Shown here: piece after piece, positions 1 to 4,742 of the stretch | How positions within the stretch are numbered: the first letter of the stretch is position 1 | Layout: every line of letters begins with the position of its first letter | IMG/VR virus record: IMGVR_UViG_2740892258_000009 | Length of the DNA: 4,742 bases | From: a virus | Taxonomy: Duplodnaviria; Heunggongvirae; Uroviricota; Caudoviricetes | Direction: 5' to 3' (one strand) | The notes under the pieces: model-generated | The model's input: the letters and a program-made list of their open reading frames with translations, nothing else | Database searches by the model: none | What the model was told of the DNA's origin: nothing | Translations under genes and position numbers: made by a program

Positions 1-325
1 ATGGATTGGGTTATGAGCCCGTCGTCCGGTGATGCTCTTCTCTGTTTTGCAAAAAAGGACGGTACCAGCCGGAAGCAAGGGTACAAACTGGTACCGCCAG
101 GACTACACACAGCATAAAGTTGTGGTGCCGGGTGCCTCCCGGTGCCTGGCGAAGGTTGCACACCAGGCGGGTGGGTATCCACAGAAGGTCGACTGTCAGC
201 CTCAACCTTAACCCGCGTGCGCTGAGCCGCATTCACCACAACGCTAAGGATTCTCTCTGGTTGAAAATACTTAGCTGTTATGTGCCTGCTTTTAGCCACA
301 TCAGGCGAGGTGGACCTGGTTATTC

Positions 326-369
326 CCCAACAACAAGGATTCGGTTAATCTGGATATCCCCAACAACAA
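326..369 (+). repeat. Two direct copies of CCCCAACAACAA, 32 bp apart, 40-80 bp upstream of the 408 start
   Basis: CCCCAACAACAA at 326..337 and 358..369, read directly. Function as a regulator-binding site is inference. Confidence 0.5.
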
Positions 370-407
370 TAAGAGTATTCAATGTGATCGCTGAATTAAC
401 GGCAGCA

Positions 408-899
408 ATGACGGCTATTCGTGAAACAGCCCAGATTGCAAAACTAATGAACGAGGCAAAAACTCAAGCTGAAGTAAATGCGGCTATTGGTGAGCTGAAC
501 TCAAAGCTTGCGTCTATTCAGCGCGAATGCGTGTCTCTCGTTGAACTGGTGGGCTCTTATCAAGAAATAAATGCTTCTCTCAAAGCTAAAATTGCAGAAT
601 TCGAAAACTTTGAGGCTCAGACGGAAGGCTATATCCTTAACCAACTTGAGTCGGGTACTTTTGTATACTCGAAGGAGGTAATCGTGAACGGTGGCAGCAT
701 AACCATGCATCTTTGCCCAAAATGTTTTGGACAAAAGATAGTATCGATACTTCAACCATTCCCGGTTAGCGAAGATGAGCTTTTTCATAAAAGCAGGTGC
801 CTCCACTGTGAAAATAAGTTTCTGATGAATAAAAATCCGGATTACGTATCGCCTCCATCCATTGAGGAGTTGTCCAGAAAACTTAACGGCAATCTGTAG
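408..899 (+). CDS. Hypothetical protein, 163 aa: N-terminal coiled-coil-like helical region plus C-terminal C4 zinc ribbon (CPKC-x24-CLHC)
   Basis: The ORF-track frame 120..899 is protein-like only from the ATG at 408 (MTAIRETAQIAKLMNEAKTQAEV...); the 96 codons upstream are Arg/Ser/Pro-rich junk. An alternative GTG start at 384 follows a weak AAGAG. Heptad-like A/L/I/E/K-rich N-terminus. Stop TAG at 897..899 is followed by a hairpin plus T-run terminator. Confidence 0.6.
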   Translation: MTAIRETAQIAKLMNEAKTQAEVNAAIGELNSKLASIQRECVSLVELVGSYQEINASLKAKIAEFENFEAQTEGYILNQLESGTFVYSKEVIVNGGSITMHLCPKCFGQKIVSILQPFPVSEDELFHKSRCLHCENKFLMNKNPDYVSPPSIEELSRKLNGNL

Positions 900-938
900 A
901 TTACTACTGTTGTGGATATCCAGATTGTTAAAGAGCTA

Positions 939-961
939 AGCGTCCTGTAGGGCGCTTTTTT
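939..961 (+). terminator. Rho-independent terminator of the 408..899 gene
   Basis: Stem AGCGTCC (939..945), loop TGTA, stem GGGCGCT (950..956, one G-U pair), then a T-run to 961, starting 40 nt after the stop codon. Confidence 0.6.
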
Positions 962-1069
962 GTTGCTAACGAATCATCCGGTCATTCATACGCCACCGGC
1001 GGCTACTTCGTGGGCGTCCTGCCTGTCCGTGATAGCTTACATTATGTTGCTACTTAAAGTAGCAAAAAT

Positions 1070-1098
1070 CAACAACAAAAAGTAGATATTTGTTGTTG
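1070..1098. repeat. 10-bp perfect inverted repeat CAACAACAAA-N9-TTTGTTGTTG; possible operator or weak AU-rich leftward terminator
   Basis: Arms at 1070..1079 and 1089..1098. On the minus-strand RNA the hairpin is followed by AUUUUUG. It shares the CAACAACAA motif with 326..369. Confidence 0.5.
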
Positions 1099-1117
1099 TC
1101 TATGATTTTTCTATAAT
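1090..1117 (+). promoter_or_regulatory. Candidate sigma70 promoter: -35 TTGTTG (1090..1095), 16-bp spacer, consensus -10 TATAAT (1112..1117)
   Basis: Perfect TATAAT hexamer in an AT-rich tract; the -35 is weak (3/6) and overlaps the right arm of the 1070..1098 inverted repeat. There is no sizeable downstream ORF, so any transcript would be a small or antisense RNA. Confidence 0.3.
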
Positions 1118-1256
1118 TAATTGAAAGTTAAATGTTTTTGCTGATTTACTATGCTGTAAACTGAAAATATCGCACGAAGTTGGAGTAGGTATTGAGCATA
1201 GTGAATTATGAGGAGGGAGTTTTTTATGAGATTAATCAGGGAGAAAGAAGAGTAAA

Positions 1257-1276
1257 GCCCGGTTATGCGGCCGGGC
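1257..1276 (-). terminator. Probable Rho-independent terminator of the ParA-like gene (leftward transcript)
   Basis: GC-only 6-bp stem GCCCGG/CCGGGC with an 8-nt loop, 8 nt past the stop at 1284..1286. On the minus-strand RNA it is followed by the U/C-rich UUUACUCUUCUUU (interrupted U-tract). Confidence 0.5.
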
Positions 1277-1283
1277 ACATGCA

Positions 1284-2360
1284 TTACTTTGTAAGTTCTA
1301 GAACTCGTTGAGCCAGCCCTTTAAATTGTTCGTTAAAGGCGTCTCTGCTTGATTTCATTGTATTTAAGGCATGCCCAAATTGCCCTGAATCGCGAATTTG
1401 CTGATCACTGATGGAGAAAACAGGTGTCGCTAGTTGTTGGCTTATTGCGATTAATGAGTTGAAATCGGAAATATGCGCAAGATCATAGGCTGATAAATCT
1501 CCACTGACTGTTGTTTTGTTAATTGCATGTTGCACTTTATCTCGTGGAATTATGCAGGTAATTTTTTCTAGATTTGGCACTAAGATCGAATCAACAGCAT
1601 CACGGATAGCTGCCATCCATTTTTCGAAAGATTTTACAGGTGCTCCTTTACGCGGCCTGTATCTCTGCTGAATCATACCTAGAAACTGCGGTGCATTTTT
1701 AATTGATTGTGAAGAGTTACCATCATTATTTTCTTTAAATAATGCTAATTCTTTGTGCCAGCGAGGTATATTTTTTGAGAGAGAGCGAATTGCTTGCCAG
1801 CAAAAAAAGTCTGGAGCTACAGGTACGATAAAATAGTCACTTGACATGAGAACTACTTCATTTAAACCTCCAACATTAGGGCTGAGATCATAAAGAATGT
1901 AATCAATATTATTCTTCATGGCGATTAGCTGTAATATTTTTGGCAGGTTCCCTGGTATATTTCTTGTAGCAGGAATACCAGCAGCAATTTTTAGAGAAAC
2001 ACTTATCTGTGAATCTAAGTCCGAAACATCTAAATGTCCGGGAAGAAGCAGAAGGTTTTCATGCAGTGTAGGGTGTAATTTTCCCGTTTCTTTTTCAAGG
2101 TATGCTTCAGGTTGTCCGCCATTAATCAAATATTCTACAATAGGTCCAAGAGTTAAGTTATCTCTGCTAGAATAAAAAGAATCTAAACCCTCATCAATCT
2201 TTTCATAGCCAAGAACCATTCCTGTTAGATTACATTGCGAATCAAGGTCAACCATCAATACTTTCTTGCCTTCATCCGCAAGTGCCCATCCAAGATTGAA
2301 GGTTGTTGTGGTTTTACTTACCCCACCTTTATGATTAAAAAAACAAATTGATTTTGTCAT
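1284..2360 (-). CDS. ParA/MinD/Soj-family deviant Walker-A P-loop ATPase with ~110-aa C-terminal extension, 358 aa; orphan (no ParB in window)
   Basis: Walker A at residues 9-18 (NHKGGVSKTT, the KGGxxK[ST] signature), DLDSQ-type A-prime motif (VLMVDLDSQCN) and a hydrophobic-Asp Walker B (IDYILYDLSP). ATG at 2360 with AAAGGA 9 nt upstream. The gene looks AT-richer than the replication gene by eye (not computed). Confidence 0.85.
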   Translation of the reverse strand: MTKSICFFNHKGGVSKTTTTFNLGWALADEGKKVLMVDLDSQCNLTGMVLGYEKIDEGLDSFYSSRDNLTLGPIVEYLINGGQPEAYLEKETGKLHPTLHENLLLLPGHLDVSDLDSQISVSLKIAAGIPATRNIPGNLPKILQLIAMKNNIDYILYDLSPNVGGLNEVVLMSSDYFIVPVAPDFFCWQAIRSLSKNIPRWHKELALFKENNDGNSSQSIKNAPQFLGMIQQRYRPRKGAPVKSFEKWMAAIRDAVDSILVPNLEKITCIIPRDKVQHAINKTTVSGDLSAYDLAHISDFNSLIAISQQLATPVFSISDQQIRDSGQFGHALNTMKSSRDAFNEQFKGLAQRVLELTK

Positions 2361-2461
2361 ATTTCTCTATCCTTTCGACCCCCAGCATATTGTAATTTAC
2401 GCTGGGTGATTATTTTATATTGTTAATGATAATGTTTAATAAAAATAAGAGAGTAAAACAA

Positions 2462-2474
2462 CTATTAGTAATAG
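2462..2474. promoter_or_regulatory. Operator-like 13-bp palindrome CTATTAgTAATAG in the cI/ParA-like spacer
   Basis: Perfect dyad apart from the centre base; same CTATT-N5-TAG architecture as the two 13-mers between cI and cro. Lies ~100 bp upstream of the ParA-like ATG in a 170-bp AT-rich spacer. Confidence 0.3.
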
Positions 2475-2530
2475 CACTTGCTTGATAAATATTATTTTTT
2501 CACCTTTAGTTCTATAGTCTAAACGAAGAA

Positions 2531-3292
2531 CTAAAGCCGGTTGTATTTAATTGATTCGTGTATCAATGCTTTGCCCATAACATAAAGTTGATCTTGGGAC
2601 TTCTCATCAATGTACCATTTCTCATAGGCTGGATTATCCGAAAGAACGGCGAGTTTGTTGCCTTGCATTTGTAGACGTTTAACGTGGAACGTCTTACCAT
2701 AAACGAAAGAGTAAACACCATCAGTTTGGAAGTTGCGAACAGAAATGTCGACAAACAGTCGATCTCCGGAAACTAGAGTAGGGGACATGCTGTCGCCATT
2801 TACAGTCATAACTTTAATATCATCTTGAGAACGATTACCGAAAAGAGAACGGGCATGCTCTGTTGTGAACTCAATGGCGTAGAGCACATCAACATAGTCT
2901 GAAAGCATATAGGTTCCAGGTCCTGCGCTAACGCTAAGATCCAAAACTTCTATCCTGTATACATCGGGTTTTGTTGGATTGGGGATGCTTGCCATTTCCT
3001 TACATCCTTCTCTCTCGCCAACACCATATTCTAAATATGAAGCTGATACCCCCAGAGCCAATGCAAGTTTATTCATGACAGAGGCACGAGGCTTCGCAGC
3101 GCCGATTGTGTATCGCCGCGCCATTTCATATGTAACGCCCACAAGACTTTTGAGTTGGGTGACAGAAATTCCCTTGTTTGTCATTAGCTCGTTTAGTCTC
3201 TTGGCGAAATCTGGATACTTCTGTTCTTCTACCATAGGTAGAAGGTTACTCGCATCACATACGCTAGTCATTTCTATTTTAAGTAGTTGCAT
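2531..3292 (-). CDS. CI-type phage repressor: N-terminal HTH plus C-terminal S24 (LexA-like) autopeptidase
   Basis: HTH segment GISVTQLKSLVGVTYEMARRYTIG; Ala-Gly cleavage dipeptide in LSVSAGPG (residues 123-124 of the 253-aa frame); catalytic Ser in VNGDSMSPT and Lys in FHVKRL, 36 residues apart. Start is uncertain: ATG at 3292, 3271 or 3235 (253, 246 or 234 aa), and the 13-mer at 3274..3286 favours 3271 or 3235. No SD before any of them, consistent with a leaderless transcript as for lambda cI. Confidence 0.9.
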   Translation of the reverse strand: MQLLKIEMTSVCDASNLLPMVEEQKYPDFAKRLNELMTNKGISVTQLKSLVGVTYEMARRYTIGAAKPRASVMNKLALALGVSASYLEYGVGEREGCKEMASIPNPTKPDVYRIEVLDLSVSAGPGTYMLSDYVDVLYAIEFTTEHARSLFGNRSQDDIKVMTVNGDSMSPTLVSGDRLFVDISVRNFQTDGVYSFVYGKTFHVKRLQMQGNKLAVLSDNPAYEKWYIDEKSQDQLYVMGKALIHESIKYNRL

Positions 3293-3333
3293 TCTGCTAT
3301 TTTAAGTAGCATCATCCCTCTGAATTTCAGAGG
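3274..3333. promoter_or_regulatory. Divergent cI/cro control region: two 13-bp direct repeats CTATTTTAAGTAG (3274..3286, 3297..3309) and a 17-bp palindrome CCTCTGAA-t-TTCAGAGG (3317..3333)
   Basis: The 13-mers are 23 bp apart and each is an imperfect dyad (CTA.TT.AA.TAG). Their reverse complements contain TAAAAT, a -10-like hexamer placed to start a leaderless cI message at the 3271 ATG. The 17-bp palindrome overlaps the cro SD (GGAG at 3331..3334). Confidence 0.5.
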
Positions 3334-3341
3334 AGAAAGGT

Positions 3342-3605
3342 ATGTCATCTCAAAACTACACAGAGAAAGCAGTAAAAGCTGCGGGAAAATCTTTATCTGA
3401 AGTAGCCCGTCACTTTGGTTTTAAGTCCACTCAATCCGTCGCTAATTGGGTAATTAACAATCAAGTCCCGTCAGAACGGGTTTTACAACTTTGTGAGTTG
3501 GGAAACTGGTCCGTGACCCCTCATGAACTGCGTCCTGATATTTACCCCAATCCAAATGATGGATTACCTGAGTGCTATTCAAAAGTTAGCGGTTCAGCTG
3601 CGTAA
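3342..3605 (+). CDS. Cro-like early repressor, YdaS-type Cro/CI-family HTH protein, 87 aa
   Basis: Divergent from cI, GGAG SD 7 nt upstream. Motifs typical of YdaS-like prophage Cro proteins (AVKAAGKSLSEVARHFGFKSTQSVANWV... LRPDIYP). Stop TAA at 3603..3605. Confidence 0.85.
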   Translation: MSSQNYTEKAVKAAGKSLSEVARHFGFKSTQSVANWVINNQVPSERVLQLCELGNWSVTPHELRPDIYPNPNDGLPECYSKVSGSAA

Positions 3606-3633
3606 ACGTAACCACAGAAACGAGGAGTTAACC

Positions 3634-4032
3634 GTGGGTAAGCATCACTGGAAAATAGAAAAACAGCCTGAGTGGTACGTGAAAGCTGTCAGAAAAACTA
3701 TCGCAGCGTTGCCGGGGGGTTACGCTGAAGCTGCTGACTGGCTGGACGTAACAGAGAACGCATTATTTAACCGCCTTCGTGCCGATGGCGATCAGATTTT
3801 CCCGCTGGGATGGGCAATGGTTTTACAGCGTGCTGGTGGTACCTCTCAATTTCGAAGCTGCAGGAGCATGCAGCACTGGTCTACAAAATCTTTTGTGTTT
3901 CAGAAAGTAATGACGCCCGCGAGTGTGCAGCTCCGGGCGTCGTGGCGTCGATTGCTTCTGGTTGTGGAGAAACTAACGCATGAACAGTTTAACAACACAC
4001 TACCGTCGCTCGCAACTGTGTGGAGAAACTAA
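3634..4032 (+). CDS. cII-position early regulator, as present truncated by a frameshifting 56-bp tandem duplication (probable pseudogene or altered C-terminus)
   Basis: GTG at 3634 follows a strong SD GAGGAG (3622..3627, 6-nt spacer), in the frame of track ORF 3523..4032. ATGs at 3523 and 3556/3559 overlap cro and lack an SD. The frame stops at TAA 4030..4032 inside copy 2 of the duplication. Assignment to a CII/YdaT-like family rests on gene position plus a loose resemblance and is unverified. Confidence 0.55.
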   Translation: MGKHHWKIEKQPEWYVKAVRKTIAALPGGYAEAADWLDVTENALFNRLRADGDQIFPLGWAMVLQRAGGTSQFRSCRSMQHWSTKSFVFQKVMTPASVQLRASWRRLLLVVEKLTHEQFNNTLPSLATVWRN

Positions 4033-4074
4033 CGCATGAACAGTTTAACAACACACTACCGTCGCTCGCAACTG
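3963..4074 (+). repeat. Perfect 56-bp direct tandem duplication (3963..4018 = 4019..4074)
   Basis: Base-by-base identity of TGTGGAGAAACTAACGCATGAACAGTTTAACAACACACTACCGTCGCTCGCAACTG in two adjacent copies; flanking bases differ. 56 is not a multiple of 3. Confidence 0.95.
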
Positions 4075-4374
4075 ATTGCGCTTCCTGTACCGGGTGGAAA
4101 AGCGAAGGTGGAGTATTGCTATGCAGTAAATGTACCAGGTGACAGGGAAATTGTAACCCACAGCTTTGCTGAGTGGGCTGTGGGTGATTTCAACCGGCAG
4201 AAGGAGACAGTCCTTTGCGACAAGTTAACCGCTGGTTCAAAGATCACTACGGAGTGCCCGTCAGAGTCATTCGTTGGGAACCGGAAACACAACGTGTTAT
4301 CTACCTCCGCGAAGGCTATGAGCATGAGTGCTTCAGCCCGCTCGAACAGTTTCGTCGTAAATTCAGGGAAATAG
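4036..4374 (+). CDS. Hypothetical protein, 112 aa (track ORF); may be an artefact of the frameshift
   Basis: ATG lies inside copy 2 of the duplication with only a distant GGAG (10-nt spacer). Product is Ser-rich with no motif I recognise. Mutually exclusive with the 4215..4394 model. Confidence 0.3.
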
Positions 4375-4394
4375 AGGTCGGTCATGAGCACTAA
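4215..4394 (+). CDS. Alternative small ORF, 59 aa, TTG start; hypothetical
   Basis: Not in the ORF track. AAGGAG at 4201..4206, 8-nt spacer, TTG at 4215. Product (L/M)[58 protein letters not shown] uses preferred CGT/CGC Arg codons; stop TAA 4392..4394 overlaps the replication gene start by 11 nt. Confidence 0.3.
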
Positions 4395-4742
4395 ATTAAC
4401 CGGCTATGTATGGGATGGTTGCGCTGCATCAGGCATGAAATTATCCAGCGTGGCAATTATGGCCCGCCTGGCTGATTTCAGTAATGACGAAGGTGTGTGC
4501 TGGCCATCAATTGAAACCATTGCCCGCCAGATTGGCGCGGGGATGAGTACCGTCAGAACGGCTATCGCACGGCTGGAAGCAGAAGGCTGGTTAACGCGTA
4601 AGGCGCGTCGCCAGGGTAACCGCAATGCGTCGAATGTTTATCAGCTTAACGTTGCGAAGCTTCAGGCAGCGGCATTTTCTCAACTGTCAGATTCTGACCC
4701 GTCAAAATCTGACGCATCAAAATCTGACGCATCAAAATCTGA
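4384..4742 (+). CDS. Phage replication initiation protein (lambda O-like), N-terminal HTH DNA-binding domain; partial, runs past the window end
   Basis: ATG at 4384 with AGAGG SD 6-7 nt upstream; open to the window edge. [70 protein letters not shown] matches the N-terminal HTH pattern of phage O-like initiators. Position after cro and the cII-position gene matches lambdoid order. Confidence 0.8.
   Translation, partial: MSTKLTGYVWDGCAASGMKLSSVAIMARLADFSNDEGVCWPSIETIARQIGAGMSTVRTAIARLEAEGWLTRKARRQGNRNASNVYQLNVAKLQAAAFSQLSDSDPSKSDASKSDASKS
4687..4742 (+). repeat. 15-bp tandem repeats TCAAAATCTGACGCA inside the replication gene; candidate origin iterons
   Basis: One degenerate copy (4687..4701, 11/15 matches), two perfect copies (4702..4716, 4717..4731) and a truncated copy to the window edge. 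In frame, encoding SDSDP-SKSDA-SKSDA-SKSD. The repeat is certain; the iteron role is inference. Confidence 0.8.

Follow-up and report, generated by a model that had tools for sequence, protein, structure and literature searches.

The window, i.e., the whole stretch of 4742 nt analysed here, corresponds (99.9% match) to an Escherichia coli prophage at the tRNA-Arg gene argU, flanked on the chromosome by folD and ybcJ; its hosts are E. coli IHE3034, APEC O18, and about 100 other complete genomes. The left end of the window is occupied, on the minus strand, by the promoter-proximal end of a leftward early operon (yfdP, yfdQ, yfdR, etc.). To the right of this operon end lies the gene considered in this study, hereinafter the rip1-like gene (positions 384–899, plus strand), which is antisense to the operon and situated at its start. 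As was noticed in the first-pass annotation, a ParA-family gene on the minus strand (1284–2360) converges tail-to-tail on the rip1-like gene. It is followed by a gene for an S24/HTH cI-type repressor (2531–3292, minus strand) and a YdaS/Cro-type gene (3342–3605, plus strand), and then by ymfL, a DUF4222 gene, and an O-like replication gene.

Two regions of the window show peculiarities of their own. Positions 1–239 are labelled in RefSeq as a frameshifted pseudogene (hypothetical), and the minus strand of positions 49–272 yields a full-length match to the Rfam family STnc100, a gammaproteobacterial sRNA, with 40.3 bits and E = 5.5e-7, which is below the gathering score of 47; a weak DicF-like match is seen on the same strand at 57–111. 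Positions 49–272 may be a non-coding leader or an sRNA region of the leftward operon. In ymfL, 207 nt are missing relative to IHE3034, PhiR29_1, and strain 190 (window region 3839–4074), and 56 nt are duplicated in tandem (3963–4018 being identical to 4019–4074); the loss and the duplication together truncate the YmfL reading frame, and they could reflect variation between strains, an error in the assembly, or an edit.

The rip1-like gene is an uninterrupted ORF with a TAG stop codon at 897–899. The frame read earlier from ATG 408 (163 aa) is real, whereas its start codon was misplaced: translation most likely starts at GTG 384, yielding a protein of 171 aa, as favoured by the conserved N-terminus, the aligned starts, and RefSeq. 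Indeed, the N-terminal residues MIAELSAAM are retained in the alignment of homologues from many genera; at the aligned start position, most loci have GTG, and the remainder have ATG or TTG (the latter in one species). The Shine–Dalgarno sequence AAGAG (371–375), located 9 nt upstream of GTG 384, is conserved among the loci, the RefSeq start is also at window position 384 (WP_000559922.1, 171 aa), and ATG 408 is the codon for the nearly invariant Met9. The conserved weak start fits a potentially lethal protein being translated at a low basal level. A longer product with an upstream in-frame extension (from TTG 120, as in the 243-aa annotation of PhiR29_1) was rejected due to stop codons in this region in the homologues from Klebsiella phage Kp4882-1 and phage 689R2.

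Homologous genes are found in diverse surroundings, and in every context inspected the gene is oriented opposite to the phage genes bordering it on one side or both. For example, in HK446, HK620, and HK630 it lies inside the pL operon in the antisense orientation; in DMS3, between the gene for the small terminase subunit and that for the large one; in Arsenophonus, between the lysis and terminase genes; and in Citrobacter, Enterobacter, O157:H7, and other E. coli, its neighbours are various repressors or genes for integrase/excisionase. The slot between the genes for the small and the large terminase is the one where Rip1 and Tab were described (PMC10884400; PMC13434031), and it carries antisense, self-promoted defence genes (PMC10884400). 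Such genomic contexts support the assignment of the gene as a putative prophage-expressed exclusion gene.

Relation to the ParA-like gene and the immunity module

The convergent arrangement in the window allows for an explanation in which the ParA-like ATPase has the rip1-like protein as its partner, regulator, or adaptor, the two genes forming a single system. This was the possibility put forward in the first-pass annotation, along with a fallback to an independent accessory gene. Besides the tail-to-tail orientation itself, it is favoured by the fact that approximately 105 out of 109 E. coli genomes with this ParA allele feature the whole arrangement of the window. The identity among these ParA copies is, however, no lower than 99%, indicative of a single recent lineage, and the co-occurrence of the two genes beyond this lineage is low. 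The rip1-like gene is present in 650 out of 5426 complete E. coli genomes (about 12%), where it is annotated as "hypothetical protein", and the ParA allele, in at most 109 of these 650, so that at least 83% of the carriers lack it. Among the IMG/VR loci with enough downstream DNA, ParA adjoins the rip1-like gene in one out of 79, and it was found within 3 kb of the gene in none of the 16 loci from other species. Moreover, in phages PhiR29_1 and PhiR49_1 an identical rip1-like protein is encoded immediately adjacent to cI, with no ParA there, and, conversely, Salmonella phage ST160 encodes a ParA homologue (60% identity) downstream of c2 and a DUF3024 gene, Rip1 being absent from its vicinity.

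The structure of the prophage also separates the two genes. Comparison of the window with its heteroimmune relatives (PhiR29_1 and E. coli strain 190) reveals homology from position 1 to approximately 1026–1030 and again from approximately 3609, and the intervening immunity module (about 1027–3608) includes the ParA, cI, and cro genes. Its beginning is marked by a palindrome, TTGCTACTTAAAGTAGCAA, at 1047–1065. As it has TTAAGTAGC in common with the two cI–cro sites (at 3279 and 3302), we consider it an OL-like operator, and hence ParA resides between cI and OL, that is, in the position of rexAB in phage lambda. By this comparison, the rip1-like gene is outside the immunity module and ParA is inside it, the homology break at about 1027 falling between the two genes, at the OL-like operator. 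Next to the palindrome, the inverted repeat CAACAACAA-N11-TTGTTGTTG (1070–1098) encloses a further AAGTAG half-site. Positions 1047–1110 probably represent the OL/pL region; no consensus promoter was found there.

Taking these observations into account, we consider a two-gene system with ParA very unlikely. According to the distribution and the homology boundaries, the rip1-like and ParA genes are independent cargo, converging by chance in one prophage lineage, and the fallback reading, an independent accessory gene, is borne out. The ParA-like gene encodes a solitary ParA/AAA_31 ATPase of 358 aa with a long C-terminal extension; no ParB was seen, and the prophage is integrated. It also yields a weak, P-loop-only PADLOC match to the candidate system PDC-M28B, and may itself be an accessory or defence gene expressed during lysogeny.

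Similarity of the protein to Rip1

In order to identify the family of the rip1-like protein, its sequence, a family profile, and a structural model were compared with available collections. Among PHROGs, the protein belongs to phrog_1244 (E = 2e-58), a family whose function is listed as unknown. The profile built from 24 homologues matches chain L of PDB entry 9oox, "ring interacting pore 1 (Rip1)", with E = 4.3e-27 over positions 4–152 out of 168, and this chain is the sole strong match in the profile search of PDB sequences; the single sequence also matches Rip1 of this entry (E = 2.7e-7). The entry is the cryo-EM structure of Rip1 from Escherichia phage HK446 bound to the small terminase of T6.

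The structural comparison yields the same assignment. The AlphaFold model based on 22 homologues (pLDDT 87.7) features helices at residues 2–24 and 28–79 (numbered as in the protein of 171 aa) and, after them, a beta-rich domain, and the two long helices agree with the helical N-terminus noted from the sequence at the outset. Foldseek searches of PDB with this model retrieve only two significant matches, 9oox_L and 9oox_M (probability 1.0, 28% identity); for 9oox_M, E = 7.8e-7 and the TM score normalised by target length is 0.73 over 120 columns, while the next match has E = 0.055. The first helix is amphipathic (moment 0.44) and the protein has no transmembrane segment, similarly to HK446 Rip1 and unlike lambda SieB.

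An exhaustive profile search (E ≤ 1e-3) yielded 2290 cluster representatives, nearly all of them single-domain proteins of 145–180 aa. In a diverse alignment of 40 members, including HK446 Rip1, HK620 HkaP, and DMS3-25 from Pseudomonas, four cysteines and the leucine of the ILQ motif are invariant in all 40 sequences, and two tyrosines and the isoleucine and glutamine are nearly so; the window protein keeps all the family-invariant residues. The cysteines are those of the CPKC-x24-CLHC pattern that had been singled out by eye as a ribbon (C111, C114, C139, and C142); they are located in the C-terminal beta domain and are predicted to form a zinc ribbon. Taken together, the profile, fold, and residue data identify the protein as very probably a divergent member of the Rip1 family. 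No meaningful match was obtained for the protein in Pfam, NCBIfam, and PADLOC v2 (2023), with weak coiled-coil noise only; as PADLOC v2, NCBIfam, and Pfam contain no model of this family, there is no independent curated assignment.

The layout of the ribbon had also been likened to Lar-type proteins, and one could suggest that the protein is a Lar-like restriction-alleviation protein or another small zinc-ribbon anti-restriction protein. The CxxC...CxxC ribbon and the early-left position, where ral/lar genes occur (e.g., ral of lambda), agree with this suggestion. On the other hand, no Lar family was retrieved from Pfam at E ≤ 1, the fold and PDB sequence searches both lead to Rip1 alone, and ral has the orientation of the early operon, to which the rip1-like gene runs antisense. 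Hence the resemblance to Lar is not supported, and an anti-restriction function of this kind seems extremely unlikely, the assignment to the Rip1 family being retained below.

Regulatory elements around the gene

The region immediately upstream of the rip1-like gene (285–383, plus strand) contains a sieB-type promoter and leader conserved in more than 20 loci from many genera. Approximately 100 nt upstream of the gene are strongly conserved even where the encoded proteins share merely 25–30% identity. This block is homologous to the region upstream of sieB in lambda and coincides with the annotated sieB promoter (29690–29720) and RNA start site (29727) of P22 (NC_002371). Given this homology to P22 and lambda, the rip1-like gene occupies the classic exclusion-gene slot. 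Since the SieB and Rip1 proteins are unrelated and the upstream block is common to their genes, unrelated exclusion proteins are found behind one promoter cassette, and, judging from the upstream homology, exclusion genes appear to be exchangeable on a single regulatory cassette.

Alignment to P22 places the predicted −10 box, TAATCT, at 345–350 and the predicted transcript start at about 357; the first of two CCCCAACA repeats (325–332) falls in the predicted −35 region, and the second one (358–365), at +1. The promoter was located solely through this homology: a simple scan for sigma-70 promoters in window positions 1–1400 revealed no consensus promoter, and the predicted −35 box is poor. Further upstream (285–313, approximately −72 to −44 relative to the predicted transcript start), there is an inverted repeat, GCCTG-N12-CAGGC, with GGTGG. 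In this element, GCCTG-N12-CAGGC overlaps CCAC-N12-GTGG, and it is nearly invariant across genera and common to the sieB loci; it may be an activator or operator site. Comparison of the upstream repeats by hand with the motifs of sigma-32, sigma-E, sigma-54, CRP, LexA, and CII produced nothing convincing.

A structured RNA of the riboswitch or pseudoknot type was considered for the upstream block and rejected, the folding z-scores against shuffled sequences being +1.27 and +0.85 for the two strands. In addition, RNAalifold applied to 21 upstream sequences yielded −0.45 kcal/mol with three pairs only, and no Rfam family matched the block. Due to this lack of a signal for RNA structure, we prefer the reading of the block as a promoter and operator region.

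The gene is surrounded by several repeats. The sequence CAACAACAA is over-represented, with four copies in the window versus 0.07 expected by chance. It had been described earlier as flanking the gene, and in this respect the description needs correction: the copies at 328 and 361 belong to the promoter and leader of the rip1-like gene, while the other two, at 1070 (plus strand) and 1090 (minus strand), are in the neighbouring immunity module, around the operator-like site. What does flank the ORF is a 26-nt inverted repeat with 85% complementarity between its arms (347–372 and 901–926). The left arm overlaps the predicted −10 box, the transcript start, and the leader, and the right arm directly follows the stop codon; each of them holds a perfect TGGATATCCA palindrome. 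The repeat is kept in the enterobacterial subfamily and absent from the copies in HK446, HK620, and Arsenophonus.

Downstream of the gene, a block composed of GGATATCCAGATT, GTTAAAGAGC, a hairpin, and a T run is conserved across genera. The hairpin is an intrinsic terminator on the plus strand (938–957) with an 8-bp stem and a T run, its loop varying in other genera. As the T–G wobble of the hairpin would be an A–C mismatch on the other strand, RNA of the plus strand is favoured, i.e., this is the gene's own terminator, as the first-pass annotation had proposed. The copy in O157:H7 shares with the window only positions 276–936 (93.6% identity), that is, the promoter block, the ORF, and both arms of the inverted repeat; the terminator is not included.

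On the opposite strand, which is that of the leftward early transcript, positions 925–936 contain GCTCTTTAACAA, which agrees perfectly with the rrn-type boxA consensus. Other genera retain this site next to the gene. The scan of the window produced this one exact match, while in shuffled sequences, with one mismatch allowed, the mean number of matches was 0.06, and at least one match occurred in 11 out of 200 shuffles. The boxA lies directly after the complement of the rip1-like terminator hairpin. On the leftward early transcript, which would then run antisense through the gene, its place would be close to the 5′ end, and it may act in antitermination of the left operon as a site for Nus factors.

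In P22, sieB is controlled by the cis-antisense RNA sas (PMC12197685, PMC7067206). By analogy with sieB/sas/esc of P22, the non-coding elements of the window might form a self-immunity switch that silences Rip1 when the resident prophage enters the lytic cycle. The proposed elements of the switch are the sieB-type promoter with the upstream inverted repeat, the 26-nt repeat with TGGATATCCA, and the boxA on the antisense early transcript. We regard this suggestion as tentative and rather doubtful; if true, SieB and Rip1, although unrelated, would be interchangeable on a common regulatory cassette.

Proposed function and comparison with known exclusion systems

The primary description of Rip1 (Patel et al., Nature 651:1060, 2026) is summarised in a review (PMC13434031). 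According to the latter, Rip1 alone is non-toxic, and escape mutations map to the portal gene in Pseudomonas phages and to the small terminase gene in E. coli phages. In the cryo-EM structure, an 11-mer ring of the small terminase is surrounded by 12 Rip1 subunits, with the N-terminal amphipathic helices forming the pore and the C-terminal half touching the ring; dye leaks from liposomes treated with the complex, which also perforates cells and thereby causes premature lysis (PMC13434031). Relatives of Rip1 are common in proteobacterial prophages (PMC13434031). Other papers that mention Rip1 agree with this account.

By analogy with the characterised Rip1 proteins, the gene in the window is likely a single-protein, pore-forming abortive-infection defence set off by oligomeric assembly proteins of the invader. 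In the lysogen, its product would be synthesised at a low level from its own sieB-type promoter as a harmless soluble protein. The trigger would come when a superinfecting phage reaches the stage of late gene expression: the C-terminal zinc-ribbon domain would bind the ring-shaped oligomers of the phage's small terminase or portal. The bound ring would then template a ring of Rip1, and the N-terminal amphipathic helices would enter the inner membrane as a pore, so that the cell would die before completion of the progeny. The protein would act independently of the ParA-like ATPase from the neighbouring immunity module. For the window protein, we infer the expression in the lysogen, the trigger, the pore formation, and the defence phenotype; what the analysis itself shows is the homology and the shared fold, the presence of the invariant residues, the location in a prophage, the antisense orientation, an own terminator, and a promoter region homologous to an annotated sieB promoter and RNA start site.

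As the identity to HK446 Rip1 is approximately 28%, the specificity for the trigger, and even the activity, may differ. This low identity also agrees with another explanation, that the protein is a Rip1 homologue with a shifted role, sensing a different oligomeric phage or plasmid protein or controlling the timing of assembly or lysis of its own prophage. The subfamily of the window gene has a C-terminal tail of its own and flanking elements, the inverted repeat and the boxA, not found at the HK446 and HK620 genes, which could reflect such a shift. Nevertheless, all family-invariant residues are kept, the promoter type and the antisense moron placement are those of exclusion genes, and the wide spread over heteroimmune prophages is as expected of defence cargo. 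Therefore, we consider a shifted role improbable and retain the defence function as the preferred reading.

The assignment to Rip1 gives a protein annotated as hypothetical a testable function, namely, abortive infection at a late stage through pore formation, with terminase or portal rings as the trigger. It is relevant to phage host range and to phage therapy in pathogenic lineages, e.g., ExPEC IHE3034, APEC O18, and O157:H7. The presence of a Rip1 gene on the sieB promoter cassette ties a new defence to a classical exclusion locus, and suggests that other antisense genes behind the sieB-type promoter block are defence candidates worth screening.

Four known systems may be compared with the gene in the window. 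Tab, the tail assembly blocker of Pseudomonas phage JBD26, resides in the same antisense terminase slot as the Rip1 homologue DMS3-25 and, like Rip1, is a late-acting single-protein prophage defence (PMC10884400). However, it is an unrelated protein of 83 aa that blocks tail assembly and forms no pore, and it has a dedicated anti-Tab partner (PMC10884400).

SieB of lambda and P22 has in common with the rip1-like gene the slot, the orientation, and the homologous promoter and leader, and presumably also the logic of prophage-expressed abortive exclusion. The proteins themselves differ: BLASTP comparison of the window protein with SieB yielded only a 39-residue segment with 28% identity (E = 0.004 for the single comparison), and SieB contains a hydrophobic membrane segment that the window protein lacks (maximum 19-residue hydropathy 1.73 vs. 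0.85). In P22, SieB is regulated by the cis-antisense sas RNA and Esc.

HkaP of HK620 and HK630, annotated as "putative superinfection exclusion protein", belongs to the same family as the window protein (29% identity), and its gene is antisense in the pL operon and preceded by the same upstream block. It is located between N/hkaQ and cIII, without the flanking inverted repeat. The protein is uncharacterised, and the literature search on hkaP produced unrelated matches only.

The closest comparison is with the characterised Rip1 proteins from HK446 (PDB:9oox) and from Pseudomonas casadabanviruses. The HK446 gene lacks the 26-nt inverted repeat and the boxA/terminator block of the window, its product shares approximately 28% identity with the window protein, and the window gene is positioned differently, next to the immunity region of a CPS-53/KplE1-like argU prophage, where the leftward operon starts. 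Despite these differences, the upstream promoter block is common to the two genes, and the window protein is similar to the characterised Rip1 proteins in full-length homology, fold, the four cysteines, the ILQ motif, size (about 150–175 aa), the amphipathic N-terminal helices, the location in a prophage, and the orientation antisense to the operon.

Follow-up and report, generated by a model that had tools for sequence, protein, structure and literature searches.

A solo "long" ParA-like ATPase gene in the immunity cassette of an E. coli lambdoid prophage as candidate anti-phage cargo

The gene at positions 1284–2360 (minus strand) of the window, the whole 4,742-nt stretch of prophage DNA that was analysed, encodes a solo ParA/MinD-superfamily ATPase of 358 aa. 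We consider it moderately probable that this conflict-associated "long" ParA-like ATPase is cargo of the prophage immunity cassette that is expressed in the lysogen and acts against phages, by defence or exclusion. This reading rests on genomic context, family associations and analogy. It gives the lysogenic-conversion function proposed in an initial annotation of the DNA what is now its best-supported form. The gene is most likely a variant of the kind to which RemAIN and GiPD474, two Salmonella prophage defences of recent date, belong, and it is distantly related to both. The element that carries it, in ExPEC E. coli, is a lambdoid prophage that has an integrase and is inserted at tRNA-Arg.

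The open reading frame and its translation bore out the initial description of a 358-aa protein with a deviant Walker A motif at residues 9–18 and without an N-terminal HTH. The N-terminus reads MTKSICFFNHKGGVSKTT, with GGVSKT at residues 12–17, and the key residues are the signature lysine K11, the Walker A lysine K16, D38/D40, the Walker B aspartate D158 and a loop carrying R233, R235 and R237. Pfam matches were to ParA-type families only, that to AAA_31 at 2e-29, and databases name the protein "ParA family" or "ParA-like partition protein". No specific NCBIfam model matched it, and the PADLOC (2023) models returned only Walker A-region matches to the candidate PDC-M28B. Neither an effector domain in the protein nor a partner gene beside its gene was found. 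Some 110 extra C-terminal residues lacking any motif had also been described; the surplus length stands, but its C-terminal placement and the lack of motifs do not. Specifically, residues 1–202 cover merely residues 1–169 of Soj, and the extra length consists of insertions spread through one ParA fold, with no separate C-terminal domain. Moreover, the C-terminal third of the family contains the invariant motifs QQRYRPR and DFNSLIAISQ, the latter at residues 299–308 of the window protein. The C-terminus itself is a long core helix from which a conserved amphipathic tail is absent.

As initially described, the gene lies downstream of a cI-type repressor gene on the same strand and ends in its own terminator. 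The repressor (2531–3235, minus strand) carries HTH_3 and Peptidase_S24 domains; its longest reading frame reaches 3292, while the RefSeq start at 3235 keeps the operators upstream. The cI–ParA intergenic region (2361–2530, minus strand, 170 nt) has a GC content of about 31% and contains a hairpin, CCCAGC-N14-GCTGGG, at 2381–2406, the ribosome-binding site AAGGA of the ATPase gene at 2370–2374 (minus strand) and a weak promoter-like site at 2438–2409 whose match is at chance level. No terminator-like site was found between the two genes. The probable cI–ParA transcription unit is closed by a GC-rich, intrinsic-terminator-like hairpin (1257–1276, minus strand), located 8 nt past the ATPase stop codon and made of six G-C pairs followed by a T-rich tail (TTTACTCTTC). 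A 55-aa reading frame at 1117–1284, which overlaps that stop codon, was rejected as a gene, being an unconserved product of the terminator hairpin and an AT-rich spacer. The GC content of the ATPase gene, about 37%, is moron-like, the flanks being at about 50%.

The operators place the gene within the immunity region. A 13-mer, CTAYTTWAAGTAG, occurs in three copies only in the window, against 0.03 expected by chance. Two of these, at 3274–3286 and 3297–3309, make up oR (3274–3309) between cI and cro. The third, with the perfect palindrome core TGCTA-N7-TAGCA, is oL (1050–1062), just left of the ATPase terminator. The gene for a Cro-like repressor of the YdaS family (3342–3605, plus strand) forms the right end of the cassette. 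When the window was compared with phage PhiR29_1, positions 1–1026 were 99% identical and positions 3609–4742 were 93–98% identical, with a different module between them. The ends at 1027 and 3608 are thus mosaic junctions relative to PhiR29_1, and oL, the ParA gene, cI, oR and cro make up a swappable cassette (1027–3608). The operator positions and this module swap thus put the ATPase gene within the immunity cassette, the situation of rexAB in lambda. Its location between cI and oL is the lambda rex slot, so that the rex position assigned at the outset is strengthened. The absence of an N-type antiterminator was likewise confirmed, no N gene being present in the window. The convergent gene at 384/408–899 (phrog_1244) was considered as a partner and rejected, being 99% identical in PhiR29_1, which lacks the ParA gene; at other loci of the ATPase family its position is filled by other genes. 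Small convergent reading frames downstream of the ATPase gene in Salmonella, Klebsiella and Morganella loci were also rejected as partners, the window having none.

Among 5426 complete E. coli genomes the ATPase gene was present in 109 (about 2%), including the ExPEC strains IHE3034 and APEC O18. The E. coli copies are all chromosomal (110 copies), and all cover at least 98% of the gene at a minimum identity of 99% (109 copies). In E. coli the gene and one cI allele go strictly together, each being found in 109 genomes. Beside near-identical cI alleles elsewhere, the slot holds other, unrelated cargo, either a GiPD474-type gene or a cassette of two genes, and such interchangeability is typical of accessory defence cargo and not of core regulation.

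This exchange of cargo bears on a different reading of the gene. Processes of many kinds in the cell are positioned or regulated by orphan members of the ParA/MinD group, and on these precedents the ATPase could regulate prophage or host physiology, as a switch of lysogeny, induction, nucleoid or division, for example by mimicking MinD or Soj. We regard this as unlikely. Its probable co-transcription with cI would suit such a role, as would family members that are single-gene insertions beside housekeeping genes, but a regulator is hard to reconcile with a slot whose contents vary beside near-identical cI alleles, and neither a MinC/MinE-type partner nor a conserved amphipathic tail is present. 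A deletion of the remAIN region that raised Gifsy titres 2–4 fold on induction has also been reported (PMC9879122), although a later account now ascribes this effect to defence activity (PMC13043305).

Given the ParA/MinD fold and the deviant Walker A motif with its signature lysine, hallmarks of type Ib ParA proteins, together with the full set of catalytic motifs and the names used in databases, we also considered classical partition or maintenance, with the partner and centromere encoded elsewhere. This is effectively refuted, and we give it next to no credence. The initial annotation had called the gene an orphan, and indeed no ParB- or ParG-type partner was found in the window or annotated in the 20 kb to its left and to its right. 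No parS-type repeat array was found, a repeat search of positions 850–2600 giving short, chance-level pairs only. A phage-plasmid with ParB and parS just outside the window would have pointed to partition; the element is instead a prophage integrated at tRNA-Arg with an integrase. Nor do homologues sit in ordinary partition operons: neither such an operon nor a conserved ParB-like neighbour was seen at any of 104 dereplicated homologue loci. Relatives occur in merely 23 of 72,556 plasmid records, one of which is a 4.9-Mb chromosome, and none of the E. coli copies is on a plasmid. Overall, the maintenance function and the MinD mimic, both listed initially as options, found no support, and the database label "ParA partition protein" is misleading for this gene.

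The wider family comprises at least 275 clusters (profile E ≤ 1e-30, 1.84 billion representatives) spread over many phyla of Bacteria, with one archaeal MAG besides, and it divides into two clades. In the sister clade of the window gene, a HEPN_RiboL-PSP gene with an invariant R-x4-H motif always lies directly downstream (23 loci, often overlapping). The clade of the window gene is solo: a profile built from the sister-clade partners found no HEPN in the window or at loci at least 41% identical, and none in 45 kb around the E. coli ATPase gene. The clades differ at discriminating residues, with L115/D116/Q118/K124 in the solo clade against Y/E/T/E in the HEPN-linked one, and C187/Q189/E204/F208 against S/M/W/A; their hosts scarcely overlap in the sample.

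Two readings derive the window gene from such ATPase–HEPN pairs. It could be a decaying remnant of a two-gene ParA+HEPN system, carried passively with its cI allele, a suggestion that draws on its being solo where the sister clade has an effector and on its strict linkage to one cI allele. We find this highly improbable, because the solo genes form a clade of their own and not a set of scattered HEPN losses; across phyla this clade retains 58% mean identity, full length and invariant ATPase motifs, and the E. coli copies are near-identical and near-full-length. Alternatively, descended from the regulatory or antitoxin half of ParA+HEPN modules, it could serve as an antitoxin-like decoy or counter-defence that neutralises HEPN RNases of the host, of rivals or of its own, trans-encoded. 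The strict HEPN linkage of the sister clade, the frequency of solo genes on phages and the postulate that the ATPase of such pairs is an antitoxin (Anantharaman et al. 2013; PMC3710099) speak for this, as does the presence of several anticodon nucleases on Gifsy-1 (PMC13043305). We nevertheless judge it improbable. The discriminating residues are conserved differently in each clade, which argues that the solo clade binds another partner and not the same HEPN; hosts of solo and HEPN-linked genes hardly overlap; the gene belongs to the lysogenic operon and not to the early lytic genes; and the HEPN profile found nothing in the 45 kb searched.

The neighbourhoods of the family favour the defence reading. 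A solo-clade gene lies in a prophage immunity region, adjoins genes of known defence systems or is inserted on its own. Family members occupy the immunity slot beside unrelated repressor types in Gifsy-like prophages of Salmonella, in prophages of Klebsiella and Pseudomonas and in the P22-like phages ST160 and SE1, and in an Acinetobacter prophage the gene comes after an Arc-type repressor. In an island of Megalodesulfovibrio gigas it adjoins HicAB, DarTG and type I R-M genes, and among neighbours within three genes of the ATPase at about 45 solo-clade loci were AbiLi, AriA-like, MADS, Gabija and DRT proteins. Some family members are fused to Schlafen/AlbA_2 or to Ulp1/RickCE proteases of the CE clan, and at one locus a GmrSD_N gene lies downstream of the ATPase gene. 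The HEPN linkage, the fusions and the GmrSD_N gene are associations typical of conflict-system NTPases. Some solo-clade genes adjoin the housekeeping genes uvrA, ispA, aroK or rbfA, and the few neighbours looked at there included neither mobile nor defence genes, so that the ATPase may have a cellular role in these lineages.

Based on these observations, we propose the following course of action for a lysogen-expressed defence ATPase. The gene would be read together with cI from the maintenance promoter, since the two share a strand, no terminator parts them and oL and oR flank them. Its product would then dimerise as an ATP sandwich in the manner of ParA/MinD proteins, since K11, K16, D38/D40 and D158 are invariant. 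Non-specific DNA binding would probably proceed via the invariant R233/R235/R237 loop, which sits where the DNA-binding arginine of Soj does. A partner or phage trigger may be recognised by a surface of residues ~110–133 and 185–208, which is highly conserved, clade-specific and poorly modelled. Lastly, by analogy with GiPD474, the ATPase switch could block a step of infection after adsorption without a fused effector. More tentatively, the solo ATPase may be a self-sufficient immune protein, an ATP-driven, DNA-bound dimer switch that senses a phage component by its clade-specific surface and arrests infection without a nuclease, toxin or membrane effector, for instance by coating or sequestering DNA, and that is derived from, or ancestral to, RemAIN-like ATPase+HEPN modules. 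If so, "long ParA" proteins would be broad, pan-bacterial immune sensors whose effectors are exchangeable or dispensable. The clean split into solo and HEPN-linked clades with differing surface residues offers a handle on what such ATPases sense and whether they need an effector.

In lambda, RexA and RexB are exclusion cargo expressed in the lysogen, and the window gene resembles them in lying between cI and oL and in its probable co-transcription with cI. It differs in being one ATPase gene as against a two-gene exclusion system, with no match to the RexAB model in PADLOC and no sequence relationship. With chromosomal and plasmid ParA-Soj proteins (for example PDB 8ray, 6iub) and McdA the product shares the deviant Walker A motif, the signature lysine and an Arg-rich loop at the DNA-binding position, but it is longer by about 105 residues in the form of insertions, its sequence similarity is weak past the first 50 residues, and its gene lacks both a partner of the ParB or McdB kind and a centromere. 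From MinD it is set apart by the lack of MinC/MinE partners and of a C-terminal amphipathic membrane-targeting tail. The nearest solved relative by sequence, and also the top Foldseek match, is PDB 3pg5 (DIP2308 of Corynebacterium diphtheriae, 361 aa), which the family profile matched at an E-value of 6.4e-28 over residues 3–322, the C-terminal third included; identity is about 20–24%, and the entry is an uncharacterised one from structural genomics.

A ParA/Soj-like ATPase paired with HEPN in a toxin–antitoxin dyad was predicted computationally by Anantharaman et al. in 2013 (PMC3710099). The gene arrangement is that of the 23 sister-clade loci, although the partner there is Pfam HEPN_RiboL-PSP whereas the paper names the MAE_18760 family (PMC3710099), and the clade of the window gene is entirely without HEPN.

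The initial annotation could place a ParA-like ATPase in no described defence system, a view that RemAIN (PMC13043305, PMC9879122) and GiPD474 (PMC12724215) have made outdated. Prophage immunity regions are rich sources of defence genes, and these two ParA-like systems were published only in 2024–2025. RemAIN, credited to Sargen & Helaine (2024) by PMC13043305, is encoded by STM14_3218–3220 on the Gifsy-1 prophage of S. Typhimurium 14028s. It combines the ATPase RemA (279 aa), the immunity protein RemI and the HEPN anticodon nuclease RemN (PMC13043305). RemA (STM14_3218) has been termed ParA-like (PMC9879122). Its gene comes right after that of the prophage repressor and has the same expression, mitomycin C being no inducer (PMC9879122, PMC13043305). 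The position of the ATPase gene directly 3′ of a prophage repressor is thus common to RemAIN and the window, and in joining a HEPN nuclease to a ParA-like ATPase RemAIN resembles the sister clade. RemAIN has three genes, however, whereas the window gene is solo, and RemA is set beside the window family by its description. No HEPN nuclease gene (R-x4-6-H) was found adjacent to the window ATPase gene, which places it outside the RemAIN type. The Salmonella member of the family lies in a prophage at the Gifsy-1 site that has no reading frames of the RemAIN sizes (840, 309 and 663 bp), and its identity with RemA (STM14_3218) was not supported.

GiPD474 is a Gifsy-encoded phage defence protein of S. 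Typhimurium 4/74 (Bosma, Noireaux & Bowden, AEM 2025; PMC12724215). It is a solo ParA/MinD-like AAA_31 ATPase of 361 aa, encoded in the Gifsy immunity region and highly expressed in the lysogen; in E. coli K-12 it lowered the plating of both T4 and Alf5 about 5 logs, and in Salmonella LT2 it restricted FO1 (PMC12724215). In E. coli SWHEFF_69 a GiPD474-type gene occupies the exact window slot, beside a 92% identical cI variant. The E. coli GiPD474-type protein has 361 aa with GGVGKT at residues 29–34, and it is tentatively equated with GiPD474 by its length, motif position and genomic slot and by a 90% cluster common to E. coli and S. Typhimurium. The window family aligned with this protein over 297 columns, close to the whole length of both, at a probability of 98% (hhalign). 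The window protein is 23% (BLASTP) or 26% (hhalign) identical to it, so that function is not transferable by homology, and this lies far under the homologue cut-off of the paper (at least 70% identity and at least 70% coverage; PMC12724215), which leaves it outside the GiPD474 group. The Walker A motifs also differ, GGVGKT at 29–34 against GGVSKT at 12–17, and the window family spans far more phyla and has a HEPN-linked sister clade. The likeness lies in the overall design: the window gene, too, is a single gene for an AAA_31 ParA/MinD/Soj-like ATPase of about 360 aa without a fused effector, in a prophage immunity region beside a repressor, cro and cII. Beside RemAIN and GiPD474, the family of the window gene forms a third and far more widespread one.

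The ParA-like ATPase gene is an ORF of 358 aa (1284-2360, - strand) starting with MTKSICFFNHKGGVSKTT, and the deviant Walker A motif (KGGxxK[ST]) therefore lies at the extreme N-terminus of the protein; an HTH domain is absent, as the initial annotation had stated. Family scans matched the protein to Pfam AAA_31 (2e-29), to CbiA and to PHROG phrog_164, a “ParA-like partition protein”. NCBIfam models for classical ParA, MinD and other proteins matched only its first 40-75 residues, far under their cut-offs, the sole longer match being a weak one to SopA (E 1.4e-4). PADLOC matched the Walker A region only, via the candidate PDC-M28B.

A C-terminal extension of ~110 residues without a recognisable motif had also been described, and this description had to be abandoned. 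Homologues of 343-380 aa from Acinetobacter, Megalodesulfovibrio, Limnohabitans, Chromobacterium, Pseudomonas, Klebsiella, Mannheimia and others aligned over the full length of the protein with 60-88% identity, and the alignment revealed invariant motifs (QQRYRPR, DFNSLIAISQ and FGHA..TM) in the C-terminal third. Profile comparison equated residues 1-202 with Soj 1-169 only. As Soj 1-169 is already spanned by this region and the homologues are full-length, the ~105 extra residues represent a lengthened final helix together with insertions, at ~50-100, 125-133, 205-224 and 255-292, all inside a single ParA fold. AlphaFold2, run with 38 sequences, modelled the protein confidently (pLDDT 84, pTM 0.88). 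The nearest solved relative by sequence, 3pg5 (E 6e-28 over residues 3-322), is an uncharacterised protein of 361 aa, against 358 aa here. All the rest of what the initial annotation had observed stood.

All branches of the family keep K11 (signature), K16 (Walker A), D38/D40, D158 (Walker B), the Q-x-Y-R-x-R loop at 232-237 and D-F-N-x-L-I-A-x-S-Q at 299-308. Based on these invariant residues and on knowledge of ParA/MinD proteins, the protein would be expected to act as an active ATP-dependent dimer switch; that it is a decaying remnant seems highly improbable. The best-conserved segments, 111-130 and 231-240, were among the least confident in the model (pLDDT 57-69), and because they are so conserved yet poorly modelled they would fit interaction surfaces.

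The cI-type repressor gene (S24/HTH) occupies 2531-3235 on the - strand, with a longest ORF to 3292. The latter would run into both copies of the oR operator, and the RefSeq start at 3235 (234 aa) is the more plausible. A terminator-like site was sought in the AT-rich 170-nt gap between cI and the ParA gene and was absent, while a hairpin of six GC pairs with a T-rich tail (1276-1257, - strand) follows the ParA stop codon; the gene thus lies downstream of cI on the same strand and ends in its own terminator, as first proposed. The window holds exactly three copies of the 13-mer CTAYTTWAAGTAG (chance expectation 0.03). Two of them, which lie between cI and cro at 3274 and 3297, make up oR, and the third, at 1050 and immediately to the left of the ParA terminator, was read as a putative oL. 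Rightwards lie a YdaS-type Cro (3342-3605, + strand), a cII/YmfL-like gene and an O-like replication gene. Phage PhiR29_1 matched the window at 1-1026 (99%) and 3609-4742 (93-98%), with a different, shorter module in between, and the GC content of the ParA gene is ~37% against ~50% in its flanks. On the basis of the missing cI terminator, the operator copies, the module swap in PhiR29_1, the ParA terminator and the GC contrast, the ParA gene belongs to an exchangeable immunity cassette (oL, ParA, cI, oR, cro), where it occupies the place that rexAB holds in lambda, which upholds the rex position originally assigned to it.

Several further features were observed around this cassette. A hairpin, CCCAGC-N14-GCTGGG (2381-2406, transcribed strand), lies just 5′ of the ParA RBS; it has no T tail and is therefore not a terminator, and might be a processing or regulatory element. 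To the left, a convergent phrog_1244 gene of unassigned function (384/408-899, + strand), followed by a terminator (938-957), encodes a protein with a coiled coil at its N-terminus and a zinc ribbon (CxxC...CxxC) at its C-terminus. PhiR29_1, which has no ParA gene, carries this gene at 99% identity, and it is therefore independent of the ParA gene; leftward transcripts from the putative oL/pL would run antisense across it. Lastly, compared with E. coli IHE3034, the cII-like ymfL is short of 208 bp (junction 3839/3840) and contains a 56-bp tandem duplication (3963-4018 = 4019-4074), giving an ORF of 132 aa versus 185 aa; the regulator may be defective, or the difference may be an artefact of assembly.

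In E. coli strains such as IHE3034 and APEC O18, a lambdoid prophage integrated beside tRNA-Arg matches the window at 99.9% identity; its genes include an integrase, a Q-type antiterminator and head genes like those of lambda. Of 5426 complete E. coli genomes, 109 carry the ParA gene, always on the chromosome and with at least 99% identity. Annotation shows no ParB in the 20 kb to each side of it in the E. coli prophage and no parS-like repeats occur in the window, in keeping with the original statement that a ParB partner and parS array are missing; nor were ParB families among the most frequent neighbour families. Classical partition was excluded, with next to no probability left for it.

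To survey the family, one genome per species and IMG/VR were scanned, yielding 160 loci which, with those fetched earlier, formed 104 clusters at 90% ParA identity. The family spans all classes of Proteobacteria, Campylobacterota, Akkermansia, Veillonella, Cyanobacteria, Bacteroidota, Bacillota, Planctomycetota, Acidobacteriota, one CPR bacterium and one Nitrososphaera MAG. An exhaustive HMMER search of 1.84 billion representatives gave 275 clusters (50% identity) at E<=1e-30, to which the window's clade contributed a single, top-scoring representative (606 bits versus 371 for the next full-length match). The family is thus very widespread, and it is mislabelled in databases.

When neighbours were clustered de novo, a single widely conserved one emerged, a same-strand protein of ~200 aa encoded directly downstream in 17 of the 104 representatives. 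All 12 copies tested matched Pfam HEPN_RiboL-PSP, with an invariant RRNxIxHE (R-x4-H RNase signature). A profile of this partner matched 23 loci, directly downstream of the ATPase gene in each and usually abutting or overlapping it, all with ParA identity to the query of at most 40.5%; it had no match in loci of at least 41% identity or in the 45-kb E. coli locus of the gene. One of the 23 is a Pseudomonas Pf filamentous prophage (AY324828; L014:8717-10268), where the two-gene module of ParA-like ATPase and HEPN_RiboL-PSP, its HEPN ORF unannotated, sits at the accessory end beside the immunity region. In a neighbour-joining tree the HEPN-linked proteins formed a nearly pure clade (17+1) apart from the window-type, or solo, proteins (43+2), with mean conservation of 53% and 58%, respectively. 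Positions differing between solo and HEPN-linked proteins, each conserved in its own clade, sit in helices 110-130 (L115/D116/Q118/K124/G128 versus Y/E/T/E/S) and 185-208 (C187/Q189/E204/F208 versus S/M/W/A). The wider family includes four fusions to a CE-clan Ulp1/RickCE protease and one of Schlafen/AlbA_2, HATPase_c_4 and ParA-like domains; the pairing of an NTPase with exchangeable effectors typically marks conflict systems. A 2013 HEPN survey had predicted a ParA/Soj-like ATPase and HEPN dyad as a toxin-antitoxin, the ATPase being the antitoxin (PMC3710099), and an antitoxin-like decoy is a corresponding, rather unlikely, reading of the solo gene.

The solo gene comes directly after the repressor gene in Gifsy-like prophages of Salmonella, which are inserted at several sites, in Klebsiella and Pseudomonas lambdoid prophages and, between c2 and gene 24, in the P22-like phages ST160/SE1. 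It follows an Arc-type repressor in an Acinetobacter prophage, and lies beside HicAB, DarTG and type I R-M in an M. gigas P4-like island. Upstream genes are mixed (S24 and HTH repressors, DUF3024, also bipA/prfC, rpoD and dnaJ), and up to three genes away there are genes of phage immunity (S24, cII, N, Cro-like) and known defence proteins (AbiLi, AriA-like, MADS, Gabija, DRT). A regulator of prophage or host physiology is a further reading of the gene, and appears unlikely, if less so than a decoy. In several loci the genes closely linked on the downstream side have ordinary housekeeping roles (uvrA, ispA, aroK, rbfA, argG), pointing to insertion of a single gene; a GmrSD_N/DUF262 gene follows in one Campylobacter locus. 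Among individual loci, a DUF3024 gene separates c2 from the ParA-family gene in ST160 (L013:5521-5862) and also lies upstream in a second solo locus. In a single Klebsiella prophage (L012:5500-6297), which also carries the solo ParA gene, the rightward operon encodes a 265-aa protein with an HTH_ParB domain between cII and O. A small acidic convergent ORF (~65-70 aa), absent from the window, lies 37-40 nt downstream of the ParA gene in L004, L012, L016, L108 and L128 (Salmonella, Klebsiella, Morganella and two IMG/VR contigs).

The exact cI allele of the window occurred in 109 genomes, equal to the ParA gene count, and a variant at 91-95% in 95 more, two of which were inspected. One carries in the same slot a different, 361-aa ParA-family gene with GGVGKT at 29-34, whose 90% cluster spans E. 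coli and S. Typhimurium; it was equated with the GiPD474 type, GiPD474 being compared by description only. The other, E. coli GPEC1240, carries there an unannotated two-gene cassette (120 + 210 aa; L178:2958-3949) beside a 94.5% cI allele; without a convincing Pfam match, this uncharacterised alternative cargo is another candidate defence locus.

The supposition that ParA-like ATPases belong to no described defence system did not survive comparison with the literature. In S. Typhimurium 14028s, the Gifsy-1 repressor gene is directly followed by STM14_3218-3220, which include a gene for a ParA-like ATPase; generation of the RtcR-activating signal on SOS induction, thought to be a cleaved tRNA, depends on these genes, which are not induced by mitomycin C and lower phage yield (PMC9879122). 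According to PMC13043305, citing Sargen & Helaine 2024, they are now the RemAIN defence, comprising the RemA ATPase, the RemI immunity protein and the HEPN nuclease RemN, and the system has anticodon-nuclease activity. GiPD474 is a stand-alone ParA/MinD/Soj-like AAA_31 ATPase of 361 aa (GGVGKT at residues 29-34), strongly expressed in growing lysogens, which restricts FO1 and, when expressed in E. coli K-12, lowers plating of T4 and Alf5 by ~5 logs; its homologues adjoin cII, cro and repressor genes across Enterobacteriaceae (PMC12724215). The Salmonella member of the window family was rejected as GiPD474, carrying GGVSKT rather than GGVGKT, and as RemAIN, the Gifsy-1-site locus having no ORFs of RemAIN sizes.

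Overall, we favour, with some confidence, a lysogen-expressed defence or exclusion cargo that would act as an ATP-dependent dimer switch. As this kind of defence is now known, the window family is a variant within it rather than a new category, and the solo/HEPN split offers a concrete route to how a bare ParA-type ATPase stops a phage. The window and GiPD474-type proteins share 23% identity (BLASTP, E 9e-14) and a 297-column profile alignment (residues 5-333 against 22-341, match probability 98%), whereas canonical Soj aligns to residues 1-202 only; by sequence they are therefore distant relatives of different families with a common “long ParA” architecture. Any likeness to the mode of action of GiPD474 would be an analogy across that distance, and the window gene is best explained as a probable solo counterpart of the ATPase and HEPN modules and a distant analogue of GiPD474.

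Follow-up and report, generated by a model that had tools for sequence, protein, structure and literature searches.

The window, by which we mean the whole 4,742-nucleotide stretch of DNA analyzed here, represents the immunity region of a lambdoid Escherichia coli prophage, and its features are listed in Table 1. In 109 complete E. coli genomes, including those of IHE3034, APEC O18, and PMV-1, the sequence of positions 1000..3400 recurs with 100% identity, and the prophage adjoins a tRNA-Arg gene next to folD. The repressor gene, which is annotated as an XRE-family regulator in IHE3034, and the gene for a ParA-like ATPase are encoded on the same strand, with the latter located between cI and OL/pL, the slot that is occupied by rexAB in lambda. 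This bears out the rex-like position proposed for the ATPase in the initial annotation, and domain and fold matches also agree with the names it gave to the two genes, i.e., a ParA/Soj-fold ATPase and a repressor of the cI type with HTH and S24 peptidase domains. The OL/pL region mirrors OR, since its 46 nt are 78% complementary to 3270..3315. At both OL and OR, the two operators are spaced by 23 bp and overlap the −35/−10 elements of pL and pR, respectively, and their positions yield an OR-OL distance of 2.2 kb.

Table 1. Features of the immunity region and of the cI-ParA junction (positions are those of the window)
Feature	Position	Strand	Remarks
OL/pL region	1044..1089	−	Operators at 1050..1062 and 1073..1085
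Intrinsic terminator	1257..1276	−	Directly 3′ of the ParA stop codon; 6 G-C pairs, then a T-rich tail
Orphan ParA/Soj-fold ATPase gene	1284..2360	−	358 aa; deviant Walker A KGGVSKT at residues 11 to 17
Shine-Dalgarno AAAGGA	2370..2375	−	9 nt before the ATG at 2360..2358
9-bp RNA hairpin	2381..2406	−	CCCAGCGUA / UAUGCUGGG, 8-nt loop; at or close to the 5′ end predicted for the ParA mRNA
Predicted sigma-70 promoter region	2409..2442	−	Consensus scan; weak −35 candidates, A/T tract upstream
Operator-like 13-bp dyad	2462..2474		CTATTAgTAATAG; both half-sites CTATTA; candidate by sequence likeness
10-bp perfect inverted repeat	2504..2536	−	13-nt loop; forms a stem-loop where the cI coding region ends
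cI-type repressor gene	2531..3235	−	Pfam HTH_3 and Peptidase_S24; RefSeq start, longer ORF to 3292
OR region	3270..3315	+	Two operators, both CTATTTTAAGTAG (3274..3286, 3297..3309); separates cI from the cro/YdaS-type gene
cro/YdaS-type gene	3342..3605		Divergent from cI; followed by a cII-like gene and a replication gene

Between the −10 element of pR and the cro ribosome-binding site, there is a 17-bp perfect dyad, CCTCTGAA-T-TTCAGAGG (approximately 3317..3333), which is unlike the operators and also occurs in L002, a prophage locus carrying the same repressor. Another dyad, CTACCATAGGTAG (3229..3241), overlaps the annotated cI start codon (3233..3235) and has the outer bases CTAC...GTAG in common with the operators; its score with the operator matrix described below is low (8.8), and it could be a weak third OR site. 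At the other end of the region, a 9-codon mini-ORF (MRLIREKEE, approximately 1212..1255, plus strand) with a strong AGGAGG ribosome-binding site converges on the ParA terminator. Relative to IHE3034, 207 bp within the cII-like/ymfL gene are missing from the stretch at 3839..4074, and the ORF is truncated by a tandem duplication of 56 bp (3963..4018 = 4019..4074). The best-matching (100%-identical) complete E. coli genomes all align to this stretch in three pieces, with no collinear copy found among them; the stretch could represent either a rare variant or an error of assembly.

As described in the initial annotation, cI and the ParA-like gene are separated by an AT-rich gap of 170 bp (2361..2530), whose G+C content is 27%, versus 43% for the window. 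This spacer was found only with the exact cI/ParA pair, at 99.5% identity or higher, in 109 E. coli genomes and 11 viral contigs, too little variation for a comparative test to be informative. The natural polymorphism comprises nine sites in six haplotypes, and none of the sites falls inside the 13-bp dyad or the 10-bp arms, which we estimate to be the chance expectation for so few sites. No match to the spacer was detected in the phage collection, no credible small ORF was found within it, and a search of Rfam at a permissive threshold gave no match over 900..3400. Local alignment with the spacers of 18 ParA homologues revealed no significant similarity to any of them; there was no repeat common to the homologue spacers, and the search for 13-mers common to each homologue's spacer and the rest of its locus yielded nothing convincing. 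At first, AGTGCTATTA seemed to match a conserved box of the L030-type loci; this match was dropped, since the spacer alignments are not significant.

At the cI end of the spacer, the 10-bp inverted repeat was located as annotated, with CTTTAGTTCT at 2504..2513 and AGAACTAAAG at 2527..2536, and the TAG stop codon of cI (2531..2533, minus strand) indeed falls within its right arm. Perfect 10-bp inverted repeats with a loop of up to 20 nt occur twice in the window versus 0.12 expected, the expectation for the spacer being 0.011, and the corresponding RNA stem folds with −13.6 kcal/mol (z = −3.55). The repeat is real, beyond what chance would produce. Only 3 of the 10 pairs in the stem are G-C, and it is followed by GGUGAAAAAAUAAU, in which there is no U tract; nor is the stem reported by the terminator scan. 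Lacking a U tract, it is not a canonical intrinsic terminator, which leaves read-through from the cI promoter, that is, passive expression of the ATPase, fully open. Homology with same-repressor prophages carrying other cargo stops at approximately 2527, which identifies the left arm as cassette DNA and the right arm as the end of cI. Apart from this repeat, the window has a single perfect inverted repeat of 10 bp, CAACAACAAA-N9-TTTGTTGTTG (1070..1079 / 1089..1098), and that one overlaps the second OL operator.

The ATPase matches the Pfam domains AAA_31 and CbiA. Its structure model (pLDDT 86) has its best fold matches in 3pg5, the nearest solved relative and an uncharacterized protein, and in Soj, and it also matches the Soj-DNA and pNOB8 ParA-DNA complexes. 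The deviant Walker A motif, conforming to KGGxxK[ST], and the modeled Soj-like fold place the protein in the ParA/Soj/MinD class. No extra sequence-specific DNA-binding domain beyond the Soj/ParA fold is evident in the model, there is no further ORF between the ParA gene and either OL or cI that could encode a ParB-type partner, and the ATPase scored far below the cutoffs of all curated NCBIfam partition models. A PADLOC match to PDC-M28B was rejected, since it is of Walker-A length only and does not denote membership.

Homologues of the ATPase (36 to 95% identity) were found in 42 viral contigs and 16 species genomes, ranging from Salmonella P22-like phages to Haemophilus and Helicobacter. 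They usually lie directly after the prophage repressor, sometimes with a DUF3024 gene in between. In at least 40 other loci, the upstream genes differ and at least 119 nt of noncoding DNA precedes the homologue in every case. The family, of approximately 357 aa, has more than 4,800 matches at E values below 1e-10, is 60 to 65% identical across Proteobacteria, and has no constant partner gene; in loci L018-L049 and L061-L081, it recurs directly after prophage repressors in a rexAB-like slot. By analogy with GiPD474 and RemA, it is a candidate phage-defense gene. The DUF3024 gene is present between the repressor and the ParA homologue in L049 (2521..2862), L061 (1918..2259), L028, and L035 (Salmonella phage ST160/SE1, Morganella), which suggests that DUF3024 and the ParA homologue form a two-gene version of the module. 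In L018-L035, L044, and L077, an in-frame 11-codon N-terminal extension begins at −33, counted from the conserved ParA start, with its own AAAGGA, and gene callers give a protein of 369 aa; in the window, the stretch matching this extension contains a stop codon. A near-consensus −10 lies so near the extension's ribosome-binding site that transcripts starting from there would skip that site, and the production of two protein isoforms from two promoters is a possibility in these relatives.

When prophages with the same repressor (92 to 95% DNA identity) were compared, the content of the slot was found to differ, with at least three alternative cargoes in E. coli genomes. These are ParA variant 1, which is the window's gene with its 170-bp gap; the seemingly unrelated ParA variant 2, whose product has 23% identity to the window's protein and which follows a 234-bp gap without spacer homology; and two small ORFs, the first of which starts 15 bp after cI. 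The G+C content of the ParA gene is 35 to 40%, versus 43 to 48% for cI. Hendrix and colleagues defined a moron as a promoter, a gene, and a terminator inserted between conserved phage genes, and the terminator of its own, the deviating composition, and the variable slot that mark such elements are all present at this locus.

A consensus scan of the spacer reported a promoter-like site at 2438..2409, with TAAAAT (2417..2412), TATAAA (2419..2414), and AATAAT (2414..2409) as −10 candidates, TAAAAT being at −57 from the ATG. The promoter and the start site are predictions in DNA of 27% G+C, where −10-like hexamers are common. In the homologue loci, a −10-like hexamer is located 48 to 58 nt upstream of the conserved start in 25 of the 33 usable distinct loci, 5 of these 25 having a perfect extended −10 (TGnTATAAT); since the window's spacer cannot be aligned to those of the homologues, the argument of a conserved −10 reaches the window by analogy only. 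In the relatives, this box abuts the ribosome-binding site of the 11-codon extension, which the window does not have, and its conservation there could be owed to translation rather than to transcription.

Downstream of the predicted promoter, the initial annotation had noted a third repeat, CCCAGC/GCTGGG, in the likely 5′ untranslated region (UTR). Its existence and its placement in the predicted UTR agree with our analysis; its position, given as 2382..2407, was one base off, the real arms being at 2381..2386 and 2401..2406. About 25 inverted repeats of 6 bp are expected per window by chance. On the ParA-sense strand only, the hairpin reaches 9 bp via a G-U pair, with a folding energy of −15.8 kcal/mol (z = −4.7). 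Two natural variants each disrupt one of its pairs without compensation, so that selection on the hairpin is not evident. Homology to the closest relative, L018, with a 95% identical protein, begins at the Shine-Dalgarno sequence, approximately 17 nt before the ATG.

The 13-bp dyad, CTATTAGTAATAG, was found at 2462..2474, as initially annotated. As such, a perfect 6+1+6 palindrome is at chance level, with approximately 3.9 expected per window and 0.4 per spacer. The geometry of the dyad and its outer bases (CTAYT...ARTAG) are those of the phage's four operators, and each of its half-sites (CTATTA) agrees with the operator half-site CTAYTT at 5 of 6 positions. With the unbiased pattern CTAYTTNAARTAG and up to 2 mismatches allowed, there were 5 matches in the window versus 0.78 expected, 3 of which are true operators. 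The pattern CTAYTNNNARTAG matched only the three strong operators and the dyad (4 versus 0.01 expected), a result that overstates the likeness since this pattern was drawn with the dyad in view. A half-site matrix was built, with the dyad excluded, from 9 natural operator variants, which came from the OL and OR regions of this and four further prophages that have the same repressor. As scored by this matrix, the dyad ranked 5th in the window with 11.95, the real operators scoring 13.2 to 20.2 (13.17 for the weakest) and the next site 8.8. Its one deviation per half-site, an A at position 6 (T-to-A), occurs in the natural OL variants CTACTAAAAGTAG and CTACTAAAAATAG. Equal-scoring sites arose in 1.2% of composition-matched shuffles of the spacer and in approximately 10% of whole-window shuffles, and 340 kb of unrelated DNA contained four of them (0.012 per kb). 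In 14.4 kb of the IHE3034 prophage, the dyad was the sole nonoperator site above 9.5. Judged by pattern, matrix, and shuffles, the dyad is closer to the operators than most sequence is, in keeping with the relationship to the phage's own 13-mers that had been claimed for it. This likeness appears real, yet it is suggestive rather than decisive, since the whole window had been scanned by the earlier reader.

If the dyad were a working operator, cI or Cro would set ParA expression by blocking read-through or by repressing or activating a promoter from approximately −63. Such direct control is favored by the 6+1+6 geometry and outer bases shared with the operators, by the matrix rank straight after the four operators, and by the precedent for the T-to-A change at half-site position 6 in natural OL variants, as well as by the absence of any other nonoperator site above 9.5 from the 14.4 kb of the IHE3034 prophage and the rarity of sites of this quality in shuffles and in unrelated DNA. 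Weighing against it, an equal site emerges in approximately 10% of the whole-window shuffles, and the score of the dyad is under that of the weakest real operator. Whereas lambdoid OL/OR arrays consist of pairs 23 bp apart over −35/−10, the spacer dyad is alone, scores lower, and is off the promoter candidates. No second site scoring 9 or more, including a partner at 23-bp spacing, was found within the spacer. Between the dyad and the three −10 candidates (2409..2419) downstream of it, there are 43 to 53 bp; its center, near −63, is approximately 50 to 55 bp upstream of the best of them, and the dyad overlaps no good −35 or −10 candidate; at this distance, it cannot occlude the predicted promoter. 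By the matrix, same-repressor prophages with other cargo have no consistent equivalent of the dyad and show chance-level sites only: where ParA variant 2 is the cargo, a single weaker site (10.2) covers the cI stop codon; in L003 and L004, which carry the two small ORFs, the matrix scan gave no site; and in the more distant L006, the one site (10.1) is intragenic, the background rate of such scores being 0.05 per kb. For three other repressor families upstream of ParA homologues, operators were derived from matches between their OR and OL, giving GWATAC-N5-GTATWC for L019, AATAC-N7-GTATT for L044, and GTAAA-N7-TTTAC for L024/L027/L077. None of the spacers of these loci contains a cognate full dyad, and only a half-site, AAAAGTAAA, is common to L027 and L077. 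Thus, the proposal that the ATPase is a repressor-controlled gene was not borne out, the site being solitary, too far upstream, and without equivalents in other contexts, and we consider this explanation unlikely. Most likely, the dyad is a fortuitous or a weak, nonessential repressor site; as it scores better than chance, it may still have a function. As a whole, the initial observation of this junction was largely right and is partly confirmed here, and the interpretation attached to it is partly supported.

Pure co-transcription is a different explanation, in which the ATPase gene lacks a promoter and depends solely on cI promoters of the pRM/pRE type, like rexA in lambda, and the spacer is an untranslated linker whose hairpins affect processing or stability only. 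In line with this, cI and ParA are on one strand with no canonical terminator between them, the predicted −35 is weak, and other cargo in same-repressor prophages starts 15 bp after cI; bstA presumably shares the repressor's promoter (PMC8585504). A gap of 170 bp with 27% G+C would, however, be unusual within an operon, every ParA homologue has at least 119 nt upstream regardless of the neighboring gene, near-consensus −10 boxes stand at a fixed distance in the relatives, and the stem-loop at the cI end is nonrandom, so we regard co-transcription alone as doubtful while still giving it some weight. It has also to be considered that the inverted repeats are DNA sites for the cargo, either an aba-like self-immunity element or an autoregulatory or loading site for the ATPase. 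There is a precedent in BTP1, where 63 bp spanning the bstA start constitute a DNA-based self-immunity element (PMC8585504); the spacer strictly co-occurs with this cI/ParA pair, and ParA-type ATPases bind DNA, with which the modeled fold matches to the Soj-DNA and pNOB8 ParA-DNA complexes would be consistent. Such a role is very improbable given that the model has no sequence-specific DNA-binding domain beyond the Soj/ParA fold, that relatives with a 95% identical protein have an unrelated spacer, and that no repeat is common to the homologue spacers. Taking the more elaborate options together, it is quite unlikely that the dyad is a third operator locus between OL and OR that would tie a ParA-like defense ATPase to the lysis-lysogeny switch, whether by activation from approximately −63 or by a read-through block, or that the repeats form an aba-like self-immunity element.

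We give about an even chance to the reading that we prefer, namely, that the spacer is the noncoding 5′ flank and control region of a separately acquired cargo cassette, or moron, with an orphan ParA-like ATPase. This cassette reading is based on the gene's own terminator, its lower G+C content, the variable slot, the constant upstream gap of the homologues, the predicted promoter, and the z-scores of the hairpins, and on bstA, GiPD474, and RemA as precedents for this slot. The layout of the junction, its repeats and their statistics, the variable slot, and the terminator are direct observations. From these, we infer a promoter, a transcription start, roles for the hairpins, and an expression pattern as follows. 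Transcripts from cI would meet the junction stem-loop, which has no U tract and would be at most a leaky barrier or a 3′-end stabilizer; hence, a degree of read-through from cI is probable. The ATPase would probably also be transcribed alone in the lysogen, from a predicted promoter whose −10 (TAAAAT, 2417..2412) is good and whose −35 is weak, and its own transcripts are predicted to start near 2402..2408. A hairpin at the very 5′ end of a message is known to stabilize E. coli mRNAs, and the 9-bp hairpin, lying no more than a few bases from the predicted 5′ end, would be expected to confer protection from 5′-end-dependent decay in E. coli. AAAGGA (2375..2370) would then serve the ATG at 2360, and the cassette closes with its own terminator shortly before OL. 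Overall, we would class this region as an ordinary cargo control region that had not been described before.

In lambda, rexA lies directly after cI in one operon with the promoters pRM and pLIT and the terminator tIMM. The window resembles this cI-rexA-rexB arrangement in that the cargo, encoded on the same strand as the repressor, lies between the repressor gene and OL/pL, with a terminator before OL and with expression expected in the lysogen. It differs in that 170 bp of AT-rich DNA, which contain a stem-loop and a predicted promoter, separate the cargo from cI, and its ParA-type ATPase is unrelated to RexA and RexB. With phage morons, the locus has in common a deviating base composition, its own terminator and predicted promoter, and a location in a slot whose content differs among prophages that are otherwise nearly identical.

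As for the protein, GiPD474 of Salmonella Gifsy-1 is a single ParA/AAA_31-type ATPase that adjoins a prophage repressor and confers resistance to a broad range of phages, its expression in lysogens exceeding 500 TPM (PMC12724215), and RemA is the ParA-like ATPase of RemAIN (PMC9879122, PMC13043305). Like the window's protein, both are ParA/AAA_31-type ATPases encoded next to a prophage repressor module, and GiPD474 acts alone. No regulatory sites are described for GiPD474 (PMC12724215) or for RemAIN (PMC9879122, PMC13043305). ParA variant 2 of the same-repressor E. coli prophages (L002, 1821..2906; L005, 1680..2765) encodes 361 aa with GGVGKT at residues 29 to 34; it has the length and Walker A position reported for GiPD474 (PMC12724215). 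The window's protein is just 23% identical to this 361-aa variant.

In lysogeny, the expression of bstA, which lies downstream of cI, is high (PMC8585504). The bstA/aba system of BTP1 (PMC8585504) is comparable to the window in that a defense gene lies downstream of cI, aba being a functional short DNA element at the gene's 5′ end. In contrast, aba has terminal direct CCCGCC repeats and overlaps the coding start, whereas the repeats in the window are inverted and lie upstream of the gene, and there is no sequence or protein similarity between the two.

The cI-to-N region, which holds rexAB and bstA, is a recognized hotspot of mosaic diversity (PMC8585504), and the cI-to-pL slot of lambdoid prophages is a recognized hotspot for anti-phage cargo, including rexAB, bstA, GiPD474, and RemAIN. 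The timing and mode of cargo expression decide whether the cargo shields the lysogen and whether it is harmful to its own phage upon induction. Direct repressor control, if true, would mean that the cargo is wired into the immunity switch rather than riding along. The more useful lead from this locus is the adjoining orphan ParA-like family of approximately 357 aa, which is very widespread and highly conserved and recurs directly after prophage repressors.

Follow-up and report, generated by a model that had tools for sequence, protein, structure and literature searches.

A predicted CI/Cro immunity switch of a lambdoid prophage with an inverted repeat across the predicted PR start and the cro ribosome-binding site

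Introduction

How is a divergent pair of cI and cro genes controlled if only a few dozen base pairs appear to lie between them? This question was raised by a 4,742-nucleotide stretch of tailed phage DNA (IMG/VR record IMGVR_UViG_2740892258_000009; hereafter the window), for which a preliminary description had listed two identical 13-mers, a 17-bp palindrome over the cro Shine-Dalgarno (SD) sequence, three in-frame cI start codons and a cro ATG at 3342. Direct reading and a repeat search reproduced these coordinates, including the 49 bp (3293-3341) between the longest cI frame and cro. Here, about 60 related prophage regions were compared with the window, and conservation of position and sequence was judged on 12 loci retrieved via protein and on 65 unique IMG/VR regions. 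A profile scan of genome contigs with a CI protein alignment yielded mostly other immunity types, with only the C-terminal domain in common, which were kept as outgroups. Judged by this comparison, the region is the CI/Cro switch of a lambdoid prophage of E. coli and its relatives and is built like known phage switches; overall, it is an uncharacterised representative of a known kind of switch. The segment 3226-3341 is probably the right operator/promoter region of an immunity module of the lambda/HK022 type, with promoters and starts that are predicted.

Results

The two genes of the switch, cI on the minus strand (2531-3235) and cro on the plus strand (3342-3605), are separated by 106 bp, and this divergent arrangement is common to all relatives. 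According to the ORF, PGAP and Pfam, cI encodes a repressor of 234 aa with an N-terminal HTH (HTH_3, E=1.8e-5) and a C-terminal S24 (LexA-like) self-cleavage peptidase domain (Peptidase_S24, E=1.3e-16). On the other side lies an ORF of 87 aa coding for a cro-like protein with a YdaS-family HTH (YdaS_toxin, E=2.2e-11), and a YdaS-family cro-like gene was found at the same position in every relative. Downstream of cro, a cII-like gene (YmfL/CP76) is present. The cargo genes between cI and the leftward promoter PL differ among relatives. The immunity type was detected in 206 of 5426 complete E. coli genomes and also in Klebsiella, Citrobacter and Gibbsiella. Among isolated phages, the CI of HK639 was the best match (59%), and none of these phages represents the immunity type.

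The repressor had previously been credited with all determinants of LexA-like self-cleavage, and these are indeed present: A104-G105, S149 and K186 do not vary among 12 relatives. The last two residues correspond to S119 and K156 of LexA in a PDB profile match that is weak (E 0.14-0.24), while a phmmer search of CI against the PDB gave no match. The recognition helix VTYEMARRY is kept in all groups. Within the same operator family, variants with a short CI that lacks the S24 domain also exist.

In-frame minus-strand ATG codons for cI are located at 3292, 3271 and 3235. PGAP annotation of identical DNA begins cI at ATG 3235, the CI proteins of HK022 and HK75 align with the window CI from residue 1, and ATG 3292, which is the reverse complement of the PR -35 hexamer TTGCAT, is missing from most relatives. 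For these reasons 3235 is the most likely start (234 aa), which would set the control region at 106 bp, not 49 bp. The objection that the region is too short for a tripartite operator was tied to the 3292 start and is not supported, because the 3235 start provides 106 bp and a third operator-like site lies on the cI ATG. The preliminary description had further placed a leaderless cI start at 3271 or 3235. Relatives and PGAP point to the latter as the predicted start, whereas the geometry speaks against a leaderless start at 3271, because TAAAAT (3281-3276), the only -10-like hexamer upstream of it, ends just 4 nt before the ATG.

The predicted cI promoter, PRM, corresponds to a conserved stretch of 36 bp upstream of ATG 3235, which consists of ATGACT, a variable 17-bp spacer, TAACCT and 7 nt before the ATG. 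Its hexamers were assigned by comparison with relatives. The predicted -35 hexamer ATGACT (3266-3271, minus strand) includes the conserved in-frame upstream ATG (3271-3269), and GTCAT within it is invariant in the 12 loci retrieved via protein. The spacer (3249-3265, minus strand) is variable in sequence and fixed in length: its 12 classes differ at 6 or more of the 17 positions with zero indels, and this variability is not focused on third codon positions. The predicted -10 hexamer TAACCT (3243-3248, minus strand) occurs in relatives as TAATCT, TAACCT, TAAGCT, TACTCT, TATGCT or TAACAT, with T1, A2 and T6 in all of them. After 7 nt (TCTACCT), the A of the cI ATG follows as the eighth position and predicted +1, and an SD sequence is absent. 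With this geometry the cI mRNA is predicted to be leaderless, as in lambda. Some observations argue against the assignment, however. The match to consensus is weak (4/6 in the -35 and 3/6 in the -10 hexamer), and a consensus scan proposed a leftward promoter within the operators instead (TTAAAA-18-TAAAAT, 3305-3276). Moreover, the frame stays open in every sequence through all 12 codons that precede 3235 (P = 0.013, taking the 12 spacer classes as independent), which a purely non-coding PRM does not predict.

The upstream frame would always be open if the repressor had 246 aa or were made in two forms, a leaderless one of 234 aa from PRM and one longer by 12 residues from long leftward transcripts on which ATG 3271 is used; 3236-3271 would then be coding sequence and promoter at once. 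ATG 3271 and the open 12-codon frame were found in 45/45 unique sequences, retrieved by a DNA pattern that included the upstream ATG and left the frame unconstrained. Stops made up 0/225 codons in the cI frame compared with 13/225 and 15/225 in the other two. An A-rich AAAAUAGAA is located just 5' of AUG 3271, and many gene callers report 245-246 aa. On the other hand, six central codons are almost free in amino acid, the first codon position is the most variable, and the stretches that are conserved are the -35, the -10 and the discriminator. In addition to the -10-like hexamer lying too close for a leaderless start, ATG 3271 has no SD sequence, and HK022-type and other relatives start with MV.... 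Use of ATG 3271 is therefore regarded as unlikely, and 3235 is kept as the predicted start. A small leftward ORF, with a start codon formed by the PR -10 when read on the opposite strand and with coupling to ATG 3271, was rejected, as this start codon is missing in the TATTAT and TATTCT lineages.

To define the operators, the two 13-mers were compared with the whole window and with the relatives. Direct reading and repeat search give CTATTTTAAGTAG at 3274-3286 and 3297-3309, 23 bp apart. With up to two mismatches, CTAYTTWAAGTAG matched three sites (six strand matches) where 0.40 were expected, and 0/200 shuffles equalled this count; the third site (1050-1062) lies outside the interval covered by the preliminary description. 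A scan of the window with the family operator matrix detected exactly five sites, followed by a gap to the next best. OR1 (3297-3309), identified by motif, matrix and relatives, fills the PR spacer and is a perfect palindrome, CTACTTTAAGTAG, in most relatives. OR2 (3274-3286; 19.3 bits), identified in the same way, lies between the PR -35 and the PRM -35 with its centre 45 bp from the cI ATG. On the left side, the perfect palindrome CTACTTAAAGTAG (OL1, 1050-1062) has the best score of the window (22.1 bits), and CAACAAAAAGTAG (OL2, 1073-1085; 12.9 bits) follows at a distance of 23 bp as the positional homologue of CTACAAAAAGTAG in relatives. OL1 is located in the 17-bp spacer of a predicted leftward PL (1044-1072, minus strand; -35 TTGATT at 1072-1067, -10 CAACAT at 1049-1044), which was assigned by module alignment: PL and PR share one module, O2-TTGnnn-4 nt-O1-xAxxAT, that could be aligned in 17 loci. 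OL1 was found in all relatives, 1.3-2.8 kb left of cI, and in every one of them the OL pair accompanies the PL module despite varied cargo; in the window the pair lies 2.2 kb left of OR. Since all relatives keep both the position and the sequence of the 13-mers, and the PL-like promoter carries a homologous pair, their earlier description as operator-like is supported, and they are predicted to be operators of the CI repressor.

The repeat search also revealed a second palindrome with perfect 8-bp arms, which had escaped the preliminary description. This sequence, CTTCTACC-ATA-GGTAGAAG (3226-3244), is centred on the cI ATG 3235 and contains a weak OR3-like operator core, CTACCATAGGTAG (3229-3241; 13.5 bits). 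Its matrix score is the fourth-best in the window and above that of OL2, and 0.037 such sites are expected per shuffle. The site is nearly invariant among relatives, and both of its half-sites recur in clear operators of relatives. It overlaps, however, cI codons 1-3 and the PRM discriminator, so that other causes could conserve it. Including this site, two strong and one weaker pseudo-palindromic operators are located at conserved positions and overlap the predicted PR and PRM.

The predicted PR starts with the -35 hexamer TTGCAT (3287-3292, plus strand), whose TTG is invariant in the protein-retrieved set and which belongs to the module also present at PL. Between it and the predicted -10 hexamer CATCAT (3310-3315, plus strand) lie 17 bp, or 16 bp in two lineages; in this -10 hexamer, A2 and T6 are conserved in 37/37 and T3 in 35/37 unique relatives. 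The PR start is predicted at 3322, the seventh nucleotide past the -10, from the base composition of 37 unique leaders: positions 1-6 are mostly pyrimidines (purine in 0-32% per position, with 8% for the sixth), and 89% of the leaders have a purine at position 7. The cro SD sequence GAGGAG was read directly at 3330-3335 (plus strand), and AGAGGAG is invariant in the close group. Two other registers were considered and rejected. An extended -10 TGcTATTTT (3295-3303) would place the whole 17-bp palindrome in the cro mRNA, but only about half of the relatives have its TG, and four lineages have lost T6 of TAYTTT. The alternative -10 TAGCAT (3307-3312) lies just 14 bp from TTG, and the predicted start would still fall within a palindrome arm. 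By consensus scan and comparison of relatives, no conserved alternative rightward promoter was found upstream of PR.

The 17-bp palindrome over this start, CCTCTGAA-T-TTCAGAGG (3317-3333), was obtained by repeat search and has perfect 8-bp arms at 3317-3324 and 3326-3333. Its 5' arm is the PR discriminator and spans -5 to +2, with the predicted start inside it, and its 3' arm belongs to the cro ribosome-binding site, with which the six bases that follow the PR -10 pair. One palindrome with 8-bp arms per 4.7 kb is not remarkable alone; its significance comes from its conservation, because 13 of 14 divergent relatives carry a hairpin at the same place. In each of these 13 representatives the hairpin was more stable than in shuffles (p <= 0.013; Fisher-combined p ~7e-20, the representatives not being fully independent). 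These per-sequence tests replaced a covariance-model alignment, which misaligned divergent groups. Within the close group, covariation of the arms was no better than in shuffles, and a signal was obtained only after the IMG/VR scan. The paired arms of relatives differ (CCTTGG/CCAAGG, CCTGTGA/TCACAGG, CCTATGA/TCATAGG, CTTACC/GGTAAG and TTCATTC/GAATGAA among others), at least nine distinct pairs were found, and all of them reach the SD sequence or the SD-AUG spacer. Because the relatives keep the inverted repeat in place with different arm sequences, base pairing is inferred, and different arms stay paired in relatives whose recognition helices, those of CI as well as Cro, hardly differ. The palindrome occurs once per locus, never at PL, and scores -15.8 bits against the CI operator matrix. 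Comparison of the relatives thus indicates that it is not an operator, but one case of an inverted repeat that the whole family preserves through base pairing. The idea of a degenerate fourth CI operator, which would continue the regular spacing of 22-23 bp, was rejected, since the slot past the PR -10 scores below zero bits in all relatives but one (5.5 bits). A LexA box has the wrong spacing, and an intrinsic terminator was dismissed because a T-run after the palindrome is absent on both strands.

Discussion

The preliminary description had offered two roles for the 17-bp palindrome, a distinct operator or an RNA hairpin that limits cro translation. Of these, the comparative data favour the hairpin, although the role in translation conflicts with the conserved PR geometry, in which the start at 3322 falls inside the 5' arm. 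As a cis-acting hairpin in the cro mRNA, the palindrome would mask the ribosome-binding site and limit Cro translation, a reading that we hold as a tentative possibility. Across 14 representatives, which among them have no fewer than nine arm sequences, the 3' arm always covers the SD sequence or the SD-AUG spacer, so that complementarity to the ribosome-binding site is kept through sequence change; the loop varies from 3 to 14 nt, and the free energy of the hairpin in the window is -10 kcal/mol. Imperfect stems mostly contain G-U pairs on the cro-sense strand, and nine leaders are 2-5.5 kcal/mol more stable in sense compared with two in antisense, an asymmetry that is confounded by the SD sequence, which constrains changes of the 3' arm. 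A hairpin of this kind should have both arms within the mRNA, but the 5' arm begins 1-4 nt past a -10 with invariant A2 and T6, and the mRNA predicted to start at 3322 lacks this arm and is without significant structure from there on. A conserved rightward promoter further upstream, which could supply the arm, was not found, and in the same family structure in the PL leader RNA begins only past the predicted PL start. That one arm lies in untranscribed discriminator DNA of PR would be accounted for if the hairpin formed in a leftward transcript antisense to cro, for instance from a CII-dependent promoter of the PRE type. The loop and 5' arm of such a hairpin would be the complement of the cro mRNA around its 5' end and ribosome-binding site, and sequence from upstream of the PR start would be required just to complete the stem, in the manner of IS10 RNA-OUT, which acts on RNA-IN. 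In nearly all groups the predicted PR start is located at the top of the stem or in the loop, the antisense fold of the window is as stable as the sense fold (-10.8 kcal/mol, z = -2.6), and a cII-like gene follows cro. The primer table of a study on CP-933P lists a PRE promoter that was cloned and assayed in its YdaS/YdaT module (PMC8630535). Nevertheless, no conserved leftward sigma-70 promoter was detected in the first 420 nt of cro, a scan that an activator-dependent promoter could escape, no terminator was found leftward of the hairpin, and in nine leaders the antisense stem has C-A mismatches where the sense stem has G-U pairs. As a whole, this antisense reading is considered unlikely.

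A separate DNA operator at the PR start, bound by a dimeric protein such as Cro or another phage regulator, is very unlikely. Its centre at +3/+4 from the predicted start would be a classic repressor position, the arms are conserved around a variable centre in the close group, and the slot just past the PR -10 is taken by the CI operator OR1 in HK022-type and other related immunity regions. In contrast to what is expected for an operator, half-sites and spacing are not constant where the protein is the same: arm sequence, arm length and spacing (3-14 nt) vary by group while the helices of Cro (KSxQSVANW) and CI are nearly the same, arms change symmetrically within one Cro type (CCTGTGA/TCACAGG to CCTATGA/TCATAGG), and one lineage carries a 1-bp insertion. 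Neither PL nor any other place has a second copy, and the negative matrix score argues in the same direction. A broader proposal holds that the repeat from discriminator to ribosome-binding site is a previously undescribed control element, either a leftward PRE-type antisense stem-loop or a sense hairpin from an unrecognised upstream start, and that the repressor is made in two forms; we regard this combination as rather doubtful.

In the proposed model, CI dimers at OR1 and OR2, 23 bp apart, would block PR. CI at OR2, which adjoins the weak PRM, could stimulate this promoter as lambda CI does, but activation is uncertain, since the centre of OR2 lies at -45 relative to the PRM start predicted here. 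In lambda, the centre of OR2 is at about -42 from the PRM start. PRM (ATGACT, 17 bp, TAACCT) would start transcription at the A of ATG 3235, and the cI mRNA would thus lack a leader. Negative autoregulation would act through the operator-like site on the cI ATG, or else this site would be the target of Cro, and a loop could form between OL and OR. Induction of the prophage would follow from RecA-stimulated cleavage of CI at Ala104-Gly105, SOS inducibility being deduced from the residues only. The model gives no account of the hairpin, which begins at -5 from the predicted PR start.

Defining operators, promoters and a predicted cI start corrects widespread gene calls of 246 and 253 aa, and the map of operators and promoters is a testable basis for induction studies. 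In this family, repressors of one DNA-binding specificity have either a cleavable (S24) or a short body. The unexpected item is the inverted repeat kept by compensatory change over the PR start and the cro ribosome-binding site; if functional, it would be an added layer of control that is absent from the lambda paradigm.

Like the lambda switch, the window has divergent cI and cro genes about 100 bp apart, a repressor with HTH and S24 domains, operator repeats spaced by 23-24 bp that overlap PR, a weak PRM with a leaderless cI mRNA (predicted here), and a second operator set with PL about 2.2-2.4 kb away. It differs in that the operators have 13 bp (CTAYTTWAAGTAG) instead of 17 bp, OL consists of two recognisable sites, Cro is of the YdaS family and an inverted repeat lies across the PR start. 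OR1 fills the PR spacer, whereas lambda OR1 covers the -10, and the third site coincides with the PRM start and the cI ATG, 45 bp from OR2, whereas in lambda it is located between the PRM -35 and -10.

The PaaR2/YdaS switch of CP-933P in E. coli O157:H7 likewise opposes a YdaS-family Cro to a CI-like repressor, with about 100 bp between them (PMC8630535). There, 5' RACE and N-terminal sequencing demonstrated that the mRNA of the CI-like repressor is leaderless, as is predicted here for cI, and the footprints of the two proteins were found to overlap (PMC8630535). Analogues of PL and OL are present in CP-933P, and the repressor gene shares a transcript with toxin or accessory cargo (PMC8630535). 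PaaR2, in contrast, is small and lacks an S24 domain, the operators are repeats of the GTTTAGTAA type, and an inverted repeat from discriminator to ribosome-binding site is not reported (PMC8630535).

The CI proteins of HK022 and HK75 are 42% identical to the window CI and have a homologous C-terminal domain. As in these phages, an OR3-type site is centred on the cI start codon with a common core CCATA(A/G)G: oR3 of HK75 is annotated at 2994-3008, around the cI start at 3001, and other immunity groups are alike. HK022 and HK639 carry putL just downstream of PL, where the present family has a structured leader whose sequence does not clearly resemble put RNA. The operators of these phages are of another specificity (TGAAC-N5-GTTCA in HK022, ATAAC-N4-GTTAT in HK639). 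Looping between OL and OR was demonstrated for HK022 CI, with about 700 bp between the sites (PMC8053113), compared with 1.3-2.8 kb here. Finally, HK022 has OR2 in the PR spacer and OR1 downstream of the -10, whereas the operators described here are located one slot further upstream, and the slot past the -10 is occupied by the non-operator inverted repeat.

Start of cI and its predicted promoter

The repressor gene cI has in-frame minus-strand ATGs at 3292, 3271 and 3235, and protein relatives (66-85% identity) are often called as 245-246 aa with an N-terminal 'MT......NLLP' extension. The DNA of these relatives was retrieved and 12 control regions were aligned; 94 further stretches came from an unbiased scan of IMG/VR by DNA pattern, and the collection then comprised 65 unique regions. 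In the 12 control regions, the 36 nt before ATG 3235 read leftward as ATGAC(T), which is invariant, a spacer of exactly 17 nt whose sequence is free, TAAYCT and TCTACCT, with the ATG next. Across the 65 unique regions the spacer length was constant, and all variants of the -10 hexamer (TAATCT, TAACCT, TAAGCT, TACTCT, TATGCT, TAACAT) kept T1, A2 and T6. Judged from sequence, these 36 nt are the signature of a sigma-70 promoter (PRM) that would start at the A of the ATG, and this geometry predicts a leaderless cI mRNA. The cI mRNA of lambda is leaderless. For CP-933P, the paaR2 mRNA was shown to be leaderless (PMC8630535). The preliminary description had proposed a leaderless start at either 3271 or 3235; the latter is now predicted from the PRM-like 36 nt, the PGAP start and the alignment with HK022/HK75 CI (42% to window CI), which begins at residue 1. 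The ATG at 3292 is the reverse complement of TTGCAT, the predicted -35 element of the rightward promoter PR, and is lost in relatives where this element is TTGCAA, TTGATT etc.

Together with the inverted repeat at PR, the always-open frame upstream of 3235 is the main point of interest. In 45 unique sequences, the 12 codons from ATG 3271 to ATG 3235 contained 0/225 stops, versus 13/225 and 15/225 in the other two frames; this absence of stops had P = 0.013 by shuffles of 12 spacer classes differing at 6 or more of 17 positions. There is almost no constraint on the encoded amino acids, and variability is greatest at the first codon position, so this segment is read as a promoter with an embedded in-frame ATG. 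One possible reason for keeping that ATG in frame would be its use by ribosomes on longer leftward transcripts.

A second perfect palindrome, CTTCTACC-ATA-GGTAGAAG (3226-3244), was found by repeat search centred on the 3235 ATG. Within it, the operator matrix described below scored an OR3-like site on the ATG, CTACCATAGGTAG (3229-3241), at 13.5 bits. Each of its half-sites is also found among the clear operators in relatives, other immunity groups have equivalent palindromes on the cI ATG, and in HK75/HK022 the annotated oR3, TGAACCATAAGTTCA, likewise lies there. The region had been considered too short for a tripartite operator; with cI starting at 3235 it measures 106 bp and is plausibly tripartite.

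Predicted operators and promoters PR and PL

Direct reading and repeat search confirmed all coordinates of the preliminary description, including the 13-mer CTATTTTAAGTAG at 3274-3286 (OR2) and 3297-3309 (OR1), 23 bp apart. The degenerate motif CTAYTTWAAGTAG matched three sites against 0.4 strand matches expected (equalled in 0/200 shuffles), the third being a perfect palindrome at 1050-1062, far beyond the interval first considered. OR2 (CTATTTTNAGTAG) and OR1 are conserved in every relative, with centres 45 bp and 67-68 bp from the cI ATG respectively; OR1 is in most of them the perfect palindrome CTACTTTAAGTAG. In relatives a TTG immediately follows OR2 and a hexamer immediately follows OR1, giving a predicted PR of TTGNNN, 17 bp holding OR1, and YATYAT. 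In this -10 hexamer A2 and T6 are present in 37/37 unique sequences and T3 in 35/37. Pyrimidines predominate over the following six bases (0-32% purine per position and 8% at the sixth), and 89% of sequences have a purine at the seventh; this pattern predicts a PR start at 3322.

An OL1/OL2 pair, also 23 bp apart, is present in every relative 1.3-2.8 kb left of cI, beyond variable cargo (ParA in the window; HigB, HipA, RelA/SpoT-like and others in relatives). The predicted leftward promoter PL has the same module as PR, reading leftward (O2-TTGnnn-4 nt-O1-xAxxAT), with OL1 at 1050-1062, OL2 at 1073-1085 and predicted PL at 1072-1044. These OR and OL sites were made into a position matrix, which ranked five sites in the window: OL1 (22.1 bits), OR1 and OR2 (19.3), CTACCATAGGTAG (13.5) and OL2 (12.9). 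The sixth-best reached only 7.0 bits, and shuffles yielded 0.037 sites of at least 13.5 bits.

The cro codons for LSEVA contain a weak operator-like sequence, CTATCTGAGGTAG or CTATCAGAAGTAG (3393-3405, 3.6 bits in the window; 8.6-9.6 bits in L027, L028, L033 and L034, where it lies +160 to +164 from the start of cI). It is about 92-96 bp from OR1, near four 23-bp operator spacings, and may be a coincidence of coding. The AAGTAG half of OL2 lies within an inverted repeat at 1070-1098 (10-bp arms, CAACAACAAA / TTTGTTGTTG); this repeat was seen for the window lineage alone, the PL regions aligned from relatives lacking it. Of 13 relatives, 11 have a conserved leader of some 65 nt just downstream of predicted PL (CGAACAGGCAGGACGCCCACGAAGTAGCCGCCGGTGGCGTATGAATGACCGGATGATTCG; 965-1030, minus strand, in the window), one copy per locus. 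Three pairs of its CCGGU/ACCGG stem show compensatory changes. The leader matches no Rfam family, and it occupies the position of the putL antiterminator RNA in HK022 and HK639 with no clear likeness to putL.

The inverted repeat at PR

The perfect palindrome with 8-bp arms at 3317-3333, upstream of the cro ATG (3342), had been described as either a distinct operator or an RNA hairpin. Against the CI operator matrix its score is -15.8 bits in the window and negative in all relatives but one; by this measure it does not belong to the CI-type sites. Each locus has a single copy, and PL has none. Only the arms CCTCT and AGAGG stay fixed in the close group, in which covariation was no better than in shuffles. 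In the wider IMG/VR set, all groups carry an inverted repeat beginning 1-4 nt past the PR -10 and ending within the SD or the SD-AUG spacer, with loops of 3 to 14 nt and differing arms (CCTTGG / CCAAGG; CTCTTGG / CCAGGAG; CCTGTGA / TCACAGG; CCTATGA / TCATAGG; CCTGTGAG / CTCACAGG; CCTTCTG / CAGGAGG; CTTACC / GGTAAG; TTCATTC / GAATGAA). Of 14 representatives, 13 fold better than 98.7% of composition-matched shuffles (Fisher-combined p ~7e-20, the representatives not being fully independent).

The recognition helices of CI (VTYEMARRY) and Cro (KSxQSVANW) are nearly constant across these groups while the arms differ, which argues for selection on base pairing and against an operator for a sequence-specific protein; that explanation, ranked last of three, is highly improbable. 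A hairpin in the sense RNA ranks highest and is a tentative reading: imperfect stems are mostly G-U on the cro-sense strand (9 leaders versus 2), which weakly favours it, but the SD constrains the 3' arm and so confounds this count. Moreover, the 5' arm falls on the PR discriminator (-5 to +2), and the predicted PR transcript therefore lacks the full 5' arm and could not form the hairpin, in conflict with the earlier option of a hairpin limiting cro translation. RNA from 3322 onward showed no significant structure, no conserved alternative promoter was found for a transcript containing the 5' arm, and the structured PL leader, by contrast, starts after its predicted start. A hairpin in a leftward antisense RNA, with the sense start at the stem top as in the geometry of IS10 RNA-OUT, would account for one arm lying in untranscribed DNA; no conserved leftward sigma-70 promoter was found in cro, and this explanation, ranked between the other two, is unlikely.

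Repressor and prophage context

The self-cleavage determinants noted earlier were borne out: all 12 relatives compared have A104-G105 (VSAGPG), S149 (GDSM) and K186 (VKRL), the last two of which align with S119 and K156 of LexA. That the prophage is SOS-inducible is a reasonable inference from these residues. In four IMG/VR loci (L038, L046, L117, L128), short repressors of 138-149 aa without S24 have the same CI DNA-binding domain (VTYEMARRY helix) and lie next to the same operators and promoter layout, so that one operator specificity goes with cleavable and probably non-cleavable repressor bodies.

The window is from a lambdoid prophage of E. coli. Many chromosomes, among them those of IHE3034, APEC O18 and NCTC86, match positions 2400-3700 at 100% identity, and the control region was found in 206/5426 complete genomes. 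PGAP calls an XRE/S24 regulator starting at 3235, a 'transcriptional regulator' (cro), ymfL and a ParA-family gene downstream of cI; by Pfam, the repressor has HTH_3 and Peptidase_S24 domains and Cro belongs to the YdaS family. No isolated phage with this immunity type was found, the nearest phage CI being that of HK639 (59%).

The slot between cI and PL holds a 358-aa ParA/AAA_31 ATPase in the window (1284-2360, minus strand) and HigB toxin, HipA-like, RelA/SpoT-like, GmrSD-like or PAPS-reductase genes in relatives (L027-L037), a pattern typical of morons or defence cargo; in lambda, rexAB occupies this slot. A perfect 56-bp tandem duplication (3963-4074, 2.0 copies, 100% identical) shifts the ymfL/cII-like frame, 56 not being a multiple of 3, and the ORF from 3634 stops at 4032. 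The 15-bp tandem repeat TCTGACCCGTCAAAA (4693-4742, 3.3 copies, continuing past the window end) lies within an HTH_36 replication-initiator gene and may represent origin iterons like those in the lambda O gene. In the early-left region, adjoining a frameshifted ORF, 49-272 (minus strand) gave a sub-threshold Rfam match to the sRNA STnc100 over the full model length (40.3 bits, gathering score 47, E = 2e-6).

Comparison with known switches

The hallmarks of a lambda/HK022 switch that can be sought in sequence were found, and the control region is predicted to work like one. Five features set it apart: the sequence and length of its operators, their slots relative to PR, a putative OR3 on the start codon (shared with HK022), a YdaS-type Cro (shared with CP-933P) and the covarying inverted repeat at PR. 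The switch is a previously uncharacterised one of an already known kind.

Follow-up and report, generated by a model that had tools for sequence, protein, structure and literature searches.

Origin and probable effect of a private 56-bp tandem duplication at the ymfL-ymfM junction of an e14/SfII-type prophage

A 4,742-nucleotide stretch of viral DNA (hereafter the window) carries two adjacent, identical 56-bp copies at the end of a gene that occupies the position of a cII-type regulator. The first-pass annotation of this DNA held that the repeat throws the regulator out of frame, cuts off a zinc-ribbon-like C-terminus and possibly cripples the establishment of lysogeny, and that it is either a recent mutation or an assembly artefact. 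The locus thus raises two questions, namely whether the repeat is what inactivated the regulator and whether it is a genuine mutation at all.

Prophage context and the defect in ymfL

Judged by its gene order and relatives, the window is the immunity and early-right region of an e14/SfII-type lambdoid prophage of E. coli. A ParA-like ATPase gene (1284..2360) and a gene for a cI-like S24/HTH repressor (2531..3292), both on the minus strand, are followed by a YdaS/Cro-like gene (3342..3605), the ymfL pseudogene (plus strand, from the GTG at 3634), ymfM, a DUF4222 ORF (4215..4394, plus strand) that overlaps the 3' half of ymfM in another frame and is mentioned for context only, and an O-like replication gene from 4384. 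Positions 3600..4400 are matched in about half of the 5,426 complete E. coli genomes, where the annotations read ymfL, DUF4222 and helix-turn-helix (O-like) protein. Phage SfII is among the related phages and annotates its ymfL counterpart as cII.

The closest relative fetched was the APEC O18 prophage (NZ_CP006830 4390149..4399101, L001); IHE3034 and PMV-1 also match. The APEC O18 prophage is colinear with the entire window and shares the ParA-like, repressor, cro-like, ymfM, DUF4222 and O-like genes, but it has neither the 56-bp duplication nor a 208-bp deletion that lies upstream of it. The alignment falls into three blocks: window 1..3842 corresponds to L001 402..4243 with a single mismatch at 3840, at the deletion junction; window 3839..4018 corresponds to L001 4448..4627 with 100% identity; and the window from 4019 onward corresponds to L001 from 4572 onward, copy 2 mapping to the same L001 unit as copy 1. 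Besides the two indels, the sequences differ at 3-4 bases (3840, at the deletion junction, 4113, 4128 and 4601).

The intact APEC O18 orthologue of the regulator matches Pfam PF06892 (Phage_CP76, phage 186 CII; 1.2e-13, 51.6 bits against a cut-off of 26), NCBIfam NF041471 (YmfL family; 2.6e-50, 169.9 bits against a cut-off of 90) and PHROG 101 (CII-like activator; 1.2e-70). Intact orthologues resemble phage 186 CII and the PF06892 and NF041471 families over residues 16-156, and the gene also has the position typical of phage 186 CII, between cro and the replication genes and rightward from the immunity region, in the window, L001, L002 and the K-12 e14 prophage (L087). Given these matches and this position, calling it a cII-position regulator was fair. 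The window product differs from the family in that it keeps residues 1-70 only; the family profile is no longer matched, and 3634..4032 gave no Pfam match. By these comparisons the window ymfL is a pseudogene of a member of the YmfL / phage 186 CII-like family. No solved structures were found for YmfL.

The cause of the frameshift lies upstream of the repeat. Relative to APEC O18, L001 4241..4448 is missing at a junction between 3839 and 3840, which takes out YmfL residues 71-139 plus one nucleotide. Because 208 equals 3n+1, ribosomes starting at 3634 would be out of frame from 3843 onward, and the frame followed in the first-pass annotation is not the native ymfL frame 3' of 3839. The predicted pseudogene product (3634..4032, plus strand) has 132 residues, native for 1-70 and out of frame for 71-132, and stops at the TAA at 4030..4032. 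The native 3' remnant (3840..3983, plus strand) still reads ...YLSISKLQEHAALVYKIFCVSESNDARECAAPGVVASIASGCGETNA to its stop in the true frame, where ribosomes from 3634 would not reach it. All nine variable sites in 3845..3896 are at native ymfL third positions, which are second positions of the frame read by the first-pass annotation. A polylinker-like stretch within the remnant, TTCGAAGCTGCAGGAGCATGC (3850..3870), turned out to be native ymfL coding sequence, 100% identical to APEC O18.

Native YmfL has 185 residues and ends in ...ASIASGCGETNA (also ...GCGETNA). Its stop, TGA at 3981..3983, lies within copy 1, 21 bases into the unit, and overlaps the ymfM ATG at 3980 as ATGA. The same overlap was seen in APEC O18, in K-12 e14 and in nine further assemblies encoding an identical YmfM; Klebsiella phage homologues have the same ATGA-type junction and a Citrobacter homologue a similar stop/start overlap. 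Since the native stop is inside copy 1, the duplication would leave YmfL unchanged in an otherwise intact gene. The frameshift ascribed to the duplication is accounted for instead by the deletion at 3839/3840, and any loss in the establishment of lysogeny would likewise be due to the deletion and not to the repeat.

The deletion has an unusual left end. A Chi octamer, GCTGGTGG, occupies 3832..3839 on the plus strand; it is the only one in the window, and the left breakpoint of the deletion coincides with its last base. The right end begins with the TACC of a CTG/TACC motif (the slash marks the break). In 81 relatives Chi is followed by A or C and never by the T of the window, so that the junction, GCTGGTGG/TACCTC, has no more than one base of homology. 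Trimming of a broken end back to Chi is established RecBCD/Chi behaviour; the junction fits an end processed in this way and looks biological rather than assembler-made.

The duplicated unit, ymfM and the ancestral state

Tandem Repeats Finder confirmed the perfect duplication at 3963..4074 (period 56, 2.0 copies, 100% matches, no indels, score 224), and a perfect 56-base match within 4.7 kb cannot arise by chance. The flanks do not extend it: position 3962 is T against G at 4018, and 4019 is T against A at 4075. These differences limit the array to exactly two copies without flanking microhomology. The duplication junction reads ...CGCAACTG/TGTGGAG.... When slipped-strand or short-homology formation was considered, no direct repeat was found at the unit ends, and the ancestral flanks (GGT/TGTGG versus ACTG/ATTGC) share no homology. 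If real, the duplication would be a homology-independent join.

The unit covers the ymfL-stop/ymfM-start junction, with 17 nt 5' of the ymfM ATG (the GGAG and the ymfL end) and 13 ymfM codons. Copy 1 (3963..4018, plus strand) holds the last six native ymfL codons and the stop (TGT GGA GAA ACT AAC GCA TGA), a Shine-Dalgarno-like GGAG at 3966..3969, and the ymfM start at 3980 with 12 further codons. Copy 2 (4019..4074, plus strand) is identical, its GGAG lying at 4022..4025 and its functional-looking ymfM ATG at 4036. Since one gene ends and the next one starts within the unit, the ymfL 3' end is intact in copy 1, and ymfM with its ribosome-binding site is intact in copy 2. The sole new coding element is a 19-codon mini-ORF read from the sequence (3980..4039, plus strand), which starts at the copy-1 ymfM ATG and whose TGA (4037..4039) overlaps the copy-2 ATG. 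The TAA that ends the pseudogene product is one codon before the copy-2 ATG and in the same frame as ymfM.

The ymfM gene (4036..4374, plus strand) is intact and encodes 112 residues of the SfiC cell-division inhibitor family. The protein is identical to that of APEC O18 and identical at 108 of 112 residues to K-12 YmfM, which is annotated as 'cell division inhibitor YmfM'; it matches phrog_1170 at 1.1e-69, and its first 60 residues are identical in 79 of the 80 sequences compared. K-12 YmfM provides the SfiC function and its expression blocks Z-ring formation, while overexpression of ymfL gave no filamentation (bioRxiv 10.1101/2020.11.19.390815). RNA folding set neither the native nor the duplicated junction apart from shuffled controls (z = -0.83 and +0.23), and it thus gave no sign that the repeat masks or frees the ymfM start.

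As a separate observation, a protein search in the ymfM frame found the 5' part of ymfM broken in many ways in public assemblies, by frameshifts, fusions and apparent insertion-sequence ends, with some adapter artefacts.

A single copy of the unit was present in all 82 relatives first fetched, and in all 79 IMG/VR sequences aligned across the region as well as APEC O18, SfII and K-12 e14, which bears out the earlier proposal that the single-copy state is ancestral. For instance, the cryptic prophage e14 of K-12 (b1147/b1148) shares the ymfL-ymfM pair with its ATGA overlap and contains the unit base for base (L087 3306..3361); however, it has one copy and a full-length 185-residue YmfL, compared with two copies and a 208-bp internal deletion of ymfL in the window. 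Full-length YmfL is likewise found 5' of ymfM at each of nine places that encode an identical YmfM. Neither the duplication junction nor the deletion junction was found in 5,426 complete E. coli genomes, IMG/VR, GTDB representatives or JGI metagenomes, and the same four collections gave no intermediate carrying the duplication without the deletion or the reverse. Exact-protein look-ups had no record of the rearrangement-specific products of 132, 169 and 57 residues. By these searches both rearrangements are private to the source of the window. No related intact prophage with the two-copy arrangement turned up among the relatives and collections searched, and the earlier alternative of a recent event or an assembly artefact stands for what is a private allele.

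The putative zinc-ribbon frame

As a description of open reading frames, the first-pass annotation was mechanically correct. The ORF at 3523..4032, with the GTG at 3634 in frame, ends in ...LATVWRN at the TAA at 4030..4032; when one copy is removed in silico, the same frame runs on into the 25-residue ending with the CxxC-x11-CxxC pattern; and a 40-codon GTG ORF encodes this tail at 4020..4142 on the plus strand. From these facts it was proposed that an ancestral full-length regulator with a C-terminal zinc ribbon had been truncated by the duplication, leaving the tail orphaned. The occasional annotation of a 58-residue ORF in this frame as 'hypothetical protein' (P0001, P0002) also speaks for the proposal. 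However, the 185-residue YmfL of intact relatives ends before the ribbon and in another frame. In single-copy relatives the ribbon frame is a 91-codon ORF that crosses the 3' end of ymfL and the 5' end of ymfM in the +1 frame, and the 40-codon ORF is an alternative frame over the 5' part of ymfM rather than a gene. Neither the 40-residue nor the 91-residue version matches any family in Pfam, NCBIfam or PHROGs. When the ribbon-frame peptide was compared with 5.8 billion proteins, just 20 matched, a few of them 'hypothetical' calls of 56-68 residues and most of them deletion fusions.

The pattern of variation also argues against a coding function. Codon phases were compared among 80 sequences (37 distinct), namely the window minus one copy, 77 IMG/VR relatives, APEC O18 and SfII. 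Within 4075..4142, which covers the ribbon tail, all six variable sites are ymfM third positions and ribbon first positions (p = 1.4e-3), and none falls at a ribbon third position, contrary to purifying selection in the ribbon frame. Over 4075..4214, nine of ten variable sites are at ymfM third positions (p = 3.6e-4). Every polymorphism in the ribbon tail is synonymous in ymfM and non-synonymous or nonsense in the ribbon frame, which occurs in seven variants among the 80 sequences; a premature stop removes the second CxxC in nine loci and a Cys-to-Gly change is found in one. The four cysteines are not conserved among more distant homologues either: in Klebsiella, Citrobacter and Pantoea phages, whose homologues retain the N-terminal domain of YmfM with 35-65% identity, the ribbon frame lacks CxxC...CxxC. 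The truncation of a zinc-ribbon tail is refuted by these comparisons, and a regulator of that ancestral form is barely credible. Two cautions follow from the case: a frameshift due to an upstream indel can be wrongly ascribed to a repeat further downstream, and an alternative frame of a real gene can contain a CxxC...CxxC pattern that mimics an orphaned domain.

Origin of the duplication and recurrent breakage nearby

On balance, the duplication is probably recent and essentially neutral, an error of replication or repair in a prophage undergoing decay, and not the lesion that inactivated the regulator. Compared with its closest relatives, the window has two private structural changes, which lie 120 bp apart. 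The 208-bp deletion makes ymfL a pseudogene irrespective of the repeat, and the duplication would be a later or independent event, close to neutral. In the double mutant, the frameshifted ymfL' frame runs into copy 2 in phase with ymfM and stops at the native TAA 3 nt before the ATG, which again places ymfM right behind a terminating ribosome, much like at the native ATGA overlap. Against neutrality, it is unusual for independent neutral events that both private rearrangements fall within 120 bp when the rest of the sequence shows 3-4 base differences from its relative.

This same proximity would be easier to explain if the first of the two rare events had selected for the second. With the deletion alone, ymfL' ribosomes would cross the ymfM start in the +1 frame and stop 105 nt inside the gene (TGA at 4140..4142), which would uncouple or occlude ymfM, leave the downstream RNA untranslated and risk polarity on the replication genes. 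A duplication of 56 bp (3n+2) could then have been selected for restoring termination-reinitiation coupling to ymfM. The frame arithmetic is directly readable from the sequence, and the overlap of the CII-like gene stop with the ymfM start is conserved in E. coli, Klebsiella and Citrobacter phages, suggesting that coupling matters. On the other hand, one in three junction-spanning duplications would produce this frame by chance, ymfM has its own GGAG, a repressed prophage offers little opportunity for selection on the expression of ymfM or O, and the deletion-only intermediate is missing from all four collections searched. We regard a compensatory origin as distinctly improbable.

Alternatively, two contig ends or graph paths that overlap by 56 bases may have been joined end to end without merging, giving a false perfect head-to-tail repeat. 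Exactly 2.0 copies at 100% identity without flanking microhomology fit such an error too, and the junction was found nowhere else in the collections searched, not even in near-identical prophages. At k = 57 the k-1 overlap of a de Bruijn assembly comes to 56 bases, and the window ends within a 15-bp tandem repeat as detected by Tandem Repeats Finder, a frequent ending for short-read contigs. However, junction k-mers are not normally invented by de Bruijn assemblers, and other assemblies, including a conservative third-party (TPA) one, carry comparable private duplications here. The nearby deletion, moreover, adjoins the sole Chi site of the window, and because such a junction is hard to attribute to an assembler, the locus appears to have been genuinely rearranged in its source. 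An artefact is accordingly somewhat unlikely, though it deserves to be taken seriously. Over the neutral and compensatory readings together, a real mutation is likely; we infer that the duplication is genuine, not introduced during assembly, and that ymfM expression is little affected by it.

The other duplications come from two unrelated draft assemblies, FZKA01000037 (L088, 124-bp unit) and DAAZOZ010000002 (L089, 45-bp unit), each with its own private array in the same 180 bp. As in the window, these are perfect or near-perfect two-copy arrays at the ymfL end and ymfM start, and the 124-bp array begins at the same base (TGTGGAG...) as the window unit; they differ from it in unit length and right end. 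The 45-bp unit lies between the direct repeats TGTACCGGGTGG and TGTACCAGGTG (TGTACC(G/A)GGTG), a classical slippage context, whereas the window unit has no flanking homology. Both junctions are absent from the complete E. coli genomes. L088 has one extra G at its junction, and genome FCI54 naturally reads GGTGGTGTGGAG there. A common break site for the window and L088 repeats is not claimed, though their Tandem Repeats Finder registers coincide.

Deletions with a recurrent left end were also found in this region. The motif CTGTACC at 4085..4091 (plus strand), 11 nt 3' of copy 2, recurs as the left end of deletions elsewhere among public E. coli assemblies. Of the 20 ribbon-frame proteins, nine run through ...LATDCASC into internal parts of quite different phage proteins (RusA, Q, DUF968, PerC, the O C-terminus, tail protein L, terminase and tail assembly protein), and these fusions are, by their sequences, independent deletions of very different sizes with one common left end. 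The nine left ends lie within about 9 nt, six of them at ...CTTCCTGTA/ and one at ...CTTCCTG/. The DNA of four fusions is colinear with the window up to 4089 (three, at ...CTTCCTGTA/) or 4087 (one), and a fifth fusion locus, from IMG/VR, repeats the RusA case. The left flank at the ymfM deletion end points reads ...CAACTGATTGCGCTTCC. CTGTACC occurs twice in the 8,953-bp APEC O18 locus, the other occurrence being the right end of the 208-bp deletion of the window (CTG/TACC).

A site-preferring break at CTG^TA^CC in the ymfL-ymfM region of e14-like prophages could in principle underlie both the rearrangements of the window and the deletions of the other assemblies. One end may have been left intact and the other resected by RecBCD, back to Chi in the case of the window, and the 56-bp duplication may be another repair product of the same fragile zone. 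The pattern is like that of a staggered break, but as the motif was defined after the fact, we consider such a site doubtful. Several causes were considered and set aside because none fits all facts: a GTAC-specific restriction enzyme, gyrase or topoisomerase sites, a gix/pix-like invertase half-site (TTCCTGTA...), a G-rich stalling motif and IS-mediated adjacent deletion.

As a private allele at a well-known gene junction of a decaying prophage, the ymfL-ymfM duplication matters little alone; two by-products, the deletion junction exactly at Chi and the recurrent CTGTACC end point inside the SOS-inducible ymfM, are possibly worth follow-up. In IMG/VR, the pattern ...CTTCCTGTA followed by a base other than C comprised one SNP and one true deletion.

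Origin of the ymfL frameshift

The reading frame of ymfL, which encodes a phage 186 CII-like regulator, is disrupted by a 208-bp deletion in the gene interior and not, as the first-pass annotation had proposed, by the perfect 56-bp tandem duplication downstream. Relative to the APEC O18 prophage, the closest relative that we retrieved, the deletion junction lies at 3839/3840 (region 3832..3843). Its left end coincides with the final base of the window's sole Chi octamer, GCTGGTGG; the right end begins with the TACC of CTG/TACC. The base that follows Chi is A or C in 81 relatives and T in none of them, so the homology at the junction amounts to at most 1 nt.

Within the 9-kb locus of APEC O18, the heptamer CTGTACC is found at just two positions. 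One is the right end of the 208-bp deletion itself; the other, which corresponds to 4085..4091 of the window, is where prophages in other E. coli assemblies (loci L090-L093 and L095) repeatedly have the left end of a deletion. These independent deletions begin directly after ...CTTCCTGTA or ...CTTCCTG, where the remaining sequence is fused to RusA, Q, the C-terminus of O, tail L and others.

Conservation and rearrangement around the ymfL/ymfM boundary

The 56-bp unit (3963..4018), which spans the ymfL stop and the ymfM start, is unusually conserved, with a single variable site in its 56 nt among 37 distinct sequences; the preceding 120 nt (3843..3962) contain 21 variable sites in the same sequences. 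In several phages (mEp460, SfV, cdtI, 2H10 and Ayreon), homology to the window is lost ~14 nt into ymfM, a position that looks like a natural mosaic boundary. The dominant stem of the predicted native RNA fold is a GC-rich hairpin at 3911..3942 (GACGCCCG ... CGGGCGTC), located within the ymfL 3' end; taken as a whole, this fold was no better than shuffled controls.

Two further private perfect tandem duplications were found in the stretch covering the ymfL end and the ymfM start, namely a 124-bp unit in locus L088 (2395..2641, FZKA01000037) and a 45-bp unit in locus L089 (3100..3200, DAAZOZ010000002). The 124-bp array starts at the same base as the 56-bp unit of the window. Neither the L088 nor the L089 duplication was found in complete E. 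coli genomes. Shortened YmfM N-termini were also observed in public assemblies (proteins P0021, P0029, P0036 and P0024); some of these run into what resembles an IS3-family inverted-repeat end (...EPPRVSWRVFYL, ...EPPRESWRLNFLRKR), and one continues into a Nextera adapter (LSLIHI). Many kinds of lesions strike ymfM, and some of the fusions are artefacts.

Overlapping frames of ymfM and DUF4222

The 3' half of ymfM (4036..4374) is overlapped in another frame by a DUF4222 ORF (4215..4394). RefSeq annotates DUF4222 in APEC O18 but ymfM in K-12, and across the overlap phages of Klebsiella and Pantoea conserve the DUF4222 frame better than the ymfM frame. The YmfM homologue of Citrobacter phiNP is just ~65 aa long and is not followed by DUF4222, and PHROG 20047 is a 63-aa version comprising only the N-terminal part of YmfM. 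The functional domain of YmfM may be limited to the first ~60 residues.

Other genes of the window

A 172-aa ORF (381..899), for which the APEC O18 annotation gives no more than "hypothetical", combines a coiled-coil-like N-terminal part with a C-terminal CPKC...CLHC motif. This CxxC pair belongs to a real annotated gene, whereas that of the zinc-ribbon-like tail suggested by the first-pass annotation, which lies in an alternative frame of ymfM, does not. Next to the repressor gene, the minus strand encodes a 358-aa ParA/AAA_31 ATPase (1284..2360) within a low-GC island (1050..2700; GC of 0.31-0.39 versus ~0.50 elsewhere). The ATPase matches the PADLOC candidate PDC-M28B weakly and at the P-loop level only; its gene, which APEC O18 also carries, may be a moron or a defence gene. 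Finally, the O-like replication gene contains an iteron-like 15-bp tandem repeat (TCTGACCCGTCAAAA, 4693..4742) that encodes SDPSK/SDASK repeats; relatives have 4.3 copies, compared with 3.3 in the window, where the array reaches the window end.

Follow-up and report, generated by a model that had tools for sequence, protein, structure and literature searches.

In the window, by which we mean the whole 4,742-nt stretch of viral DNA analysed here, the interval between a cII-like gene and a replication initiator gene probably carries a conserved overprinted pair: ymfM and a gene of the DUF4222 family would be two genuine same-strand genes, partly superimposed in different frames, within the early right operon of e14/SfII-like lambdoid prophages. 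We assign this reading a probability of roughly 0.7. The preliminary description of this DNA had set a 112-aa ORF against a shorter ORF starting with TTG, and had held that both cannot be real in full. Sequence comparison across related prophages indicates instead that both frames are kept, and that neither annotation is simply wrong.

The window is the immunity-replication region of an e14/SfII-like lambdoid prophage of E. coli. It is identical to the corresponding DNA of its nearest genome, E. coli APEC O18, except for two indels (a 56-bp duplication and a 208-bp deletion) and three SNPs. The duplication is perfect (copies 100% identical; TRF score 224). The 19-codon mini-ORF that it creates ends on a TGA overlapping the ymfM ATG (ATGA). 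The deletion, with its junction at about 3838-3841, shifts the frame of ymfL, of which only the first ~69 codons are native; judged from the alignment, ymfL of the window is a pseudogene inactivated by this deletion. When intact, YmfL gives matches to PF06892 (1.2e-13) and NF041471 (2.6e-50). Both rearrangements are absent from 169/169 fetched loci that were checked, and alignment places the duplication in none of APEC O18, SfII and 720R4. The junctions were also not seen among the five tied best matches listed from a search of 5,426 complete E. coli genomes; the best-ranked of these genomes align to the junctions in several pieces, the best ones listed being two-piece matches. In the corrected gene map, the ymfL pseudogene is followed by three intact elements, namely ymfM, the gene of the DUF4222 family and the beginning of the replication gene (Table 1). 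The replication gene continues beyond the end of the window; it has an AGAGG Shine-Dalgarno (SD) element at 4373-4377 and is read in the same frame as ymfM. A scan of viral contigs (A3) retrieved only near-identical e14-type loci and therefore served the analysis of polymorphism, not of diversity; a scan with P0225 gave no matches.

Table 1. Features of the window discussed in the text.
Feature	Position	Strand	Basis or remark
Disrupted ymfL (cII-like, Phage_CP76/YmfL family)	3634..4032	+	Alignment with intact relatives
Perfect tandem duplication, 56-bp copies	3963-4018 / 4019-4074	.	Copies the ymfL-stop/ymfM-start junction
19-codon mini-ORF	3980..4039	+	Arises from the first duplicate copy; translation
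GGAG SD-like element for ymfM	4022..4025	+	10 nt before ATG 4036; read from sequence
ymfM, 112 aa, ATG start	4036..4374	+	ORF list; stop TAG 4372-4374
ymfM non-overlapped 5' part, conserved N-terminal domain, about 58 aa	4036..4214	+	Substitution pattern
Antisense 90-aa ORF	4119..4391	-	Judged a by-product
AAGGAG SD element for the DUF4222 gene	4201..4206	+	8-nt spacer to TTG; read from sequence
DUF4222 gene, 59 aa, TTG start	4215..4394	+	Pfam PF13973; stop TAA 4392-4394
Dual-coding overlap, 160 nt	4215..4374	+	ymfM tail (codons 61-112) in the +1 frame of DUF4222
Replication initiator gene, 5' part (O-like, HTH_36)	4384..4742	+	Pfam HTH_36 8e-12; phrog_11896/391

The 112-aa ORF corresponds to ymfM of the K-12 e14 prophage (b1148, "cell division inhibitor YmfM"). 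The two proteins have equal length and align without gaps, with 108/112 identical residues (96%), and the four differences all lie within the overprinted tail. The synteny is also that of K-12 ymfM, with the cII-like ymfL upstream and the replication gene downstream in an e14-like immunity region; the broken ymfL and the duplicated ymfL/ymfM junction distinguish the window from K-12 e14. YmfM matches phrog_1170 at 1e-69, and the gene is annotated in K-12, SfII and phage 720R4. The second ORF belongs to the DUF4222 family, which it matches over the whole profile (PF13973; residues 2-53 on profile positions 3-52 of 53; 67.3 bits for a cut-off of 27; E 8.6e-19). Its 59-aa product is 59/59 identical to that of an ORF left unannotated in K-12 MG1655, where, as elsewhere in the e14 lineage, it lies inside ymfM.

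The 160 nt shared by these two same-strand ORFs in different frames exceed the threshold of at least 100 nt used to define an overprinted pair, and both frames are open beyond chance. In 31 genome loci, picked by DUF4222 homology only, and in four phage loci, the +1 frame of DUF4222 is open without exception (31/31 and 4/4, thus 35/35), giving ORFs of 108-116 aa. For most loci, a stop ends the +2 frame after 5-23 nt. Under a synonymous-recoding null, the probability of an open +1 frame per locus is 0.054 with K-12 codon usage, 0.080 with local usage and 0.32 with the usage of the gene itself, that is, 0.05-0.32 per locus. The avoidance of stops can be followed codon by codon. Val, Leu and Ile codons preceding A or G are of the NNT/NNC type in 153/153 cases (stop-prone codons in such risky contexts: 0/153), although these DUF4222 genes do use GTG, CTG and ATA where the context is safe. 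Stop-prone codons account for 0/122 codons at risky sites versus 36/111 at safe ones within these genes (p = 7e-14), and for 0/51 versus 14/50 among 11 representatives with less than 80% nucleotide identity (p = 1.8e-5), these p-values not being exact because the loci are phylogenetically related. Thus, the claim that both ORFs cannot be real in full finds no support: the ymfM frame stays open across DUF4222 in all 35 divergent loci, and synonymous codons prone to create stops are avoided there without exception.

The sequence of the tail gives a different picture. Its variants in the overlap are 1 synonymous : 14 non-synonymous in the ymfM frame, and it is predicted to be disordered. The preliminary description had called the 112-aa product Ser-rich. 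The whole protein has 14/112 Ser, and the enrichment is limited to the part overlapping DUF4222: 11 Ser are found in residues 61-112 (21%) and three in residues 1-60 (5%). This Ser-rich part does look like an out-of-frame read. Because the amino-acid sequence of the tail lacks conservation, no specific function is indicated for it, and because the N-terminal domain occurs without a tail in Providencia-type phages, as stand-alone genes of 58-70 aa, the tail is in principle dispensable.

These features lend themselves to a reading in which function resides in DUF4222 and a short ymfM, the tail frame being open through the composition of DUF4222 and the tail being translated junk or unselected. 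The +1 frame is indeed also open where no upstream ORF enters it, in YeP1, Hafnia yong2 and the L127-L138 group. Part of its openness could therefore stem from the codon and amino-acid bias of DUF4222, in line with the value of 0.32 obtained with the gene's own usage. However, even this biased usage predicts about 10 open frames among the 31 genome loci, and several further observations argue against a purely passive frame. CTG and GTG are avoided at risky sites even where the outcome in the +1 frame would be Trp and not a stop. Compared with the recoding null, the tail is more Ser/Thr-rich in 29/31 loci and less hydrophobic in 31/31. Moreover, in a control lineage where the ymfM N-domain gene ends at the start of DUF4222, GTG/GTA (15/103) and CTG (11/55) are used, and stops appear in the +1 frame at +1, +25, +82 and +106. 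By these counts, the codon constraint is visibly relaxed where ymfM-N ends early. On balance, we regard an unselected tail as unlikely, and favor an overprinted pair in which the full-length ymfM frame is maintained.

That ymfM is a gene at all has been implicitly denied by the PGAP annotation of APEC O18, which gives the DUF4222 gene (WP_001250269.1; same length and same 11-nt overlap with the replication gene as the ORF of the window) in place of ymfM, and leaves the equivalent of 4036-4214 unannotated. If only DUF4222 were real, this segment would be an untranslated spacer and ymfM an artefact. It is consistent with such a proposal that YmfM matches no Pfam or NCBIfam family and that its structural model is of low confidence (pLDDT 49). 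Yet, among 54 distinct e14-type sequences, the ymfM frame of 4036-4214 shows 17 synonymous : 7 non-synonymous variants, as compared with 3:20 and 5:14 in the other frames, which would also take stops. Differences by codon position in the ymfM frame (0.160/0.126/0.274) follow the pattern of coding DNA. From these substitution data, ymfM codons 1-60 are judged to evolve as coding DNA in their own frame. Homologous N-terminal domains are conserved in at least four sequence classes, in addition to the separate genes of distant phages. The ymfM start context GTGGAGAAACTAACGCATGA is kept across divergent loci, and the start codon, the SD element and the ATGA junction with ymfL are conserved among relatives. 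It had been pointed out earlier that the ORF starts inside a duplicated segment, and its ATG does sit in the second 56-bp copy. Since duplication-free relatives share this ATG and the 17 nt preceding it, this location is not evidence against the 112-aa ORF. An artefactual ymfM is therefore very improbable.

The converse proposal, that only the 112-aa ymfM is real and the TTG ORF arises by chance, corresponds to the annotation of K-12, SfII and 720R4 and to the PHROG view. Filamentation upon expression of the ymfM ORF and the weakness of TTG as a start codon could be quoted in its favor. Against it stands, besides the strong Pfam match, the conservation of the DUF4222 gene and of its start. The 139 homologues found across Enterobacterales (Escherichia, Salmonella, Klebsiella, Enterobacter, Citrobacter, Kosakonia and others; 64-100% identity) start at the same residue. 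All non-e14 orthologues have ATG at the codon equivalent to TTG, including those at 64-88% identity, and most orthologous loci have a purine-rich GGAG-like element at the place matching AAGGAG. Read in the DUF4222 frame, the overlap has 14 synonymous : 1 non-synonymous variants, differences are most frequent at third codon positions (0.168/0.102/0.480), and only two protein variants occur in 79 loci. DUF4222 is thus, as far as substitutions can tell, clearly under purifying selection. The fold prediction is confident (AF2 pLDDT 84), and the product is modeled as a 59-aa beta-barrel of SH3/Tudor-like fold. Finally, distant DUF4222 members occur in phages without an overlapping ymfM. A chance origin of this ORF can hardly be entertained. 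Our literature search found no paper on DUF4222 function.

Two points of the preliminary description are thus confirmed: the model with AAGGAG 8 nt before TTG 4215, and the 11-nt overlap of this ORF with the replication gene (end at 4394, ATG at 4384). The preferred Arg codons ascribed to it are found in part, 6/9 being CGT or CGC and 3/9 being rare (CGA, AGA, AGG). The substitution test suggested at that time to choose between the two frames has no single winner, 4036-4214 being coding in the ymfM frame and 4215-4374 in the DUF4222 frame. The warning that a simple ORF call is unreliable here was well founded. The statement that the stretch is open in three frames is valid only if one antisense frame is counted. 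The + strand has two open frames, that of ymfM over the whole stretch and that of DUF4222 from 4188, and the third + frame contains 10 stops.

A programmed -1 frameshift joining the YmfM N-domain to DUF4222, so that the two ORFs would be halves of one gene, has the right geometry (a -1 shift leads from the frame of ymfM to that of DUF4222) and an echo in fused database proteins (P0184, 119 aa, 14 members; P0178; P0085), but it is scarcely tenable: in every lineage, DUF4222 is preceded by an SD of its own and begins with a conserved start codon, no slippery heptamer X XXY YYZ is found between the last frame-0 stop (4185-4187) and 4215, the fused entries differ by single indels at scattered places and mostly come from single short contigs, and the Providencia-type phages show yet another frame relation between the two genes.

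Two other candidates in the same interval were considered and rejected. The antisense ORF can be closed only via the rare DUF4222 codons TTA, CTA and TCA, and the synonymous sites of DUF4222 correspond to its first codon position. In relatives, the length of the antisense open stretch ranges between 40 and 157 codons, with an interruption in 3/35 loci. An oop-like antisense RNA or another RNA element was also sought between the cII-like and replication genes. Promoter- and terminator-like matches are at chance level in this interval, where neither an Rfam match nor a convincing antisense promoter/terminator pair was found.

In phage lambda, the cII-O interval contains no protein genes and gives rise to the oop antisense RNA. 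The region studied here occupies the same map position, in the rightward early operon between a cII-like activator and the gene for a replication initiator. Phage genes that lie within or overlap another gene in a different frame include Rz/Rz1 of lambda and B-in-A and E-in-D of phiX174. As in these pairs, ymfM and DUF4222 lie on one strand in different frames, the inner ORF has its own SD element and start codon, both are kept in relatives, and the newer frame has an odd composition and little conservation. Unlike them, the ymfM/DUF4222 overlap is partial, with only the C-terminal tail overprinted. With regard to its reported function, YmfM can be compared with Kil (lambda, Rac), DicB and SulA, which are likewise small, linked to prophages or to SOS, inhibitory to Z-ring formation and toxic when overexpressed; no sequence similarity of YmfM to these three proteins was detected.

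Directly observed at this locus are the coding signatures of each frame, the maintained open frame and the gene geometry, the latter being kept in 35/35 loci. Thus, ymfM and the replication gene are in the same frame in 35/35 loci, the ymfM stop lies 12 nt before the replication ATG in 29/35, and DUF4222 runs 20 nt beyond the ymfM stop to end 8 nt after the start of the replication gene. This conserved stop forms part of the replication gene's SD element (TAGAGG / TAAAGG), a fact that alone could explain where the ymfM stop lies. On these grounds, the following organization can be proposed. In e14/SfII-like lambdoid prophages, the operon would read cro, ymfL, ymfM plus DUF4222, and the replication gene. 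YmfM would consist of a conserved N-terminal domain of ~58 aa and a Ser/Thr-rich, predicted disordered tail of ~52 aa, whose sequence drifts freely while its reading frame and hydrophilic composition are kept. DUF4222 translation would initiate internally within ymfM, from AAGGAG and TTG, and the ymfM tail would be translated and useful. Since ymfM and DUF4222 both end at the start of the replication gene, the three genes are probably translationally coupled.

These views bear on the identity of a known division inhibitor. The gene ymfM is described as the long-sought sfiC division inhibitor of K-12; it has been studied experimentally and is now a tool for making filamentous cells. When the ymfM ORF is expressed, Z-rings are prevented from forming and the cells filament, which is the SfiC phenotype, and this YmfM-linked filamentation was reported to be independent of SulA, SlmA and MinC (Ansari et al., bioRxiv 10.1101/2020.11.19.390815). 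The embedded DUF4222 frame was not considered in the published ymfM work (bioRxiv 10.1101/2020.11.19.390815). By coordinates, the cloned "ymfM ORF" contains the DUF4222 SD element, the TTG and 53/59 DUF4222 codons. Every published construct, and the deletion as well, alters ymfM and DUF4222 at once, so that the inhibitor behind the published filamentation phenotype may be the product of either frame, YmfM or DUF4222. We consider it doubtful that the SOS-inducible SfiC filamentation is caused by, or requires, the embedded DUF4222, or that it requires the overprinted tail.

The annotation is itself split, K-12 and phage records giving ymfM only and PGAP giving DUF4222 only, so that each reports half of what comparative analysis supports. 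If SfiC filamentation did depend on DUF4222 or on the tail, K-12 would carry a conserved functional gene without a b-number inside ymfM, and the e14 lineage would offer a clean natural case of selection keeping a dual-coding region. With its compact 160-nt overlap, its many natural variants and an overlap-free sister lineage, the locus may serve as a model for how an overprinted C-terminal extension is maintained.

The available data indicate that ymfM, a 112-aa ORF, and a 59-aa TTG ORF lying partly inside it, a DUF4222 gene (Pfam PF13973), form a conserved out-of-frame pair, ymfM being composed of an N-terminal domain (N-domain) and an overprinted tail. This is the best-supported reading, with a probability of roughly 0.7. 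The window, 4742 bases long, comes from an e14/SfII-like lambdoid prophage of E. coli and corresponds to its immunity and early-right region. By alignment, positions 1-3838 are identical to E. coli APEC O18; beyond 3838, the two are separated by three SNPs and two indels, a deletion of 208 bp in ymfL and an insertion of 56 bp. The coiled-coil and ParA genes, which lie to the left of the repressor gene, are accessory (moron-like) genes. At the right extremity, the window end cuts a 15-bp repeat array of the replication gene that looks like the origin iterons inside O-like genes.

Features of the window and the K-12 counterpart of the DUF4222 ORF
Feature	Position	Strand	Remarks
STnc100 sRNA match (Rfam)	49-272	-	below threshold: 40.3 bits versus gathering score 47, E 2e-6, full model length
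Coiled-coil protein	384-899	+	171 aa; CxxC...CxxC motifs at C terminus
ParA-like ATPase	1284-2360	-	358 aa, ParA/AAA_31
CI-type S24 repressor	2531-3292	-	
Cro/YdaS-like gene	3342-3605	+	
cII-like ymfL (Phage_CP76/YmfL family)	3634-4032	+	GTG 3634 onward; pseudogene here
Tandem repeat, 56 bp, perfect	3963-4018, 4019-4074		unit and second copy
ymfM	4036-4374	+	112 aa
DUF4222 gene	4215-4394	+	59 aa, TTG start
K-12 DUF4222 ORF	L004 (comparison locus) 3502-3681; NC_000913.3 about 1204001-1204180		
O-like replication gene (HTH_36)	ATG 4384 onward	+	
15-bp tandem repeats TCAAAATCTGACGCA	4687-4742		within replication gene; 3.3 copies, coding for SKSDA repeats

The ymfM product, which belongs to no Pfam or NCBIfam family, shares 108 of its 112 residues with K-12 b1148, whose annotation reads "cell division inhibitor YmfM". 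The 59-aa product covers the whole Pfam DUF4222 profile (67.3 bits, E 8.6e-19). The K-12, SfII and phage 720R4 records carry ymfM only; the PGAP annotation of APEC O18 carries only the DUF4222 protein, of equal length and overlapping by the same 11 nt, and assigns no feature to the ymfM 5' half. In K-12 MG1655, a DUF4222 ORF 59/59 identical to that of the window lies inside ymfM (b1148) and has no RefSeq feature. Klebsiella phage ST101-KPC2phi6.3 (L120, 665-952, minus strand) offers a third annotation, incompatible with the other two: an antisense ORF across DUF4222 is annotated and neither sense gene is. In phage mEp460 (L123, 543-1556) and Salmonella phage 118970_sal3 (L126, 549-1556), the ORF in the ymfM frame continues without a stop up to the downstream gene. 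Each record shows a single long 'antirepressor/transcriptional regulator' CDS that starts with a YmfM-like N-terminus and crosses, in the +1 frame, a gene resembling DUF4222; it is probably an over-extended gene call.

The preliminary description had treated the two ORFs as conflicting models and preferred the shorter one. Checked against the sequence, its observations hold: an AAGGAG (4201-4206) stands 8 nt upstream of TTG 4215, the TTG ORF ends 11 nt inside the replication gene, and the 112-aa product is Ser-rich (21% in residues 61-112 versus 5% in residues 1-60). Preferred Arg codons account for 6 of the 9 in the TTG ORF and not for the other 3; the three open frames are found only if one antisense frame is added to the two sense ones.

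Among 54 distinct e14-type sequences, segment 4036-4214 displays 17 synonymous, 7 non-synonymous and 0 stop-creating changes in the ymfM frame, as compared to 3, 20 and 1 in alternative frame +1 and 5, 14 and 5 in alternative frame +2. Over 4215-4374, the corresponding counts are 14, 1 and 0 in the DUF4222 frame and 1, 14 and 0 in the ymfM frame. Across 79 IMG/VR loci there are 28 YmfM protein variants and only 2 of DUF4222. In a divergent set of 31 loci picked by DUF4222 homology alone, which spans at least 10 named genera and includes a few metagenome bins, pairwise differences at codon positions 1/2/3 average 0.168/0.102/0.480 for the DUF4222 frame and 0.160/0.126/0.274 for the ymfM 5' part in its own frame. 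These frame-specific substitution and codon-position patterns show that the DUF4222 ORF is a genuine gene and that the first 180 nt of ymfM are true coding sequence. The substitution test proposed earlier thus favours a different frame in each segment. The preference for the TTG model was justified by its substitutions and Pfam match; the either/or conclusion is not justified, since the 5' 180 nt are coding in the ymfM frame and the 3' part in the DUF4222 frame, and the ymfM frame stays open in all 35 loci. The N-domain itself falls into at least four sequence classes with a common motif pattern. In Providencia/Proteus-type phages, it is a separate gene of 58-70 aa whose stop lies 8 nt into DUF4222 (pairwise E-values with e14-lineage domains, 6e-8 and 8e-12).

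The main rival reading is that the ymfM tail is unselected read-on, and indeed its sequence is not conserved, AlphaFold2 does not predict a structure for residues 67-112, and in a few lineages (YeP1, Hafnia yong2, the L127-L138 group) the +1 frame is open without an incoming ORF. We consider this unlikely. A ymfM-frame ORF runs through DUF4222 in 31/31 genome loci and in 4 further phage loci (ATG or GTG at -167 to -182, stop at +157 to +166, products of 108-116 aa), and in most loci the +2 frame meets a stop within 5-23 nt. When DUF4222 is recoded synonymously, the +1 frame is open in only 5.4% of trials with K-12 codon usage, 8.0% with that of the adjacent replication genes and still only 32% with its own, already biased usage. 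Codon choice reveals how the frame is kept open: before A or G, Val, Leu and Ile codons are NNT or NNC in 153/153 cases, T and C both occurring. The same genes do use GTG, CTG and ATA in safe contexts, and neighbouring replication genes use them freely in the equivalent contexts. The contrast persists in representatives sharing less than 90, 85 and 80% nucleotide identity: risky versus safe-context codons number 0/122 versus 36/111, 0/92 versus 27/84 and 0/51 versus 14/50, the last with p = 1.8e-5, inexact as the loci are related. Avoidance of CTG and GTG extends to sites giving Trp instead of stop. Compared with recoded tails that stay open, real tails are richer in Ser/Thr (0.33 versus 0.26) and poorer in hydrophobic residues (0.20 versus 0.27; lower in all 31 loci). 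The constraint is relaxed in the Providencia-type lineage, whose N-domain gene stops where DUF4222 begins: GTG/GTA (15/103) and CTG (11/55) are used and +1-frame stops occur in DUF4222 at +1, +25, +82 and +106. In L127-L138 and L146 (IMG/VR, Providencia/Proteus-type phages; about 795-975), the N-domain gene also ends at the DUF4222 start, yet the +1 frame extends unstopped as far as +172 in about 12 different sequences. The predicted hydrophobic peptide, MKMPIISIAFIWISAVFVFVSYV..., could represent a further small membrane protein encoded in overlap, or a chance product.

Upstream, the 208-bp deletion (junction about 3838-3841, versus APEC O18, SfII and K-12) shifts the ymfL frame after about 69 codons, so that ymfL is a pseudogene in this prophage; a GGTACC site was formed by chance at the junction. 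The 56-bp duplication reproduces the ymfL/ymfM junction, at which the stop of ymfL overlaps the start of ymfM (ATGA) in intact relatives. From the first copy arises a mini-ORF of 19 codons, and its TGA once more overlaps ATG 4036. Absent from all fetched loci and from the top-ranked E. coli genomes, the duplication is a private mutation of very recent origin or else an artefact of assembly. ATG 4036 does lie in the second copy, as described earlier, but this is no argument against ymfM because relatives without the duplication share the ATG and the 17 nt upstream. The 20-nt start context, GTGGAGAAACTAACGCATGA (window 4019-4039, equivalent in L005-L035), is almost invariant in DNA and flanked by coding sequences of differing classes across loci. 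In these mosaic phages, it may serve as a linker at module junctions or for recombination.

ymfM and the replication gene share the same frame in 35/35 loci, and the ymfM stop is 12 nt upstream of the replication gene ATG in 29 of them. In every case a rare xTA codon of DUF4222 forms this stop, which belongs to the Shine-Dalgarno (SD) element of the replication gene; the DUF4222 stop lies 8 nt past that ATG. Together, ymfL, ymfM and the replication gene form a tightly packed chain, probably translationally coupled, within which DUF4222 would be initiated internally from its own SD.

Out-of-frame overlapping gene pairs are classic in phages, and the ymfM/DUF4222 arrangement is of the kind shared with Rz/Rz1. 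Each gene is already known and no new kind of system is revealed; as far as we searched, the dual-coding relation and its bearing on ymfM genetics were not described before, and our literature search found no paper on the overlap or on any DUF4222 function. Expressed from pBAD24, ymfM ("the open reading frame") produces filaments without Z-rings, independently of SulA, SlmA and MinC, and its deletion in a sulA background lowers SOS filamentation (Ansari et al., bioRxiv 10.1101/2020.11.19.390815). Earlier library clones carried ymfL(142-185)-ymfM-ymfN(1-92), and a UTI89 screen gave a hit in the same region. Published ymfM work reports neither a frame-specific mutant nor protein detection. Each of these constructs includes the SD and start of DUF4222, and the ymfM ORF clone holds 53 of the 59 DUF4222 codons, enough to cover the entire Pfam domain. 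The filamentation phenotype can therefore, for now, be ascribed to the DNA segment rather than to a single product. The present result also corrects how a K-12 gene is annotated.

Follow-up and report, generated by a model that had tools for sequence, protein, structure and literature searches.

The window analysed here, a stretch of 4,742 nt, comes from a lambdoid prophage of E. coli, of which it is the immunity and early-right region. It carries a gene for a ParA-family ATPase on the minus strand (1284-2360, 358 aa, Pfam AAA_31/CbiA), a cI-like S24 repressor gene, also on the minus strand (2531-3292), a YdaS/Cro-like gene (3342-3605), a disrupted YmfL/CII-like gene (around 3839/3840 and 3963-4074), a DUF4222 gene (4215-4394) and, on the plus strand, the 5′ part of a replication initiator gene (4384-4742), an ORF of 119 codons that begins at ATG 4384 and runs off the window. 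Over positions 1-3839 the sequence matches E. coli APEC O18 at 100% identity, and the final 358 bases share 98-99% identity with 'replication protein' genes of SfIV, SfII, Kati and other phages. DNA similar to this region was matched in 2,778 of 5,426 complete E. coli genomes.

The ParA-family gene adjoins the cI-like repressor gene and is an orphan, no ParB-like partner having been seen; it is missing at the corresponding place in phage SfIV and may be an accessory or defence gene. The YmfL/CII-like gene is disrupted jointly by a perfect tandem duplication of 56 bp inside it (3963-4074) and, relative to APEC O18, by a 208-bp deletion at 3839/3840 (4541-4747 of the APEC O18 locus, hereafter L001). 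This arrangement occurs in 0 of the 5,426 complete E. coli genomes and in 0 IMG/VR contigs, and is therefore either a rare pseudogenisation or an assembly artefact.

In near-identical relatives the full-length initiator measures 313-318 aa, namely 318 aa in APEC O18 (L001 5237-6193, 957 nt) and 313 aa in SfIV (L002 3000-3941), and the gene matches PHROG 391, 'replication initiation O-like', with an E value of 2e-134. Judged by sequence similarity, it is O-like in its C-terminal domain only. Residues 136-282 resemble the O C-terminal domain of lambda, 21, 434 and 933W (tblastn, 35.6% identity, E 1e-18), and the domain, which lies beyond the window, aligns with phage 21 O at 30% identity over 216 aa (blastp, E 2e-26). 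The N-terminal part is predicted to be a winged-helix DNA-binding domain, covering residues 23-70 (4450-4593, plus strand; Pfam HTH_36, E 8e-12), with weaker Pfam matches to GntR, MarR, DnaD_N and RP-C; its nearest solved structures are MarR-type winged helices, at an E value of only about 0.01. A search of the initiator for Phage_rep_O (PF04492) gave no match up to E 0.1, where HTH_36 reached E 4e-11; for comparison, PF04492 scores E 6e-36 on phage 21 O and E 7e-38 on P22 gp18. The label 'O-like' given to the gene in the initial annotation is thus borne out by the C-terminal domain and fails for the N-terminal one, which belongs to HTH_36 and not to Phage_rep_O.

Downstream of the initiator, elements of the APEC O18 type carry genes for a PerC-family protein, a LexA-domain protein and RusA. 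The gene at the position of lambda P (L001 6190-6684) overlaps the initiator stop codon (ATGA) and encodes a product of 164 aa, the C-terminal part of which is PerC/ANR-like and the N-terminal half of no known type. The annotation of the non-structural half of SfIV lists no helicase, loader or primase, and the initiator comes without a P-like, DnaC-like or DnaB-like gene in SfIV-type phages, which have the initiator as their sole replication gene; the phiP27 relative does carry DnaC-like and DnaB genes.

The initial annotation had described three and a half copies of a 15-bp tandem repeat at 4687-4742, lying in frame just past the N-terminal helix-turn-helix domain and cut off by the window end. 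Both Tandem Repeats Finder, which returned a period-15 array at 4693-4742 (3.3 copies, 94% matches, score 72), and direct reading of the sequence confirm this. All units are on the plus strand: unit 1, TCAGATTCTGACCCG (4687-4701), is degenerate and agrees with the consensus at 11/15 positions, units 2 (4702-4716) and 3 (4717-4731) are perfect copies of TCAAAATCTGACGCA, and unit 4, TCAAAATCTGA (4732-4742), is partial and stops at the window edge. The count was a fair one, the window total being 3.7 units; the remaining parts of the putative origin are known from relatives. As 4687-4384 is divisible by 3, unit 1 begins at codon 102, in frame, and the repeats come after the N-terminal DNA-binding domain because HTH_36 spans residues 23-70. 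Their translation, SDSDP-SKSDA-SKSDA-SKSD, is the SKSDA-repeat linker that had been proposed.

The units are palindromic at the DNA level, in the form TCAGA-A/T-TCTGA or CGTCA-N5-TGACG. Unit 1, whose sequence is identical across 82/82 near-identical loci, contains the 11-bp palindrome TCAGA-T-TCTGA, and the dyad CGTCA-N5-TGACG is found in unit 2. Searching for the 12-nt core TCAAAATCTGAC with at most 2 mismatches returned 4 matches in the window, all in 4686-4728, against 0.61 expected in the shuffled window, where 4 matches were reached in 1/200 shuffles. No further copy of the motif was found anywhere in the 4.7-kb window outside the array.

The array was followed beyond the window in full-length relatives, as the initial annotation had proposed, and proved to be made of a tandem run of 5-7 units and a further, conserved copy distal to it. 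Tandem copy number was compared in 82 near-identical loci of E. coli and Shigella: 76 have 5 units, five have 6 and a single one has 7. Two consecutive units ending in GACGCA are restricted to the rarer loci with at least 6 units, and the array in the window begins like this class. The continuation is visible in APEC O18 at L001 5582-5710, where the part seen in the window is followed by more 15-bp units, an 18-bp spacer, the distal copy CCGTCAGAATCTGG, which stands 33 bp past the last tandem unit, and then GGGGATCCGTCAGTAAAATCAAAACATGATCCGTCAGATAAAAAAAC. Across genera, 3-9 units were counted per locus (80 loci), with a 15-bp spacing in 232/312 intervals between units. With a centre-to-centre distance of 15 bp, adjacent sites abut and lie on different faces of the helix.

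An adjacent AT-rich region, also anticipated by the initial annotation, is present in the relatives. The least stable 40-mer of the whole 957-nt gene, AGTAAAATCAAAACATGATCCGTCAGATAAAAAAACTTCT, starts 6 nt past the distal repeat (L001) and has 70% A+T; it is a modest element, which ranks only in the top 5% within the 9.6-kb locus and is weaker than the AT-rich region of lambda. This A-rich stretch is conserved in 75 loci. It contains two GATC sites 24 bp apart (L001 5661-5700) in 60/78 loci, over a background of 4.2 per kb. Genes for Dam-type adenine methylases are located directly 3′ of the initiator in phiNP and YeP3 (L004 3370-4251 and L005 3977-4690) and have also been reported for SfII and SfV; the GATC pair and the neighbouring methylase genes hint at methylation control of the origin. 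No DnaA box was found within L001 5237-6193 at up to 1 mismatch, and a search for promoters returned none. The spacer that separates the array from the distal repeat contains, on the minus strand, a terminator-like hairpin with a T-run (L001 5634-5647), the stem of which is not conserved in most relatives.

Conservation at silent positions was investigated in 80 loci from many enterobacterial genera, with a median N-terminal protein identity of 78% and a minimum of 46%, in which a strict S-K/E-S-D peptide pattern identified 389 units. The motif TCA[A/G]AATCTGAC recurs across enterobacterial loci with its silent codon positions kept. In these 389 units the first Ser codon is TCA in 87%, Lys is encoded by AAA in 242/242 and Glu by GAA in 107/108, while the codon for the Ser at the third residue is TCT and the Asp codon GAC in 79% each. 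In the remaining gene, TCA and TCT account for 16% and 9% of Ser codons and AAA for 62% of Lys codons. Silent sites are scrambled in the adjacent N-terminal domain, where the commonest codon averages 0.54 in conserved columns. After dereplication to 47 loci, Lys is still AAA in 136/136, and the same codon is used for 40% of identical-residue pairs in the N-terminal domain, vs 86% in the single-copy stretch past the array. This single-copy stretch, GTTTTsACCCGTCAGAATCTGGnGGGGATCCGTCAGTAAA, shows almost no variation in 75 loci, even at third codon positions. Overlapping ORFs were considered as the cause of silent-site conservation and rejected, only short mechanical ORFs being present.

Other features also point to the DNA rather than to the protein. 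K/E, S/P and D/H swaps, which are radical for the protein, occur where the DNA differs by one base, and phiP27 and one Citrobacter locus have an intact TCAGAATCTG in another reading frame, two out-of-frame copies that probably go back to one and the same event. Most matches to the motif fall in the 260-nt linker region, 396 on the plus strand, against 73 matches on both strands in the other ~400 kb of the loci. Taken at the codon level, these data indicate that selection is acting on the DNA of the repeats and not on the encoded peptide.

The repeats are inherited together with the N-terminal domain. Seed-based grouping of 79 complete genes sorted their C-terminal domains into a lambda-O-like class (17 loci), a Pfam Phg_2220_C class (58 loci), a phiP27 type (2 loci) and a fourth class (2 loci); single-linkage clustering of these domains was dropped as shared tails merged everything. 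In phiNP, YeP3 and phiP27, for instance, the N-terminal domain and the repeats are joined to other C-terminal domains, and the genes up- and downstream of the initiator vary between loci. With at least four C-terminal classes and varied flanks, the HTH_36 domain is therefore the one element that always goes with the repeats, and the junction to the varying C-terminal domains falls just past the conserved stretch. A module junction may sit exactly at the right edge of the origin, given that Providencia DNA past the A-rich stretch, TCGTCGCAGAATTCTGACGAATCC (L057 about 2990-3030), is very similar to the lambda/21 sequence TCGTCCGAGAATTCTGGCGAATCC (L167 1262-1290), which stands just past the AT-rich region there.

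More distant HTH_36 initiators also carry repeats at the same position, as 21/24-bp tandem palindromes directly past the region coding for the binding domain (L169 1727-1792 and L170 1702-1767). The initiator of phiXuzhou21-Stx2a has three copies of GGGGTGGGGCAGGAGCTGCCC, with the palindrome GGGCAG-GAG-CTGCCC, and that of Vibrio phage D186 has three copies of CCTAGTGACAAAATGTCACCA, with the palindrome GTGACAAAATGTCAC; the HTH_36 gene of Salmonella phage SI8 showed no clear repeat array. In this small sample, the repeats would fit the pattern expected of binding domains that each have their own sites just downstream, and intragenic origins may therefore be general for the HTH_36 family.

The origin of lambda, with its iterons, lies inside the O gene and is bound by the N-terminal domain of O. 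Lambdoid origins are located in mid-O and consist of iterons and an AT-rich tract, with O acting as dimers; lambda has 4 iterons and Stx phages have 6, the extra iterons lengthening the O protein (PMC7466680). In phage 21, four gpO sites are annotated at gene nt 349-434, followed by an A-rich run and then by the C-terminal domain, and in P22 the annotated origin inside gene 18 has TCGGTAAAAC-type repeats followed by an A-rich run. The lambda-like layout claimed in the initial annotation stands, as the order of parts read from the sequence (DNA-binding domain, iterons, AT-rich stretch, C-terminal domain) is equal to that of the annotated lambda/21 and P22 origins. As in lambda, 21, 434 and Stx phages, the putative origin would be within the initiator gene, between the DNA-binding and C-terminal domains; as in lambda and 21, dyad-symmetric repeats are followed by an A-rich stretch. 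The C-terminal domain and that of lambda O are homologous, the number of units varies among relatives and lengthens the protein as in lambda and Stx phages, and, as in lambda, the gene is without a DnaA box.

Other features set the SfIV-type initiators apart. The N-terminal domain is HTH_36 here and Phage_rep_O in lambda, the unit TCAAAATCTGA is unrelated to the lambda iteron TCCCTCAAAACGAGGGA, and the units abut every 15 bp, whereas lambda, P22 and the more distant HTH_36 initiators have their sites some 20-24 bp apart. Compared with lambda, the A-rich stretch is shorter, and it has the two conserved GATC sites. No P gene follows the initiator in SfIV-type phages, and the lambda pathway is therefore not transferable as it stands. 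P22 has in common with these elements an annotated origin inside the initiator gene and the same lambdoid early-right operon; in contrast, gp18 has a Phage_rep_O N-terminal domain and no significant similarity to the HTH_36 SfIV-type initiators (E 0.24), and gene 18 is followed by a gene for a DnaB-type helicase. Iteron plasmids (RepA/pi/TrfA) are likewise comparable in that a winged-helix initiator goes with direct repeats in tandem, next to which lies an AT-rich unwinding element. Plasmid iterons are found outside the rep gene, usually about 22 bp apart and usually with DnaA boxes, whereas the repeats here are inside the gene, 15 bp apart and have no DnaA box. HTH_36 Rep proteins have been reported for Paracoccus plasmids (PMC3832669).

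We consider it likely that the repeats are iterons of the phage origin, which would be of the lambda type, sit within the part of the initiator gene that codes for the linker and have the repeats at its left end. They could instead be a slippage-prone coding minisatellite, that is, a flexible Ser/Lys/Asp linker of variable length whose DNA is itself functionless; this is the variable-copy linker that the initial annotation had named as the case against its own reading, and conservation at silent positions contradicts it. Copy number does change by whole units (5, 6 or 7 among near-identical prophages, 3-9 across genera) and the peptide is repetitive, hydrophilic and linker-like, as such a minisatellite would be, but silent positions are far better kept than they are in the domain that flanks the repeats in these genes, and the most conserved DNA of the gene is the single-copy stretch past the array, the conservation of which slippage or gene conversion cannot explain because the stretch is not repeated, so that it is beyond homogenising by slippage. 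A functionless array also has to be reconciled with radical amino-acid changes paired with minimal DNA changes, with the motif occurring out of frame and with units that are palindromes, and we regard it as very improbable. A further reading takes the conserved DNA for a recombination 'linker' where modules join, its similarity maintained by the swapping of C-terminal domains between phages, or for a site of another protein, for example the neighbouring ParA-type ATPase; we find it hardly credible. The junction to four C-terminal classes just past the conserved stretch is what a recombination linker would predict; recent exchange, however, would leave the N-terminal DNA similar too, where silent sites are scrambled, and recombination accounts for neither palindromic units nor a tandem array. 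As for ParA, a gene of this family is indeed located 2.3 kb upstream in the window, yet SfIV has the same repeats with no ParA gene at the corresponding place.

A different question is whether the units are true initiator sites that serve control (autoregulation, a transcription roadblock, or titration and pairing), with the origin elsewhere. The repeats of iteron plasmids serve to limit replication as well as to start it, sites that abut every 15 bp are unusual in an origin and there is no helicase loader gene nearby, all of which would suit a purely regulatory array. Against this, the conserved and least stable A-rich stretch directly adjoins the sites, and the parts follow the same order as in the proven lambda and P22 origins. 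The motif has no other copy in the 4.7-kb window and is rare elsewhere in the loci, so that no second cluster is available as the real origin within the regions examined. A role in control with an origin elsewhere is, on balance, improbable.

The preferred reading, iterons of an intragenic origin, can be put in mechanistic terms: this is very probably a lambda-type origin run by an HTH_36 initiator instead of a Phage_rep_O one. Binding of the sites by the protein, unwinding of the DNA, firing of the origin and the route of helicase recruitment are what we infer from the arrangement. Each 15-bp unit would be a dyad-symmetric site with the core TCA[A/G]AATCTGA and the arms CGTCA/TGACG, bound by a dimer of the HTH_36 winged-helix domain, which is the presumed reader of the iterons. 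The 5-7 contiguous sites, together with the one 33 bp further on, would then build a nucleoprotein complex that destabilises the adjoining A-rich stretch of about 45 bp with its two GATC sites, after which the lambda-O-homologous C-terminal domain would bring in the host helicase machinery. The SKSDA/P peptide encoded by the repeats would mainly be a tolerant linker.

A bolder version, in which the origin is of a distinct design and not a copy of the lambda one, with helical 15-bp packing, GATC gating and initiation without a phage loader, seems to us unlikely. Under such a design, abutting palindromes every 15 bp would have initiator dimers wound helically round the DNA, and the conserved GATC pair in the unwinding element could gate firing by Dam methylation or SeqA. 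The SfIV-type C-terminal domain, with the loader absent, would have to engage host DnaB/DnaC directly or via the PerC-like protein encoded at the P position.

The layout is a textbook one, while the sites specific to this family appear to be unannotated in the records examined and undescribed in the literature searched. No origin is annotated in the database records examined for SfIV-type elements, and the SfIV genome paper just names a 'replication module'. Our literature search found no experimental report on SfIV-type HTH_36 initiators or their origin and no description of the SfIV-type origin; an earlier mention is possible, since its coverage did not extend to the genome papers of SfV and phiP27 or to the main review of phage replication modules.

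The analysis places a probable origin for a prophage group that is very common in E. coli and Shigella and to which the serotype-converting SfII and SfIV belong. It also offers a clean example of DNA-level selection hidden in a protein-coding repeat and calls for caution when such genes are recoded, annotated or used to measure selection. The lambda solution, in which the origin and its matching DNA-binding domain form one exchangeable module, would have been reused here by an unrelated binding domain, and this raises the practical question of how a lambda-O-like C-terminal domain may work without P.
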